This document shows positions 1-64,000 of a DNA stretch of 64,000 bases, piece after piece. The notes under the pieces are model-generated. The model was not told the DNA's origin and did no database searches. It saw only the letters and a program-made list of their open reading frames with translations. The DNA comes from an uncultured Nitrososphaerota archaeon (GTDB taxonomy: Archaea; Thermoproteota; Nitrososphaeria; Nitrososphaerales; Gagatemarchaeaceae): positions 704,001-768,000 of the forward strand of contig CAVRAG010000008.1 of the NCBI GenBank assembly GCA_963718895.1. The letters run 5' to 3'. Position 1 is the stretch's first letter. Each line of letters starts with the position of its first letter. A program made the position numbers and the translations under genes.

Positions 1-76
1 AACTCGTGCGGGCATCGCCCCGCACCCGCTCTTTTGAGCGGATGGACAACCAGTATTGACCACCCCTGATTAACGG

Positions 77-427
77 GTGTTGGTCGGCTTGTCCCCTGTG
101 CCGGTAGATGTGAGGTTAGCGAAGGCCAGCGTCAGCGCGTTCGCTAGGACTTCACAGGACCTCATCGGCGTATCGACGATTGTGGCGAATCCTGAGACAA
201 AGAAGAGGATGAAGATGGTCGTGGACCCTCCGAACATGTCGAAGACATTGAGGAACATGGGGATCGTGCTCCTGGTCACCCCGGACCCGTTCACGGGCAT
301 CCCCGGCGCCGCGCTACTGGGAGCCTCGTACGCCATGAAGGAAAGGGAGGCAGCGAACCTCCAATCTCTCGCAGGGGAGACGGCTCGGACAGTGCGCATG
401 ATCCGCGACCTTCAATCGCTTCTCTGA
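77..427 (+). CDS. hypothetical protein with central hydrophobic hairpin (PDPFTGIPG); true start may be GTG at 98
   Basis: ORF track, GC3-rich codons, AT-rich GATTAAC box at 68-74. Confidence 0.6.
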   Translation: MLVGLSPVPVDVRLAKASVSAFARTSQDLIGVSTIVANPETKKRMKMVVDPPNMSKTLRNMGIVLLVTPDPFTGIPGAALLGASYAMKEREAANLQSLAGETARTVRMIRDLQSLL

Positions 428-477
428 CTTGCGAATTATTCTTAAGCAGCCTGAATTGGATTGTGAGGCAGTCGTCC

Positions 478-784
478 ATGGATGTGAAGCCGAGCAAGGG
501 ATTGAAGGTGAAGGTCAACGCGGTCAGGGAGGCGGTCTTCGGGGAGGACGGTGTCGAGGTGAAGAAAGCGGCGGTTCCGCCAGGGAAGAAGGCCTCCGGA
601 ACGATGACCGGGCGGACTCTTGTCGGGTACGCCGAGGTCGAGATGGAGGCACTCGATGGCACCAAGCACTGGTACCCCGTTGAACAGCTCACGACCGAGA
701 AGGATGAGAAGATAGTCGAGGAAGAGATCCCGATCGAGAATCAAGGAAGACTCCTCCGAAGAAGCGGAAGAAGACGAAGAGTGA
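478..784 (+). CDS. hypothetical small protein with acidic tail; +1 frameshift near 739
   Basis: ATG at 478. Removing one A in gag-a-atc gives ...EIPIEIKEDSSEEAEEDEE* ending at 784. Confidence 0.6.
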
Positions 785-844
785 CACCGTCGTCCGAATA
801 AGCTAAAACCCCGTTGAGATTTCACTGCAGAGCGATAGCACAAC

Positions 845-1804
845 TTGGAACGACACGAGCTCCCCGGAATAGCTGACATCGAAGCGGCGGCCAGACGCAT
901 TGAGGGAGTCGCGGTCAGGACCCCCCTGGTCGACTCACCCGCGCTCTCGAAAAGGTTGGGCCGACAGGTGTATCTGAAGCTCGAGTGCTTCCAGCCGATA
1001 CGCGTCTTCAAGATCAGGGGAGCGTACAACAAGCTCTCGCAGCTGAAGGCGGAGAGCGTCGTTGCTGTCTCCTCCGGCAACCACGGAATGGCCGTCGCTT
1101 TCTCGGCGAGGGCGTTCGGCAAGAAGTGCACGGTCTTCCTCCCGGAGAATCCCGTGAAGGAGAAGGCCGACGCCATCGCGGAGTACGGGGCCGCCATCGT
1201 GAAGTTCGGCAAGTACCACAACGAAAGAGAGGAGAAGGCACGACAGTTTGCCACCGAGACGGGAGCTGTCCTGGTGCACCCGTTCAACGACCCCGACATA
1301 ATCGCAGGTCAGGGGACCTGCGGCCTAGAGATCGCCGAGCAGCAGCCTGACGCCGACTCAGTTATCGTACCCGTGGGAGGCGGCGGGCTGATCTCGGGAA
1401 TCTCGATCGCCGTCAAGGCACGAAGCCCCGGAACGAAGGTCTTGGGAGTCGAGCCTGCGACCGCAGCCAAGCTCACCGCGTCGATGAAGGCCGGGAGACT
1501 CGTGAGCATCGAGAACCCGCACTCGATCGCAGACGGTCTAATCCCTCCCTCGGTGGGCGATCTGACCTTCAAGGCCTGCTCCGAGAACGTCAGCGGAGTG
1601 TTCACGGTGACGGACGACGAGATAATGGAGGCGATGAAGCTCCTCATCAGGGAGGCGAGGATATTCCCCGAGCCTTCCTCGGCGGCCTCTCTGGCGGCCC
1701 TCCTGACTGGGAAGGAGACTGATAAGCTGGGCGAGAAGGTCGTCCTCGTCGTCTCGGGCGGAAACGTCTCACAGAAGCTTCTGGGACAAATCCTCACGTC
1801 CTAG
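845..1804 (+). CDS. threonine/serine dehydratase family (PLP fold II)
   Basis: LKLECFQPIRVFKIRGA (PLP Lys), SSGNHG, HPFND, VPVGGGGL, EPSSA, SGGN motifs. Confidence 0.9.
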   Translation: MERHELPGIADIEAAARRIEGVAVRTPLVDSPALSKRLGRQVYLKLECFQPIRVFKIRGAYNKLSQLKAESVVAVSSGNHGMAVAFSARAFGKKCTVFLPENPVKEKADAIAEYGAAIVKFGKYHNEREEKARQFATETGAVLVHPFNDPDIIAGQGTCGLEIAEQQPDADSVIVPVGGGGLISGISIAVKARSPGTKVLGVEPATAAKLTASMKAGRLVSIENPHSIADGLIPPSVGDLTFKACSENVSGVFTVTDDEIMEAMKLLIREARIFPEPSSAASLAALLTGKETDKLGEKVVLVVSGGNVSQKLLGQILTS

Positions 1805-2727
1805 GCTCCAGCAGCGGGCGCGGGACCCGCAGTGCGGATTTCGACGGCGCTTTCCAGGCAAGACTCTCAGGATGGAGCATCGGCGCGAGCATCTCCAACC
1901 CGTCGACCAGTCTCGGCCCGGGGCGTGAGAAGTACGATGAGCCGTCGGCAGCAAAGACCATCCCCTCCCTGACGGCCGCGAGGTCGCGCCAGCCGGAGTC
2001 CGGAGAGCAACCCGACGTCGGCGACCGCCCTCTGGACACCGAACCCGCAGGGGATCAGGACCAGGACCTCGGGGTCGTAGGCCACCACCGACTCCCAATC
2101 CACCCTCTTCGACTCGTTCCCGGCGGAGCCGAGACCTTCCTCTCCACCGGCCAGTCCCACCATCTCTGGTACCCAGTGACCTGAGGCGAAGACCGGGTCG
2201 TACCACTCGACGCAGAAGACGCGAGGGACGGAGAGACCGGCGACATTCGACTTCACCTGATCGATTCGGCTCCGAAGTCCGCGCACGAGCTGGGCAGCCT
2301 GCACCTGGGCACCGCACGCCCTCCCGATCGCTGTGATGTCTTGCAGGACTCCCTCGAGCCCCCGCGGCCTGAGCGAAATCACCTCGCACTCGCTGGACAG
2401 GTCGGACATCGTCTTCAGGGTCTCCCGAAGCGAGACCGAGCAGACTTCGCAGAGGTCCTGCGTCAGCACGACGTCGGGCTTCCGCTCGGCGAGGAGTTGC
2501 CTGTTGATCCGGTAGAGGCCGTGACCGTGGGAGAGGCTCTCGACCACCCGCGAATCGATTGCGCCCTGCGCCAGACCCGAAGGGTCCAGAAGTGACTGGA
2601 CGACGACGGGCTTCCTCCTCGCATCAGGGGGGAAGTCGCATTCACTAGTGACACCGCAGAGCTGGTCCCCCAGGCCGAGCGCGTAGACGGTCTCGGTGGC
2701 GCTCGGGAGGAACGAGTAGATCCTCAA
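1794..2727 (-). CDS. cobalamin/Fe-siderophore-type ABC substrate-binding protein (BtuF-like), frameshift near 1997
   Basis: SFLPSATE, ECDFP, TQDLCEVC, GHWVPEM, PCGF; C-terminus DGSSYFSRPGPRLVDGLE lies in ORF 1794..2039. Confidence 0.8.
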
Positions 2728-2783
2728 ACCCTGGATTCCCGAGTCAGATGCGAATTTAGAGGTTCCTCCGCGACAGGCCGTGG

Positions 2784-2790
2784 TTTATAA
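2784..2790 (+). promoter_or_regulatory. archaeal TATA box of the nurA-herA operon
   Basis: TTTATAA ending 25 nt before ATG 2815. Confidence 0.6.
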
Positions 2791-2814
2791 CACGACCCGC
2801 TTTCTCGGTCCAGG

Positions 2815-4584
2815 ATGTCAAGCGAGATAGCCGGCAGGCTCTCCGAACAGACCAAGGGGCTGGTCTCGAGGTTCGAGGGGAGGGTAGCCAGGTTCGAGGG
2901 GAGAGAGGACCTCCTGGGCCTGCTCAGACCGCTGGACAGGGATGCGGCGAACGCCCTCGCAAGGGAGTACTTCGGCGAGGGTGACCACCTCGCCATGGGA
3001 ATCGACGGCTCCAGGGACTTCGATGAAAGGCTGCAGATGATGCTATTCTACGCCAACGCCACCGGCTACTCTTGTCCGTTCCACGTGGGAAAGGAGATCA
3101 CGTTCGACCTGGCGGGCGCCAGAAGGGAGGGCAGGCTCTCGGCCTCGGCCGCCATCCCCCTCTGGGCCGAGGACTTCTCGGACGTTCTCCCGGACCTGCC
3201 CGAGGTCGAGCTCGAGCTGGAGTACTCGATGCAGCGCATCCCGAACTCGTTCATGACCCTGGCTGAGCTCTATCTGGGGGCCAGGGCGACAGAGAAGGCG
3301 AGGATAATCTTCATGGACAGACCGCTCTCCGGCACCTACTCCGCGCTCGCAAGGGACGCGAGGCTTCTCCTCAGGACCGGTTCGACCAATCTCTCCAAGA
3401 TGTCCGGGCAGGAGGGACGAGACACCATGCTGGACATCAGCCTTGCCGTGACCATGGGGGCGCCCTCCTTCTCCATCCCGAACCGGAGGAAGTTCGACGC
3501 CCACAGAGCGCTCCGCGAGCTGATGAAGGGAGAGCTTTCACGCGGTGAGCTGGCACAGAGGCTATCCTTCGACGAGAGGCAGCTCGCGACCGCCCTGAAG
3601 CGCCTCAAGAGGTTCGACGAGAAGCACTCGGGGGGTCTCCTCGAGGAGACGGGAGGAACCACGCTGAGGCTCAGGGACGGAGTGAGCGACTACTGGGACA
3701 ACTCGGTCGCTCTTGCGGAGGAGTACGCCCGGCGGGTGTACGAAAGGGGCGAGCCCCCTCTCAACCTCGGAGACGACGATTGGCTCACCATCCTCGACGT
3801 GAACGCCGTCGCCCTGATCATGCTGCAAAGGCTCTGCGAACTCTCCATCCAGAGGAAGGTGCTGCTCGTGGGAGTGGCGAAGGACACGACCGCGACGGAG
3901 ATCAGCAGGGCCGTCCTCCCCTTCGCGACCTCCAAGGGGCTGCTCAGCCTCAAGTCCAAGCCCCCCGGGCTGAACAACGACAGGGCGTTCCTGAGCATCC
4001 TCGGCTCGATGAACAGGCAGTTCCTGCCCCCCTGGAGGACATCGGGATACGACTCGGCGTTCACCACCATCTTCGCCCCGAAGGGCGAGGGGAGGTTCAC
4101 TCCCGCCAGGAAGGTCGTCTCCCGCGAGGAGCTGTTCGTGCGCGGCTACTTCCAGTCGGGGAGCCTCGGCGGCCGCGGCAAGATCAGGTCGCAGGTCTTC
4201 TTCTTCGACAGGGTCTTCGACCCTGACTCGGACGCCGGCTCGCTGGGCAGCCTTGACGTCGAGGAGGCGGGACGCACCATCGTAGTCACCCCCTACTACG
4301 AGGGTGCAGCGCTCTGCCAGAGCTCAAACCTCATCCTGAACATCCTCTCGCTCACCGACAACCCAGAGGTCTACGAGGCTTTCGGCCACAACCAGCTCCT
4401 GTATCTCGCCGACAAGGCCGTGAAGTCGGAGATCAGGCTCATGCGGAGCTCGCTCAGGGGCGTCGCAGACCTGAGGCTCGGCGCGATCTCGAAACGGGAA
4501 CAGGTTTACGGGATCATGACGCCTTATAGAGACCAGCGGTCGGAGGCAGAGGCGTCGCGAATGAGAGAGGCTTCGAGAAGTTGA
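2815..4584 (+). CDS. nurA: NurA-family 5'-3' nuclease (long form with an inserted winged-helix-like segment)
   Basis: MGIDGS, IFMDRPL, VGVAKDT, C-terminal GHNQLLYLADKAVK; overlaps herA. Confidence 0.8.
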   Translation: MSSEIAGRLSEQTKGLVSRFEGRVARFEGREDLLGLLRPLDRDAANALAREYFGEGDHLAMGIDGSRDFDERLQMMLFYANATGYSCPFHVGKEITFDLAGARREGRLSASAAIPLWAEDFSDVLPDLPEVELELEYSMQRIPNSFMTLAELYLGARATEKARIIFMDRPLSGTYSALARDARLLLRTGSTNLSKMSGQEGRDTMLDISLAVTMGAPSFSIPNRRKFDAHRALRELMKGELSRGELAQRLSFDERQLATALKRLKRFDEKHSGGLLEETGGTTLRLRDGVSDYWDNSVALAEEYARRVYERGEPPLNLGDDDWLTILDVNAVALIMLQRLCELSIQRKVLLVGVAKDTTATEISRAVLPFATSKGLLSLKSKPPGLNNDRAFLSILGSMNRQFLPPWRTSGYDSAFTTIFAPKGEGRFTPARKVVSREELFVRGYFQSGSLGGRGKIRSQVFFFDRVFDPDSDAGSLGSLDVEEAGRTIVVTPYYEGAALCQSSNLILNILSLTDNPEVYEAFGHNQLLYLADKAVKSEIRLMRSSLRGVADLRLGAISKREQVYGIMTPYRDQRSEAEASRMREASRS

Positions 4585-6353
4585 GCGCCCGGCCCGACGG
4601 CATCTTCGACGACATGGACGGGAAGTTCGACGCCAGGCTGAGGCGGGTCTTCCCATCCACGAAGACCGCGAAGAACGGAGACCAGGAGATCGTCGTCACC
4701 AACATCGTGGCAAACGTCGAAGCGAGGTTTGACTTCCAGACGCTGGAGCGGTTGTACTCACCGAACTTCGTCGCCATAGAGAGGCAGGGGAAGGGGGCGG
4801 GCAGCTACCTGATCTTCGAGGTCGTCGGGGTCAACCCCATGCACTTCCAGATGCTCGGGATGGACGTCTCGATGCCGACCCTCCTCCGGAGGGAGTACCT
4901 CGACACGATAAGCGAGAGCTGGGGCAGGTCGCAGGAGACGTGGATCGACATGGGGGCGATCCCGACGTGGTACTCGATGACCGTCGAGGGCGGGAAGGTG
5001 ACCTTCGACAAGTCGCGGGTCCTTCCCCTCGCGGGCGCCAAGGTCTATCTCCTCTCGAGGAAGACCGTCGAGGAGTTCCTGTGCGTCCCCAGGGGCGAGG
5101 TCGTGGGGACGATGCTAGGGTTCGAACTCCCTCTTACGATAAGTCTCGACAATCTGATCAGATATCATGCGGCCCTCTTTGGCTTCACCGGATCTGGAAA
5201 ATCCAACCTCACTAGCATTCTGTTACGAAAGGTCATGAGGTCCAGCCCCGACATCACGACGATAGTCCTCGATGTCTCCGGGGAGTACGCCACGCACCTC
5301 ATAGACCTGCTCGAGGAGGACGGCAGGATCCTCTCCTATGAGACCCTCGACGACCCCCAGCAGCTCTACAACTCGCAGGTGATACCCGAGAGCCTGGAGG
5401 GGACGGTCAGCGACGAGGCCATCCGGGGGATATTCTCCGGCCTGCTTTCTAAGAAACTCGTGCAGAGGCTCTCCTCCGGCACGGGCACATCGGCGCTCGA
5501 CCTTGCGGCATTGGAGCAGCTGCTAGTGACCACGGCGGACGACGGAAAGTCAGGGGCGGTGGCCGCCAGGATAGGGCTCGAGAAGCTGACGAGCAGGTTC
5601 TTCAGGGAGCTCAAGCTCCAGAGGAGCACCAAGCTCGCCGAGCTGGACGATGCCGCCAAGGCCGAGCTGCTCACCCTCATCGACGGCATAAAGGGGAAGG
5701 TGAACGATAGGACCTCCCTGTTCTCGGAGCTCAGCGCCATAGCGGAGTACATCGAGGAGCCGGTCCGGGCCGAAGCTGAGGGAGACGAGGACGAGCTGAC
5801 GCCGGAACGCCTGGCGTGGCAGGTCGTGAAAGAGGAAGCGCCGAGGCTCAACGTCCTCTACCTTCCCGACCCGAAGGAGGCGAGGATGGTCGCCAGCCGC
5901 CTGATCAACAGGCTTCTCTATCTGAGGAAGAAGCAGGGCAGCCGAAAGAAGGTGCTGATAGTCCTGGACGAAGCCCAGGAGTACATTCCTGGCGAGCCAC
6001 GGGAGAGAGATGGTACGATACAGTCGAACATCGCGGTCGAGGCACTGCTGAGACAGGGCAGGAAGTACAGGATCCATTGCTGGCTGGCAACGCAGAGGGT
6101 CGCACGCCTGAACGTCTCGGCGCTCCAGCAGGTCCACAGCTACTTTGTGAGCACCCTCCCGAGGTTCTACGACAGGATGGTGATCTCGGAGTCCTTCGCG
6201 CTGCCGCTCGAGGTGCTGGAAAGGACGGCGCAGCTGGACACCGGGGAGTGGATCTTCGTCTCCTACAAGGCGACGAAGCGCAAGAACGTCCCAGTCTTTC
6301 TCAGGACGGAGGACAACGAGAAGGTGATAGCAGCCTTTCTGAAGGACAGATAG
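4581..6353 (+). CDS. herA: HerA/DUF87 FtsK-HerA family ATPase (DNA translocase)
   Basis: Walker A GFTGSGKS, LDVSGEY, Walker B IVLDEAQEY, RQGRKY, ATQR. Confidence 0.9.
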   Translation: MSARPDGIFDDMDGKFDARLRRVFPSTKTAKNGDQEIVVTNIVANVEARFDFQTLERLYSPNFVAIERQGKGAGSYLIFEVVGVNPMHFQMLGMDVSMPTLLRREYLDTISESWGRSQETWIDMGAIPTWYSMTVEGGKVTFDKSRVLPLAGAKVYLLSRKTVEEFLCVPRGEVVGTMLGFELPLTISLDNLIRYHAALFGFTGSGKSNLTSILLRKVMRSSPDITTIVLDVSGEYATHLIDLLEEDGRILSYETLDDPQQLYNSQVIPESLEGTVSDEAIRGIFSGLLSKKLVQRLSSGTGTSALDLAALEQLLVTTADDGKSGAVAARIGLEKLTSRFFRELKLQRSTKLAELDDAAKAELLTLIDGIKGKVNDRTSLFSELSAIAEYIEEPVRAEAEGDEDELTPERLAWQVVKEEAPRLNVLYLPDPKEARMVASRLINRLLYLRKKQGSRKKVLIVLDEAQEYIPGEPRERDGTIQSNIAVEALLRQGRKYRIHCWLATQRVARLNVSALQQVHSYFVSTLPRFYDRMVISESFALPLEVLERTAQLDTGEWIFVSYKATKRKNVPVFLRTEDNEKVIAAFLKDR

Positions 6354-6492
6354 GCAGGCGGCCCATCAAGAGCTTTTCCGAACTTAAGTTCGTGCGATCG
6401 GCGCAAGCTGCGCCCCTGTTCGACACCAGGCGTATTGACATCCCGTCGAAGAATAGCTTAATAGTTGACGATGGAGCGGGCCCAGTTCACCT

Positions 6493-7866
6493 ATGACAAG
6501 AGTTGGAATAGAGGCACTTTACGTTTATTCGCCCGGATACTACGTCGACAACGCGGAGCTTGCGGTGGCGAGGGGCAAGGAGCCGAGGCACTTCACCGAG
6601 GGCGTGGGGATCAAAGCCTTCGCGGTGCCGCCGCCCAACGAAGACCAGGCGAGCATGGCCGCGACCGCCGCGCACCGGCTGATGGATGCCTACGGGATCT
6701 CGCCTTCGGACATCTTCAGGATAGACACCCCGACCGAGAGCGCCTTGGACTCGTCGAGGGCCCTGGTCTCCGACGTGGTCGGGATGCTGGAACAGGCCTA
6801 CGGGAAGGGTAGTCTATCCCACGTCCTCGGTTACGAGCAGAAGTTCGCCTGCGTGAGCGGGATGGAGAGATACATGGACACGTCCGCCTGGTTCGCGGCC
6901 AAGTGGAACCTGAGGAAGTATGCGCTCATCCTCGCCACGGACGTCGCAAAGTACAATCTGAACAGCGGGGAGGAGCCGACCCAGGGAGCGGCCGCGGCCG
7001 CTCTGCTCATCGGGAACGACGCGAGGGTCCTCGAGATTGTGCCTGGACAGATAGGTTCCGCCCTGAGGCACGAGATGAGGGACTTCAAGAAACCGGGAGC
7101 CAGGACCATCGCGATGGTCGACGGAGCGGTCTCCTACGCCTCCTACCTCACCGAGATGAAGGAGGCCTGGCTGAACTACCAGTCGGCGATTGCCCAGGCC
7201 GGGCTGATAAGGCCAAAGCCGGACCAGTCGACACTGGACTTCATCGACAGGGCGATCTACCACAACCCGCACAAGAAGATGGTGATATCCGCCTACGCCT
7301 CCCTCCTTATCCACGAGTGGAGGGACCTTCCCCGCTGGAAGAAGATCGAGGAGGAGATAGGGCCGGAGCCATCCCGCGCTGGGATGGGCGACCTCGAGTA
7401 CTACATGAGCGAGGGATACAAGGACTACAGGCGGAAGTTCATGAAGGCGCCTCAGTTCGCCAGCGACTTCGAGGAGCACATCGGAAGCTCACTGATCGCG
7501 CCTGACCTCATAGGGAACTCGTACTCCGTCTCGGTCTTCGTGGGGCTCGACAGCCTCCTCGAGAACGACAAGGAGGACCTGACCGGGAAGACGGTCGTCC
7601 TGTGCGGGTACGGGAGCGGGAGCCACGCCGTGATCCTCGGGAACAGGATTCCCGAAGGGTACAGGGAGGTCTCCAAGAGGCTTGACTTGATGCAGTTACT
7701 TGGGGCCAGAAGGAAGCTCAGCATCGAGGAGTACGAGCGGATCCATCGGGGGGAGATCAAACCGGAGGAGTGGGCGGCCGGCACGGGAAAGAAGTTCCTT
7801 TTGAACAGCATAGGGAAGAAGGAGACGCCCTCCGAGGGCGACAGAGAGTACACGCTCGTGGGCTAG
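6493..7866 (+). CDS. hydroxymethylglutaryl-CoA synthase (haloarchaeal/bacterial-like type)
   Basis: EDQASMAA, TES, catalytic EQKFACVSG, TDVAKY..GEEPTQGA, GNSYS, GYGSG. Confidence 0.9.
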   Translation: MTRVGIEALYVYSPGYYVDNAELAVARGKEPRHFTEGVGIKAFAVPPPNEDQASMAATAAHRLMDAYGISPSDIFRIDTPTESALDSSRALVSDVVGMLEQAYGKGSLSHVLGYEQKFACVSGMERYMDTSAWFAAKWNLRKYALILATDVAKYNLNSGEEPTQGAAAAALLIGNDARVLEIVPGQIGSALRHEMRDFKKPGARTIAMVDGAVSYASYLTEMKEAWLNYQSAIAQAGLIRPKPDQSTLDFIDRAIYHNPHKKMVISAYASLLIHEWRDLPRWKKIEEEIGPEPSRAGMGDLEYYMSEGYKDYRRKFMKAPQFASDFEEHIGSSLIAPDLIGNSYSVSVFVGLDSLLENDKEDLTGKTVVLCGYGSGSHAVILGNRIPEGYREVSKRLDLMQLLGARRKLSIEEYERIHRGEIKPEEWAAGTGKKFLLNSIGKKETPSEGDREYTLVG

Positions 7867-7943
7867 TGCTCTCGTTAGCATCCCGAACCCGGTGGCGGTT
7901 CATGATATGCAGGGAATTCGTGCCTAGTCCCGGCTCTTGAGGT

Positions 7944-8600
7944 CTACTGGGCTACTGAGGGCGACGGATGCGGAGGCGGTATGTCCATCGGAGTCGGCGG
8001 GGGTTCCAGGGAGGTGTCGTCGGGCATCGAGAAGAAGGCTACGACTATCAGGATGTCTGCTACGAAGAGGACGGCAAGCCCTACCACGACTATGGTGAGG
8101 GCAGCACCGATGAGATAGACGAGCGCGGCGGTAGCGAACATCTTCACGTTCAGCCTCGTGGAGACCTTGGTGAAGGCCCTCCTCAGGAAGATGGCCGATG
8201 GGATGAGGAAGACCCAGATCAGGACCAGCCCGACAACAGCGCCCACAACCAGGGGTCCGAGGCCCACGACGTTGCCCGAGGCGAACGATGTCCTGTTGAG
8301 GCTGCGCAGGGCTGCGAGCCCAGACGATGAGTCCCACCCGTTCTGGTGGACGAACCGCAGGGCGCTCGCAATTACGACCAGCACCCCGATGACAATGCCC
8401 ACTATTGCGAGGACGACGGCGATCATCATGTCCCTGAATATCGACCTGTCCTTGACGACGTCGGCGATGTTGCTCACCGCGATGAGCACCAGGATCCACC
8501 CGACTATGGCGAGGAGCGTCCCCCAGGGCTGGAAGACGAAGAGCAAAATCATGAGTGAGCCGATGCCACCGAAGGTACGGGCCGTGGACAGCGAGCCCAA
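7944..8600 (-). CDS. DUF996-family membrane protein
   Basis: TTG start at 8600 (LGSLSTARTFGGIGSL), VGWILVLIAV..I.D...D.SIF, FATAALVYLIGA; paralog of 62259..62912. Confidence 0.8.
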   Translation of the reverse strand: MGSLSTARTFGGIGSLMILLFVFQPWGTLLAIVGWILVLIAVSNIADVVKDRSIFRDMMIAVVLAIVGIVIGVLVVIASALRFVHQNGWDSSSGLAALRSLNRTSFASGNVVGLGPLVVGAVVGLVLIWVFLIPSAIFLRRAFTKVSTRLNVKMFATAALVYLIGAALTIVVVGLAVLFVADILIVVAFFSMPDDTSLEPPPTPMDIPPPHPSPSVAQ

Positions 8601-8653
8601 GTCACTTGCGCCCTTCGAATATCTGCTAATAAGCGCGGCGCGTGCTAAAACCG

Positions 8654-9259
8654 TCAGAGGCGTCGCTGGGTCTTTCCCTCGGTGATGACGTAGAGATGGT
8701 CCGCGAGCGTGCCCTCCGGCTCCTCCTGGGTCGTGAAGATCACATCTACCTCCGACTCGGACGCGAGCTTCCGGTAGGCCGTGATGAAGGCTTCCCTGTC
8801 GTGGATGTTGGTGAAGGCCTCGTCGACCAGGATGGCATTGGGAGAGGCGAGCAGGGCGGTAGCCAGCGAGACCCTCTCCCTCATCCCCAGGCTGAGGTCT
8901 CTTGCTCGGCCGCCGAAGTCGATCCCGAGGTCCGCCTTCACCCTGGAGACCCGCCCCTCGTCCAGTCGGACCTTCCGGAGCGTGGCACCCCACCTGAGAT
9001 GAGAGTCCACTGAGAGATGGGGGATCGAGGAACCTGGGGTCACCATCACGACGCCTCTTCTCTCGACAGGTTGCCGGGTCACATCCTTCCCGCCGATCTT
9101 CACAAATCCCCGGTCGATTGACAGCTGCCCCGCTATCGTCCTGAGGAAGCAGGTCTTTCCGGAGCCGTTCTTTCCCGTCAGACAGATGAACCCTGCGTCA
9201 GTGAGCTCGGCGGACAAGGAGAAGGCCCCCAGCTTGCGCCTGACATTCGCCTCTATCAT
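8654..9259 (-). CDS. wtpC: molybdate/tungstate ABC transporter ATPase
   Basis: GKNGSGKT, LSLGMRERV, LVDEAF; last gene of the operon. Confidence 0.8.
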   Translation of the reverse strand: MIEANVRRKLGAFSLSAELTDAGFICLTGKNGSGKTCFLRTIAGQLSIDRGFVKIGGKDVTRQPVERRGVVMVTPGSSIPHLSVDSHLRWGATLRKVRLDEGRVSRVKADLGIDFGGRARDLSLGMRERVSLATALLASPNAILVDEAFTNIHDREAFITAYRKLASESEVDVIFTTQEEPEGTLADHLYVITEGKTQRRL

Positions 9260-10041
9260 GTGCGACGCCCCCTCCTCCTGACGAAGTGGCCCGCCAGGGC
9301 TATCGGCAGGGCGACGAGGATCATGGCAGCCGAAGCGGTCACTGCGGCGTAGAGGCCCCCCGACATCGCGCCGCTGTAGAGCTCGAAGATCGTCACCGAC
9401 GCAGAGCTCACGCCGTAGAACGGGTACTGAAGCACGTAGAAGGCGATTATGGAGATCGACCCGAACTCGCTCAGCGCCCGGCTCATCGAAATCAGAGAAG
9501 CGCTCGTCAGCCCATCGAACGAATCCGGGAGCACGACGGAGAAGAGAGTCCGGAGCCGGGACGCACCGAGGCCCATCGCGAAGTCCTCTGCTGAAGGGTC
9601 TTTGGACTCAAAGTACGGCTGTATGGCCTTGACGTAGATCGGGGCAGACATTATCACCAGCGCGGCGACGAGCCCGAGTATGGTGTTGTAGAAGTTGATG
9701 TGGAGACCCAGGAGGAACTTCCCTGTCGGAGTGATAGGGCTGTCGAGGATGAGGAGCGCCACCCCGATGATCGGGTGGGGGACGCTGATTGGGATGTCCA
9801 CGAGCGACTCTGCGAGGCGGTCCTCCCCCCTCGCCAAGTAGTAGGCGAGCGGCGTGAACAGGAGGATATCGACCGCAACCGCCAGCGCAGAGGAGAGGAG
9901 CGAGAGCTCGATCGAGCGAAAGACGGCGTCGCTGTAGCCGGCTGGGTTGCGGAATGGACCGAGGCCGTAGTAGAGGAGGACGACGATGGGAACGAGGAGG
10001 AGGACCAGTGCACCGATGGAGATGGCCCTAAGCCAGTTCAT
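9256..10041 (-). CDS. wtpB: molybdate/tungstate ABC transporter permease
   Basis: DIPISVPH, EDFAMGLGAS (EAA loop), RALSEFG. Confidence 0.85.
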   Translation of the reverse strand: MNWLRAISIGALVLLLVPIVVLLYYGLGPFRNPAGYSDAVFRSIELSLLSSALAVAVDILLFTPLAYYLARGEDRLAESLVDIPISVPHPIIGVALLILDSPITPTGKFLLGLHINFYNTILGLVAALVIMSAPIYVKAIQPYFESKDPSAEDFAMGLGASRLRTLFSVVLPDSFDGLTSASLISMSRALSEFGSISIIAFYVLQYPFYGVSSASVTIFELYSGAMSGGLYAAVTASAAMILVALPIALAGHFVRRRGRRT

Positions 10042-10075
10042 CTTTGGTGCGCCAGTACCTGTCGGGTGGGGCCCG

Positions 10076-11305
10076 CTATATAGGCCCTGCCGCCACCAGC
10101 GTCCGCTGCGTGAGCAGGGCCTGTATCGCCGGTGGCAGCGTCTGTGGTGCAGCTACGCTGCTGTACAGGAGTAGGGGTGTGGGGATCACGAGCCCGTAGG
10201 ATGAGAGGCTCGCGGCGTTCTTGACAACGTATTGCACGAACTGTATCGCCTCTGCGGTGTTGACGCTGCTCAGGGGCACCGTGATGCAGAGGACTATGGC
10301 AGCTCCAACGTTCTTCGTGGTACCGGCCGTGTAGGTGAAGTTGGAGTAGAATGCGTTCAGGCTTGCACTCGACAGGTTCACGTGGGAGTTCAGGGTAAGG
10401 TAGCCCACGCCGTCCCCAATCGCTGCGGACCTGTAGATGAAGAGGAACTGAATCTGCCCAGACTGGAGAGGGGCGACGAGCGCAGCCGCGCTAGCCGCTG
10501 TTACGTTACCTCCGGACTTGAGGAGGGGTGAGGCGTAGGCCTGCTGATTGCCGCCGGAGTAGACATAGCCTGCCGCCTCGAGTACCAGCCACGCTCTATA
10601 CCCCGCGGGGTCGGCGGAGGGGTTCGAGATTCCGACCTTGACGCCACCGGAGGTCAGTGCCGTGAAGAAGGCGTTCCAGTCGGAGGTCGCGTTGGACTTG
10701 ATCGCCGTCTGGTCCTGGGTTATGATGGCGGATGCCGCCGAGTTGGTGAGGGTGGCGTTCGAGTAGGCCAAGACCATCTGATCAGCCGCGAATCCTATGG
10801 CCCAGTTGGAGGAGAGAGTCCCAAGGTGCGCTGGCGCCGTCGCAGAGAGGGATGCCGAGACGAATATGTCGTCCGGGGCGCCCGCCACTATCGCGCTCGC
10901 GTCAGCGTTCGAACCTCCCGAGATGACGGGAGCTACTGGGATCCCGGTAGTCTTCGAGAAGCCAGCCAGAAGGGCCGTGGTCTCAGTCGAGTAGGCATCG
11001 GCCGAGTAGGAGATGACCGGAGCGAGGACGAATGAAGTCGTAGTGACTGTGTTAGTGTTCGTGATGGTGTTCGTGTTGGTCTGAGTGTTAGTGATCGTGT
11101 TCGTTACTGTTCCTGTTACCGCCAGTGTGAGCGTAGAAGTTACCGTTGTAGGGCTCTCAGTTATTGTTGTAGGGACAGAGACCGTCGTCGTCTGTCCAGA
11201 CACCGTCACGACTTCGTATGCAGAGATAATCAGGACAACTGCTACCACGACGGCGGCTATTCCAACCGCCGACGAGATTCCATTTCTTGGGTTGCTCGGA
11301 GACAT
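10076..11305 (-). CDS. wtpA: molybdate/tungstate ABC substrate-binding protein with N-terminal anchor and Thr-rich stalk
   Basis: GGSN, DIFVSAS, SNPSADPAGYR, FIYRSAA; context of Mop and ModE. Confidence 0.8.
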   Translation of the reverse strand: MSPSNPRNGISSAVGIAAVVVAVVLIISAYEVVTVSGQTTTVSVPTTITESPTTVTSTLTLAVTGTVTNTITNTQTNTNTITNTNTVTTTSFVLAPVISYSADAYSTETTALLAGFSKTTGIPVAPVISGGSNADASAIVAGAPDDIFVSASLSATAPAHLGTLSSNWAIGFAADQMVLAYSNATLTNSAASAIITQDQTAIKSNATSDWNAFFTALTSGGVKVGISNPSADPAGYRAWLVLEAAGYVYSGGNQQAYASPLLKSGGNVTAASAAALVAPLQSGQIQFLFIYRSAAIGDGVGYLTLNSHVNLSSASLNAFYSNFTYTAGTTKNVGAAIVLCITVPLSSVNTAEAIQFVQYVVKNAASLSSYGLVIPTPLLLYSSVAAPQTLPPAIQALLTQRTLVAAGPI

Positions 11306-11306
11306 G

Positions 11307-11334
11307 AGCGTTATGCAGGGATTCGCATAACGCT
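11307..11334. promoter_or_regulatory. ModE-type operator, perfect palindrome AGCGTTATGC-N8-GCATAACGCT
   Basis: Lies between the wtpA ATG (11305) and the minus-strand TATA-like ATAAAT (11335-11340); resembles ModE boxes (CGTTAT...ATAACG). Confidence 0.8.
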
Positions 11335-11393
11335 ATTTATGTGTTTGGAGTGGGCCTGCCTCGGCCACCATCCCAGGGAAGTGTGAGGACGAC

Positions 11394-11603
11394 TCAGTCC
11401 TTGGCGATTATGACTTCGGTGGACTTGATGACCACCGACACCTTGTCGCCGGGCTTCAGCTTGAGCTCCTCCACCGCCTCCTTTGTGATCATGGAGGTTA
11501 TGGTGAACGGGTCATTGACATCCACCTTTACCACCGATGCGACTGCTCCTTTCTCGACTGCGCTTACTGTCCCGGTAATCTTGTTTCGTGCACTGAGTTT
11601 CAT
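11394..11603 (-). CDS. mop: molbindin (Mop/TOBE molybdate-binding protein)
   Basis: MKLSARNKITGTV...SMITKEAVEELKL..GDKV..VIKSTEV. Confidence 0.9.
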   Translation of the reverse strand: MKLSARNKITGTVSAVEKGAVASVVKVDVNDPFTITSMITKEAVEELKLKPGDKVSVVIKSTEVIIAKD

Positions 11604-11639
11604 TTCGACTTCAATGCGCAGCCTGGTTTTGGCAATATA

Positions 11640-11667
11640 AGCGTTATGCATTGACTTGCGATTCGGT
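11640..11667. promoter_or_regulatory. second, degenerate ModE site between mop and modE
   Basis: Exact half-site AGCGTTATGC at 11640-11649; other half matches 5/10; abuts the mop TATA (AATATAA 11634-11640). Confidence 0.55.
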
Positions 11668-11764
11668 CTTCAGTTGGGAACCAAGCATCGAATGAGTTCA
11701 GCGAGAACAAGGTTAAGGTCAGACTCAAGACTTAAAGTCAAGCCTCGAGCAAAATCGACACGAG

Positions 11765-12352
11765 ATGGGAACCGCCCGTAAGCCGAACTTGCAGCCCTCA
11801 TTCCGTCTTTCTCTTGAAGAGGGCAAGAATGTGGTCCTGGATCAGACAGACGCGCTTCTTCTCCGGCGGATTTCAGAGACCTCGTCTCTCACGGAGGGCG
11901 CCAAACTCGCCGACATATCATACCGAAACGCCTGGGACAGGATAAAGGCGATTGAGTCGAATCTTGACTTGAAGATCGTCGAGACGAAGGTCGGGGGAGC
12001 GACCGGGGGTGGCGCAACTCTGACGGCTGAGGGCATTTCCCTCCTGCATGATTTCCGCAAGGTGCGAAAGTATCTCCTCGACGCGCTCGACGAGCCGGAG
12101 TACATGGCCCACGCCAGCTACAAGTTGAGCGCAAGGAACAGGCTCAGGGTCCAGATAACGGACGTTCAGAAGGGCGAGGTGACCGCATCCATCAAGATGA
12201 AGGTGACCACCCCGGCCACGCTCACATCGATAATATCGAGGGAGGCAGTGGAAGACCTCGACCTGAAGGCCGGCGACGAAGTGGTGGCCATAATCAAGTC
12301 CACCGAGGTAATCATCGCAAAGGAGACCTCGGCTCGAAAGCGCGCGACCTGA
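11765..12352 (+). CDS. modE: ModE-family regulator (wHTH + TOBE)
   Basis: SSLTEGAKLADISYRNAW, GGATGGGATLT, LSARNRL TOBE domain. Confidence 0.9.
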   Translation: MGTARKPNLQPSFRLSLEEGKNVVLDQTDALLLRRISETSSLTEGAKLADISYRNAWDRIKAIESNLDLKIVETKVGGATGGGATLTAEGISLLHDFRKVRKYLLDALDEPEYMAHASYKLSARNRLRVQITDVQKGEVTASIKMKVTTPATLTSIISREAVEDLDLKAGDEVVAIIKSTEVIIAKETSARKRAT

Positions 12353-12384
12353 CCCACTCAGGACGCCTTTCGGAAGCTCTCCGC

Positions 12385-12717
12385 CTACTTCAGAGCTGCG
12401 TCTATCTTCTGCTTGTACATTGCCGCAGGACCGGCGCCCACCGTGGTCGAGTTGACCTGCCCGTTCTTGAAGACGATTATCGTTGGGATGCTCATGATCC
12501 CGAACTTCTGTGCTATCTCAGGGCTCTCGTCGGTGTTAATCTTGGCGAACTTAGCCCTGCCCGCGTACTCCTTCGAGAGAGCTTCGATTATCGGTGAGAC
12601 CATCCTGCAGGGGCCGCACCAGTCGGCGTAGAAATCCACCACTGTTGGTATCTCCGAGTGCAGAACCTCCTTCTCAAATTCCTCGCTATGCAGATGTAGC
12701 ATTGTCTTGCTTTCCAA
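12385..12717 (-). CDS. trxA: thioredoxin
   Basis: DFYADWCGPC, GIMSIPT. Confidence 0.95.
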   Translation of the reverse strand: MESKTMLHLHSEEFEKEVLHSEIPTVVDFYADWCGPCRMVSPIIEALSKEYAGRAKFAKINTDESPEIAQKFGIMSIPTIIVFKNGQVNSTTVGAGPAAMYKQKIDAALK

Positions 12718-12782
12718 AGTAGCTCAGCTGAGGAATTGGTGTTCTTTCGCGTATATGAGGGTTGTTGTGGCCGCCGACGGGG

Positions 12783-13130
12783 CTAGAGCCCGAAGCGGGG
12801 AGAGGCTTCCTTGTCGTGCTTCTTGAGCTCGGCGAGGACGGCTTCCTTGTCGGATTCTTCGGTCACTTGCTTGTAGAGGAGCCCCTTCACCTCGCCACCC
12901 TCCCTGAACGTGTCGATGTACCACCCGCAGACGAGCCACTCGTGCGGACTCTTCTTGTTTCGCAGGATCGTTATCGCGTTGTGGGGGTTTGGATGATAGA
13001 CGTGGAACGGGACGATCTCGTACTGTTCTTTGACGCCCGTGGGTACGAGCTGGGCACCCGGGGGTACCGACTCGATGCCTCCGGACCTGAAGCTCCTCTT
13101 CGGCGGACGGGTGCCGTAGGCGTGGCTCAA
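12783..13130 (-). CDS. hypothetical protein
   Basis: C-terminal part of ORF 12783..13241, likely TTG start at 13130; coding-like codon use. Confidence 0.6.
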   Translation of the reverse strand: MSHAYGTRPPKRSFRSGGIESVPPGAQLVPTGVKEQYEIVPFHVYHPNPHNAITILRNKKSPHEWLVCGWYIDTFREGGEVKGLLYKQVTEESDKEAVLAELKKHDKEASPRFGL

Positions 13131-13177
13131 TCGCTCTCTCTCGGAGGGGAAAGTCGGAAGATTGTAAACGTTCCTCC

Positions 13178-13480
13178 TCACTCCTTGAATCCGAGCTTGC
13201 CGCAAATCTGCTCGAAGATGTCGATATGGGCTTCGAACCACGGATTGAGCGAGTAGATGGTCCCGTACTTCTCCCCGGACGAGACGAGGAGCGAGTTGTT
13301 AACGAGGATGCGGACGTGGTGCTGGATGGCCTTGTACTGCAGACCGAGGTCGCCCGCAAGCTGGTTCATGTTGCTCGGCTTGGTCCGCAGCCTCCGGATT
13401 ATTCGGGCCCGGTTCTCTCCTCCGCGGCTGCCTCCAAGCAGGAAGAGGAGCAGCCTGCGAAAATCCGGGTCGTCGGACAT
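13178..13480 (-). CDS. ArsR-like winged-HTH regulator (archaeal GSRGG..R..I type)
   Basis: LLGGSRGGENRARII..P.NMNQLA..L.LQYKAIQHH..GEKYG. Confidence 0.85.
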   Translation of the reverse strand: MSDDPDFRRLLLFLLGGSRGGENRARIIRRLRTKPSNMNQLAGDLGLQYKAIQHHVRILVNNSLLVSSGEKYGTIYSLNPWFEAHIDIFEQICGKLGFKE

Positions 13481-13572
13481 TCGTCCTGAACTCCACCGGA
13501 CGGTATTTATCACTTGAGAACCTGCAATTGGAAAAAGAGTTAAACGAGCCACGGTCTCGGCCGAAGTAAGAC

Positions 13573-13854
13573 ATGGAGCTTCTGATACTGGTCGCCACAC
13601 TTTTCGCGACCTTCAACGTCATCCTGCTCCTTGGACTCATCTATCTCTACGCCCGGATTCTGAAGAAGACGCGGGCGAACTACTCAGCCGGGCTTCTGAT
13701 TTTCGCGGTACTCCTCCTCTTCCACAACATCGTCACCCTTTTCGGCTACGCCGTGATGGGAGGCCTCTTCAACGACCAGCTCTACCCGGTCCTGGTTGCG
13801 ATAACGGTCTGCGAGTTCGGCGGTCTTCTTGCCCTGCTCAAAGTCACAGTTTAG
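13573..13854 (+). CDS. small 3-TM membrane protein divergent from the ArsR gene
   Basis: Hydrophobic 93-aa ORF, GTTAAA box ~30 nt upstream. Confidence 0.75.
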   Translation: MELLILVATLFATFNVILLLGLIYLYARILKKTRANYSAGLLIFAVLLLFHNIVTLFGYAVMGGLFNDQLYPVLVAITVCEFGGLLALLKVTV

Positions 13855-13880
13855 ATATGAGGACCCTGTGAGTCGCCGCC

Positions 13881-14060
13881 ATGAAGGGGTCGAGGGTATT
13901 CGGGGTATTTCTCCTGCTGATCGGTCTGCTCGCCGTCCCGTTCTTCAAGGATGCAATCTCGAGCCTCCTCCTGGTGGGCATCTGGGGAGGGATGATCGTC
14001 CTGGTCCTGGTCTTCGTGGTCGGCGGGACTATACTCGTGGCGATTCGGGGCGACGACTAG
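13881..14060 (+). CDS. 59-aa 2-TM membrane protein (below ORF-track cutoff)
   Basis: Manual translation MKGSRVFGVFLLLIGLLAVPFFKDAISSLLLVGIWGGMIVLVLVFVVGGTILVAIRGDD*. Confidence 0.6.
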   Translation: MKGSRVFGVFLLLIGLLAVPFFKDAISSLLLVGIWGGMIVLVLVFVVGGTILVAIRGDD

Positions 14061-14551
14061 CCGTAGCTTGGGTATCTGTTCCTTACTAGTCGCAACATCT
14101 CAGTGGAGAGTCTTTCGTCTATGTTCTCCTGCTCGGTATCGCAGATCCGACGTGCCCCGCTGGCTATGACGAACGGTCCCTGGGCATAGGCCTTGCCCTC
14201 CTCTGGAGTGACTGGCGCATGGGCCTTGAGCAGCTCTGCGAGTCCTGGGACAGCGCCACCCCCGCCCAGGGCCCTGAGGATCGAGGAATCCACCTCTCTG
14301 TATCCGTACGAAAACGGGCCGGAGGTATCATAGGGTTGAAGGCGGACTTCAGCCCTGGAGCCCAAGACGAGCGGGGATGGTTTGAAGATCGTGTCGAGCT
14401 TGAGCTGCCAGGTCGCTTCAGGGCTGCCCACGACCGCGTCGTAGAAGCCGTGCGATCTCGAAGGAGAGAGGGTGAAGAACCACTGATTCGGATTCCTCGC
14501 GTATCGTCTGAAGATAATCTCATCGAGCGCGGGTTTGTCGAGGATCTCCAT
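14057..14551 (-). CDS. hypothetical protein
   Basis: 164-aa ORF filling the gap between neighbours. Confidence 0.65.
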   Translation of the reverse strand: MEILDKPALDEIIFRRYARNPNQWFFTLSPSRSHGFYDAVVGSPEATWQLKLDTIFKPSPLVLGSRAEVRLQPYDTSGPFSYGYREVDSSILRALGGGGAVPGLAELLKAHAPVTPEEGKAYAQGPFVIASGARRICDTEQENIDERLSTEMLRLVRNRYPSYG

Positions 14552-14614
14552 CCATCCGAGGACAGCCGGAGCCGTAATAAGCGTGAAGCGTATCGAGTCA
14601 GGGAGGGTGCGGGA

Positions 14615-16358
14615 TCACGGGATGAGAATCCTCCGCAGTTCTCTTCCATAGGCCTCCACGATTCCCGGGCCAAAATCCCATGGCAGGCCCGCCCTCTTGA
14701 ACAGCTCGGGCAGAGGTTTGGATCCGCCAAGACCTAGCGCATCCCTGTAGGCCCCGATCGCGCGTCTGGGGTCCTGAAGGTACCTTGACCAGACCCCGAG
14801 AGCGCCGAGCTGGGCGATACCGTACTCTATGTAGTAGAAGGGCGATTGGAACAGATGAATCTGCCTGTGCCAGAGCGAGCGCTTCTGATCCGTCCAGACC
14901 ATCCCAATCGACCCCAGGGCCGAACCTTTCGTAGGTCCTCACCCACGCGTCCCGGCGTTCCTCGCGGGTATGTGACGCGTTCGTGTAGAGCCAATGCTGG
15001 AAGGCATCTATCGTAGCGACCCACGGAAGGAGGCTGGCTACGGACAGGAAGTGGTCGTACCTGGAGCGAGCGGCGTCGGCCGAATCATAGATCGTTCCCG
15101 TTAGATGCTCACCGCCCAGAAGCTCCATGCTCATCGAGGCGACCTCGGCGATCTCGATGGGCGTGTTGTCGCTCCTGTAGAGGTAGTGGAGTCTGCGGTT
15201 CCTCATCTCAAAGACCTGAAAGGCGTGCCCCGACTCATGGAGAAGCGTCCAGACGTCCTGGTCCCTCCCGACGGAGTTCATGAAGATGAAAGGCAGCCCG
15301 ACATCGAGCAGTTCAGAGTTGTACCCTCCCGGGGCCTTTCCGGGTCGGCTCTCCAGATCGAGGAGGCCCATCTGCGTCATCCTTCGGAACCATTCGGAGA
15401 AGACATGGTCCACCTCCTCAAACACCCGTTCGCAGCCCCGCACGAGTTCTGGGGTGGACGCGAAGGGCCGCAGGGGCGCCCTTCCGCGAGTGTCTACGAT
15501 GAGGTCCCATGGCCTGATCGAATCAAGACCCATCTCCTTCTCCCTTCTCCTGTGGACCTCTCTCACCAGCGGCACGATCTGTCTCTCGATTGCTTCGTGA
15601 AAGCGGAAGCAGTCTTCCGGACCGTAGTCGAATCTCTCCCGGCTGACGAAGATATAGTCCCTGTAGTCCTTGAATCCGGCGTTCCTCCCTATCCTGTCCC
15701 GCAACCCAATCATCTTGTCGAAGATGTCGTCGAGCTGGTCTCTGTCCTTCCCCATCCGGCTCTGGGTGAGCCGCCAAGACTCTTCTCTCTTGGTCCGCTC
15801 GGGGAGCTCCAGGTACTTGCTCATCTCGGGGATCGTCCTCTCGCGACCTTCGTAGGAGACGGTCATGGAGCCGGCCAGGGACTGCTGCTGTTGGGCCAGC
15901 CTCTTCTCCTCGATCTCCAGTTCGACGTTCGCCTCTCGGAAGAGACTGACGCTGTTCTCTATCTTCTTGGCCAGGAGAAGGTATCGGTCAGGGGGCAGCG
16001 ATCGCCGGAACTGAGATTCAACGAATCTGCGGTTGAGATTGAACTGGGCGACCTTCACCTTCGGCTCGATCAATTCCACGAAGTCGAGGTAAGCCTCGCG
16101 GTACTCCCTCCTGTCGGTCTGTTCAGTCATCCTGATGTACCGAATTGAGGACGCCTCGGACAGGGCGATGAAGAGCTCGGAGTAGTCGTCGAGCCACTTC
16201 TGAAGCTCCTGCGCCGAACCGAGTTCGCGCTCCTGAAGCTCGGAGAAGTACTTCCCGACCTGGCTCCAGTCTGTAAGATCGATCTTCTGCGGCAGGAACC
16301 CCCGTGGATACTCGCGCGGGAGGGCCTCGTAGTCGAGCGACATCGTGGAGGAGGCCAA
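14615..16358 (-). CDS. pepF: M3 family oligoendopeptidase F, frameshift near 14891
   Basis: HESGH, EVASMSME, GKAPGGY; C-terminus HLFQSPFYYIEYGIAQLGA in ORF 14615..14902. Confidence 0.9.
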
Positions 16359-16477
16359 GATTCGATACCTCCTAAAAGCTATCCCAATCAGCGGGCGCCT
16401 AAGTCATGGATGCGTGAAGAAGGGTCGTCTCCCAGGCTCAGAAGCGTTATATCGAGAAGATCAAATGACGCGGAACG

Positions 16478-16912
16478 ATGACAGCTTCCACGGAAGGACG
16501 TCAGGCAAGACAGGTTCGGGAGACGGTGCTCGGAATCTACCAGGCGTTTGAGGATCTCGACGCCCGGGCGCTCGACAAGAACTTTTCACACTCTGACGGC
16601 CTTTTGGCGTTTGGAACCGACTGGGACGAGAAGTTCGCGGGCTGGAAGATGTACAAGGACGTCCACACCGTCCAGTTCGCCGCCCTGAAGAAGTTCCGAT
16701 TCAAGAGCAGAGAGCTTGAGGTCCACGTCCACGGGGACGTTGCCTGGGCCGCCGACAGGCCCCACTGGCGGATCGAGACCAGGGCCGGCGAGAAGGTGGA
16801 GAGCGACGTCCGGATCACCGCCGTGCTGGGTTGGGACTCCAAAGCAAGGCGATGGCTGGTCGAGCAGTGGCATGTCTCCTCCGGCCTGAAAGAAAGGCTC
16901 CACGAATACTGA
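16478..16912 (+). CDS. SnoaL/NTF2-like protein
   Basis: FGTD..E...GW, GDVAW, R.TAVL, W..EQWHVS. Confidence 0.8.
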   Translation: MTASTEGRQARQVRETVLGIYQAFEDLDARALDKNFSHSDGLLAFGTDWDEKFAGWKMYKDVHTVQFAALKKFRFKSRELEVHVHGDVAWAADRPHWRIETRAGEKVESDVRITAVLGWDSKARRWLVEQWHVSSGLKERLHEY

Positions 16913-16967
16913 AGTGACTGGAATTGGGAATGCTTATCACGATTCCGCCCAGAGAGGTGGAAGGACT

Positions 16968-17807
16968 ATGAAGATCGATCACGTCTCGATAGCGTGGTCA
17001 GACCTCGGCGTGCTGCAGAAGGCGTTTGCGGCTGCGGGGATGGCGACCGAGTACGGTGGTCCGCACTCCACCGGGAACACGCACATGTCCCTTCTGGGTT
17101 TCAGAGACGGCTCCTACATTGAGCTCATCTCCACCGTGAGGCCCGGCGTCGAATCATCCTCTTGGAAGGAGCAGATTGCAAGAGACGGCGGCCCCTGCGC
17201 ATGGTGCATCGAAGTCCAGGACGTTGGGCAGGAGGTTGCGAAGGCGAAGCGGCTCGGGATACCTGCGAGCGGGCCGGCGGACTACACCAGGAAGAGACCA
17301 GACGGAGTTCTCGTCGAGTGGGAGCTGGGCTTCCTCGGGGACACGGAACCTGGTTCAACGCTCCCCTTCATGATAAAGGACAAGACGCCCAGGGAGTTGA
17401 GGGTCAAGCCGTCGGCGAGCGTCTCGGGCGGCGACGCGCCGCTCAGAGGAATCGGGACCGTCGTCCTCGCAGTCGAAGACCTGAAGGTCGCCGCCGCGCT
17501 CTTCCAGAAGATGTACGGGTGGAAGCGACCCGAGACAGACTATGGGACTCTCGCAGGAGCCACTCTCGCACGCTTTGAGGGCACTCCGGTCGTGCTGGCG
17601 ACGCCGAAGAGCGAGGGATGGTTGAGCGAGAGGCTCGCCGCGTTCGGGCCGTCCCCGTGCGCATTCCTCATCGACGCCGATGACCTCGATTCGGCCGGCA
17701 GAAGACATCAGCTGGGGCCAAGGCAACCGTGGTTCGACGGCAAGCAGCTGGAATGGGTGCAGCCGCTGGGAGACAAGGGCGTCATGCTTGGCGTGGTCGG
17801 GCCCTAG
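16968..17807 (+). CDS. VOC/glyoxalase-like protein
   Basis: IDHVSIA, YGGPH..NTH, YIELI, RKRPDG...W, LPFMI. Confidence 0.85.
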   Translation: MKIDHVSIAWSDLGVLQKAFAAAGMATEYGGPHSTGNTHMSLLGFRDGSYIELISTVRPGVESSSWKEQIARDGGPCAWCIEVQDVGQEVAKAKRLGIPASGPADYTRKRPDGVLVEWELGFLGDTEPGSTLPFMIKDKTPRELRVKPSASVSGGDAPLRGIGTVVLAVEDLKVAAALFQKMYGWKRPETDYGTLAGATLARFEGTPVVLATPKSEGWLSERLAAFGPSPCAFLIDADDLDSAGRRHQLGPRQPWFDGKQLEWVQPLGDKGVMLGVVGP

Positions 17808-17859
17808 AACCGACATCAGCTGCCTGGCTTATTTATCCCAGTGACCTGACACGAGAGCC

Positions 17860-18822
17860 ATGGGACGCGTAAAGATTGGAGTTCTTGTGCCGACTCGCGG
17901 CGAACTGATCCGTTCCCCAGAACATCCAAACTTCGACAACATCATGCGGATGGCGGAAGCCATCGAAGAGGAAGGATACCACTCAGTCTGGGTCGGGGAC
18001 AGCGTGACGGCCAAACCACGCTTCGAAGCTCTCACGTCCCTTGGCGCCATAGCCGCGAGGACGAAGAAGGCCCTGCTCGGAACGTCCGTCCTGCTCTCAG
18101 GGTTGAGGAACCCGGTGGTTCTCGGACATCAGGTCGCGACCCTTGACGTGATATCCAAGGGAAGAATCATCCTTGGCGTCGGCGTCGGCGGGGGTGACTC
18201 GAAGAACCTCATGACCGAGTTCCCGGCATCCGGCGTGGACTACGGCAAGCGGGCCGAGATCTTCGAACTCGGGATTGAGACGATGAGGAAGGTCTGGACC
18301 AAGGACAAAATCTCCATGAAGACGCCCTATTTCGAGCTTGACGGCATATCCGTGGAACCGAAGCCCGTTCAGAAGCCTCATCCTCCGGTCTGGATCGCGG
18401 GCGCTCACTTCGGACAGGCCGGCGAGAAGCAGCTGGCGAGGATCGCCAGACTTGGGGATGGCTTCATCTCCACTCTGATAACGCCGGAGGAGTATGGCCA
18501 CGCGCTCGGTCGGATCAGGGACATGGCAAGCGAGATGGGGAGGAAGCCCTCGGCGATCCGCGCGTGCCTCTACACGTCCGTGACCCTCAACGAGAGCAAG
18601 GCCGCCGCGACCAAGGAAGGCAACAGGTTCCTCACCGACTACTATGGATACTCGTTCTGGGGCGACCGCTGGGGTCCGTTCGGGCCCGCCGCTGGACTTG
18701 TAGAGTACATCCAGCGCTTCGCCGACGCCGGAGTGGATACCTTCGTCGTCAGGTTTGCTTCGAGGGATCAGGAGGGCCAGTTGAGTCTCTTCACCCGCGA
18801 GGTCTTCCCGAGCTTCAGATGA
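17860..18822 (+). CDS. LLM-class (luciferase-like) flavin/F420-dependent oxidoreductase
   Basis: VWVGDS, LGTSVL, ATLDVISKGRIILGVG, PKPVQ..PPVWI. Confidence 0.9.
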   Translation: MGRVKIGVLVPTRGELIRSPEHPNFDNIMRMAEAIEEEGYHSVWVGDSVTAKPRFEALTSLGAIAARTKKALLGTSVLLSGLRNPVVLGHQVATLDVISKGRIILGVGVGGGDSKNLMTEFPASGVDYGKRAEIFELGIETMRKVWTKDKISMKTPYFELDGISVEPKPVQKPHPPVWIAGAHFGQAGEKQLARIARLGDGFISTLITPEEYGHALGRIRDMASEMGRKPSAIRACLYTSVTLNESKAAATKEGNRFLTDYYGYSFWGDRWGPFGPAAGLVEYIQRFADAGVDTFVVRFASRDQEGQLSLFTREVFPSFR

Positions 18823-18867
18823 CGGCCCCACGAATCGATTAATAGCCGCGTCGGTCGTATTCATTCC

Positions 18868-19599
18868 ATGACGTCTGAGAAGAGAAAGCCCGGCGAGTTC
18901 ACCGTTGACTATCAGCTCCAGAAGGCCCGAAGAGACTATGAGATGGGGCTTGCCACCATAAAGATCGACCCGAAGAAGACGGCCCTCGTCGTCGTGGACA
19001 TGATCGAGGAGTTCACCAAGCCCGGCAGCGCCCCCTTCTGGGTGCCCGACGCGACGAAGATCCTCCCGCTGGTCAAACGGCTGATCGACGCGTGCAGGAC
19101 CGCAGGAACGCCTGTGATCTACACCTACTACACGTTCAATCCGACCTACACCGACATGAACCCGTGGTTCAGGGAGGCCTGGGCTCCCATCGACAAGACC
19201 GAGGACTACGAGGGGCCACCCCTCTTCACAAAGGAGAGCATCGACCCGGCGATAAGGCCAGACTATACCAAGGACATCCTAGTCGCCAAACCGAGCTACG
19301 GAGCATTCACGAACACTGCGCTCGACTACATCCTGAAGAACCTGGGGGTTGACACGGTGATAGTCTGCGGGACCATGACCAACTTCTGCTGCAGCACGAC
19401 GGCCCGGGAGGCACACGCACGGGGATACAAGGTAGTATTCGGGTCCGACTGCAACGCTACCGACGACCCCGCAATCCAGGAGGCCGAACTGAAGACACTC
19501 CGGCGGGGGTTCGCCCTGGTGCTCTCTACCAAGGAAATCGTCGACGCCGTCAACGGCGTCGGAGAATTTGCCGCTTCGTGGCTAGCGGGCGTCGGCTGA
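18868..19599 (+). CDS. isochorismatase-family cysteine hydrolase
   Basis: ALVVVDM, K..YGAF..T.LD, GTMTNFCC.TTAR (D-K-C triad). Confidence 0.9.
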   Translation: MTSEKRKPGEFTVDYQLQKARRDYEMGLATIKIDPKKTALVVVDMIEEFTKPGSAPFWVPDATKILPLVKRLIDACRTAGTPVIYTYYTFNPTYTDMNPWFREAWAPIDKTEDYEGPPLFTKESIDPAIRPDYTKDILVAKPSYGAFTNTALDYILKNLGVDTVIVCGTMTNFCCSTTAREAHARGYKVVFGSDCNATDDPAIQEAELKTLRRGFALVLSTKEIVDAVNGVGEFAASWLAGVG

Positions 19600-19625
19600 G
19601 GCCTAGGCGCTGGAGAGGTAGGGGC

Positions 19626-20855
19626 TCATCGCGCCCGGCTCTCCTCGAACGAATCCCTGCGCAAGAGCCGTCCACACTTCCAAATGCCCACGATCTCCCT
19701 GGTATCCGTGATGTGTACCGCCGGTTTGCCCCGTACCATCAGCATGTCGGCGCGGGCGCCGGGGGCAATCCGGCCACGGTCATCCAGGCCAAAGATCCGG
19801 GCGGGGACAGACGTTGCCGAAGTCAGGGCTTCCGTCGGCGTCATCCCCGAGCCGACCAAGAGCTCCAGCTCCCTGTGCATACTCGCCCCGTATGTCGTCC
19901 CAGGGTTAGGCGCGTCAGTGCCGGCCAATACTGGCACGTGGCCTCTCATCAGAAGGGGGATCGTCGATCGCGGCACTTCATAGTCCGGTGAAACCCCGCC
20001 CCGAGACCGAACTGACGCCCTGAGGCTCCCGATCGAGGATTCGGGAAGGTAGCGCCCGAAATCGCTCTCGGCAAGAAGGGCAACGCCTCCGAAGGCACCG
20101 CAGACGCTCTCGAGCACGGTGAGCGTCGGTATCACGAAGGCGTGGCCTCTGGAGAGCAGGCGCTTCAGGTCGGGTGTCGGAGGGGCGTCGATGAATAGGT
20201 GGACGAGCCCGTCCGCCCCACAATCCAGTGCGTCGATGACAAACCTCGACGAGAGGGCGTGCACGACCGCCAGCTTTCCTCGGGCGTGGGCGGCCCTGAC
20301 CACGGCGGACATGGTCGCCCTGTCGATCGTGGGGAACGGCCTGCCGTAGGCGCTCCCGTCATCGTAGACGATCTTGATGAACTGTGAGCCCTCCGATATC
20401 CTCGCATCGACGAAGGCCTCTGCCTCCTCAGGCGCTGAGATCGTCGGGATGGGCAGCCCATACTCGGTTCCGTGCCCGTTCGGCGCGGTCACAAGTGTCC
20501 CCGCGGTCAAGAAATCGGCGATATCTCGCACCCCGGCCGTGACGAGCTTCCGGAGGTCCATGGCCTCCCTGTAGTCGCAGAACATGTCGATGACCGTGGT
20601 CACTCCGAAGTTCAGGGACTGCCGCAGGGAGGCCTCTCCCTCGATGTGGACGTGAGAGTCGATCAGGCCAGGTAGGAGGGTGCAGCCTGCCCCTTCAATC
20701 GTCCGGATGCCTCTGGGGGGCCCGTCGGATGGTCCGACTGCAGTGATGCTGCCGTCGGCGACCGTCACGGTCCGGTCTCTGGAGAAGGTCGAGCCGTCGA
20801 ACAGGTCGGCGTGCGTGATCTCGAAAGAACTAAGGTCTGCGGACAACGGGGTCAC
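19626..20855 (-). CDS. amidohydrolase superfamily protein
   Basis: PGLIDSHVH, GVTTV.D, VHA, H, AGTDAPN, GRIAPGARAD. Confidence 0.9.
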   Translation of the reverse strand: MTPLSADLSSFEITHADLFDGSTFSRDRTVTVADGSITAVGPSDGPPRGIRTIEGAGCTLLPGLIDSHVHIEGEASLRQSLNFGVTTVIDMFCDYREAMDLRKLVTAGVRDIADFLTAGTLVTAPNGHGTEYGLPIPTISAPEEAEAFVDARISEGSQFIKIVYDDGSAYGRPFPTIDRATMSAVVRAAHARGKLAVVHALSSRFVIDALDCGADGLVHLFIDAPPTPDLKRLLSRGHAFVIPTLTVLESVCGAFGGVALLAESDFGRYLPESSIGSLRASVRSRGGVSPDYEVPRSTIPLLMRGHVPVLAGTDAPNPGTTYGASMHRELELLVGSGMTPTEALTSATSVPARIFGLDDRGRIAPGARADMLMVRGKPAVHITDTREIVGIWKCGRLLRRDSFEESRAR

Positions 20856-20914
20856 TAGGATACGGAAACGACTCCAAGATAAACGATATAACGCCTAAGC
20901 TGGGGACTGGCTAT

Positions 20915-21904
20915 GTGCGAAAGATCACCTTCGGAATTGTCCTTCCGACCAGGGGCGTCCTGTTCTCAGGCGCCGACCCCAGGAAGGACGTCATCGAGCT
21001 GAGCAAGCTTACTGAGGAGTACGGCTACGACGGCGTCTGGGCGGGAGACAGCATCCTCGCGAAGCCGCGGCTGGACTCCATAGCGGTCCTCTCGGCCGTC
21101 GCCGGGGCCACCGAGAAGCTGAAGCTTGGCACGTCGTGCTTCGCCAGCTTCCCGCTCAGGCACCCCATCCTGCTCGCCTACCAGTGGGCGACGCTCGACC
21201 AGCTCTCCGGGGGGCGGACGATACTGGTCGTCTGCCAGGGGACCCCGACCACGCACGGCAAGATCTACAGGAACGAGTACGACGCCTTCGGCATCCCTCC
21301 CATCGAGAAGGTGGAGAGGGTCAACGAAGGGATAGAGATTCTGAGGAAGCTCTGGAAGGAGGACGACGTGTCGTACGACGGGAAGATATTCAAGTTCAAG
21401 GACGTCACCGTTCTTCCCAAGCCAGTCCAGAAGAACTGTCCGATCTGGATAGCCTCCAACCCGAGGTCGACCGGGGAGCTCGAGGGTGCACCCGGGAACA
21501 TCGAGGGGAACTTCGAGAGGGTCGGGAAGTACGCGGATGGGTGGATGACGACGATGGTGACTCCGCAGGAATACGACGAAGACCTGACCAAGGTGCTGAG
21601 CTACGCCAAGAAGTATGGCAAGAGCAAGTCGAAGTTCAAGGCGTCCCTCTACTACAACGTGAACATGGGAGAGAAGGACAAAGCCGGCGCCGAGGCCGTG
21701 GACTTCCTCACGAAGTACTACAGGGAGGACGCGTCGCACGTCCTCGACAAGTGGGTCGCCTTCGGGTCCAAGGGGGACGTGATGAAGAAGCTCGAGGCTT
21801 TCGTGGACGCGGGCGTAGGGGACTTCAACATCAGGTTCGTCGCCTGGGACCAAATCAAGCAGCTCAAGAAGTTCAGCAAGGAGATACTCCCCTCCTTCTC
21901 CTAG
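20915..21904 (+). CDS. LLM-class oxidoreductase (paralog of 17860..18822)
   Basis: LPTRG, WAGDSILAKPR, ATLDQLSGGR, PKPVQ. Confidence 0.9.
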   Translation: MRKITFGIVLPTRGVLFSGADPRKDVIELSKLTEEYGYDGVWAGDSILAKPRLDSIAVLSAVAGATEKLKLGTSCFASFPLRHPILLAYQWATLDQLSGGRTILVVCQGTPTTHGKIYRNEYDAFGIPPIEKVERVNEGIEILRKLWKEDDVSYDGKIFKFKDVTVLPKPVQKNCPIWIASNPRSTGELEGAPGNIEGNFERVGKYADGWMTTMVTPQEYDEDLTKVLSYAKKYGKSKSKFKASLYYNVNMGEKDKAGAEAVDFLTKYYREDASHVLDKWVAFGSKGDVMKKLEAFVDAGVGDFNIRFVAWDQIKQLKKFSKEILPSFS

Positions 21905-21906
21905 CG

Positions 21907-23108
21907 CTACCAGTGGACCTTCTCGTAGCGGGGTCAACACCTCGACCCCGCTGCCCGTTATCAACAGGCAGTCCTCGATGACGGCCGTCCCGAAGTCGAG
22001 GATGTGGGCCATCGGCTCGAACGCGAACGACATGTTCTTCCTTAGCCGGGTGTCGGGGAGCCCGAGCGAAGGTATCTCGAAGAAGGATGTGGCTATCGCG
22101 TGGTGGACGATGAGTCCGAGGTAAATCCGGCCGCGGTACTTCTCCTTCAGGCCTGAGCGCTGGGCCAGGTCGCTCGCCTTCTGAACCAGGCTGGACGTTC
22201 TGACGCCGGGCCGCATCATCCCTGTGAGAGTGTCATAGGCGTTCTCGATGACTTCGAGAACCTCCCTCTGCTCTGGATTGGCCCCGCCGACGACGACCGT
22301 CCTCGACATGTCGCTCTGGTAGCCGAACCTGACGGCGCCCATGTCAAGGTAGACCATATCCCCTCGCGTCATCTTCCTCGTCGTCGGGTAGCTGTGCTTG
22401 AGCCCGGACTTCGGGCCGGAGTTGACTATGATGGGGAAGCCGCCTCCGTGGCCTCCTTCGCTCGAGATTGTGTAGTTGGCGACGGCCGCGATCTCGCTCT
22501 CGGTCTTTCCGACGGAGATGCCTTCCACTGCTGCCTTCATCGCATGCGCGGTTATTCTTCCTACCTCGCGAAGCAGAGTCTATTTCCCTTGCGCTCCTGA
22601 TGCTCTTGACCGATGTGTACTCGAACCAGAAATCGATGCACCTCGCTCTGACCCGGGGGGACATCACCTGCCATATCGACATGGGCAGGTTGTCCCTTCC
22701 CACTACGCCGACCTTGCCTCCGCCGAGCTTCAGAATGGTGGTCGAGATCGCGTCTGCGAAGTCCTGGGCGGAGTGCAGGACAGGTCTGAACTCCCGAACC
22801 CAGGTCATCCAGGCGTACGAATTGATGGGTTCGCCGTGCAGGACCGCGTCGGTCACGATCTGGGGGGGCCCGCTCAGGGGCAGGAGCAGGGCGGCCCTGC
22901 CGAACGGGATGTAGTTGGATAGATAGACAAGGTCGCCCGGATCGCCAGCATCGCCGAAGACCATGAGGACACCGACGCCCTTCTCCTCCATCGCCTTCCT
23001 GACCCTCCGGATTCTGGAGTCGTACTCAGAAATCGGAAAGGGCAGGTCGATGTACTCCTTCCTTGTCTCCCAGTCGTAGGGGACCTGCGAATCGTAGCTG
23101 GTCGTCAT
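21907..23108 (-). CDS. M24B Xaa-Pro peptidase family, frameshifts near 22580 and 21932
   Basis: Creatinase-like N-domain; metal ligands LDMG..YQSD..HHAI..FEP..IED; repaired end ...YEKVHW* at 21907. Confidence 0.8.
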
Positions 23109-23174
23109 GGTTCTTCTCGGCTCTCTGACTTCGGAAGCTTGTGGGCCAGGTACGTCCCCGTTGTCAGCCAGACC

Positions 23175-24862
23175 CTACCTTCCCTTCGGAACAGTCGGGA
23201 GTATCACGCAGGAAGGGTGCGCGGCGTCGTGGAACACCGTCTGCTCGGCAACGAGGAGCTCCGAGTCCTGTCCGAAGTCGTGGCCCGTGTTGGGGTTCCT
23301 GTCGTACTTGGGGAAGGAACTGCTGGAGACGTCCAGCCTTATCCGGTGGCCCTTCATGAAGAGATTGCTGAGTCACCCAGAGGTCTATCCTAAACTCGTC
23401 GACCCTGCCGGGCAGAAGGAGCTTCGCTTTCCTCAGGCTCTTGCTGTAGCGCCCGCGGATTATGCCCTCGGTGAGGTGCATCGAGTAACCGTTCGGGAAC
23501 ACATCCACCAGCTGGGCCCAGAAGTCGGTGTCCCTGGCCGAGGTCGAGGCGAAGAGAGTGACCGTCACCGGCCCGCTTATCTCCGTCTCCCTCCCCAGCG
23601 GCATGGTTGAGTAGACGAGGACATCATCCCTCCGTTCGATGGGCCTTTGGTCAAAGGGGCCTTCCGCGCCCTGGCCCATGTCGTCGATGTTTGGGACAGG
23701 ATTGGCCGGGTCATACTGGTAGATATCTCGAGCTGCGTCGGCCGACGGCTTCCGAGTTTCAAGAAGCCCATCGCCGAACGAAGTGTTCGCCTTGCCTCCG
23801 CTTCGGAGGTAGTATGGGACTAGGCGCATCGCTCTCGGCGGCCACTGGTCCTGCTTCTGCCAGCGGTTCGAACCCATCGTGAAGATGTCCACGCTCGGCT
23901 CCCTCTCGATGCCGTTGACGGCCCCCTTCAACCAGTGATCGAACCAGCGGAGCCTGGTGTTGCGAAGGTCGATCAGGGCAGACTCTCCGAAGTCTATGTC
24001 ACCGAGCTTCCTCGTCGTGTTCACGTGGTGCGGCCAGGGCCCGATTATCAGCTTCTGGCTCTTCCTCGTCCGGCTGGACCTCCGGGGCGAAGTCATGCCG
24101 GAGGTAGTTTGCGTGTGTCCCTACTATGTCGTCGTCGTACCAACCTGAGATGTGGAGGACGGGGACGTCGACGCGGTCAAGCTTGTCCTCATAGAAGGCG
24201 CGGCGCCAGTACTCATCGGCGGCCGGGTGCGCGACCCACTCCTGCCACGTCCGGGAGCGCCTCCCGAACTCCTCGTCCATCGTCTTGAGAGGTAGGTGCC
24301 AGAAGAGCCTCTCGGTGTCGTAGAGCGATGTCGTGGTGTTCCTCTTTCCTTCGATCATGGCCATCCACTGGGCCATCCAGAGCACGAGCGCGCCGTTCTG
24401 ATACGGGACGTTAAGGACTGGGTCCGGGAGCGAGACCGTGCAGACCATGGCTTTCAGGCCCGGCGGGTTCAGTGTGGCCGTCGTCCACTGGTTCCAGGCA
24501 GAGTAGGATGCCCCTGTCGTGCCCAGGCTTCCGGTCGACCACTCCTGTCGCGCACACCAAGCCAGGGTGTCGAAGCCATCCCTTGCGTCGTCGTCCTGAA
24601 AGGGCCGATAGGTCCCCTCCGAGTCGTTCTTTCCCCTGCAGTCCTGGATGACGTAGGCGTACCCGTGCTTGGCGAAGAAGAGGGCCTCGTCGTTCTGCAT
24701 CTTCTGGTATCCGTCGACCGTCCGGTAGGGGGTCCTGGTGAGGATGACGGGGAACCTGCCATTCGCGTCGGGACGAAAGACATCGGACGAGAGTCTCTTC
24801 CCGTCCCGCATCCTCTGCCTGGTGCCGAGCTCTAACCTTACGGGATACTCGGGGCCCGGCAT
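23175..24862 (-). CDS. CocE/NonD family serine hydrolase #1, frameshifts near 24100 and 23370
   Basis: MRDG, RTPY, QDCRG..SEG, GASY, GWYDD, GPWPH, SSSFPKYDRNPNTG. Confidence 0.9.
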
Positions 24863-24882
24863 CGATCATCAGTCAGCCTTCC

Positions 24883-26505
24883 TCACTCGGGAGGAATCTC
24901 TTTGGAGATGAGGCCGAGGTTGATGCCCTGGCTGCGTCTTGCGAAGAAGGAGATCGCGTAGATGACGATGCCGAGCACGAAGGTGGGGATGATTCCTCTC
25001 TCAAGCACGTCCCCAAACGTGGGACCGCCTATCGCCGGCGCCAAGAGCGCATAGACGACATAGGCTGAGACCACGAATGAGAGGATGCCGAGTATCGTTA
25101 TGAGCGGCACTCCTCCGTACTTCTTCTTCGCGACCTCATCGGAGGCGCTATCGAAGAGGTCCTTTCTCCTGTACGGGTAGACCATCGCCGCGACGGCCAC
25201 GAACATGAAGGCGAGGAAGGTTCCCGCCGTAGAGTACGAGAACAGGACGCTGAGGAAGCTGGTCTGGTAGACCGAGATGTAGAGATAGATGAGAGACCCG
25301 ACCACCATGACGACAACGGCGTTCACCGGGGTCCTCGTCCTTGAGTTCACGGAAGCGAACGCGTTCGGAAGGACGCGGTCGAACGACCATGCGAAGAGGT
25401 TGCGGCTGAAGACGAACAGCTCCGAGATGAACATCACTACTATCGTGCCGGCGAAAGCCAGGTTGAACAGAACAATCAGGGCTGTGTTGTGGGTCCAGAA
25501 CATCGAAAGACCCGAGGACAACGGGATCGTGATGTACGGGTTGGCACCGCCCGACGCCCAAAGGCCTGCGATCGCGTTAACGAAGTCCGGCCCCTCGCCA
25601 AAGTATGCGACTGCGAAGATCAGAGTCACGACCACCATGAAGATGATGCTGCCTCCAACCTGCGCGAGGATCTGACTCCTCCTGTTCTGCTTCACCTCTC
25701 CCGCGAAGTACGCGGGGTAGTAGAACCCGAGATAGCCGAGAAGCCCCAGAGCGCCCGCTGCGAGTGTCGTCGTCGAGAAGATGGGAGGAACGCCGGGGTA
25801 GGTCCCGAGATTCGTCTCACCTGCCTGGATGACGGCGGTGTATGCAGAAGTTCCGTTGACCGAAGGATAGACTGCGTTGAAGTTAGATATGAAGGTCGTC
25901 TGCCCCGCTGACAGGACGGTTGCGACGAAGATTATCCCGATGATTATCGCAAGGACCGTCCAGTACTTGACGATCGCCCCAGAGAGTCTGGTGCTCCCAG
26001 CGACGACCAGCCCCGTGCCCAGCACGGAGATTGCCGCGATCCAGAAGGTCGGTCCGGGCTGCTGCAGGGTGTTGGCGAGACTGAGATAGGATTGGTTGTT
26101 CCCCAAGATTCCAAGGTCATAGAATATCGGGGAGAAAGACCATTGTGAGAGCCAAGGAGCCACCGCGCCTATCACCGAGAGCGTGAGGAGAGTTAGCGAG
26201 AAGTTGATCACAAACCCTACCCCGGAGTTCAGGACCCTGCTCGTCCAGACGTAGTCGCCTCCGGTCCTCGGCATGGCTATCGAGAACATGGCGTACATCC
26301 CGGCCACGGGGAGGATCAGGAACAGACCAATGAGCGGGCCCACCAGCGGGTTCGCATCCGGATAGAACGCGGGCGTGAAGACGGTCGCGTTGAAGACGTA
26401 GAGGAGCCCCATGCCAGAGAGGGCCATTCCAAGGGCCTCGAGCCCAGAGATCTGCTTCGTCAGTCCGGTAGCTTCCCGAACGAAAGTCGCCGGCGATTTC
26501 GCCAT
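24883..26505 (-). CDS. APC-family amino acid permease
   Basis: FVREATGL, MPRTGGDYVW, AGEVK, FAWSFDR, C-terminal EIPPE; ~12 TM. Confidence 0.9.
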   Translation of the reverse strand: MAKSPATFVREATGLTKQISGLEALGMALSGMGLLYVFNATVFTPAFYPDANPLVGPLIGLFLILPVAGMYAMFSIAMPRTGGDYVWTSRVLNSGVGFVINFSLTLLTLSVIGAVAPWLSQWSFSPIFYDLGILGNNQSYLSLANTLQQPGPTFWIAAISVLGTGLVVAGSTRLSGAIVKYWTVLAIIIGIIFVATVLSAGQTTFISNFNAVYPSVNGTSAYTAVIQAGETNLGTYPGVPPIFSTTTLAAGALGLLGYLGFYYPAYFAGEVKQNRRSQILAQVGGSIIFMVVVTLIFAVAYFGEGPDFVNAIAGLWASGGANPYITIPLSSGLSMFWTHNTALIVLFNLAFAGTIVVMFISELFVFSRNLFAWSFDRVLPNAFASVNSRTRTPVNAVVVMVVGSLIYLYISVYQTSFLSVLFSYSTAGTFLAFMFVAVAAMVYPYRRKDLFDSASDEVAKKKYGGVPLITILGILSFVVSAYVVYALLAPAIGGPTFGDVLERGIIPTFVLGIVIYAISFFARRSQGINLGLISKEIPPE

Positions 26506-26622
26506 CGTTTAGCCTTGGGTTGAAGTAATATTTTAATTAGCTGAATTAGGCATTATTCATATAGTAATCACAGCGTCAGCGCTGGCGAGAGGGCCTTCTT
26601 CCGCAGACGCCCCTGTAATGAG

Positions 26623-27693
26623 TCAGCTAAGACGGCCCTGCGCGACCACGGTCTTGTCTCCTACGGTGAGCGAGCCGTGGTTCGTGGTGAAGTTCACCCC
26701 GAGAACCCTGATTCCGATAACGCCGGCCGAGTGTGCATTCTGACCGTACCCGTACTTCAGGAGGGGATTCAACCCCAGGGTCATCGAAGTTGCCTGTCTG
26801 CTCTTCTCCGAGGCCGCGGCCGCCAGCTTGCCGAACGCCGCTGACGAGACCTTGCTCTTCCACCCGACAACTCTGCCGTCCCTGAAGTCGATCGAGCCGT
26901 CCTTGATCAGGCCGAAGCGCGTCACGGTGGGGGCGAACGTGAACCTTCCCGATACAGACTTCGGGTCGATCTCGGCGTAGACGTAGCCGGGAGGGATGTA
27001 ACAGACGTTGTTCTCGCTCTCCACGTCTTTGGCGTCGACGACTCCGTCGTCGATCTCTTTCACACCCATCAGCTTGAAGCTGAGCTTGGAGCCTGGCGTC
27101 TTGACGATCGCGTCAGAGCCTTCGGTCAGGACCGAGGCGAGATCGCGGGCCTTCCTGCCCAGTGAAGTGAAGTCGGTTAGCGCTGCCTTCAGCTGGTGGG
27201 AGACTGCGGACCCTATGGATCTACCCAGGATCGATGGAGCATCCTCCCCGATGTATCCGAACGCGAGGCGGACCCCGCGCAGCTTCGCCTTGGCGGCTGC
27301 TCTGTACCAGGACTCGCCGTACGCGGTGGAGCCGGTCTGCTCTTCGCGTGAGAGCCTGTGCGAGTAGTTGCCCAGGACAGGTCCGGGTATGAAGACGTAC
27401 GCATCGGAGCCGGAGAGCAGCTTGTACTCCTGCTTCCCCATCTTCCCTAACACATCCTTGGGCGTATCGTGCACGCTCTCGACATAGGCATCTTCGTCCT
27501 CGAATATCGTCAACGGGATTGCGCCCATCTTCCTCGCCTCGAGTACCACTTGGCGGGCGAATGGCAGGCCGTTGTTCCAGGTCTCGACGGTCAGGGACTC
27601 ACCCTTCTTCAAACAGAGGGACTCGGTCAGCACCTTCCTAGCGACCTTTCTGTAGAGGTCGTCGGCAGAAGATTCGGTAGTCAACGCTCGCAC
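26623..27693 (-). CDS. M29 (AmpT/AmpS)-like aminopeptidase homolog, apparently lacking metal ligands
   Basis: SL.LKKGESL.VETW N-domain, GS.LSF, DDG, FRDGRVV, LGLNP. Confidence 0.7.
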   Translation of the reverse strand: MRALTTESSADDLYRKVARKVLTESLCLKKGESLTVETWNNGLPFARQVVLEARKMGAIPLTIFEDEDAYVESVHDTPKDVLGKMGKQEYKLLSGSDAYVFIPGPVLGNYSHRLSREEQTGSTAYGESWYRAAAKAKLRGVRLAFGYIGEDAPSILGRSIGSAVSHQLKAALTDFTSLGRKARDLASVLTEGSDAIVKTPGSKLSFKLMGVKEIDDGVVDAKDVESENNVCYIPPGYVYAEIDPKSVSGRFTFAPTVTRFGLIKDGSIDFRDGRVVGWKSKVSSAAFGKLAAAASEKSRQATSMTLGLNPLLKYGYGQNAHSAGVIGIRVLGVNFTTNHGSLTVGDKTVVAQGRLS

Positions 27694-27848
27694 TGTGAGC
27701 GCCCTTGATACTTAACAGTTTGAGGCTTGAGACATAGGGAAGGATGGGTTGAATTCGGCAGCGTCTCGACTCGTTCGGCGGAGGGTCAGATTCGTGGGCG
27801 CGGGAACGGACAAGGATTATAACGGACGTCCGCCCTTTCTTGAAGGGA

Positions 27849-28748
27849 ATGGCACGGAAAACGCTCAGGGGAGTCTTCCCCCTCATGCCCTTTGTCGTGA
27901 AGAAGAATCGCGAGATCGACCTTGCCGGGCTGGAGGAGAACGTCCGCGCCTACGAGGAGGCGGGGTTCGACGGCTTCGTCTCCTTCGGCTGCATGGGCGA
28001 GTTCTATGCCTCTAACTTCGAGGAGTTCAAGAAGGTCGTCGATGTCGCTGTCGGAGCCTCACGCAAGATAATGTGCGTCTTCGGGACCACGTTCCACAAC
28101 ACCCGTGAATGTATCGAACGCACGAAGTACGCGCAGGCCGCAGGGGCCGACGGGGTGATGATCGGACTTCCATATCTGATTCCATGCACGCCCGAGGCGG
28201 CCTACGAGCACTACAGGCTCGTCAACGACATTGCAGACGACGTGCAGATCATGCTCTACAACAACCCGGGCTCCTTCAAGTTCAACATCGACGTCTCCCT
28301 CTGGGACAGGCTCATGCAGCTCGACCGGGTCAAGGCCGTAAAGGAGTCGAACGGCGATGTCACGCACAGGACCCGGGTCATCAGCCACATCTCCAAAGGA
28401 ATCAACGTCTTCTCTGGCGGAGAGAACTGGCTCCTGGGAGACTCGTTGGTCGGAGCAAACAGCCTCGTCGGCGTCGTTGCTCCCGGAGCCCCGCAGGCGG
28501 CGAGACAGTTCTTCGATGCCTGCATGAAGAGAGACGTTGCTCGGGCGGTACCCTATCACGTCAAGTTCACTCAGGTCTACGACGAACTGACGGCCCAGAA
28601 CGAGGTCGCCTGGGAGAAGGCCTGCGCCGAGCTCGGGGGCTTCAAAGCCGGCCCCCCGAGGGAACCCTACCTCCCGCTCGAGGGTCCCGTGAGGTCAAGG
28701 CTGGCCGCTGGGCTGCGGGCGCTGAACCGCATGGCAGCCAGTCGATGA
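27849..28748 (+). CDS. dihydrodipicolinate synthase (DHDPS/NAL) family protein
   Basis: GCMGEF, GADG...LPY, LYNNP, Schiff-base VKESNG, G.PR.P..PL. Confidence 0.9.
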   Translation: MARKTLRGVFPLMPFVVKKNREIDLAGLEENVRAYEEAGFDGFVSFGCMGEFYASNFEEFKKVVDVAVGASRKIMCVFGTTFHNTRECIERTKYAQAAGADGVMIGLPYLIPCTPEAAYEHYRLVNDIADDVQIMLYNNPGSFKFNIDVSLWDRLMQLDRVKAVKESNGDVTHRTRVISHISKGINVFSGGENWLLGDSLVGANSLVGVVAPGAPQAARQFFDACMKRDVARAVPYHVKFTQVYDELTAQNEVAWEKACAELGGFKAGPPREPYLPLEGPVRSRLAAGLRALNRMAASR

Positions 28749-28812
28749 TCCGCACGGGTCTTCCCTGGCGAAGGTATATCCACGGGAACTTCGCAGCGAA
28801 GGTCGTCAGATA

Positions 28813-30003
28813 TTGCGAGTCGTGGTTCTCGGGGGCGGCATAACGGGGATGTTCGTCTCGTACTATCTGCTCGAGGACGGTCACGAAGTGACCCTCGTAG
28901 AGGAGAGGGCCGGTGAGCTTACCACTTCGTCCTACAACGGGGGTTTCATCACACCCTCGTTCAGCCCGGCGCCCCCGATCGGGCTCGCCAAGGTGGCGTC
29001 GACGGTCTTTGGAGCGAGCGGGCCCCTCTACATCTCCCCGTTCGAGGTCGTGAGGAACGCGGGCTGGTTCATCAAGGCGGCCCGCGAGGGTGTCACGGCG
29101 CACGAGAAGGAGGTCCTGGATCTCGGGGCGAAGAGCCTCGAGCTGTATCAGGAGTTCTTCAAGAACGACGACCTCCAACCCGAGAGGCACCAGGGCATAA
29201 TCGGGCTCTACAAGGACGAGCGCGACGCCCAGAGGCTCGCAGAGAAGTTCGGCGAGAGGTTCGTCGGAGGGCGTGAGATCGCCGAGATGGGATATGTCGG
29301 CCTCGGAGGAGGCGTGATGGCGGAGAAGGAAATCTCCATCGACCCTGCGAAGTTCTGCGGTGCCCTGCTGGCGCGCCTGCGAGCGATGGGCGTGAAGGTG
29401 AGGCTCGGCGAGAAGGGTGTGCTCACGGGCTCGGGGGTTCGAGCAGAAGCGAAGCTGCAAAGCGGAGAGAGGTTGGAGGCCGACTCGATAGTCGTTGCCT
29501 CAGGGGCCATGAGTAAGGAAGTCCTCGCTCCCCTAGGATACGACCCAAAGGTGCTACCGGCGAGGGGCCTGGTTCTGCTCTATGACTCGGGAGGGAGGAA
29601 GATAGTCCCGATGCCGACCCTCCTCGAGGACTATGGGATAGCTCTGGTTCAGCACGAATCGGGGGCCGTCCGCCTCACCAGCTTCTTCGAGATGACAGGC
29701 TACAAGGACGACTTCGCCGAGGACAGGAAGGCTTGGCTGGAGGGGACCGGGCGGGCTCATCTGCCCGCGCTGGCAGGGCTCAAGCAGATCCAGGAAGGCA
29801 CGGGATTCAGGCCCTGCACGCCGGACCAGATGCCCGTCATAGGCAGGGTTCCCGAATACGACAACCTGTTCGTCGCGACCGGCAACTGCAGACTGGGCAT
29901 AACCCTCGCGCCGGTCACTGCGTACATCATTCGAGCCCTGGTAGACGGCGTTGAACCGGAGGGTGTCGCCTGGCGGCTCTTCGACCCTGCGAGGTTCGCC
30001 TAG
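28813..30003 (+). CDS. FAD-dependent D-amino acid dehydrogenase-like oxidoreductase (DadA/DAO family)
   Basis: GGGITG, SSYNGG, GFRPCTPDQMPVIG, ATGN..LG.TLAP.T, FDPARF. Confidence 0.85.
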   Translation: MRVVVLGGGITGMFVSYYLLEDGHEVTLVEERAGELTTSSYNGGFITPSFSPAPPIGLAKVASTVFGASGPLYISPFEVVRNAGWFIKAAREGVTAHEKEVLDLGAKSLELYQEFFKNDDLQPERHQGIIGLYKDERDAQRLAEKFGERFVGGREIAEMGYVGLGGGVMAEKEISIDPAKFCGALLARLRAMGVKVRLGEKGVLTGSGVRAEAKLQSGERLEADSIVVASGAMSKEVLAPLGYDPKVLPARGLVLLYDSGGRKIVPMPTLLEDYGIALVQHESGAVRLTSFFEMTGYKDDFAEDRKAWLEGTGRAHLPALAGLKQIQEGTGFRPCTPDQMPVIGRVPEYDNLFVATGNCRLGITLAPVTAYIIRALVDGVEPEGVAWRLFDPARFA

Positions 30004-30015
30004 GTTCTGACCAAC

Positions 30016-30023
30016 TTTTTAAA
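30016..30023 (+). promoter_or_regulatory. TATA box of the dipeptidase gene
   Basis: TTTTTAAA ending 24 nt before ATG 30047. Confidence 0.55.
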
Positions 30024-30046
30024 CCGAGGAAGCTGGCTTTTCCCGC

Positions 30047-31018
30047 ATGGCAGGCCAAACACGACCAGGCACAATCGACCTCCACGCTGACCTTCCCGCA
30101 GACGTCATCAAGTATCGCGATCTGGGGGAGCACTCGGTCACGGAGAGGAGACACCTCCCGAAGCTGAAGAAGGGCGGGGTCACCGGTCTCGTGGCGCCGA
30201 TATGGGTCGAGAGCAAGTTCAAGCCGAGGGGGGCCATGAAGAGGGGGCTGCGAATCGCCGACGCCTTCTTCGAAGACCTTTCGGAATCGACCAGCTTCGC
30301 CCTGGCGAAGGACCATTCGAGCCTGACGAAGGCGGAGTCGAAGGGAAAGGTCGCGGTCGTGCTGGGCTGCGAAGGCGGTGAGTTCATCGATGGCGACCTG
30401 GGAGTCCTCCGCAACTACCACCGGCTCGGGCTTCGCACCTTCGGATTCGTCTGGAACGAGAGGAACGCGCTCGCGGACGGGATGTATCACAGGGACGACG
30501 ACAGGGGTCTGACCAAGCTCGGAAGGCAGGTCGTGGAAGAGCTGGACGATCTGAGGATACTCGTCGACCTCGCGCACATCGCTCCGAAGAGCTTCTGGGG
30601 CGTGGTCGACGTGGCCAAGAGGCCCGTCATGGTCTCCCACGGAGCCACTTCCGTGCACAAGTCCCTCCGGAACTCGACCGACGACCAGCTGAGGGCGGTC
30701 GCCCAGAGCGGCGGCGTGTTCGGAATCTTCGCGGTCAACTCCGGCGAGACGCACAACATCGACGATTACGTCGACCACGTGATGCACGCGGTCAAGGTGG
30801 CGGGAGTCGAACATGTGGCCCTGGGACCCGACTTCTATGACTACCTCTACGACGAGCTGAAGGGCAGCGGCGAGCTCCCTCCGATGGACGGCCTCGAGGA
30901 CACCACCAAACTTGGCGCCGTCGCCGGGAGGCTCTCAAAGAGAGGGCTCTCGGAGGAGGAGATCCGGATGATAGCCAGGGACAACTTTCTGCGCGTATTC
31001 CGTGCAGTCGTGGGATAA
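30047..31018 (+). CDS. M19 membrane (renal-type) dipeptidase
   Basis: DLHAD, CEGG, WNERN, GLT..G, VDLAH, SHG, RN..D, LGPDF. Confidence 0.9.
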   Translation: MAGQTRPGTIDLHADLPADVIKYRDLGEHSVTERRHLPKLKKGGVTGLVAPIWVESKFKPRGAMKRGLRIADAFFEDLSESTSFALAKDHSSLTKAESKGKVAVVLGCEGGEFIDGDLGVLRNYHRLGLRTFGFVWNERNALADGMYHRDDDRGLTKLGRQVVEELDDLRILVDLAHIAPKSFWGVVDVAKRPVMVSHGATSVHKSLRNSTDDQLRAVAQSGGVFGIFAVNSGETHNIDDYVDHVMHAVKVAGVEHVALGPDFYDYLYDELKGSGELPPMDGLEDTTKLGAVAGRLSKRGLSEEEIRMIARDNFLRVFRAVVG

Positions 31019-31041
31019 GAATCAGCGGAAAGGGGCGGGTC

Positions 31042-32040
31042 TCAAATCTTCCCGTCGTACAGGTGGCACGCGACGAAGTGGCCCTTCGAGACCTCCTGAA
31101 GCACCGGATCGATCTTCGAACACACTTCCATGGCGGCGGGGCAGCGGGTGTGGAACCTGCACCCCTCTGGGAGGTCCATTGGGCTCGGTATGCTCCCGGA
31201 CAGAGGGACCCTCCGGCTCGTCTTTGTCGGGTCGGGAACCGGCACGGCATCGAGAAGCGCCTTCGTGTAGGGGTGAAGCGGGTTCTCGAAGAGCTCCTGC
31301 GTCTCGCACATCTCGACTATCCTCCCGAGGTACATGACCGCGATGTTGTGGCACATGTAGCGCACGACGCTGAGGTCGTGGGCGATGAAGAGGTAGGTCA
31401 GGTCGAAGCCCCCCTGGATGTCCTGCAGCAGGTTCAGGACCTGTGCCCGGACCGACATGTCCAGTGCCGAGACAGGCTCGTCCAAGACGATGAGCTTGGG
31501 CTTGAGGGTCAGCGCCCGTGCGATCGCAACCCGCTGTTGCTGCCCGCCGCTCAACTCGTGGGCGTACCTCGAGTACGTCTCCCTCTTCAGGCCGACTGCC
31601 TGCAGTATCCCGAGCGCCGTCTCCCTCCTGTCGGTAGGGGTGCCCTGGTCGTGGATAACCATCGGCTCCTCGATTATCTGGCCTATCTTCATGCGCGGGT
31701 CGAGGGAGGCAGCGGGATCCTGAAAGACCGCCTGGATGTTGCGGCGGGCCGTCCTCCTGTCTGTACGGGAGAGAGGTCCGTTTAGGTCCTGTCCCTCAAA
31801 CCGGACTGACCCGGAGGTCGGATGATACATCCCGAGGATTATCTTTGCCGTGGTCGTCTTTCCGCACCCGCTCTCGCCGACAAGCCCCAGGGTATCGCCC
31901 CGTCTTATCGTGAAGGAGATGCCGTCGACCGCCCGCACCGACCTCCTCTTCCCCGCGAAGAAGTCGCTGATGGTCCTCGCCGCAGGGAACTGCTTCGTCA
32001 GATCTCGGACCTCAAGGAGTGGTGCTTGTGTCTCGGACAA
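31042..32040 (-). CDS. oppF: oligopeptide ABC transporter ATPase
   Basis: GESGCGKT, FQDP, LSGGQQQR, HPYT, GCRFHTRC..C..C. Confidence 0.9.
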   Translation of the reverse strand: MSETQAPLLEVRDLTKQFPAARTISDFFAGKRRSVRAVDGISFTIRRGDTLGLVGESGCGKTTTAKIILGMYHPTSGSVRFEGQDLNGPLSRTDRRTARRNIQAVFQDPAASLDPRMKIGQIIEEPMVIHDQGTPTDRRETALGILQAVGLKRETYSRYAHELSGGQQQRVAIARALTLKPKLIVLDEPVSALDMSVRAQVLNLLQDIQGGFDLTYLFIAHDLSVVRYMCHNIAVMYLGRIVEMCETQELFENPLHPYTKALLDAVPVPDPTKTSRRVPLSGSIPSPMDLPEGCRFHTRCPAAMEVCSKIDPVLQEVSKGHFVACHLYDGKI

Positions 32041-32054
32041 CCATCTTCACCCTG

Positions 32055-33035
32055 CTATCTCGCGCCTTCCAGGAGCCAGCACTTCGACCTGCCGCCCGCC
32101 GCGGTCGGGAAGGTGGGGGGCTCTTCCACCCGGCACCTGTCAAAGACGTAGGGGCACCTGGGATTGAACCGGCAACCCCTGGGAGGGTGAATCAGGTCAG
32201 GAATCTCGCCTGGAATCGACTGAAGCCGGCCCACGTCCCGCTCGACCCTCGTTATCGAGTTCAGGAGTCCCTTGGTGTAGGGGTGTTGGGGGTTCAGGAA
32301 GATGTCACGCGTCGTTCCCGTCTCCATGCCGTGTCCGGCGTACATCACCAGCACCTCGTCGCAGAACTCGGCGACTATGCCGAGATCGTGGGTGATCAGC
32401 ACGACGGTCATGTTCCTCTCCTTCTGGAGCGACTTGAGCAGCGTCAGGATCTGCGCCTGTGTGATCACGTCCAGTGCCGTTGTCGGTTCGTCTGCTATCA
32501 GGAGGTCAGGATTGTTGGCCAGCGCCATAGCGATGACGACGCGCTGCCGCATGCCGCCGCTGAACTGGTGAGGGTACCCGCGCGCCCTCTTCTCCGGCTC
32601 CGGGATGCCGGTCGCGCGCATCAGGTCGATCGCTCTCTGTTCGGCCTCAGAGCGCGGGAGGCCTTCGTGCACCATCAAGGTCTCGGCTATCTGGAACCCG
32701 ATCCTCAGCACGGGGTTCAGCGCGGTCATGGGGTCCTGATAGACCATCGAGATCTTCTTCCCCCGGTACTCCCTCATCTCGTTCTTCGTCTTCTTCAGGA
32801 GGTCCTCACCCTTGTACAGTATCCTGCCGCTCTCGACCCTTCCGGGCGGGCTCGCGAGCAAGCCCATCACGGTGAGGGCGGTGACGCTCTTGCCCGAGCC
32901 CGACTCCCCTACTATGCCGAAGGCTGAGCCCTGGGAGACCTTGAAGGAGAGGTGATTCACAGCGTCGACCGAGCCGCGGGCGAGGTGAAACTGCACCGAG
33001 AGGTCGTCGACCTCGAGGAGCGTGTCGGCGGTCAT
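32055..33035 (-). CDS. oppD: oligopeptide ABC transporter ATPase
   Basis: [42 protein letters not shown]. Confidence 0.9.
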
Positions 33036-33039
33036 GGGT

Positions 33040-33946
33040 TCATCTCTTCTCCTCGGCCAGCTGGACAGCGATGGATTCCCCTTTCCTTCTCAGCTTCGGG
33101 GTGAGCGCCTCCTTCAGGCCTTCGCTTATGAGATAGAAGGAGAGAGACGTGGCGAAGATCGCGAGGCCCGGAAAGAGGGACATCCACCACGCTCCCTGTA
33201 TCATGTAGCTCAGGGAGATGTTGATGAGGAACCCCCAGCTCAGCGAGAGCGGAGCGAGACCGAGGAACTCTATGGTGGCCTCTGTGAGGATGACGACCGG
33301 TATGACCAGAGACGTGTAGACGAGGATGACGTTCGTCAAGTTCGGGAGCAGGTGCCTGAAGATTATCCTCCCCGTGCCGGCTCCCATCACCCTCTCGATC
33401 TGTATGAACTCCTGCTTCACCAGGGCAAGCGACGTTCGACCTGACTAGTCGGGCCATCAGCGGCCACATGGTCAGAGAGATCACGAGGAATATGTTGAAC
33501 AAACTCGGCTGTGCGACCGCCACCACGACGAGTATCAGTGGAAGGGTAGGCAGGGTCAGGAAGACGTCGACTATACGCATCAGGACCCCGTCCACGTTCC
33601 CTCCATAGTAGCCGGCCACGAGACCGCATAGCGTCCCCAGGACCGCTATCAGTCCCCCAGCCGCGAATGCGACGAGCAGATCGGTCCGGGCTCCGTAGGC
33701 GATCAGGATGACCATGTTGCGGCCGAGATAGTCCGTTCCGAAGGGGAAGGCCAGGCTTGGGGCCTCGAGTTGCCTCTCGATGAAGTACTTGCTTGGGCTC
33801 TCCGGGAAGATGTAGTTAGCGAAGGTTGCCGTCAGGGTCAGCAGGACGAGGAAGACGAGGGCCCCGAGCGCCAGCCTGTTCCTGGCGAAGCTCCTGAACA
33901 GGCCCGTGGCGGAGGTCAGCCTGCCCTCCTGGCCATCCTCAGTCAT
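33040..33946 (-). CDS. oppC: oligopeptide ABC permease, frameshift near 33430
   Basis: FGTDYLGR, LMRIVD..L.LP, W...ARLVR; continues FIQIERVMGA..HLLPN..SWG in ORF 33040..33420. Confidence 0.9.
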
Positions 33947-34898
33947 AGGTGATCCTCGGGTCCAGGAACCCGTACACGACGTCCGTGACCAGGTTCACGA
34001 CGATGATGCTGACGGCGAAGATGAAGAAGAGAGACAGGACGACGGGATAGTCCCGGGTGATTATCGACTGGTAGGTGAGCAGGCCCAGGCCAGGCCATGT
34101 GAAAACCGTCTCTGTGACGATCGCTCCTGTGAGGAGGAACGCTACGTACAGTCCGGTCATGGTCACGGTGGGAAGGAGGGCATTCCTGAGAGCATGCCTG
34201 AAGAAGATGGTGCGCTCGGGGAGGCCCTTCCCCCGGGCCGTCATGATATAGTTCTGGTCGAGCACTTCCAGGAGGCTCACCCGCATCACCATCGAGAAGT
34301 TGGCAAGGTTGACGAGGGCGAGGCTCACCATCGGCAGGATGAGGTGGCTGAGTATGTCCATGAACGAACCGCCGCCGACCGCAGAGGTGATCCCACTGGC
34401 AGGGAGCAGCCTCAGGTCGAGCGCGAAGATGGTGAGCATGATGAAGCCGAGCCAGAAGGCCGGCATCGCGAAGAAGAAGAACGAGAAGCCAGAGAGCGAC
34501 CTGTCGAACAGCGAGAAAGGCTTCCTCGCCGCCAGGATGCCGAGCGATATCCCGAGGACTATGGTGAGGATCAAACTTGGAATCATCAGGAGAAGAGTTG
34601 CGGGGACCTTCTGGGCGATCACCTCTTGGGCCGGTTCGAGGTAGTAGTAGGAGACCCCCCAGTTACCTGTGAACAACCCCTCGATGTACGTGACGAACTG
34701 CACGTAGATCGGCTTGGAGAGTCCTAGGGAAGCGAGTATCTGCGCCCTCTCGGCAGGCGTGATTCTGGGATTTGAAGCCAGTATGTGACCCGGACCCCCT
34801 GGGGCAAGGTGGATGATGGCGAAGTTGATTACGGCGACGAGTACGATAAGTCCGAACGCGATGATGCAGCGCCGCACGAGGTAGGTCGCGAGACCCAT
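33939..34898 (-). CDS. oppB: oligopeptide ABC permease
   Basis: HLILP, YIMTARGKGL, HALRNA, ETVFTWPGLG, RDYP, LDPRI. Confidence 0.9.
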   Translation of the reverse strand: MGLATYLVRRCIIAFGLIVLVAVINFAIIHLAPGGPGHILASNPRITPAERAQILASLGLSKPIYVQFVTYIEGLFTGNWGVSYYYLEPAQEVIAQKVPATLLLMIPSLILTIVLGISLGILAARKPFSLFDRSLSGFSFFFFAMPAFWLGFIMLTIFALDLRLLPASGITSAVGGGSFMDILSHLILPMVSLALVNLANFSMVMRVSLLEVLDQNYIMTARGKGLPERTIFFRHALRNALLPTVTMTGLYVAFLLTGAIVTETVFTWPGLGLLTYQSIITRDYPVVLSLFFIFAVSIIVVNLVTDVVYGFLDPRITYD

Positions 34899-34938
34899 TC
34901 GAGCCTCCCCACCTCACTTGAGAGCGGGGGACGCCGGA

Positions 34939-36814
34939 CTACGCCCCGGTGATTGAATGTGGGAAAGCCTGACGTCTGTGGCTCTTGAGGACCCCAATCA
35001 CCAACACCCCCGAGACGACCACGAGCGCGGCGATCGTGCCAATCAGCGCCAACGGCGTGTAGCTGGACGAGCTCCCGGTGCTGGTGCTCGCTGTGGTGGC
35101 CGCCGATGTCGAGGTCGAGCTCACGATGCTCACCTGGGATATCGAGGAAGGCTTCATGTCTCCCCAGTAGTCATACTCTGGGTCACCGAGTCCGAAGTGG
35201 AACCCCTGGTAGTTGGAGTCGTAGGCCACAAGTTCGATGTTGTAGTAGAGCGGGAAGACCGGGAAGTCCTGGTAGGCGATTGAATCAATCTGTCTCAGGA
35301 TCGCGACCCTCTGTGCGGCGTTCGTGGTCCCTTCCTCCTGCTTCAGCAGCCCGTTGACGACCGTGTTATTGTAGCCGCCCGCGTTCCATCCTCCGGCACC
35401 TGCGTTTCCGCCGATGCCACCCACGATGTAGAAGGGTCCGACGTCGCCGTCAGGGGACTCAGAGATGGTCTGGACACTCATGCTCCAGACCAGCGGCTGG
35501 CCGTTGAACAGTTCGTTGTTGTAGGTGGCTGGGTCTAGCGGGACCAGGTTCAGGGTAATTCCCACGTTGCCGAGGTCAGCCTGAAACAGCTGCAGAATCT
35601 TCAGAGAAGCACCCGAGCCCGCACTCCCGAACCCGTTCGTGGGGTAGATCATGCTGATCGTGAATCTGTTCCCGCCGGTCATCGGGTATCCGGCCTTGTC
35701 GAGGAGTTGTCCCGCAGCCGTGGGATTGTAGGCATAGGCAGGACTCGGGATGCTGCTGTTCTGGGTGCTCAGGCCCAGGTAGAGCATGTTCGGGACCTCG
35801 ATCTGGTTCGCCAGCAGATAGTGGCCCGCGCCCAGCGAAGCGTTGAGTATGGTGTTCATGTCGGTCGCCATGGCAATGGCGTGTCTCACATTCACGTTCG
35901 AGATAGGGTTCGTGGAGTTGTCGGCCATCTTGGCGCCCATGTTGAAGATGATGTAGATCATCGACTGGTCTTCCTGTGTGGCCAGGCTGATGCCGGGCGT
36001 CTTGCTGATTGCACTTGAGTCAGTAGGCGGAACGTCCTGGAGGACGTTAATCTGGCCGCTCTCAAGAGCGAGCTCCGCAGAAGGAGAGTCAGAGTAGAAC
36101 TTTATGATCTCCTGGCTGAGCTTGGGAGCACCAAGATAGTAGTTCGGGTTGGCAGCCTCGGTCAGTTGGACCCCGGACGTGAACGAAGTTGGGATGAAGG
36201 CTCCGGAACCCACTATTTTGGTCATATCCGGGTTTCCCGTGTTCCAGTTGAAGTTCGCATAAGTGTGCTGCGGGATTATCTCCCATCCCCCTGCGTTCAG
36301 GATGAAGGGGGCGGAAGCCGCCGAGAGGTGGAAGATCGACCTCTGTCGAGTTAGGAGCGGTCACAGCACCCGGAGCAAGTGCTTCTCCGGAAGGATTGTT
36401 GCTGTTCGAGACGAGCAGCGGTCCGTAGATGCCGACTGCCCAGAACGAGGACTGGATGGCTGTCTGGTTCACGGAGAAGAGGACATCGGCGGACGTCAGG
36501 GCTTGCCCGTCGCTCCACTTTAGACCGCTTCTGAGGTTGAAGGTGTAGGTCAGCCCGTCGGACGAGATCTTCCACCAGTCTGCGAGCTGGGGAATCGTCG
36601 TGCCGTTGGAGGACCACCCTACCAGCCCCTGCCAGATCGCGCTGACATAGTAGGTCTGCGTGCTCTGCATGACGTTGAAAGTTTTCGGCGTGACAGCGTT
36701 CGTCGTACCGATGATAATCGTACCTCCTGACGAAGTTTGCGCCAGGACCGGACCGAAAGACGAGACAAGAAGAGCTCCCAAGACAGCCAGCGCCGTCACT
36801 GAGGTGTAACGCAC
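34939..36814 (-). CDS. oppA: oligopeptide ABC substrate-binding protein with signal peptide and C-terminal Ser/Thr linker + TM anchor; frameshift near 36337
   Basis: P.LA..W..S.DGLTYTF.LR..KWSDG..LTS.DV, VGSGAF, NPNYY, VRHAI. Confidence 0.9.
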
Positions 36815-36996
36815 ACCTCCAAGAAGGGGAATTTACTATAAAAATATTCCGAGCGTTACAACAGAATTGGTAGTTTCGCGAATTTTCCAGATGGGAGATG
36901 TCCGGTTTGAAATCAGGCGCATCATACATCTGGGAAGTTCGCCGTAATCTAGGTCCCCAGATGCGGCCATTGCGAAATGGACGCTCGAACGATCGT

Positions 36997-38688
36997 CTAA
37001 ACGCCGGACCTACCGATGACCGGAAGGACGACGCACGACGGGTGCTCCGGGTCATGGAAGACCTTCTGATGGGCGACCCTGGCAATGACATCGTCCCCGA
37101 ACGGCTTGCCGGTGTTCATGTTCCGTGCGTATCTCGGAAAGTCCGAGCTCGTCAGCTCGACCCTAATCTTGTGTCCTTTCTGGAAGAGGTTGCTCGTGTA
37201 CCAGAGATTCAAGACGAGTCTGTAGACCCTGCCAGGTTTGATGGCCGTCGGCTTCTCGAGGGAGTCCCGGTACCTGCAGGTGATGATGCCGTCGGCGACC
37301 GGATGGGCGTAGCCGCTTGGATAGACATCGACCAGCCTGGCAGCGAAATCCGTGTCGCGCGCCGAAGACGAGGCGAAGAGCTCGACCGTCACCTGTCCCG
37401 TCACCTCCGTGGATCTTATCAGAGGGACCGTGTCGTAGTTGAGAGCGTCATCCCGCCTCTCTCCTGGCCTTCTGTCGTCCGGTTCGTTGACGTTGAGGGG
37501 GCTCGGGTTAGGCTCGTCTGGGTCGTAGTCGAACTCGTCCGTCGCCGCGTCGCCCGTGTGGGGCGGCCTCGCGTTCAGGAGTCCGTCTCCCTGGAGCCCG
37601 TTTGCGTGGCCCTTGCTGTGGAGATAGACCCTAGTGGGCTTCGCCCGCTTGAGAGGCCACGCAGATTCCTCTCTCCACTCGTTCCGTCCCATGGTGAAGA
37701 TTGTGACCGGCTTCTCCTTTTCCACACCGTTCTCGACTCCCTTGAGCCAGTAGTCGAACCACCGCTTTTGGACATCGTAGAGGTCGATCAGGGCTTCCTG
37801 GCCGAAGTCGATTCCTCCGTACCGACTCGACGCGTTGATTCCGTGGGGCCAGGGCCCGACCAACAGCATCTGACTCTTCCTCGCGGCGACGGTCCGGGCG
37901 GACGACTTCATCCTCAGGTAGTGCTGGAAGTTGCCGTCGGCGCAGTCGTCGTACCAGCCGGTGACGTTGAGGACGGGGACGTCGATCAGCTCGTGCTTCC
38001 CGTGAATGGACCTCGACTTCCAGAACTGGTCGTTGGTCTGGTGCTCCATGACCGCCCTCCAGAACTTGATATCTCGACCCATCGCCCTGTCCACCTCCTT
38101 CGCTGGCACGTGCATCCCGATCTTAGACAGGTCGTAGGCCAGGAGGTTCTGGCCCACGTGTGCATGGGTCTGTCCCATCCACCGGATGAGGTCGCCCCAG
38201 ACGAGCGTCCCATTCCGGTACCAGCAGTTGATGAAGAGGTCCGAGGGCGAGACCATCGAGACCATCGCCTTGAGCTCTGGGGGCTGCAGGACGGCCAGGT
38301 CCCACTGGACCTGGGCGAGGTACGAGCCCCCTGTCATCCCGACGCGGCCGTTGGACCAAGGTTGTCCCCGCAGCCAGACGATGGTATCGAGGCCGTCGGG
38401 TCCCTCGTTGGTGAACGGGAAGAACTCCCCCTCTGAGTCGTTCCTCCCTCTCACGTCCTGAATCACGACGGCGTATCCCCACGACGCGAAGGTCTTCCCG
38501 AACCTGACGGATTCGTCGTTGTTGTTGCTGTAGGGTGTCCGGATGAGGATGACCGGGTGCCTCCCGGCCCCCTTTGGGCGATAGATGTCGGTCGACAGCT
38601 TCACACCGTCCCGGGCGGGTACGGCCACGTCGAACTCCATCTGCACCTCTCCGTAGGGTTCGTGGGCGCGCAGGGGCGCTACCTTCAA
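36997..38688 (-). CDS. CocE/NonD family serine hydrolase #2
   Basis: RDG, RTPY, QDVRGR.DSEG, GGSY, GWYDD, GPWPH. Confidence 0.95.
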   Translation of the reverse strand: MKVAPLRAHEPYGEVQMEFDVAVPARDGVKLSTDIYRPKGAGRHPVILIRTPYSNNNDESVRFGKTFASWGYAVVIQDVRGRNDSEGEFFPFTNEGPDGLDTIVWLRGQPWSNGRVGMTGGSYLAQVQWDLAVLQPPELKAMVSMVSPSDLFINCWYRNGTLVWGDLIRWMGQTHAHVGQNLLAYDLSKIGMHVPAKEVDRAMGRDIKFWRAVMEHQTNDQFWKSRSIHGKHELIDVPVLNVTGWYDDCADGNFQHYLRMKSSARTVAARKSQMLLVGPWPHGINASSRYGGIDFGQEALIDLYDVQKRWFDYWLKGVENGVEKEKPVTIFTMGRNEWREESAWPLKRAKPTRVYLHSKGHANGLQGDGLLNARPPHTGDAATDEFDYDPDEPNPSPLNVNEPDDRRPGERRDDALNYDTVPLIRSTEVTGQVTVELFASSSARDTDFAARLVDVYPSGYAHPVADGIITCRYRDSLEKPTAIKPGRVYRLVLNLWYTSNLFQKGHKIRVELTSSDFPRYARNMNTGKPFGDDVIARVAHQKVFHDPEHPSCVVLPVIGRSGV

Positions 38689-38757
38689 GGTTGCGGAATC
38701 CGGCCGATATTCTACTTAAGCGTTCGGGAGTTCAGACCGCCCGGTCGGGCCTCTTGC

Positions 38758-40497
38758 CTAGGGAGCTCCCCAGCGGTCGGGCTTCCACGCCGGCGAGAAT
38801 TGGGGGCCTCTGAGCTCCTGGAAGGTCAGACGCGACGGGTGCTCCTCCGAGTGATAGACGGTCTGCTTCGCGACGATAGGTTTGGTCTCTTCCCATGTGC
38901 TCCCTCCGGTGTTGAAATTGGGGGCATAGGTCGGGAATGCGCTCGATGTGACCTCAAGTCTCATCTTGTGGCCCGCACTGAAGCGATGCGAGGTGGCCCA
39001 CATGCACACGTTGACCTTCACTATCTCTCCCGGCTTGACCAGCTTGATCCTCTCGAACCCGTCTCGGAACCTCAACCTCATGATTCCGTGCTGCAGCCTC
39101 TGGGCGTAGCCGTCAGGCCCGACGTCAGATAGCCTGGTTACGAAGTCGGTGTCCACTGCCGAAGTGCTGACGTACAGCTCGCTTCCCAGCATGCCAACCA
39201 CATCGAGGGGAGACTTCATCGGCTCAGATGTGAAGACGAGGACATCCTTCCGCCTCTGGATGTACCGGAGGTCCTCGTTCGTGCCGTTCTGGAACGCCTC
39301 CTTCCAGAACGGGGTCGGGGTGGGATCGGAGGGGTCGTAGGTGTATCTCGAGGATTTGGAACTCCCGTGAACCATGGTGAGCTTTCCCTTCCCCTCGAGC
39401 GTGTTGGAGGGCCCATCGGCGCTCAGCAGAAGCTCCCTCTGGACGCTCTTCGTCAGAGGGAACTCGGAGTGGTCCATCCACCTGTTGGCTCCCATGTGAA
39501 AGAGCCTGACGGGGGGCTCCCGCATGATACCGTTGTCATCCCCCTTCAGCCAGTAGTCGAACCACCGCACGGCCTCTCCGTGAAGCTGAACCACGGAGTC
39601 AGGCCCGTAGTCAAAGTCGCCCAGCTTGGTCGCCGGACGGTAGGGCGCCGAGAGCGGGTGGGCCCACGGACCGACCAGAAGCTTCTGGCTCCGCGCCACC
39701 ATCGGGTCGTGGTGCTTCAGGAGGCGCGGAAAGAAGTCCATCCCTCCGCTTATGCTGTCGTCGAACCAGCCTGTGACAAAATAGCACGGGACGGTCATCT
39801 TCTCGATCATGTCATCCGACCAGATGCGCTTCATGTAGGCGTCGTAGGTCTCGTGCTCATAGAGGTGCGACTGGATGTCCTCGTTCAGCCCCGCCCTCTT
39901 GGCCCAGTCCTTTAGGGGACGGATGTTCAACCACTGCTGCCAGTCGAACTCGTCGTCGTAGATCTCGTCCTTGTTGGTCTTGCCCGTAATCAGCGCTTGC
40001 CAAGCCCTCATTATCTGAACGTAGGCGCCGAAGGCGTACGCCGTGCAGTCGCGGAACGGGTGTATGGAGGGCGCGCACTCGATGAAGGCCGCCTTGTGGT
40101 ACTTCGAGCCGAGGCGCATGGTGTACAGCTGGGCGCAACCCCCGTACGACCTGCCGAAGGTGCCCACCTTTCCGCTCGACCAGGATTGGGTGCCACACCA
40201 CGTCAGAGCGTCGTGCACGTCCTCTATCTCCTGGAAGTTCGGTGTGAACTCTCCCTCAGAGTTCCCCCTGCCGCGGACATCGACGTGGACGACCACATAG
40301 CCCGCCCTGACGAAGGATCTGATGACGGTGCGGACCGGGGACTTCATCCCCCCGTCCTTGACGTACGGAGTCACGTTGAGCAGGACCGGGTGCTTCCCCT
40401 TCTGTTTCGGGAAGTAGACGTTTGCGGCCAGGTTCACGCTGTCTCGCATCGGAATCCTGACGTCGTACATCACTTCGGGTTGCTGCGCTATCGGCAT
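38758..40497 (-). CDS. CocE/NonD family serine hydrolase #3
   Basis: MRD, TPY, DVRGRGNSEG, GRSY, GWFDD, GPWAH. Confidence 0.95.
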   Translation of the reverse strand: MPIAQQPEVMYDVRIPMRDSVNLAANVYFPKQKGKHPVLLNVTPYVKDGGMKSPVRTVIRSFVRAGYVVVHVDVRGRGNSEGEFTPNFQEIEDVHDALTWCGTQSWSSGKVGTFGRSYGGCAQLYTMRLGSKYHKAAFIECAPSIHPFRDCTAYAFGAYVQIMRAWQALITGKTNKDEIYDDEFDWQQWLNIRPLKDWAKRAGLNEDIQSHLYEHETYDAYMKRIWSDDMIEKMTVPCYFVTGWFDDSISGGMDFFPRLLKHHDPMVARSQKLLVGPWAHPLSAPYRPATKLGDFDYGPDSVVQLHGEAVRWFDYWLKGDDNGIMREPPVRLFHMGANRWMDHSEFPLTKSVQRELLLSADGPSNTLEGKGKLTMVHGSSKSSRYTYDPSDPTPTPFWKEAFQNGTNEDLRYIQRRKDVLVFTSEPMKSPLDVVGMLGSELYVSTSAVDTDFVTRLSDVGPDGYAQRLQHGIMRLRFRDGFERIKLVKPGEIVKVNVCMWATSHRFSAGHKMRLEVTSSAFPTYAPNFNTGGSTWEETKPIVAKQTVYHSEEHPSRLTFQELRGPQFSPAWKPDRWGAP

Positions 40498-40575
40498 TGG
40501 GCGCCCATTGTCGCGCGGCGAAATTAAGTTTTGGCAGGGCCCTTCGGGCAACGGCCCCCACCCGGTCATGAGCCT

Positions 40576-40974
40576 TCAGAAGAGATGGAAATCCGACGGA
40601 AGCGACACCCCGAAGAGAGCGACGAGGACCAAGTTCATCACGAACGCCACGATCACGGCGAGCACGGCTATGCCTATCGCCCCCAGCCAGCCGACCTCGA
40701 AGATCGACCGGTAGAGGCCGAGCCAAGCGACGAACGCGAGCAGGACGGCAAACGCGTCGGCCGCACGCCCGATCAGCGCTCCAAGGAAGAAGGAGACCAC
40801 GGCCAAGACTATCACGAACACGATCGCTCCCCCGAGAGTTGCCCACATGGCCTGCCCGAATCTTGCCTTGCCCGACGTGACGACCTTGGCTGCGACGTAG
40901 ACGGGGAGGGAGACTATGACCCAGAGAATGATGAGGGCGACCAGAACGACGACTAGGCCAACCAGCCCTGCCAT
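40576..40974 (-). CDS. 4-TM hypothetical membrane protein
   Basis: Hydrophobic ORF, ATG at 40974. Confidence 0.75.
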   Translation of the reverse strand: MAGLVGLVVVLVALIILWVIVSLPVYVAAKVVTSGKARFGQAMWATLGGAIVFVIVLAVVSFFLGALIGRAADAFAVLLAFVAWLGLYRSIFEVGWLGAIGIAVLAVIVAFVMNLVLVALFGVSLPSDFHLF

Positions 40975-41062
40975 GCGTCCGATCGCGGCCTGCGGAGATT
41001 TAAGACTAACCAGCACGTCGAGATCTTGCAGAGATAAATAGCATTACCGAGGGAAATCTCCC

Positions 41063-42535
41063 GTGCAAGTCCCGTCCCAGATGTACATCGATGGAAGGTG
41101 GGTAGACTCCGAAACCTCGGAGACCATGAACATTCTGAACCCGGCCAATCAGGAGGTCCTCGCGACCCTCCCGAAGGGCGGGAGGCAGGACACGAGGATG
41201 GCTATCGACGCGGCCTCGGAGGCTTTGAAGAAGGCAGAGTCGATGACCGCGTACGAGAGGTCGAAGATCCTGCTGAAGGTGGCTGGCCTCCTGGAGCAGT
41301 CCTCCCAGCAGATGTCCGCCCTCATATCCAAGAACGTCGGGAAGCCAATCGCCGATGCTGAGGCCGAGACGGCCCGCGGAGTGCTCACGCTCACGTTCGC
41401 CTCCGAGGAGGCGAAGAGGATGTACGGACAGACGATCCCCCTGGACAACACCCCGTTCCCGCCGGGAAATCAGAACAGGCTGGGGTTCACGCTCCGCGAG
41501 CCGATAGGAGTGGTGGGGGCAATCTCGCCGTTCAACTTCCCGCTCAACCTGCTGCTGCACAAGGTGGCGCCGGCGCTCGCCGCCGGAAACACGGTCGTCG
41601 TGAAGCCACCGAGCGACGGCCCGCTCCCTGCGCTCATGATGGCCAAGCTCTTCGAGGAGGCGGGGCTCCCCAAGGGGTTGCTCAACGTCGTGATCGGGCC
41701 CGGTGGCGAGGTGGGAGACGAGATAGTCACCAGTTGGAAGGTGAACGCGATCACCTTCACCGGGGACACGGAGACAGGGAAGGAGATAGCGGAGAGGGCG
41801 GCGCGGACGAACAAGAAGGTCATTCTGGAACTTGGCGGGCACAACCCGCTGATCGTCTTGGATGACGCCAAGGTCGTGAACGCGGTCAACTCCGCGCTCA
41901 CCGGGACCTTCTCCTACGCGGGGCAGGTCTGCACGGCGACGAGAAGAATCATCCTGAGCGAGAGGGTCAAGGAAAGGTTCCTGACCCAGTTCGAACAGGC
42001 CGTCGGGACGCTGAAGGTGGGCGACCCAATGGACCGGACGACGAGCGTCGGACCCATCATAAACGTCCGGAGCCTCGAGAAGATAGACGGCCTCGTCAGG
42101 GATGCCTCGGAGAAGGGTGCTAAGGTCAGGATGGGAGGGTCGCGCATGAGCAGCGGGGAGTACGCCCAGGGCAACTACTACTCGCCCACGATACTGGAAG
42201 GGGTCGTCGGAGGGATGGAGATCGCCCAGAAGGAGGTCTTCGGACCGGTCTCAGCCATCATGGAGGCTTCGAGCGACGACGAGGCCGTGGAGCTGGCGAA
42301 CAACACCATCTATGGACTGCAGGCCTCCATCTACACATCTGACCTCGCCCGAGGCCTCAGGCTCGCCAAGAGGGTGAAGGCGGGCGCGGTCATGATAAAC
42401 GATCGGACGAACCTGCGCTGGGACAACGCTCCGTTCGGGGGCATCAAGAGAAGCGGGATGGGCCGGGAGGGGGTGAGCCTGGCCATAGGGGAGCTCACGG
42501 AACTGAAGTTCATAGTAGCGAACCTGGCAGAGTAG
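41063..42535 (+). CDS. NAD(P)-dependent aldehyde dehydrogenase
   Basis: SPFNFP, FTGD, LELGG, GQVC, EVFGP, PFGGIKRSG. Confidence 0.95.
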   Translation: MQVPSQMYIDGRWVDSETSETMNILNPANQEVLATLPKGGRQDTRMAIDAASEALKKAESMTAYERSKILLKVAGLLEQSSQQMSALISKNVGKPIADAEAETARGVLTLTFASEEAKRMYGQTIPLDNTPFPPGNQNRLGFTLREPIGVVGAISPFNFPLNLLLHKVAPALAAGNTVVVKPPSDGPLPALMMAKLFEEAGLPKGLLNVVIGPGGEVGDEIVTSWKVNAITFTGDTETGKEIAERAARTNKKVILELGGHNPLIVLDDAKVVNAVNSALTGTFSYAGQVCTATRRIILSERVKERFLTQFEQAVGTLKVGDPMDRTTSVGPIINVRSLEKIDGLVRDASEKGAKVRMGGSRMSSGEYAQGNYYSPTILEGVVGGMEIAQKEVFGPVSAIMEASSDDEAVELANNTIYGLQASIYTSDLARGLRLAKRVKAGAVMINDRTNLRWDNAPFGGIKRSGMGREGVSLAIGELTELKFIVANLAE

Positions 42536-42545
42536 GGAAATCTCC

Positions 42546-43514
42546 CTACTCGAAGTCGCTCCTTATCAGTTCAAGCTGGTTCTGCGACCCGAGCTTGCTC
42601 ACCCTGATGTAGCCGAGCTGCTCGAGCCTCTTCGCCTGTCTCCAGGCGGTCGTCCTCGGGACGCTGAACCGTTCCCTTATCTCGGCCTCCACCACCTTCC
42701 CTCCCTTGTCCCTGATGAAGCGGAGCATCTCTATGTCGTCGGGCCTCAGGACGGCAGAACCGGCAGACACGGACCTCGTCCTACGGAGCACCAGGAAGCC
42801 CGTCGCTGCCGCAAGCACAATAGCGGCGAGGATCAAGGTTGCCGTCCCCGGGGTTGTCTGCGGGTTCCCAGAGGAAGACGATGATGAAGTACCCGATGAG
42901 ACCGCTGAGGCGCCGGTGCCCGACCCCGTGGATGAGCTAGATTCAGTCCCGGACTTGGAGGTCGAAGTCTGTGACTGTGAGACAGCTATCGGAAGACCGT
43001 AGCTGACGTCCCAAGTTCCGGGACCCAAGACGAGGACCGGAACTCCTCCCTGGTTCGAGGTTGAGAGAGGCGTGCTGGAGAGCGAGAGGATGGTCGACTG
43101 CGGGGGCAGTTCCAGCGTGGAGTTAGACCCCCAGGTGTAGTCGACGGACCATACAGACCCTTGCTTCATGGTCAGCGAGCTCGTGTAATAGGTAAGGTCG
43201 ATGAACGAGTCGCCGAGTGTGTAGATCGTGATGTTCGCGCCCGATATCTCGTATGAGGCTGGCGTTCCCACCTGGTCTACCGCCAGGATGTCGCCGATCT
43301 GCGCCGAGAGCAGTGGAATCGTTACCTCCGTCGTGTTCTGGGGCATGACCAGTGTCTGGTTGATGACCGCGTCTCCTTCGGCAGACACGTTGATCGAGGT
43401 GGCCTGGACGTAGCTGACAGGTGTCGCGACGGCGGATGCCGGATCAAGGTTCGTCCCTGCCACCATGAAGACCAAGAGAAGGCCCGCGGCGGTCAGCGAA
43501 ATCTTCGGGTGCAA
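42546..43514 (-). CDS. membrane-anchored regulator: extracellular beta domain, Ser/Thr linker, TM, C-terminal wHTH (COG2512-like)
   Basis: C-terminal LRPDD.EML.FI...GG.V.EAEIR..F.VPRTTAWR..KRLE..G; likely TTG start at 43514. Confidence 0.8.
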   Translation of the reverse strand: MHPKISLTAAGLLLVFMVAGTNLDPASAVATPVSYVQATSINVSAEGDAVINQTLVMPQNTTEVTIPLLSAQIGDILAVDQVGTPASYEISGANITIYTLGDSFIDLTYYTSSLTMKQGSVWSVDYTWGSNSTLELPPQSTILSLSSTPLSTSNQGGVPVLVLGPGTWDVSYGLPIAVSQSQTSTSKSGTESSSSTGSGTGASAVSSGTSSSSSSGNPQTTPGTATLILAAIVLAAATGFLVLRRTRSVSAGSAVLRPDDIEMLRFIRDKGGKVVEAEIRERFSVPRTTAWRQAKRLEQLGYIRVSKLGSQNQLELIRSDFE

Positions 43515-43641
43515 GGGACCATCGGGCTGGAGCTGCCGGAAGGCGGTCAATAACCTTGCGAGAGGGGCCGTGGGATGATTACGAAGGAACCCCGGGGGTG
43601 TTGGGACCCCGGGATTCCTGTCCATGGTTGTCGCTGGACAA

Positions 43642-44571
43642 TCAGTGCCCGGTGTCTTGGGCAGTCTCGTGGGCCGCGAGGGTCATCAGCTGCGTGGCCT
43701 GGTTGGTCTGCTGCACGCCCGTGCTGAAGTTCCCTGACTGGAAGGACGTGATGGCCGTGCCCAGCAGAGTCTGGGCCTGTCCGAGCTGGCCCTGTATCTG
43801 CTGGCGCAGTGAAGACGTGATGTTTGCCTTCAGGGCCGACTGCTGCAGCTGAGCCGCTCTCGGGTTCAGTATCGTCTGAATGTACTGGACCGCCTTCACG
43901 TCTCTCATCGAGCTGGCCAGGCCGTTTATGTCGGAAGCGACCTGCTGCAGGTGGCTGGCCGCGTCGGTCAGGAGACTGACGACGGCATTAATCTGGGTCT
44001 CGGTGGAGGCGGAGGTAATCGAGGCGAGCAGTGTGGAGGCTTGGGTCGTGTCTGCCGATGCCTTGCCTAGATTCGCCTTCGCGTCGCTGCAGGTGGCTGC
44101 GGATGCGTTCTTGGAGCTGCAGAGGTTGTCCACCGCCGTCTGGAGCTGACCCGTCCTGTTCTCTATCCTGAGGATGTCACTCTGGAGGTACTGGAGTTGG
44201 TTCTCGATCTTGACTGAGACGACGACCTCGGACTGCAGGGACTCTGCGGCGCCCCTGAAGTCTTTCATGGCACCAAGCGCGTCGCGCGCCGCCTGGGTCG
44301 AGTTCGTGTTCGCTTCAGACTGGGCCTGGCTTAGCAGTCCGTTCCCTTGCTTTATCAGGGACTGTGCCGCGGTGACATTGACTCCATGCTGCTGGGCAAT
44401 GGTGAGCAGCTGTCCGGCATAACCCTGGGCCGCCTGTGCCAGTTGGATCAGAGAGTTGGCGGAACTCGTCTGGGAATTCTGGCTCGTTTGGGCCACAACC
44501 GGGACGATCCCAATCACCAAGAGGGATAGGACTACCGCGCTCGCTGCGATTGACGTCGGTTTTGGCCTCAT
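43642..44571 (-). CDS. secreted Ala/Gln-rich alpha-helical protein
   Basis: Signal peptide, helical repeats (A..L...A), one Cys pair. Confidence 0.75.
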   Translation of the reverse strand: MRPKPTSIAASAVVLSLLVIGIVPVVAQTSQNSQTSSANSLIQLAQAAQGYAGQLLTIAQQHGVNVTAAQSLIKQGNGLLSQAQSEANTNSTQAARDALGAMKDFRGAAESLQSEVVVSVKIENQLQYLQSDILRIENRTGQLQTAVDNLCSSKNASAATCSDAKANLGKASADTTQASTLLASITSASTETQINAVVSLLTDAASHLQQVASDINGLASSMRDVKAVQYIQTILNPRAAQLQQSALKANITSSLRQQIQGQLGQAQTLLGTAITSFQSGNFSTGVQQTNQATQLMTLAAHETAQDTGH

Positions 44572-44801
44572 GGCATCTGTATGCCCAGGTTTGATGTAAA
44601 AGGGACAGCCCGTGGGACGTGAAACGGTTGTTCCACATGGAACCTAAGATATGATTTTCGCCGTCTGTCGAATTAAGTGTCGCTCGGCGACGGTCTTCCT
44701 GTCACGAAAGGCGCCGCTGAAGGACTGGCTGCTCGGTCACGAGAGGCTGAAGCAGGGCTTTGTCTTCTTTTAATAGTCCATCTATGACTCAGGTTAATGA
44801 A

Positions 44802-45065
44802 ATGACAGACGAGAAACAAGAAGAGGAGACAAGGATGAATTTCTACAGTAACAAGGCTGTAGCCAAGTTTGTCATGGCTGAAGGAGTCCCAAAGACGACC
44901 GGCGCGTTCAGGAGGATGGTAGCGTCAGGCAGCTCGGAGAAGCTGGACAGCAAGAAGGGTGCCGCCCTGGTCGCGTGTCTTGGAAACGTGATGTTCACAA
45001 AGCACCCTCAGCAGATCAACGTCATGGACAAGGCAACCGGAAAGACGATCGCCACCTTCTCCTAA
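44802..45065 (+). CDS. hypothetical protein
   Basis: TTTTAATA at 44768-44775, ATG 44802, followed by a hairpin and T tract. Confidence 0.65.
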   Translation: MTDEKQEEETRMNFYSNKAVAKFVMAEGVPKTTGAFRRMVASGSSEKLDSKKGAALVACLGNVMFTKHPQQINVMDKATGKTIATFS

Positions 45066-45075
45066 AGAGACAACA

Positions 45076-45113
45076 GCCCGGGTTGTCGTTGACAGGCCCG
45101 GGCCTGAATTTTT
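45076..45113 (+). terminator. GC hairpin followed by a T tract between convergent genes
   Basis: GCCCGGG..TGTC-GTT-GACA..CCCGGGC then AATTTTT. Confidence 0.5.
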
Positions 45114-45139
45114 GCCTCTTTGGTCAGACAGCCTGAGAC

Positions 45140-45520
45140 CTAGGAGGTTGCGTTCTGCCAGAGGCCGATAGTGTTCCCTTCACTGTCCTTGAAATAGGCG
45201 GTGAAGCCCATCTCCCCGATGGACTCCTTCTTTCCTACCGCCTTGCCGCCGAGTTTCACTATCGTCGCGATCGTCTTGTCGATGTCCTTCACCGCGATTG
45301 TCACGACCGGAACCTTGAGCGGACCACCCCTCGCTCCCATGCCGCCGTTGATCGCTCCCGGGTTCTTCGGCATCCTCTGCTCGTTGACCTCCGTCGTGGT
45401 CAACCCCCAATACTCCATGCCTCCCATCTGCTCGATGCTCCATCCGAAGGCCTTCTTGTAGAAAGCGGAGGCCCTCTTGACGTCGTCGGCAGGAATCTCG
45501 AAGTGCACTACTGAGTCCAT
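45140..45520 (-). CDS. VOC family (glyoxalase/bleomycin resistance) protein
   Basis: VVHFEIPADD, FGW, INGG, F.DSEGN.IGLWQ. Confidence 0.9.
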   Translation of the reverse strand: MDSVVHFEIPADDVKRASAFYKKAFGWSIEQMGGMEYWGLTTTEVNEQRMPKNPGAINGGMGARGGPLKVPVVTIAVKDIDKTIATIVKLGGKAVGKKESIGEMGFTAYFKDSEGNTIGLWQNATS

Positions 45521-45615
45521 GGAATAACTATGACTCCAGACCTATTTAATCGCAGCAGGGAAGAAAAGTATACTCTCTGCGGACTGACGTTTTCAAGGCG
45601 CAACCTTGATGAAAA

Positions 45616-46497
45616 TCAGACGATGAGAGGGAAGGTGAAGAGCCTCGAAAGCACTCGCCCGGTCCCTGTTGCTGCGAAGACTCCGATCTTGTACTTGCCC
45701 TTCTGGAGGTTTGCGAAGCAGAAGATCACCTCACCGGTCGAGTGCGGGGTGAGCCCAGCTCCGGAGGAGGTTATCCGAATCGGCTGGCCGTCGGCGTTGT
45801 AGATGATCGCATAAACGACGGGAAGGAAGGTGATCGCCGAGTTGTTCCTGAAGGGGATCGATATCCGCACCGGGCAATTCAAGCCCGCCGACGACCTCTG
45901 CGGCCTTCCTGCGGTCAGGGACTTGTAGGAAAAACCCAAGATTCCGAACGGGGCCGTCTTCTGGAGGGCGCGGTAGACATCCTTCCTGTTCAGCAGGTCT
46001 ATCTGGAAGCGGCCCCCTCCGACGTAGTCCGGCACGACAATGAGGGTGGTGGCCGAGCCTCTCGAGTCGGTGTCCAAAAGCCCGGCTGCGTATGGAATGT
46101 AACCCGGAGAGATCAGGGAAATCTGGTAGTTCTCATTGGGAAGGAGACCCTTCCCCTGTACCTTGACCTGGTCGCCGAGGTAGGCCGTAGGTGCCTCCGA
46201 CGAGACCGAGGCCTGGAGCTCGAATTGCGCGCTTCCCCGGGCAGCCTCCCGAGCAGCTGGCACTGCTTCGATCTGTATCTTGGTGCCGAGCTCACCCTTG
46301 AGCCCCGCCGTGGGGACTTCCGGGACAGTGATCACGGTGCGAGCGGGGACTCCGCCTGTTCTTGTCGCCGTGAAGGTTGCGACCTTCGACCCGCCGAAGA
46401 GAAGGTCGTAGTTCATACCTCTCGCAAGCCCCTTGCCTCGGACGACTACCATATCTCCGACATTGCCGGCCTTTGGCTTCACATCCAGGGTTGACAC
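45616..46497 (-). CDS. hypothetical protein with repeated Ig-like beta-sandwich modules
   Basis: Two VGD.V.V.GKGL repeats; probable GTG start at 46497. Confidence 0.65.
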   Translation of the reverse strand: MSTLDVKPKAGNVGDMVVVRGKGLARGMNYDLLFGGSKVATFTATRTGGVPARTVITVPEVPTAGLKGELGTKIQIEAVPAAREAARGSAQFELQASVSSEAPTAYLGDQVKVQGKGLLPNENYQISLISPGYIPYAAGLLDTDSRGSATTLIVVPDYVGGGRFQIDLLNRKDVYRALQKTAPFGILGFSYKSLTAGRPQRSSAGLNCPVRISIPFRNNSAITFLPVVYAIIYNADGQPIRITSSGAGLTPHSTGEVIFCFANLQKGKYKIGVFAATGTGRVLSRLFTFPLIV

Positions 46498-46617
46498 GGA
46501 ACGACCCCGGCCGAAGAAGAGAGGCTTATCAGCTTTCCTCAGAGAGTGTGGAATCCTGACCGAAGCTGGAGCTTTCTTGAGCGCGGGGCTGAAATGCTTC
46601 GAACTCGGGTCTGAGGC

Positions 46618-47013
46618 ATGGAGTCGGATCTTCACCGGTCGATGAAGAGAATCGTGCGCGGAGTGCTGGAACGAGAAGGTTTCACGGTCATCGAGGAACC
46701 CCTCTTCCCACCGACGCGTTGGATATCCTGGGAGGCATACAGACCGGACCTCCTCGGCTTCCGCTCCGACTCTCAGAGAGAGGAGCTGGCAGTCGTCGAG
46801 TGCGAGACACATCCGAGCATGCCGAGGTTCAGCGCGAAGAACTACGCGAGCCTCTGGTTCGAGCCGTCCGTCCTGAGCGAGGGATCGTTACGGCGGATCC
46901 TTGCCGTGCCCCGCGGCAGGCTTCATGCCGTGGACCTGGGATTGCGCCAACAATGGGAGATCTGGGTGCTCGGCTCCACCCAGCCTCTCGAGAGGATCTC
47001 ATCCATCGCCTAG
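46618..47013 (+). CDS. small PD-(D/E)xK-superfamily nuclease-like protein
   Basis: ES..H...K helix, G..V..E, RPDLLG...AVVECET core (ExE variant). Confidence 0.6.
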   Translation: MESDLHRSMKRIVRGVLEREGFTVIEEPLFPPTRWISWEAYRPDLLGFRSDSQREELAVVECETHPSMPRFSAKNYASLWFEPSVLSEGSLRRILAVPRGRLHAVDLGLRQQWEIWVLGSTQPLERISSIA

Positions 47014-47096
47014 GTCTGCTCGGGAGAAGCTCGCGCTGAAACGACTATGTTCTCCGTGTTTTAGTTAAACCATATGGGCGATGCATAAGAATCAAA

Positions 47097-47371
47097 GCCG
47101 CCGAGATTACCTTCGCAGTCAGGATCCGGAGGCTCAAAGACTCCCGGATGAGGGGAGAGAGGATGAAGGCCGAGGAGGGCGACCCGTCTGGAACTTGAGG
47201 TTCCACAGCGACTTGCTGGCTACCGGCCCCGTAAGGGTTGCCCAAGGGAGGCCCGACTCCCCCAGTTTCATCCCAGACAGCGCTCGAACATGTCCCCTAA
47301 TCTGGGTGGTAAGCTCTGGCTGTACGCCCGGGGGAGGCATCAAGCGAGGGAGGCTCTGTTCGAAATGCCCG
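47097..47371 (+). ncRNA. candidate structured ncRNA, family unrecognised
   Basis: Nested helices across the intergenic gap between convergent genes; TATA-like TTTTAGTTAAAC at 47059-47070 (see findings). Confidence 0.55.
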
Positions 47372-49057
47372 CTACGTACCTTGCTCTGTCCCGCTGGGTC
47401 CCGGCCAGTCACCCAACTGCTGAGCGCCGCAGTTGGGGCAGAACTTCACATCGTGGCCTATCTGGGTTCCGCACCTGCCGCACAGCCTCGGAGCCGACTG
47501 CATCGGTGAAGGTGCTTCGAGGACCGTGCCTCTGGCACCCCTTCTTCTCATTACCATCACAAGTGCTACGAGAATCACCGCCACTATGACGCCACCCGCA
47601 ATCAAGGATGTGGGGAGAGCTGATGAGGGACCGTTTGAACCGGACGAGGTGGACTGCGCGGTCGTTGAGACTTGAGAGGAAACCGAGACGGTGACAGTCG
47701 TCCCTGCGAGAGGGAGAGTGTAGGTCCCGGAGACCGATCCAAGGTAAGCATAGTCAGGCGCACCGACGGAGACCGTCGAGAAACCGTTCGCAGGTTGGGA
47801 GACCTGCAGGTTGTCTGCCGCTTCCCCGGTGTTCCCTCCGAAGCTGTAGTAGGATGGATAGGCAGTCTGGGCGTCCGAGGTCGAGTTTCCGTAGAAGAGG
47901 CCGAGAGCTGCGCTGAGCTGTGTAAACTGGGTGGATTCTCCGTTCCCCTCCCCGCCCAGGACCAGTTCGGATTCGTAGAACAGGCCATCGGGGACGGTGG
48001 CATTGCCCGAGACCTCGAAGTAGGAGCTCTGGACTGAAGGATCGTGTATCGTAGCGTTGTCGAACCAGTTGATCGCCTGCGCCTGTTCAGACCCGTTTCT
48101 CATCACCTGGGCGCCGAATTGCACCTGGACGCCCACTCCAGGGGTCGTGGTCTCGCTGATGACAAGCGCGAGCGCCAGTGGAAAGTGATAGGTAGAGTTC
48201 CCTGATTGGAACGAGTAGTAGTATCCGGGGTTCGCGGGGTATGCATACCCTCCGTCGGTCGAGGTGATCGTTGTGTTGTCGAGGTAGCCCGAGACGCTCC
48301 CGTTCCAGATGTTGTCAGCCCAGGAGACGACAGAGGCACTAGTCACAAAGTCAGGGGTATCCTGTGTCCAGTACGACTGCTGGTTCCCCCCCTGCTCGTT
48401 CACCACGAGGATGGAGTTCAGCTGTAGAGTGGCACCCGAGACCGTGTCGTTGTAGAAGGACGCCGACGCGTTGTAGGCCTGCATGGACGCGATGTCAGCG
48501 ATGCCTACAACGTCTGTGCTCTTGATGGTGTAGGATGTCACCTTCCCTGAGTCGTTGGTCAAACCGTAAGAGGCGACGCCCGTGGGTTCAGGCGGAGTAA
48601 TGGGATAGCTGTAGTACGGGCTGATCGGGAACGTCTGGATGTTGTAGCTCACGTTCGCGCTGTATCCATAGGCAAAGAACACGAGGTAGTAAAAACCCTC
48701 CGAGACCTTCAGGGAGTGCTGGGGGATTGAGCTGCTGTTTTGAAGGAAGAGTGAGGCCGAGATATCGCTCAGGCCGTTGTCGAAGGATGTGTACTGCGAA
48801 TTCGTCATGATCGCAGTGGAAAGCGTCGTGTTGCTGCTCATCGAGATGGAGATTGTCGTGGGGCTAGACGGAGCATCGATCTGTAGCGGCTGATAGTATC
48901 CCGAAAGGAGTACCATTTGATAGGGAAGGGGGCTAGCGGAGTGAATGGGTTGACCACTCACCAAGGGCGACGATGCCATTAGTAGTGCGATTAGTAGCAC
49001 GCCGGGGGCGGTGTAACGGTGCAAGTGCGGACCCACCGCTCTTGACCCTATATACAT
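47372..49057 (-). CDS. thermopsin (A5)-family protease with C-terminal TM and double zinc ribbon
   Basis: PTGVASYG, ATLQLN, YWTQD, DNIWN, ELVLGGEGNG, GNTGE..DNL; CGRCG..FCPNCG. Confidence 0.85.
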   Translation of the reverse strand: MYIGSRAVGPHLHRYTAPGVLLIALLMASSPLVSGQPIHSASPLPYQMVLLSGYYQPLQIDAPSSPTTISISMSSNTTLSTAIMTNSQYTSFDNGLSDISASLFLQNSSSIPQHSLKVSEGFYYLVFFAYGYSANVSYNIQTFPISPYYSYPITPPEPTGVASYGLTNDSGKVTSYTIKSTDVVGIADIASMQAYNASASFYNDTVSGATLQLNSILVVNEQGGNQQSYWTQDTPDFVTSASVVSWADNIWNGSVSGYLDNTTITSTDGGYAYPANPGYYYSFQSGNSTYHFPLALALVISETTTPGVGVQVQFGAQVMRNGSEQAQAINWFDNATIHDPSVQSSYFEVSGNATVPDGLFYESELVLGGEGNGESTQFTQLSAALGLFYGNSTSDAQTAYPSYYSFGGNTGEAADNLQVSQPANGFSTVSVGAPDYAYLGSVSGTYTLPLAGTTVTVSVSSQVSTTAQSTSSGSNGPSSALPTSLIAGGVIVAVILVALVMVMRRRGARGTVLEAPSPMQSAPRLCGRCGTQIGHDVKFCPNCGAQQLGDWPGPSGTEQGT

Positions 49058-49138
49058 GATTTACTTCTTCCCTAAGCGAGAACTTCCCGAGAAGCTTGCG
49101 GTCGTTTCGACGAAACGGATTGCCTCGGGAGCCGAGTT

Positions 49139-49540
49139 CTACTGGTCCCTCTTGGACGATGCGGCCCTCTCCTTCACCGGAGGGCTTGCTTCGATATCGA
49201 CGGCCTTGTCGCCGCCCTGCTTCGACCCTATGTCTACGAACTGCTCCACGTTGCTGACGAAGATCTTTCCGTCGCCGGGAGAACCTGTGGTGGCGCTGCC
49301 TAGGATGGTGTCCACAACCTTGCTGACCTGGTCGTCCTTGGCGATTATCTCAAGTTTCGTGTGCCGGATATACTCGTCCTCCTGCGTCCATGTCCCTCTC
49401 ATGTGAACGGTGGTGATTACCCTGGTCCTGCCCCTTCCCTTGACTTCTTCGAGAGTGAGCCCGCCGACCCCTATCTTCTTCAAGGCCTCATCGACTTCCT
49501 CAAACTTCTCACGCCGGATGACCGCTTCGATCTTCTTCAC
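49139..49540 (-). CDS. P-II family signalling protein (non-canonical)
   Basis: MKKIEAVIR, G.GR, KLEI, TG.PGDGKIFV. Confidence 0.9.
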   Translation of the reverse strand: MKKIEAVIRREKFEEVDEALKKIGVGGLTLEEVKGRGRTRVITTVHMRGTWTQEDEYIRHTKLEIIAKDDQVSKVVDTILGSATTGSPGDGKIFVSNVEQFVDIGSKQGGDKAVDIEASPPVKERAASSKRDQ

Positions 49541-49786
49541 GGGTCTCAGGCCCCGCGAGGGCGCTGCGATACTTTTAAGACTTGTCCGGTGTTTTTACAG
49601 AGTCGGCACCATTATACATAACTCCGACACTTTGTCGTCGTTTCCTGTCTCCGCTAGCCTCAACAAATCCGGTGTGCGATTTCCCTGCCGGCAAAGGCCC
49701 CGCGGACCCCAGAGAGTCTCCGATCGGGCGAAAAAGAGGAGGACAGAACGGAATTATAGTGAAGAAACACACCCCCTTGAGTTAGC

Positions 49787-50329
49787 GTGATTCCCAGACA
49801 CTTTTTCCTAACGAACGGCGTCGGAAGGCACAAGGAACGCCTGCAGTCATTCGAGCTGGCTTTGAGGGACGCAGGTATACAGCACTGCAATCTCGTCGGC
49901 GTTTCCAGCATCATCCCTGCTGGATGCAGGCTCATTCCCAGGGAAAAGGGTCGGAACATGCTCACGCCAGGAGAAATCACTTTCGTCGTCCTTGCGCGGA
50001 ACGAGACCAACGAGGCGCACAGGCTCATCGTCTCCTCGGTCGGTCTCGCCATTCCCTCTAAGAAAGCCCAGTACGGATACATCTCCGAGCACCACACCTT
50101 CGGGCAGACCGAGGAAGCGGCAGGGGACTACGTCGAGGACCTTGCGGCCACCATGCTGGCGACGACTATGGGCATAGAGTTCAATCCGGAGACGGCCTGG
50201 CGCGAAAGGGAGCAGCTGTTCAAGTCGAGCGGAATGATAATCAAGACCACCCACATAACGCAATCCGCGGCCGGCGACAAGAATGGGCTTTGGACCTCGA
50301 CCGTCGCTGCCGCTGTCTTCGTTCCGTAA
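49787..50329 (+). CDS. pdaD: pyruvoyl-dependent arginine decarboxylase
   Basis: [21 protein letters not shown] self-cleavage site, [14 protein letters not shown]-like motif. Confidence 0.9.
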
Positions 50330-50391
50330 TCTGGGCGCCTAGTCGGGCATCGTTGAAAGCCCTAAGACAAAGTTAGTGCCACGCCCACGGC

Positions 50392-51864
50392 GTGAGGAGA
50401 GAGATTGCGGCGCTGGGGCTGGTCGCCATCCTTGTCCTTTCGTTCACGCTCTACTTCGTCGTAGTCCCACCAGCTGGAAGCGAGCGGACGTCCTCGTCCC
50501 AGGCGAGCCTTAGCACGACGGCATCAGCGAGCCTGAGCACCACCGGTTCGACCAGTTCGGTCCAGGATACGACATCCAGCTCCAGCCTTGTGTCCACTTC
50601 GAGTCGGACCTCGACATCCGCAGCTGGCGCGAATTGGACGACGTACCAAGGGAACAACGCCCGCACAGGGTACTACGCGGTCGCCAACTTCACTTCGGTC
50701 AAGCAGGGCTGGGAGTCTCCGGTCCTCGACGGGGCGGTCTACGCGCAGCCTTTGGTCTTCGGCAGTGATGTCTTCGTGGCTACCGAGAACGACTCCGTGT
50801 ATTCCCTTGACGCCGCGAGCGGGACCGTCCTGTGGCGGACCAATCTCGGGGTGCCCGTTCAGGGTGGCGAGCTGCAGTGTGGGGACATCAATCCGAGCGG
50901 GATTACGGGAACCCCCGTGATAGACGCCTCGAAGGGGGTAATCTACGTCGTTGCCTTTTCATCGTTGCGCCACACACTCTTCGCGATCAACACGACCTCA
51001 GGGTCGGTCATCTTCCATCTGGCTGCCGACCCTCCGGGTTTCGTGGTGACCGCCCAGCAGCAGAGGTCCGCGCTCTCCCTCTCGGACGGGATGGTCTACA
51101 TCCCCTACGGGGGTCTGGCGGGGGACTGCGGCCAGTACCATGGCTGGGTGGTCGCCCTTCCCGCGAACGACAGCGGAGGGATGGACGTCTATCAGGTCCA
51201 GACCTCGAGGGAGGGAGGAATATGGGCCCCGTCGGGGGCGGCGATTGACTCTCTGGGCAACGTGTACGTCACGACAGGCAACGGAGCGTCCCAGAGCGTC
51301 TTCGACTACGGGAACGCCGTCCTGAGGCTCGATCCTCAGCTCGCCTTGGACTCGTACTTCGCCCCCACAGACTGGTTGCAGCTTAACAACGATGACGGAG
51401 ACCTCGGGTCTGTCGGTCCGGAGATCGTAGGCGCTAACCTCCTCTTCCAGGTGGGGAAGGAGGGGGTGGGCTATCTCCTGAGCATGGGGAGCCTCGGAGG
51501 CATCGGGGGCCAGCTCTACTCGGCGAGTGTCTGCTCGGGGGGCTACGGGGGAACCGCCTTCTCGCAGCCCCTGCTCTTCGTCCCATGCAGGGACGGACTT
51601 GTGGAGCTCGACGTCGGGAGCACGTCTTTCAGCGTGGTGTGGCGCTCTCCTAGCTTCAACGCTGGCCCTCCGGTGGTAACCGGGGGAATTGTCTGGTCGG
51701 TGGACATCTCGACGGGGGTTCTGAGCGGGTTCAGCGTGTCTACCGGTCATGAGGCATTCAGCTTCTCTCTCGGGAGCGTGGTCACCTTTTGTCCCCTCTC
51801 CGCGGGTGATGGGCGCATCTTCATTGCGGCGAGCGGCCGAGTCGCCGCGTTCTCCCTCGGGTGA
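50392..51864 (+). CDS. membrane-anchored PQQ-like beta-propeller protein
   Basis: N-terminal TM, Ser/Thr stalk, W.TYQGN.ARTG, VYAQPL, GITGTPVID, TGNG, DGDLGS. Confidence 0.85.
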   Translation: MRREIAALGLVAILVLSFTLYFVVVPPAGSERTSSSQASLSTTASASLSTTGSTSSVQDTTSSSSLVSTSSRTSTSAAGANWTTYQGNNARTGYYAVANFTSVKQGWESPVLDGAVYAQPLVFGSDVFVATENDSVYSLDAASGTVLWRTNLGVPVQGGELQCGDINPSGITGTPVIDASKGVIYVVAFSSLRHTLFAINTTSGSVIFHLAADPPGFVVTAQQQRSALSLSDGMVYIPYGGLAGDCGQYHGWVVALPANDSGGMDVYQVQTSREGGIWAPSGAAIDSLGNVYVTTGNGASQSVFDYGNAVLRLDPQLALDSYFAPTDWLQLNNDDGDLGSVGPEIVGANLLFQVGKEGVGYLLSMGSLGGIGGQLYSASVCSGGYGGTAFSQPLLFVPCRDGLVELDVGSTSFSVVWRSPSFNAGPPVVTGGIVWSVDISTGVLSGFSVSTGHEAFSFSLGSVVTFCPLSAGDGRIFIAASGRVAAFSLG

Positions 51865-51904
51865 CTTGGTTACTCGCCCGCGGAGATTCCGACGTTGATC
51901 GGGC

Positions 51905-52297
51905 TCACTCTATGAATCTGTTCAGAAATTTGTCATCCGAGACCCTGTACCTGTACTTGCCCACTGTGACCTCTTTCCCCTTCCTGACGGCATCGACAAA
52001 CTCCGGCGCCGAGTCCAACCACTCCACGATGTTGCCCTGCCTATCTTTCAGGAACGCCCACTCGCCGTCCTTCTTCTTGAAACCGGTCCATTCCAGCAGG
52101 TTCAGTGTCTTCTCCAGCACCTTGTCGGAGACGACGGGCGAGGGAGCAGCAGTCGGGACCGACACGGAGCCGCTGCTTCGGAGGGAGCGCTTCTCCTCAA
52201 CCAGCGCGCGTCTCCTCTTCTGAAGCTCCTCGATGGAGGTGTCCACCGACTTCAGCTCGGCATCAATCTGCTTCTCCCTCTCGCCGGCACTGGCCAT
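51905..52297 (-). CDS. hypothetical protein with N-terminal coiled coil
   Basis: 130-aa ORF, minus-strand TAAATA box upstream. Confidence 0.7.
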   Translation of the reverse strand: MASAGEREKQIDAELKSVDTSIEELQKRRRALVEEKRSLRSSGSVSVPTAAPSPVVSDKVLEKTLNLLEWTGFKKKDGEWAFLKDRQGNIVEWLDSAPEFVDAVRKGKEVTVGKYRYRVSDDKFLNRFIE

Positions 52298-52475
52298 GTC
52301 TCCCTTTGTCCTAGGGCGGATATTTAGGCTTCCTGCCGTGTAGTGGTCTGTCCGCCGCCAATCAGGTTAGGAAGCCTCGCCTGTCCCGGGGAACGAGAGC
52401 TGGGATTACTATCGGGAAGTGAATCTCATTAGCGGTCAGGAATGGAAAAAAGGAGAGGGCCGAGTACAGTCTGTC

Positions 52476-53108
52476 CTAGACGCTGCCGTCAAGGATGATT
52501 ATGTACTCGGTGGATCCCGATTTCAGGTCCAGCGACAGGGTCGCGGTCGAGCCTACGAAGCTCCCACGGGCCGCTCCCTGCAGGATGAACGCGCCGCTAG
52601 CGTTCGTTGTCCCTTGTCCGGATATGGAAGAGGCCGATGGGCTCAGCACGCCGGAGCCCGATGAGACAGTGTATGTTGTGGTACCGACGACGACACTCCC
52701 AGTTATTGAGAGGGTGTATCCTTCGGTGAGGTTGCCGGAGACGGTGAAGACCAGGGATCCGGATGCTGTCCCGTTCGTGGTCTTGCTTCCGACCACGGCG
52801 TATTGGCCTGAGGTGCTCGTGAAGGTGATGGCTTGTCCGACGGCGACGTTGGCTCTGCCCTGGGTGTGGCCGAACCCCTGACCGCCACTTCCACGGCCGT
52901 CCCCCGCGTTAGGAGGTAAGCCCATTCCGAAGCCCATACCATTGGGCCATGGCGGAAAGGTCGAGCCGGTCGGTGCGCCTGTGGTCGAGGACGAGGTCGT
53001 CGATGTCTGCGCGTTTGCTGTCGACAATGCCGGGTAAGCCAGCAGCATCGCTATGATGCCTATGGTCGCTGTCATGACTGTCGCTGTCTTCGCGAACTTG
53101 GTTGTCAT
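52476..53108 (-). CDS. secreted hypothetical protein (Gly-rich linker + Ser/Thr-rich beta domain)
   Basis: Signal peptide ending ANAQ; upstream TAAATA. Confidence 0.75.
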   Translation of the reverse strand: MTTKFAKTATVMTATIGIIAMLLAYPALSTANAQTSTTSSSTTGAPTGSTFPPWPNGMGFGMGLPPNAGDGRGSGGQGFGHTQGRANVAVGQAITFTSTSGQYAVVGSKTTNGTASGSLVFTVSGNLTEGYTLSITGSVVVGTTTYTVSSGSGVLSPSASSISGQGTTNASGAFILQGAARGSFVGSTATLSLDLKSGSTEYIIILDGSV

Positions 53109-53327
53109 TTTCGGAGGTCGAACCCCGCTGAGGATATTTACGGAGATTCCGGAATCGTTCCATGATTGCTAGAGAATCCCTCCAAGATGACCAAGCCTCA
53201 AATCAGGAACACATCCACCGTGAGGCAGATTCGCCGTCCATCTCTGGTCCGTCAGCTGGGCCATACCGGGCCGACCACGGAGGAGTTGTCCCGGAGGCAT
53301 CTGAGAGGGAAAAGAAACAGCCGGGGA

Positions 53328-53534
53328 TCAGGGGATCCCCGTGGCGGAACGGATCGGGACGGGACCGCCGGGAGGCAGACTCGAGTTCTCCATCGGCGGC
53401 TGAGTGCCTTGTTCGAGATCCTTCTTCTCTTCCTCGCCGCCTGAGTGGACTTGCCGATGTTTCACGAGCGCGTCCGCGTCCCTGAAGGTGGCTCCGCACC
53501 TGTCGCACTTGTAGGTGTTTTCTTGCTCTTCCAT
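53328..53534 (-). CDS. single C2H2 zinc-finger protein
   Basis: YKCDRCGATFRDADALVKHRQVH. Confidence 0.75.
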   Translation of the reverse strand: MEEQENTYKCDRCGATFRDADALVKHRQVHSGGEEEKKDLEQGTQPPMENSSLPPGGPVPIRSATGIP

Positions 53535-53725
53535 TTGCCTTCGGGACAGCAGTCAATGGCGGGAATAGCTGGCTTTGGCAACAATCTTATGGAAAGCGCC
53601 GACAGAGTCGCGTGTTGCGCTGCGGAGTCAAGGATCCCTTGGGCCCAAGGACCAATCAGAACACGAACTTCAGGAAAGAAGGGATCTGGTTCCCGCGTCG
53701 GTCGTCCTCCAGAAGGGTTGTCCCG

Positions 53726-54046
53726 TCAGGGGATGATCGGCACGTAGGTCTCCACGTCACTTGGAGCCCCGGTCGTCCTGTACTTGTAGTACTCGTCGGC
53801 TGGAGGCGCCATGTCCCTCTTGAATTCGGTCTCGGCCTGAGTCTCTGATACGTTGAACCGGAGCGTGTGGCCGTCGAACCCCCTCACCAGGTACTTGGGA
53901 ATGAAGAACTTCGTCTTTGAGATGGTGCCCTTCTGGGTCAGGACGTAGTTAGTCCCGACCTCCTTCACCTCACCTAGGCTGAAGTCGTTCAGGCCCTTGG
54001 CTTCCTTCTTCACCACGCTGGTCCATGCGATTGGAGTTGTTTGCAT
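53726..54046 (-). CDS. PRC-barrel/DUF2171-like small protein
   Basis: KKEAKG....LGEVKEV, G.....FFIPK..V.GFDG. Confidence 0.7.
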   Translation of the reverse strand: MQTTPIAWTSVVKKEAKGLNDFSLGEVKEVGTNYVLTQKGTISKTKFFIPKYLVRGFDGHTLRFNVSETQAETEFKRDMAPPADEYYKYRTTGAPSDVETYVPIIP

Positions 54047-54229
54047 GCTTCAACAACCGCTGGACTGACTCAGCAGTTATCCAATTCTCTTACGACGCTC
54101 TAGGACGGAAGTTTTCTCTGTAATTCGCAGTCCGGCCTGAAGACGAAGCGGTCTCCTGCCCTTCTGCGCTTGTGTTTCGAGCTGAAGGACGGTCTCCATC
54201 AGCAGGTTTCAGATTGGGAAGGCGACATT

Positions 54230-54364
54230 CTAGGGTTCGTTCTTCTTCTCCGCTTTCCGCTTGTTGACAGTCGCGTAGCCAATCCGTTCTGCTTCCTGGG
54301 CCGACTTGCCTCGCTCCTCCTCAGAGACCATTATGTGCTTGGCCTCTCTGTCTTCCTTAGGCAT
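54230..54364 (-). CDS. 44-aa basic/acidic stress-type peptide (A.RI..ATVNK family)
   Basis: Manual translation MPKEDREAKHIMVSEEERGKSAQEAERIGYATVNKRKAEKKNEP*. Confidence 0.65.
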   Translation of the reverse strand: MPKEDREAKHIMVSEEERGKSAQEAERIGYATVNKRKAEKKNEP

Positions 54365-54403
54365 GAACCGGTGATTATTTCCCTTGGGCAAGATCAACAC
54401 CTC

Positions 54404-54574
54404 CTAGGTGTACACGACTCCGAAGACTAGGGTCAGCAGAAACAGCACGACGAACACCACAAGCAGTACCTTCGCAATCTCCATGCTGAATCCGGCAACG
54501 CCCCTGGCGCCAAACAAATAGGCGACGAACGCTATGACCAGGAACAGGACCGCGACTCCGAGCAAATCGACCAT
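54404..54574 (-). CDS. DUF1328/UPF0391 small membrane protein
   Basis: Manual translation MVDLLGVAVLFLVIAFVAYLFGARGVAGFSMEIAKVLLVVFVVLFLLTLVFGVVYT*. Confidence 0.85.
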   Translation of the reverse strand: MVDLLGVAVLFLVIAFVAYLFGARGVAGFSMEIAKVLLVVFVVLFLLTLVFGVVYT

Positions 54575-54809
54575 ATCGGTTCATGAGGTCTTGCTCAGGT
54601 CCGCTTATATCGGGGAGCTAGGTAAGTTCCTAAAGAGTCTTCTGTCTTCCAGGACGCCGCCGTTCTCAAGGCAGAAGTGAGCCAATCAGGACCTGAGCTG
54701 GACAACCGTGCTGCGGCGCTTCCCTGTCCGCGAGAGGCGCAATACCCTGGGACGAGATGATAGAAAACTTCGACGATAGAAAGCTAATCGAGCGGAGATT
54801 TGCACGATC

Positions 54810-54977
54810 GTGAGCAGACAAGAAGCGGGGCGACGCAAGAGAGTGGAAGGTCAAGTTCGGGAAGATGTCGGCAAGCTCGTGGACGGCAAGTCCGAGCAGA
54901 CTCGCGGCAAGGGTGAGAAGCTCGAAGGAGAGATTCAGGAGGGCCTTGGGAAGGCAAAGCGGAACGCATCCAGATAA
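54810..54977 (+). CDS. CsbD-family general stress protein
   Basis: Manual translation MSRQEAGRRKRVEGQVREDVGKLVDGKSEQTRGKGEKLEGEIQEGLGKAKRNASR*. Confidence 0.7.
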   Translation: MSRQEAGRRKRVEGQVREDVGKLVDGKSEQTRGKGEKLEGEIQEGLGKAKRNASR

Positions 54978-55040
54978 TCCGACAGAGAGCCCATATCAAC
55001 CTAGGAAGAGAAATAGGCTGGTAGCCCGCAGGGGTTCGCC

Positions 55041-56126
55041 TTGCCAAAGCACCTCGACGAAGTGGATACGCCGGCCCTAATCCTCGACCTCGATAGGATG
55101 GAACAGAACATCAAGAGGATGGCCGCGTTCGCGAAGGAGTGTGGGGTCTCGCTCCGGCCCCACGTAAAGACCCACAAGTCCCCTGAGATAGCGAAGATGC
55201 AGCTCGCGGCGGGCTCGAGTGGTGTCAGCCTGCAGAAGGTGAGCGAAGTCGAAGTCTTTGCCGGAGCGGGGATAAGGGACATCTTTCTCACCAACGAGGT
55301 GATTGTGCCTCAGAAGCTCGAACGGCTCGCTCGGGTAGCGGAGACCGCCCACATTGGACTCGCCGCAGATGACGTCGATGTGGTCAAGACGATAGGGAGG
55401 ATCTTCAAGGAAGCGGGAGCTCGGTTGGACCTCTATGTCGATGTTGACACCGGCATGGGCCGGTGCGGAGTCCAGCCCAAGGACGCGCCCAAGATTGCGA
55501 CCGAGATAGCGAGACAGGAGGCTCTGGTCTTCAAGGGGATAATGGGATACGAAGGGAACGTTAACGGGGCCAAGACAAAGGAAGAGCAGGTCAGGCTCTC
55601 GAACCTAGCGATGGACAAGATCGTCTCCTCAAAGAAGGGCGTGGAGCGAGCCGGACTCAGCGTGGACGTGGTCAGCGTCGGGTCCTCCGTGAGCAGCTGG
55701 ATAAACGCGAAGCACCCTGCGACCACCGAGATTCAACCCGGAATGTATGCTCTAAACGACCACGTGCTGGTCAGCAGGGGAGTTGCGACGATGCAGCAGT
55801 GCGCCCTGACGGTGCTCGCGACTGTCATGAGCAAGCCGGCGAAAGATAGAGCGGTCGTGGACGCGGGCTCCAAGGCCTTCAACTTCGACACGGGGCTCTA
55901 TCCGATACCGTTGGACAGGAAGGGAGTGGTGATGGAGCACTTCTCAGAGGAGCACGGCTGGCTGCATCTCACCGGGGAGGGGACGAGCGTGAAGATCGGT
56001 GACAGAATCAGGTTCGTGCCCGCCCACTGCTGCACCGCGGTCAACCAGCACGAGCAGTTCATCGGGATTAGGGGAGACAAGGTCGAGAGAACGATCCCGG
56101 TCCTCGCCCGCGGGAAGATGCTGTGA
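55041..56126 (+). CDS. DSD1 / D-threonine aldolase family PLP enzyme (fold III)
   Basis: DTPAL, LRPHVKTHK, DTGMGRCG, GYEG, DAGSK, SEEHG, P.HCC (metal His/Cys). Confidence 0.9.
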   Translation: MPKHLDEVDTPALILDLDRMEQNIKRMAAFAKECGVSLRPHVKTHKSPEIAKMQLAAGSSGVSLQKVSEVEVFAGAGIRDIFLTNEVIVPQKLERLARVAETAHIGLAADDVDVVKTIGRIFKEAGARLDLYVDVDTGMGRCGVQPKDAPKIATEIARQEALVFKGIMGYEGNVNGAKTKEEQVRLSNLAMDKIVSSKKGVERAGLSVDVVSVGSSVSSWINAKHPATTEIQPGMYALNDHVLVSRGVATMQQCALTVLATVMSKPAKDRAVVDAGSKAFNFDTGLYPIPLDRKGVVMEHFSEEHGWLHLTGEGTSVKIGDRIRFVPAHCCTAVNQHEQFIGIRGDKVERTIPVLARGKML

Positions 56127-56145
56127 GCCGAGTTCGGGATTTCCG

Positions 56146-57741
56146 TCACTCTGGCGGGATTTCCCTGAACCTGAGCATCAGGTCGACACCCTTGCTCTTC
56201 TGGTAGTAGTAGGATACAGCGTATATCGCCAGCCCTCCGACGAAGACGCTGGCCAATCCCGCCACGTAGTAGGGGTTGACAGCCGCCCCCGTGTAGGCAG
56301 GACTTGCTGCTGCTATCGCAACGAACACCCCCACGAGGAATGTGACCAGCCCCAGTATTGCGATGATTGGGAAACCGCCTATCTTCTTCTGGACGACAGC
56401 GGGGGTGCTCTGGAAGAGCGCCTTCTTCCTAAAGGGGAATATCAGCCCGCTCAGGCCAACGAAGGCTATCGAGAGGTAAAGCCCGGAGGTAGTGTAGGCG
56501 AGGAACGTGAGGACGTTCGCCGAGAAGATAGAGATGAGTATGTAGGCAAGCCCTATCACCGCTATCAGCGCCAGCGCGAAGTTCGGCGAGCCGCCCCTCC
56601 GACTCAGCTGCGAGAGCTTGGAGGGCATGACGCCGTCGAAGCTCCATGCAAAGACTATGCGTACCGTCGCCAGCACGATCGTCTCAAGAGAGCCGAGAAC
56701 GGAGGCGATTATTGCCAACGGCACGAGCACAGCGACTATGACGCTCGGGTTGGCGAAAATCACAAGGTAGGAGCTCACCGGGGGCGAGGGCAGAGTGTAT
56801 GCAGCGTTGCCACTGGAGGCCAAGAGCGCTGCGGAGTTGATGAACTGCCCTCCCATTATGGCGAAAGGAGCCTCAAAGACCAGGAAGACTATGACGGCGA
56901 AGACGAGGACCGAGCCGATCACGCCTATCAGCTGAGACCTCTGGCTCTGCTTCACCTCCCCCCCGATGTACGTCGAGAAGTTGTAGCCGAGATAGTTGAG
57001 GAAGCTGTAGAAGGTCCCGAGGGTTATCCCCGCCAAGGTAAACGTCGTCACGAATCCCGCCTTGTTGGCGGCGTCGATTATCCCCTGATAGCTCGACCCG
57101 GACATAGAGTTGAAGTTGCTCTGGAAGGTGCTCGGAGACGAAGTGGCGAGTGCGAGCAGGAAGACCGTGAGCCCCAGCGCGACCACTATGAACGTCACCC
57201 AGGTGTACCTGAAGGTGTTCTTGATCCCCACCGCAGCGGCTAGGACTACTATCCCTAGCACGAGCAGGCTGCCTAGAAGTATTGAGTTCTGACTAGTGAC
57301 GGCCGTAGCCATAGACATGTAGCTCGCGTTTCCCGTCGCTATCGCGAGGTTGTAGAACATTGTACCGAGACCGTACGTCATGAGCCACCCGGAGACCGGG
57401 CCGATGAAAGAGAGGAAGAATACCACGACCCCGAACGACTCCATGAATCCGACGGCCGGATGTATGATCCTGCTCACCCAGACATAGTCTCCCCCGGTCC
57501 TAGGGAAGGCTGTTGTCATGTAGTAGTACAGGACGGCTATCAGGATGTTGGGCACTAGCGCGATCAGGACGGTGATCGGGGTGTTGATCCCCTGGTAGGT
57601 TGCGCCCGCGAAGAAGATGTAGAGCAGGGGCCACGGCAGACCCATGTTGAGAAGGTTGAACATGAGGACATCCTTGGCGGAAAGATAGCGGACGAGCCCA
57701 GTAGCTTCCCTCACGAAGATGTTAGGCTTGGTGGCAGCCAA
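56146..57741 (-). CDS. APC-family amino acid permease
   Basis: FVREATGL, PRTGGDYVW, GEVK, FAWSFDG, EIPPE. Confidence 0.9.
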   Translation of the reverse strand: MAATKPNIFVREATGLVRYLSAKDVLMFNLLNMGLPWPLLYIFFAGATYQGINTPITVLIALVPNILIAVLYYYMTTAFPRTGGDYVWVSRIIHPAVGFMESFGVVVFFLSFIGPVSGWLMTYGLGTMFYNLAIATGNASYMSMATAVTSQNSILLGSLLVLGIVVLAAAVGIKNTFRYTWVTFIVVALGLTVFLLALATSSPSTFQSNFNSMSGSSYQGIIDAANKAGFVTTFTLAGITLGTFYSFLNYLGYNFSTYIGGEVKQSQRSQLIGVIGSVLVFAVIVFLVFEAPFAIMGGQFINSAALLASSGNAAYTLPSPPVSSYLVIFANPSVIVAVLVPLAIIASVLGSLETIVLATVRIVFAWSFDGVMPSKLSQLSRRGGSPNFALALIAVIGLAYILISIFSANVLTFLAYTTSGLYLSIAFVGLSGLIFPFRKKALFQSTPAVVQKKIGGFPIIAILGLVTFLVGVFVAIAAASPAYTGAAVNPYYVAGLASVFVGGLAIYAVSYYYQKSKGVDLMLRFREIPPE

Positions 57742-57776
57742 GTGACACTGTTTTGGGCATATCCGTTATTTATATC

Positions 57777-58853
57777 TTATTTCTTGAGGTTTTTTTCTTG
57801 TTTCCCCGATTTGGGGACGTTTCCGCTCAGCTGGGTGATGTAGAATAGGTAGGGCTGCGTCTGCGTCGGATAGGAATCGGCCGCCACGAAATTGATCCTG
57901 CAGACGACCATGCCATCGATGGGTGAGGATATTCTCTCCCTGACCTCCCCCTTGAAGTCCCATATCTCTCCCAGTATCTGTCCCTTGCTGACCTTCTCTC
58001 CGTAGTTCACTCTCGGGATGAACAGGCCGGCAGAGCGGTTGGCAACCAGGACCGGGTTCTCCAGGATGCTCACGTCTTCCTGGTACTCCGGCTTCCCGGC
58101 TAGCATCCCCAGATGCTTCATCACGTTGATCAGCCCTTCGTAGTGAATCGAGACCGTGTCATCCTCGAGCTTCCCTTCCTTCCCAGCCTCGACCATCGTG
58201 GCAGGAATCCCCCTGCTCGCGGCCTCCCAGTAGAGAGTGCCATCGGCTGTGACGGCGTAGGTCGTCCCTACGGGGGGGACGCTGGCGCTCTTGGAGGCCG
58301 GCAGAGCGTTCAGGTGATAGCGGACAGGGAAGCATGAGGCCAGCGCAGACGACCGGTCATCAATCTCCTTCCGGCCTGTTATCGGGACGTAGTTGAACGG
58401 GACGAGAGCTTCGTTGTAGTCGGCCCCGTGAAGGTGCACCACCGCGTCCCCCTTCAGCGCAATCTCGTGGAGGATCTTGTGAGCGATCTGGAACGTCACC
58501 GTCGCCCCGGGCGAGCCTGGATAGGCCCCGTAGGGGTTGACCTGGTCGATGGGGTTCACGAAGAGGTACCTCGCGTCGAAGGCGACGGGGTTGGCGAGCG
58601 GCACGATTATCACGGTTCCGGACAGCTCCGAGGCCTTAAGCCCGTGCGCGAGCTTCACGGCCGCGACGATGCCGGAGTATTCGCACCCGTGCTCCCCCGC
58701 GATCACGACAAGCGTGGGGCCCGCTTTCTTGCCCTGAATTATCGAGAGCGGCAGCTCGATGGTGCTCGCCGCCCTCTCGGCAACCTTGTACGACCCGTGG
58801 ACGCTCTTCCCTGGAACGCTGGTAACTTCTCCGATGCTGATCGAGGAGACCAT
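57777..58853 (-). CDS. succinylglutamate desuccinylase/aspartoacylase (M14-like) family protein
   Basis: AG.HGCE.SG, LHG, VEAG, C-terminal biotinyl-like domain. Confidence 0.85.
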   Translation of the reverse strand: MVSSISIGEVTSVPGKSVHGSYKVAERAASTIELPLSIIQGKKAGPTLVVIAGEHGCEYSGIVAAVKLAHGLKASELSGTVIIVPLANPVAFDARYLFVNPIDQVNPYGAYPGSPGATVTFQIAHKILHEIALKGDAVVHLHGADYNEALVPFNYVPITGRKEIDDRSSALASCFPVRYHLNALPASKSASVPPVGTTYAVTADGTLYWEAASRGIPATMVEAGKEGKLEDDTVSIHYEGLINVMKHLGMLAGKPEYQEDVSILENPVLVANRSAGLFIPRVNYGEKVSKGQILGEIWDFKGEVRERISSPIDGMVVCRINFVAADSYPTQTQPYLFYITQLSGNVPKSGKQEKNLKK

Positions 58854-58908
58854 TGATTGACGCCCCGGCATAGAATCCTGTCGCTTTAAACGGGAGGTAG
58901 GCACGAGC

Positions 58909-60264
58909 CTAGGAGGCCTTCCGGGCCCTCTGCACCGCTGCGATGGCGCGCTCCATGATGTCGAGGCCCGTACCGGCGAGTTCCTCCGTGATGTTCAGTG
59001 CGGGAGTAATCCGGAAGACGTTCCCGTAGAGCCCATCATAGGCGGTCACCAGGCCGTTCTGAAAGGCCCGCAGGCAGGCGCTCCTTGCCGCTTCGACCCC
59101 GGGCTCCTTCGACGTCTTCGAGACGACAATCTCGACACCTATCAGGAGTCCCAGGCCCCTGACGTCGCCGACGATCTCGTACTCTTCCTTCATCCTCAGG
59201 TAGCGATCCTTCATCAAGGATCCTACCCTCGCAGCGTTCTTCCAGAGCCGCTCCCGCTCAAGGACGCGGATCATGGAGAGCGCGCCCGCGCATCCGAGGG
59301 GGTGCCCGGCTCCCGTCATGACGTGGGAGCCGTGGGGCCAGTCCATCACCTCGCTCCTTGCGACGCACGCGCTGACGGGTGTTCCTCCGCCGAGGGGCTT
59401 CCCGAGGAGAAGGATATCCGGTTCCAGCTTCCAGTGATCCGATGCGAACATCCTCCCCGTCCGTCCGAACCCTGTCTGGACTTCGTCCACAATGAACATG
59501 ATGCCGTGTCTCTTGCACAACTCCTGCAATCCCTCCAGGAAGCCCTCGGGCGGCATGAGAACACCCCCGTCTCCCTGAACCGGCTCGACGAAGATGCCTG
59601 CGACCTCATCCGGAGGAGCTACCGTCCGGAAGACCTGTCCCTCGAGGTAGTCCAGGACCCACTGACCAGACTCCTGCCCTTCCTTCGAGCGATACGGATA
59701 CGGAAACGGTATATGCGTCACCTCGGGGACGAGGGGCGAGAAACCTCTTACCGTTCCCGCGCTGTAGCCGGAGACCGAGAGCGCGCCGTAGGTCCCCAGG
59801 CCGTGGTTCGAACCCAGGAACGAGATGAATCGTTTGCGCTTGGTATGCCACCTTGACAGTTTCATCGCGGTGTCGGTGGCGTCGGCCCCCGAGAGTCCCA
59901 GCGAGATCTTCTTCTCATACTTCCCCGGGGTCATCCTCGCGAGCTTCTCGCAGAGATGGACCACCACCTCGTCGTAGAAGTAACCAGGAATCGGCTGGTA
60001 GGTCGCCAAGCCATCCGCCTGTCGCTTCAGCGACTCCACTATCTCGGGGTGGTCAATCCCCAGCGCCTGGGTCGCCGCTCCGGAGTTGAAGTCGAGAAAC
60101 ACGTTGCCGTCGACGTCCTCGATGAGCGAGCCTTGCCCATCCTTGATGACGAGGGGCAGATACCTCCAGTTCGACTGCGAAACAACCTTCTCGTCCCGCG
60201 AGATGATCTCCCTCGCGCGCGGACCAGGAGGCTTGACCTTGATCGAGGGTCTCGTGTATTTCAA
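58909..60264 (-). CDS. class-III PLP aminotransferase family, possible amino-acid racemase/epimerase
   Basis: PPGP, DVDGN.FLDF, SGADA, EPVQGDGG, DEVQTGFGRTG, LGKPLGGG. Confidence 0.85.
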   Translation of the reverse strand: MKYTRPSIKVKPPGPRAREIISRDEKVVSQSNWRYLPLVIKDGQGSLIEDVDGNVFLDFNSGAATQALGIDHPEIVESLKRQADGLATYQPIPGYFYDEVVVHLCEKLARMTPGKYEKKISLGLSGADATDTAMKLSRWHTKRKRFISFLGSNHGLGTYGALSVSGYSAGTVRGFSPLVPEVTHIPFPYPYRSKEGQESGQWVLDYLEGQVFRTVAPPDEVAGIFVEPVQGDGGVLMPPEGFLEGLQELCKRHGIMFIVDEVQTGFGRTGRMFASDHWKLEPDILLLGKPLGGGTPVSACVARSEVMDWPHGSHVMTGAGHPLGCAGALSMIRVLERERLWKNAARVGSLMKDRYLRMKEEYEIVGDVRGLGLLIGVEIVVSKTSKEPGVEAARSACLRAFQNGLVTAYDGLYGNVFRITPALNITEELAGTGLDIMERAIAAVQRARKAS

Positions 60265-60342
60265 ACCAGGTTGTCTGGAGCAGTGGCAGTTCCTGATAAA
60301 AAGGTTGAAATGCACTAAACGAAAAAGACGCACGAGAGAAAG

Positions 60343-61743
60343 TTGGGCGACTCGAAGATAATCACGCCTCCTCCAGGACCTAAGGCAAGAAAGCTCATCG
60401 ACAGGGAGCTGAAGCTGCTCCATCAGCCCTCGATAGACAGAGTGTACCCGATCTTCACCAAGAAGATCGAAGGCGCGGTCGTAGAGGATGTGGATGGAAA
60501 CTGCTATCTGGACTTCGCGATCGGTTCGGGCAGCATGTCCCTGGGCGGAGCTCCAGAAGGGCTGGTGAAGACGATAACGGGAAGGGCCGGGGAGCTTGCC
60601 CACGGATCGTATCCCTACCTCAACCCCGCCGTGATAGAGTTCGCGGAGAAGCTCTCGTCAATCGCTCCCGGCAAGACCAAGAAGATGATTGCCATGCTCT
60701 CGACCGGAAGCGAAGCGGCAGACTTCGCATTTAGGGTGACGAGAGGCTTCCAGAGGAAGCCCCAATTCATAAGCTTCATAGGTGGCCACCACGGCTTCTC
60801 GCTCGGCGCGCTCGCTCTCTCGGGCCACTACGCCGCAATGTTCAGGAACCACCCTCACCTAGTTCCAGGGATCACGCACACCCCCTACGCATACTGCTAC
60901 CGGTGTCCGTTCAAGCTGGAGTATCCCAGCTGCGGGCTGGCCTGCGCAGATTACATCGAGGAGACTCTGCTGACCACTATCTCGCCGCCCGAGAACACGG
61001 CGGGACTCATAGTGGAACCCATACAGGGACCCGCCGGCATCATCCCGCCCCCGCAAGGTTGGCTCGAGCGAGTCTACGAGATATGCAGGAAGAACGGCAT
61101 CCTCTACATCGACGACGAGGTCTTCACCGGACTAGGCAGGACCGGCAGGATGTTCGCCATAGAGGAGCACCCAAAGATCGAGCCGGACATGATGGTGCTG
61201 GGCAAGACTTTGGGCGGCGGCGTCCTCCCTGTCAGCGCCGTGATAATGAAGGAGAAGATAGCTATGAGCATCGAGCCTGGCGCCACTTCGAGTACTCTTC
61301 ACGGGTATCCGCTGGGTGCGGCGGTAGCCACGAGAGTGATCGAGACGATTCAGGAGGACTCCCTGCTTGCCAGCAACGCCAAGAACGGCAGGCACTTGAT
61401 GAAGAGATGCCTCGAGCTCCAACAGAAGCACGAGTGGATCGGGGACGTCAGGGGAAGGGGGCTGATGGTCGGCCTCGAGTTCGTGAAGGACAGGAAGACA
61501 AAGGAGCCGCTCCGCAAGGAGGTTAGGGACATCGCTTGGCGTTCGGTCCAGAAGGGGCTGATCTTCGAATGGTTCGGCCTGAAGGGAAACGTAATCAAGC
61601 TCTATCCCAACTACTTCGTCACGCGCGAACAGATAGACGAGGGCCTCGACATCCTTGACGAAGCGATAACAGACGTCGAGAAGGGCAAAGTGTCCCCTAC
61701 GAACTTCGATTCGGCGTACGTGGTCTCAGCAGGGTGGATGTGA
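60343..61743 (+). CDS. class-III PLP aminotransferase family
   Basis: PPPGP, DVDGN.YLDF, TGSEA, EPIQGPAG, DEVFTGLGRTG, GKTLGGG, DVRGRGL. Confidence 0.9.
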   Translation: MGDSKIITPPPGPKARKLIDRELKLLHQPSIDRVYPIFTKKIEGAVVEDVDGNCYLDFAIGSGSMSLGGAPEGLVKTITGRAGELAHGSYPYLNPAVIEFAEKLSSIAPGKTKKMIAMLSTGSEAADFAFRVTRGFQRKPQFISFIGGHHGFSLGALALSGHYAAMFRNHPHLVPGITHTPYAYCYRCPFKLEYPSCGLACADYIEETLLTTISPPENTAGLIVEPIQGPAGIIPPPQGWLERVYEICRKNGILYIDDEVFTGLGRTGRMFAIEEHPKIEPDMMVLGKTLGGGVLPVSAVIMKEKIAMSIEPGATSSTLHGYPLGAAVATRVIETIQEDSLLASNAKNGRHLMKRCLELQQKHEWIGDVRGRGLMVGLEFVKDRKTKEPLRKEVRDIAWRSVQKGLIFEWFGLKGNVIKLYPNYFVTREQIDEGLDILDEAITDVEKGKVSPTNFDSAYVVSAGWM

Positions 61744-61810
61744 GGGCTAGGTCGCGTCGAGCCGAGCTCCTGCACACCTTGCTAGCACCCGCCTATAGCA
61801 AGTCTGGCGA

Positions 61811-62176
61811 TTAGGATCCCAGATTCTGCGCCAAGGCAGACCCCTCGGCCGCTCCGGACCCGATGTTCGTCGACACAGGCTCCCCTTCTTGGGACGCTGA
61901 GTCGCATTCGCACCCGTCTCTATTCTCGCAACCACTCCCACAGTCGCAGTCGCATTTGCTGTCGCACCTGCAACTGCAGTCACTCCCAGCGGTCGAGCGG
62001 GAGGCAAGGGAAGCCAAGAACTCGGTGTACGACAAGAACGCGAGGTTGGATAGGTATGCGAGGTACTGGGTCAGATCAGCCGGCGCGCCCAAGGGAGCAG
62101 GCAGAGCATTAGTCGCGTTGCTCGGGTTCTGACCTTCGGCTCCCCCTGTGGCTTTTCCAGTGTTGTTGATTGTCAT
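61811..62176 (-). CDS. hypothetical protein with a Cys/Asp-rich cluster
   Basis: 9 Cys in CSCRCDSKCDCDCGSGCENRDGCEC; CATATA ~25-30 nt upstream. Confidence 0.5.
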   Translation of the reverse strand: MTINNTGKATGGAEGQNPSNATNALPAPLGAPADLTQYLAYLSNLAFLSYTEFLASLASRSTAGSDCSCRCDSKCDCDCGSGCENRDGCECDSASQEGEPVSTNIGSGAAEGSALAQNLGS

Positions 62177-62258
62177 GGGAAAAACCGGTCACTCTCCCTA
62201 TATGTGCATTTGGAGCATTCCGACCTGTGTTTCCGCAGAGTACCTCGCGGTAGGGCGG

Positions 62259-62912
62259 TCAGAGCGTCTTCCCGCAGTTTCGGCAGAACCTGGCCGAGGC
62301 ATCGACCGGGCTGCCGCAGGTTGGGCAGTATCGCTGCGAAGCCCCTGCGAGGGGAACCGCTGTGGCAGGTCCCGGGGGAGGCGGGACGCCCTGGGATTCG
62401 AACGGCCGCGCTTCGGGATTCTCGACATACCGGTCGCGTATGGAGAAGAACGCGATCGCCTGGAAGATGTAAGCTACGAAGATTAGTATGAAGCCGACGA
62501 GGATGATGACGAGACCGGAACCGATGAGGAACAAAAGCCCTGCTGTCCCGAACTGGGAGATTCCGAGCTTCGAGCCCATGCTGTCGTAGCTCTTCCTGAG
62601 AAAGTAGGCCGCGATCACGAAGCAGATCCACACCGCAGCTAGCCCGGTAAACACTCCCGCCGCGGCGGACAGACCACCGGTCATCGCCGACGCTGCGATG
62701 CCGGCAAAGATTACCCCGAAGCCTATCGCTACGCCCGCGATCTGAAGTATCGCGGCGATGATGGCGTTCGTGAAGATCGACCTATCCTGAACCGAAGCGG
62801 ATATGTCGTTTATCGAAACCAGAAGGAGAATGTAGCCGATTATGTTAAGGATCGGGATGAAGACGAGGATCGACCCCACCTGCCCGAGCGTCTTTGCCTG
62901 CGAGAGACTCAA
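62259..62912 (-). CDS. DUF996-family membrane protein with C-terminal zinc ribbon
   Basis: SLSQAKTLG.VGSIL, FGTAGLLFLIG, CPTCG..FCRNCG. Confidence 0.85.
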   Translation of the reverse strand: MSLSQAKTLGQVGSILVFIPILNIIGYILLLVSINDISASVQDRSIFTNAIIAAILQIAGVAIGFGVIFAGIAASAMTGGLSAAAGVFTGLAAVWICFVIAAYFLRKSYDSMGSKLGISQFGTAGLLFLIGSGLVIILVGFILIFVAYIFQAIAFFSIRDRYVENPEARPFESQGVPPPPGPATAVPLAGASQRYCPTCGSPVDASARFCRNCGKTL

Positions 62913-63117
62913 GGTTGCTGAAAGCCCCCCTGCGAATCTTTAATAAATTATTCCCCAGACTTCAATCTCCTGCCAATCAAAAGCCCCCCAAAAAGCTAAT
63001 CTGAGATTTGCGGTGTTAGCAGGTCCTGGCAACCCTAGGCTTCTCGGCGTTCCGGAACTTCGACGACAAGGAGATATTACCCTCCGCTCCTGGGAGCAAG
63101 TGACAGGAATCACGAAG

Positions 63118-63951
63118 ATGAAGCCCAAGGCAACGTCCAAGTCGAAACGCGCACCGGCCCGAAGGTCCGCGGGAGTCTCCAGTACCCCCTCGCACGCTCT
63201 GCACGGCTTTGGAGGGGTCCGCGATGCTCCGGACTCTCGGGACCATCCGTACGTTCCACCCGTTGGCGTTGCAAAGAATCTGCCTCCGAGCGCGGACCTG
63301 CGAGGGTACTTCCCGCCCGTCTACAACCAAGGTCAGGTGAACAGCTGCACTAGCAACGCCATAGCGGGCGCGATGGAGTTTGACGCGAAGCGGCAGGGCA
63401 TGAAGGACGTGTTCACCCCCTCGCGCCTGTTCATCTACTACAACGAGCGCGCCATGGAAGGGACGCAGGGGAAGGACTCGGGAGGCCAGATCAGGGACGG
63501 AATCAAGAGCATCGCAAAGCAGGGGGACTGCCCTGAGCACCACTGGCCCTACGATGCAAAGATGGTAACGCAGAAGCCTCCCGACGAATGCTACTCTCAA
63601 GCGCGGAGCTTCAAGGCGCTTGAGTACCAGAGGATCGGACACAACCTCGACCACATGAGGGCCTGCCTGGCCTCTGGCTACCCCTTCGTCTTCGGAATCA
63701 AGGTCTTCTCGAGCTTCGAGGGAGACGCGGTCCGTGACAGCGGCCACCTCAAGATGCCGCGGAAGGGGGAGAAGACCGTGGGACTCCACGCGGTCGTCGC
63801 ATGCGGGTACGATGACGCAAACCGGTGGTTCATAGTCAGGAACTCCTGGGGCGGTGGGTGGGGGATGCACGGCTACTTCACCATCCCCTACGACTATCTC
63901 CTGGACTCGAAGATATCGCACGACTTCTGGACCATACGCGTCGTGAGATAG
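63118..63951 (+). CDS. C1A papain-family cysteine peptidase (xylellain-like)
   Basis: NQGQVNSCT (Gln/Cys), SRLFIYYNER, GLHAV (His), RNSWG..WG..GYF. Confidence 0.92.
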   Translation: MKPKATSKSKRAPARRSAGVSSTPSHALHGFGGVRDAPDSRDHPYVPPVGVAKNLPPSADLRGYFPPVYNQGQVNSCTSNAIAGAMEFDAKRQGMKDVFTPSRLFIYYNERAMEGTQGKDSGGQIRDGIKSIAKQGDCPEHHWPYDAKMVTQKPPDECYSQARSFKALEYQRIGHNLDHMRACLASGYPFVFGIKVFSSFEGDAVRDSGHLKMPRKGEKTVGLHAVVACGYDDANRWFIVRNSWGGGWGMHGYFTIPYDYLLDSKISHDFWTIRVVR

Positions 63952-64000
63952 ACCCAGGCCCGGACGGCTCAGTCGGTCGGAAAACCGATCCGGCGCAGCA

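Follow-up and report, generated by a model that had tools for sequence, protein, structure and literature searches.

A candidate small structured RNA with a kink-turn signature in one genus of peat-soil Nitrososphaerota

The window analyzed here is a stretch of 64,000 nt from an uncultured Nitrososphaerota archaeon, and the locus of interest lies in it between convergent genes, downstream of a conserved gene for a 131-aa protein. Homologous DNA in eight genomes of the same genus covers only window positions ~47044–47270, at 71–87% identity, and the flanks on either side are unalignable among these genomes. Specifically, the stretch that relatives share begins at a TATA-like box (47059–47069) and ends with GACTCCCCCAG (47265), and this 3′ limit is sharp in every copy, falling after the 3′ strand of the basal helix P1 and an invariant AG. 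Comparison of these loci indicates that the gap holds a real, previously undescribed structured non-coding RNA of ~180 nt on the + strand (~47089–47266), which appears to consist of a lineage-specific 5′ leader with a hairpin and a core of ~114 nt. The features, with functional names that are putative, are as follows:

47059–47069, + strand: TATA-like promoter box TTTTAGTTAAA, at a constant distance in all 19 group-A loci that have sufficient flank
47070–47077, + strand: conserved palindrome CCATATGG, directly after the TATA-like box
47084–47091, + strand: CATAAGAA block, fully or almost invariant among 20 group-A sequences
47092–47123, + strand: 5′ leader, a variable segment of ~22 nt and then conserved CGCAGTCAGG, from group-A alignments
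47124–47149, + strand: 5′ hairpin (ATCCGGAG / CTCC-C-GGAT, A-rich loop), by inspection of 20 group-A sequences
47152–47161, + strand: P1 5′ strand, GGGG (P1a), bulge AGA (47156–47158), GAG (P1b); pairs with 47257–47263
47162–47167, + strand: kink-turn bulged strand, L1–L3 GAT, G47165 and A47166 (sheared pairs), 3b A47167
47168–47171, + strand: P2 5′ strand GGCC; pairs with 47250–47253
47172–47176, + strand: J2/3 5′ side GAGGA (GARGA in the family), purine-rich internal loop opposite 47244–47249
47177–47184, + strand: P3 5′ strand GGGCGACC; pairs with 47236–47243
47188–47191, + strand: P4 5′ strand CTGG; pairs with CCGG at 47223–47226 (YCRG in the family)
47192–47222, + strand: apical domain, differing between paralogs in both length and sequence
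47223–47226, + strand: P4 3′ strand CCGG
47236–47243, + strand: P3 3′ strand GGTTGCCC
47244–47249, + strand: J3/2 3′ side AAGGGA (ANGGAW in the family), from alignments
47250–47253, + strand: P2 3′ strand GGCC
47254–47256, + strand: kink-turn non-bulged strand, 3n C47254, G47255, A47256
47257–47265, + strand: P1 3′ strand CTCCCCC, then invariant AG, in every copy

The TATA-like box had been noted in the original prediction, and both its fixed position at the group-A loci and its similarity to the AT-rich boxes found ~30–36 nt upstream of the same genome's tRNA genes are consistent with a role as promoter. Archaeal promoters have a characteristic spacing between box and start, from which transcription would begin near 47089, ~26 nt from the center of the box. 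The 3′ end near 47266 is likewise an estimate, as no strong terminator is evident; a short T run (47266–47268) lies just past this limit in the window copy. The 5′ leader is restricted to group A, the leaders of the paralogs being unrelated to it, and by inspection the hairpin stem (CC)GGRG...CUCC(GG) is retained in most of the 20 group-A sequences. This is the hairpin originally predicted around ATCCGG/CCGGAT (47124–47149), although one variant lacks the ATCCGG arm. Single-nucleotide indels are present among close orthologues.

The core ranges from 92 to 127 nt over 43 copies, with the apical domain accounting for the spread, and the alignments suggest an unbranched rod that runs from P1 through the kink-turn, P2, and a purine-rich loop to P3, P4, and a variable apex. 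None of the seven P1 pairs varies in any of the 43 copies, 18 of which were obtained from the covariance model with no fixed pattern; because the 31 metagenome copies were recovered with a search pattern that fixed the P1 and kink-turn bases, invariance there is partly by construction, and only the 18 covariance-model copies are free of this bias. The remaining helices carry the covariation. P2 shows compensatory changes in three of its four pairs (GGTC/GACC, GGGC/GCCC, and GGCT/AGCC), and P3, a helix that was correctly named in the original prediction, shows them in seven of eight pairs across the family. P4 is paired in 97.6% of cells, with one-sided changes only, and could instead adopt the register UGG/CCR. 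By inspection, the J2/3 loop is kink-turn-like in the majority of copies and not so in ~12 of the 43. For the core structure as a whole, 95.4% of cells in the 18 sequences are paired and 9 of 23 pairs are compensatory, a score reached in 0 of 500 shuffles, with slid controls paired at 32–56%. A larger alignment, which was fitted to the model and contained one false member (L130), gives 95.7% and 10 of 23 pairs. Further, the family alignment holds 74 G·U cells versus 12 A·C cells, which fixes the + strand. RNAalifold, run on a MAFFT alignment of group A, gave the 5′ strand of P3 another partner, one that finds no support in the paralogs.

Folding energy is no better than that of shuffled sequences, both for the extent originally predicted (47095–47371, z = −0.18) and for the revised one (47089–47266, z = −0.16); the core alone reaches z = −1.63, with 13 of 200 shuffles equally good. 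The original prediction had listed such an energy result among its grounds for refutation, alongside a lack of conservation and covariation. The case for a structured RNA thus rests on comparison, in which conservation and covariation among relatives are both clear, and which shows the strand of the RNA, its non-coding nature, the limits of its family, and the sequence signature of a kink-turn.

As one account has it (PMC5061560), a kink-turn comprises a 3-nt bulge and tandem sheared G·A/A·G pairs, flanked by a canonical and a non-canonical stem. The core is predicted to carry a canonical motif of this kind, with a GAG/CUC stem, a U-ending bulge, and tandem G·A/A·G. Specifically, all 43 copies have U at L3 and 42 have GA on both strands, the exception having UA on the non-bulged strand, in a set where these bases were in part fixed by the search. 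The 3b·3n position is occupied by A·C (20 copies), G-C (11), A-U (5), G·U (4), A·G (2), or A·A (1), that is, by a pair or wobble-like combination in 40 of 43. The two strands, NRUGA-R-GG on the 5′ side and CC-Y-GA on the 3′ side, resemble a terminal box C/D motif. An L7Ae gene is encoded in the same genome (C7:426990–427259), and L7Ae is the most likely ligand of the kink-turn in the archaeal host; for this reason, the RNA probably acts as a ribonucleoprotein. There is no extra L7Ae paralog in RNA-bearing genomes, two members of the protein family being present with or without the RNA, and a search for a protein partner co-occurring with the RNA found none.

Covariance models recovered 18 copies, at 83–121 bits, in 10 of the 23 genomes of the genus, with the next match at 21 bits; 31 of 35 metagenome pattern matches score 69–120 bits. 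Together, genomes and metagenomes gave 43 distinct family sequences. Carrier genomes have one to three copies, and the genome studied here has a second at C8:85003–85136. The family is absent from about 370 further genomes, comprising 74 of the same taxonomic family and samples of 150 from the class and 150 from the phylum that partly overlap. More distant matches of 19–23 bits lack the kink-turn UGA and are likely noise. Hence, the family is so far restricted to a single genus of peat-soil Nitrososphaerota. Its genomic settings vary. At four of four loci, group-C paralogs and tRNA-Leu(TAG) point away from each other, with a common AT-rich palindromic spacer between them. Group-B copies, which have no obvious promoter, lie ~90 nt downstream of a co-oriented gene, so that not every copy is a stand-alone gene. 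Genes with redox functions (thioredoxin, OsmC, DsbA, and VKOR) are found near some copies.

With moderate confidence, we interpret the locus as encoding a stable small non-coding RNA, ~180 nt long and with a TATA-box promoter of its own, that belongs to a new lineage-restricted family and is probably the RNA of a kink-turn ribonucleoprotein. Function would reside in the ~92–127-nt core. In the proposed architecture, the G/C-rich P1 with its A-rich bulge would close the rod, followed by the kink-turn and then P2; above these would sit the conserved purine-rich internal loop and P3, and beyond them another small loop, P4, and the variable apex. L7Ae bound to the kink-turn would lock the RNA into a sharp bend, and a further partner, whether protein or small ligand, would find its working surface in the invariant loops above. 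More tentatively, the RNA could be a subunit of a new archaeal L7Ae-dependent ribonucleoprotein, distinct from the C/D and H/ACA guides as well as from RNase P and SRP, whose purine-rich loops bind a lineage-specific protein or metabolite, and which is made both from stand-alone genes and from mRNA 3′ regions, having arisen and multiplied in one genus of non-ammonia-oxidizing soil Nitrososphaerota.

One potential alternative, somewhat unlikely in our judgment, is that the element acts in cis within mRNA, in 3′ untranslated or intergenic regions, where its folded core would shield upstream mRNAs from 3′ exonucleases, mark a processing site, or tune a neighboring gene, with or without L7Ae, and that the stand-alone copies are secondary. 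The settings of many copies, either just 3′ of a gene in the same orientation or in the gap between convergent genes, fit this reading: the gene preceding the group-B copies is GMC-oxidoreductase-like, two group-B loci precede a gene for the Gluconate_2-dh3 small subunit of the same enzyme type, and the window copy itself comes after the 131-aa gene. At group-A loci, however, the promoter-like box is conserved between the upstream gene and the RNA, and in group C the oppositely oriented tRNA gene parts the RNA from the upstream gene. Neighboring gene families also vary by locus type, and the 131-aa gene occurs without the RNA in 11 genomes. In genome G003, a convergent PGK gene follows the 131-aa gene, with differing synteny and no alignable empty site.

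A ligand-binding aptamer, akin to an orphan riboswitch, is an unlikely reading. It would take the loops as a binding pocket and the pairing between the 5′ strand of P1 and an upstream CUCCC as the switch, in keeping with highly conserved loops set between covarying helices below a variable apex. The minimum-energy fold of the full-length RNA does pair the CUCCC of the 5′ hairpin with the GGGGA of P1, leaving P1 unformed, and certain paralogs have a co-oriented gene after them, for instance one for peptidase M24, Gluconate_2-dh3, or a Kelch protein. Yet the window copy and group C face convergent genes, which leaves them no downstream gene to control; the downstream gene families share no common theme, and no Rfam riboswitch is matched.

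We consider it decidedly unlikely that the RNA is a guide, whether an aberrant box C/D type or the scaffold of a nuclease or recombinase with its guide in the 5′ leader or 3′ tail, and it does not look like a modification guide. This reading would accommodate the box C/D-like kink-turn closed by a terminal stem, as well as a scaffold that is conserved while its flanks differ from copy to copy and that stops abruptly on the 3′ side. Against it, the sequence preceding the D-like box is conserved and takes part in P2 and P3, rather than being free and variable. The best complementarity to rRNA is 12 nt, which 8 of 200 shuffles match, and blastn-short against the whole rRNA operon gave E values of at least 0.06; moreover, the complementary segment varies among orthologues and sits away from the D-like box. 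Genes for TnpB, IscB, Cas, and IS110 are absent within 1.5 kb of all 22 loci outside group A, and a Pfam scan of 58 ORFs flanking non-A loci and of the neighbors of the window copy revealed no such nuclease or recombinase gene. The sole mobile-element gene is one rve integrase, ~500 nt away at one locus, and a pattern search of viral contigs gave 0 matches.

Still harder to sustain, and in our view very improbable, is a MITE-like mobile or repeat relic with no function at the RNA level, despite multiple copies with sharp boundaries and inverted-repeat-like ends (GGGG...CCCC) and a narrow, recent-looking distribution over several unrelated loci. Helices are maintained by compensatory changes, the excess of G·U over A·C cells is a strand-specific signature at the RNA level, and copies are syntenic across species although the adjacent intergenic DNA is unalignable. 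No target-site duplications or transposase genes were seen at the copies.

The fold originally predicted retains scarcely any probability. It described a multi-branch RNA of ~270 nt (47100–47371) closed by a terminal stem (47100–47111/47308–47320) and bearing pseudoknots; the complementary words that it quoted are all present in the window where they were said to be. Conservation, however, ends at ~47266, for an RNA of ~180 nt, and the outer helices and pseudoknots with 3′ partners at 47266–47363 fall outside it. This applies to the terminal stem and to AGGGGA/TCCCCT (47293), whose partners lie in unalignable DNA, to GGATGAAG/TTTCATCC (47266), whose 3′ partner falls past the conserved region, and to the TCGAACA/TGTTCGA pseudoknot, which needs a partner beyond 47266 where homologous loci cannot be aligned. 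Across 19 group-A loci, duplexes between the 5′ variable segment and the 110 nt downstream did not outdo their shuffled counterparts (z between −2.3 and +1.2; −0.76 for the window), in line with the folding energy of the whole extent. Within the conserved part, the short-range GGGAG (47246)/CTCCC (47257) pairing gives way to the family-invariant, long-range GGGGAG (47152)/CUCCCC (47257–47263), and the TGGAAC/GTTCCA and CAGCG/TGCTG hairpins are lost in A2/A3 variants. What endures of the original prediction is a structured archaeal RNA on the + strand with its own promoter-like box; the branched fold is replaced by a rod with a kink-turn that it had not contained. Finally, a small protein-coding gene has negligible probability, since, although the window has ORFs of 66 aa (47045–47245, − strand) and 142 aa (+ strand), neither matches Pfam, any given frame is open in at most 19 of 43 copies, core lengths are spread over all three classes modulo 3, and close orthologues differ by the 1-nt indels.

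Apart from the universal RNAs and the modification guides, archaea are not known to have many structured non-coding RNAs, and the literature searched described none for uncultured Group I.1c or Gagatemarchaeaceae-type soil archaea. The family offers a fold supported by covariation, a recognizable protein-binding motif, and a clear set of copies, which makes it directly testable. Further, as a young, multi-copy family, with some loci that have their own promoters and others inside mRNAs, it may reveal the way in which a new structured RNA originates and comes to occupy further loci.

As the original prediction had suggested, the RNA falls in no Rfam family: a scan of the 64-kb window against Rfam 15 gave 0 matches at gathering score, 601 bases at the locus gave only noise (E of at least 0.74), and 15 family loci gave only five tRNA genes. 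SRP and RNase P RNAs are, like the candidate, sizeable structured archaeal RNAs, and RNase P RNA is also bound by L7Ae. The candidate matches neither model, in agreement with the original prediction, and the genuine genes lie elsewhere in the genome, at C8:1105062–1105375 for archaeal SRP RNA (RF01857; 99.7 bits) and C8:1259792–1260078 for RNase P RNA (RF00373; 185.3 bits). A SECIS element was suggested by the AUGA...GA motif together with the redox-gene neighbors. It was rejected because the selenocysteine machinery was not found in this 80.5% complete genome (no tRNA-Sec by ARAGORN, no SepSecS match, and selD at 48 bits versus a cut-off of 125) and because a tRNA gene stands between the RNA and the thioredoxin gene.

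There is a close likeness to the terminal box C/D kink-turn of archaeal C/D sRNAs (and to the related eukaryotic U3 B/C and U4 5′ stem-loop kink-turns), with which the candidate shares a short terminal stem, a U-ending 3-nt bulge, tandem G·A/A·G followed by a G-C pair in the non-canonical stem, and an L7Ae-family protein as the expected binder. Box C is RUGAUGA and box D is CUGA; the candidate instead has NRUGA-R-GG, with a purine rather than U after UGA, and CYGA, where Y is C for 31 of the 43 copies. Archaeal C/D sRNAs are roughly 50–70 nt long, versus 92–127 nt for the core and ~180 nt for the putative transcript. The aligned cores hold no second UGAUGA/CUGA-type pair that would form an internal C′/D′ motif, and no free 10–12-nt guide precedes the D-like box, the bases there being conserved and engaged in P2 and P3. 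H/ACA sRNAs resemble the candidate in their hairpin shape, internal loops, and L7Ae-type kink-turn, to which can be added an AGA directly after the basal stem in many copies. In the candidate, however, the kink-turn is basal, under the internal loops rather than in the upper stem, and the loops are conserved among paralogs instead of forming a variable, guide-like pocket; an H/ACA-type lower stem from the flanks is not seen (mean z −0.19, with 3 of 43 below −2), nor is an ACA box at a fixed distance. The H/ACA assignment was rejected on the basal kink-turn, the conserved loops, and flanks that lack a lower stem.

A last comparison is with OLE RNA, a highly structured bacterial RNA presented in one report as function-orphan and as having a kink-turn that is required for its protein partner (PMC9723947). 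At ~180 nt, archaeal, and multi-copy, the candidate is unrelated in sequence to OLE, which is ~600 nt and bacterial. Nevertheless, both appear as stand-alone, lineage-restricted, and highly structured RNAs that bear a kink-turn.

Comparison of related loci revealed a conserved, covarying, strand-specific and non-coding RNA core that carries the sequence signature of a kink-turn, located in the gap between two convergent genes. The genes and ORFs at this gap are:

46618-47013, + strand: ORF of 131 aa, no Pfam family; left border of the gap
47372-49057, - strand: thermopsin-family peptidase gene with a C-terminal zinc ribbon; right border, convergent
45616-46812, - strand: ORF of 398 aa, no Pfam family
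45742-46494, + strand: ORF of 250 aa, no Pfam family

The zinc-ribbon assignment is borderline (Pfam 24.3 bits versus a cut-off of 25). Three long overlapping ORFs without a Pfam family thus lie within 45616-47013, and conservation was shown only for the 131-aa one, which occurs in 21 of the 23 genus genomes. Its sequences fall into two identity classes, and the RNA accompanies only the one of at least 63% identity.

The original prediction placed in this gap a multi-branch RNA of ~270 nt, closed by a terminal stem (47100-47111 with 47308-47320) and joined by possible pseudoknots, and the sequence words it quoted are all present where it put them. When 60 related genomes were searched at the DNA level, eight of the same genus gave strong matches (E 1e-17 to 2e-72, identity 71-87%), confined to query positions ~5-230, or window ~47044-47270; in a ninth genome, only the promoter part was matched, at a contig end. 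Orthologous loci align from GTGTTTTAGGTAAACCATATGG and conservation stops abruptly after GACTCCCCCAG, past which no alignment was possible. Because the 3' partners of the predicted outer elements (47266-47363) lie past the conserved part, every one of these elements is removed. Specifically, for the terminal stem, a test of pairing between the 5' variable segment and the 110 nt downstream at 19 loci gave z from -2.3 to +1.2 (-0.76 in the window), and folding energy did not single out 47095-47371 (z -0.18 on the + strand, +0.53 on the - strand). The refined RNA, 47089-47266, has a folding-energy z of -0.16. Close orthologues differ by one-nucleotide indels, which argue against coding.

The elements of the core are:

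47152-47155 / 47260-47263, + strand: P1a, GGGG / CCCC
47156-47158, + strand: bulge AGA (in 43 copies: AAA 22, AGA 20, ACA 1)
47159-47161 / 47257-47259, + strand: P1b, GAG / CTC
47162-47164, + strand: kink-turn bulge GAT
G47165.A47256 and A47166.G47255, + strand: kink-turn sheared pairs
A47167.C47254, + strand: kink-turn 3b.3n
47168-47171 / 47250-47253, + strand: P2, GGCC / GGCC
47172-47176 opposite 47244-47249, + strand: purine-rich loop, GAGGA opposite AAGGGA
47177-47184 / 47236-47243, + strand: P3, GGGCGACC / GGTTGCCC
47188-47191 / 47223-47226, + strand: P4, CTGG / CCGG
47192-47222, + strand: apex, variable

Across 18 model-found copies, 95.4% of cells are paired and 9 of the 23 pairs are compensatory, a result matched by 0 of 500 shuffles; pairing falls to 32-56% when the partners are shifted by 1-3 columns. 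A larger set, aligned by fitting to the model and including the false member L130, gave 95.7% paired and 10/23 pairs compensatory. These fall in P2 (3/4) and P3 (7/8); P4 exhibits one-sided changes only, and its register could be either CUGG/YCRG or UGG/CCR, while P1, being invariant, is uninformative on covariation. G.U cells are far commoner than A.C cells (74 versus 12), which identifies + as the functional strand and speaks for selection acting on the RNA. A protein-coding reading was rejected: at most 19 of 43 copies are open in any one frame, and core lengths of 92-127 nt span all modulo-3 classes. The isolated core (47150-47265) has a folding-energy z of -1.63, with 13 of 200 shuffles folding equally well, and its minimum-energy fold again gives P1, P2 and P3. 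In group A, the orthologues of the window's copy, the 3' arm of a 5' hairpin, CUCCC (47141-47145, within 47089-47160), is able to pair with the P1 strand GGGGA (47152-47156), and the full-length minimum-energy fold favours this pairing over P1; it could represent an alternative conformer or switch, or simply reflect chance complementarity between G/C-rich arms.

In the kink-turn, both strands carry GA in 42 of 43 copies, L3 is U in all 43, and 3b.3n varies in ways that preserve pairing (A.C 20, G-C 11, A-U 5, G.U 4, A.G 2, A.A 1; n=43). Invariance in the 31 metagenome copies arises partly by construction, since the pattern used to fish for them fixed those bases; the 18 model-found copies, free of this bias, all conform to the signature. 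Its strands, NRUGA-R-GG and CC-Y-GA, are similar to boxes C and D of C/D RNAs.

A covariance model built from nine orthologues recovered the orthologous copies and nine far more divergent ones in the same genomes (48-71 bits), including a second copy in the window's own genome, on the same contig (C8:85000-85187, - strand). Paralogs have only the core in common, from GGGGA to CCCCCAG. With a model of this core, 18 copies scored 83-121 bits; they come from 10 of the 23 genus genomes, and the next best match scored 21 bits. Nothing credible turned up in 74 further family genomes (a single match at 19.7 bits), nor in 150 genomes sampled from the class (a single match at 23.3 bits) and 150 from the phylum (a single match at 21.9 bits), two samples that share part of their genomes; these weak matches do not have the kink-turn UGA. 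Syntenic loci of eight RNA-less genomes, with filters off, scored 14.7 bits at best. Further, scanning a single genome of each prokaryote species with a sequence pattern gave 20 loci, 15 of them already-known copies (in records of Nitrososphaerota, Nitrososphaerales or Thaumarchaeota MAGs, one being Candidatus Gagatemarchaeum stordalenia) and five chance matches; metagenome contigs gave 35 loci (31 at 69-120 bits, one at 22 bits, three non-matching) and viral contigs none. Genomes and metagenomes together gave 43 distinct family sequences, and the core is present at one to three copies, limited to a sub-clade of one genus.

All 19 group-A loci whose flank is long enough carry an AT-rich box at the position of 47059-47069; after it come two more conserved elements, a CCATATGG-type palindrome and a CATAAGAA block. 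Similar boxes (TTTTAG, TTTAAA and TTAATA types) lie ~30-36 nt upstream of the genome's own tRNA genes, and the usual archaeal promoter spacing would put the start near 47089. The palindrome (47070-47077, at the same place throughout group A), between the TATA-like box and the predicted start, is conserved to the same degree as that box and may be a transcription-factor binding site. The conservation boundary shared by the copies suggests where the 3' end would lie; in the window, CCCCCAG is followed by only TTT, and T occurs at that position in 11 of 43 copies, every one of them from group A. At one group-A locus (L047/L085, G007:C1), the match to the 131-aa gene has an in-frame TAA, and a co-oriented pyruvoyl-dependent arginine decarboxylase gene, not a convergent thermopsin gene, lies downstream. 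In the four group-C paralogs (L097, L104, L109, L132), the RNA gene diverges from tRNA-Leu(TAG) across a shared spacer of ~140 nt with a conserved palindromic AT-rich box (TATAACAnnGTTAT..ATAT), which looks like a bidirectional promoter and again points to one of stable-RNA type. Group-B copies follow a co-oriented GMC-oxidoreductase-like gene (weak Pfam matches) by ~90 nt, with no evident promoter, suggesting that some family copies are probably made from mRNAs. Redox-related genes adjoin several paralogs (L117, L132, L133, L114, L060): DsbA-like, thioredoxin, VKOR, OsmC, zinc alcohol dehydrogenase and GMC-type oxidoreductase.

The own genome codes for L7Ae and an L30e-like paralog, as do RNA-less genomes of the genus, and no additional L7Ae-family paralog tracks RNA presence among genus genomes with and without it. 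L7Ae-family proteins bind kink-turn-type motifs and then bring in further proteins (PMC11213020). The window's copy would be transcribed from its own promoter, L7Ae would bind the basal kink-turn, and the RNA would act as a ribonucleoprotein with the invariant loops between P2 and P4 as its working surface, a reading to which we give about an even chance. There are two main rivals: a cis-acting mRNA element, which the group-B placement and two group-B loci upstream of a Gluconate_2-dh3 subunit gene would suit, seems unlikely, and we consider a ligand-sensing aptamer, for which the conserved loops might speak, quite improbable. The RNA is not a typical riboswitch: convergent genes face both the window's copy and those of group C, and genes downstream of other copies are unrelated.

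No Rfam family matches (none at gathering score, Rfam 15, whole window; a permissive scan of 46900-47500 gave only noise, E at least 0.74), and, as the original prediction held, the RNA is neither SRP RNA nor RNase P RNA, whose own genes lie elsewhere on the contig (99.7 and 185.3 bits). Outside the window, an LSU rRNA match (C8:1568000-1572001) covers 4002 nt where the model has 2987 positions, so the 23S gene carries an additional ~1 kb, which may be an intron or insertion. A box C/D guide was rejected, as there is no C'/D' motif and the bases upstream of the D-like box are conserved and take part in helices; complementarity to rRNA is at chance level (best 12 nt, equalled by 8/200 shuffles; blastn-short E at least 0.06), in a segment that varies between orthologues. 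An H/ACA RNA is contradicted by the basal kink-turn, conserved loops and lack of a lower stem from the flanks (mean z -0.19), and a SECIS element by the lack of detectable selenocysteine machinery in the own genome (80.5% complete). Flanking ORFs of non-A loci include no TnpB, IscB, Cas or IS110 gene of the kind expected for a transposon guide RNA, one integrase at one locus being the mobile-element gene nearby. Searches of the openly accessible literature, supplements aside, on Nitrososphaera kink-turn ncRNA or on Gagatemarchaeaceae yielded no description of such an RNA. Its narrow distribution limits its general reach; comparative evidence of this quality recommends it for experimental study. 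None of the known kink-turn RNA classes tested accommodates these copies, which form a new family of RNAs organised around a motif already known, the kink-turn.
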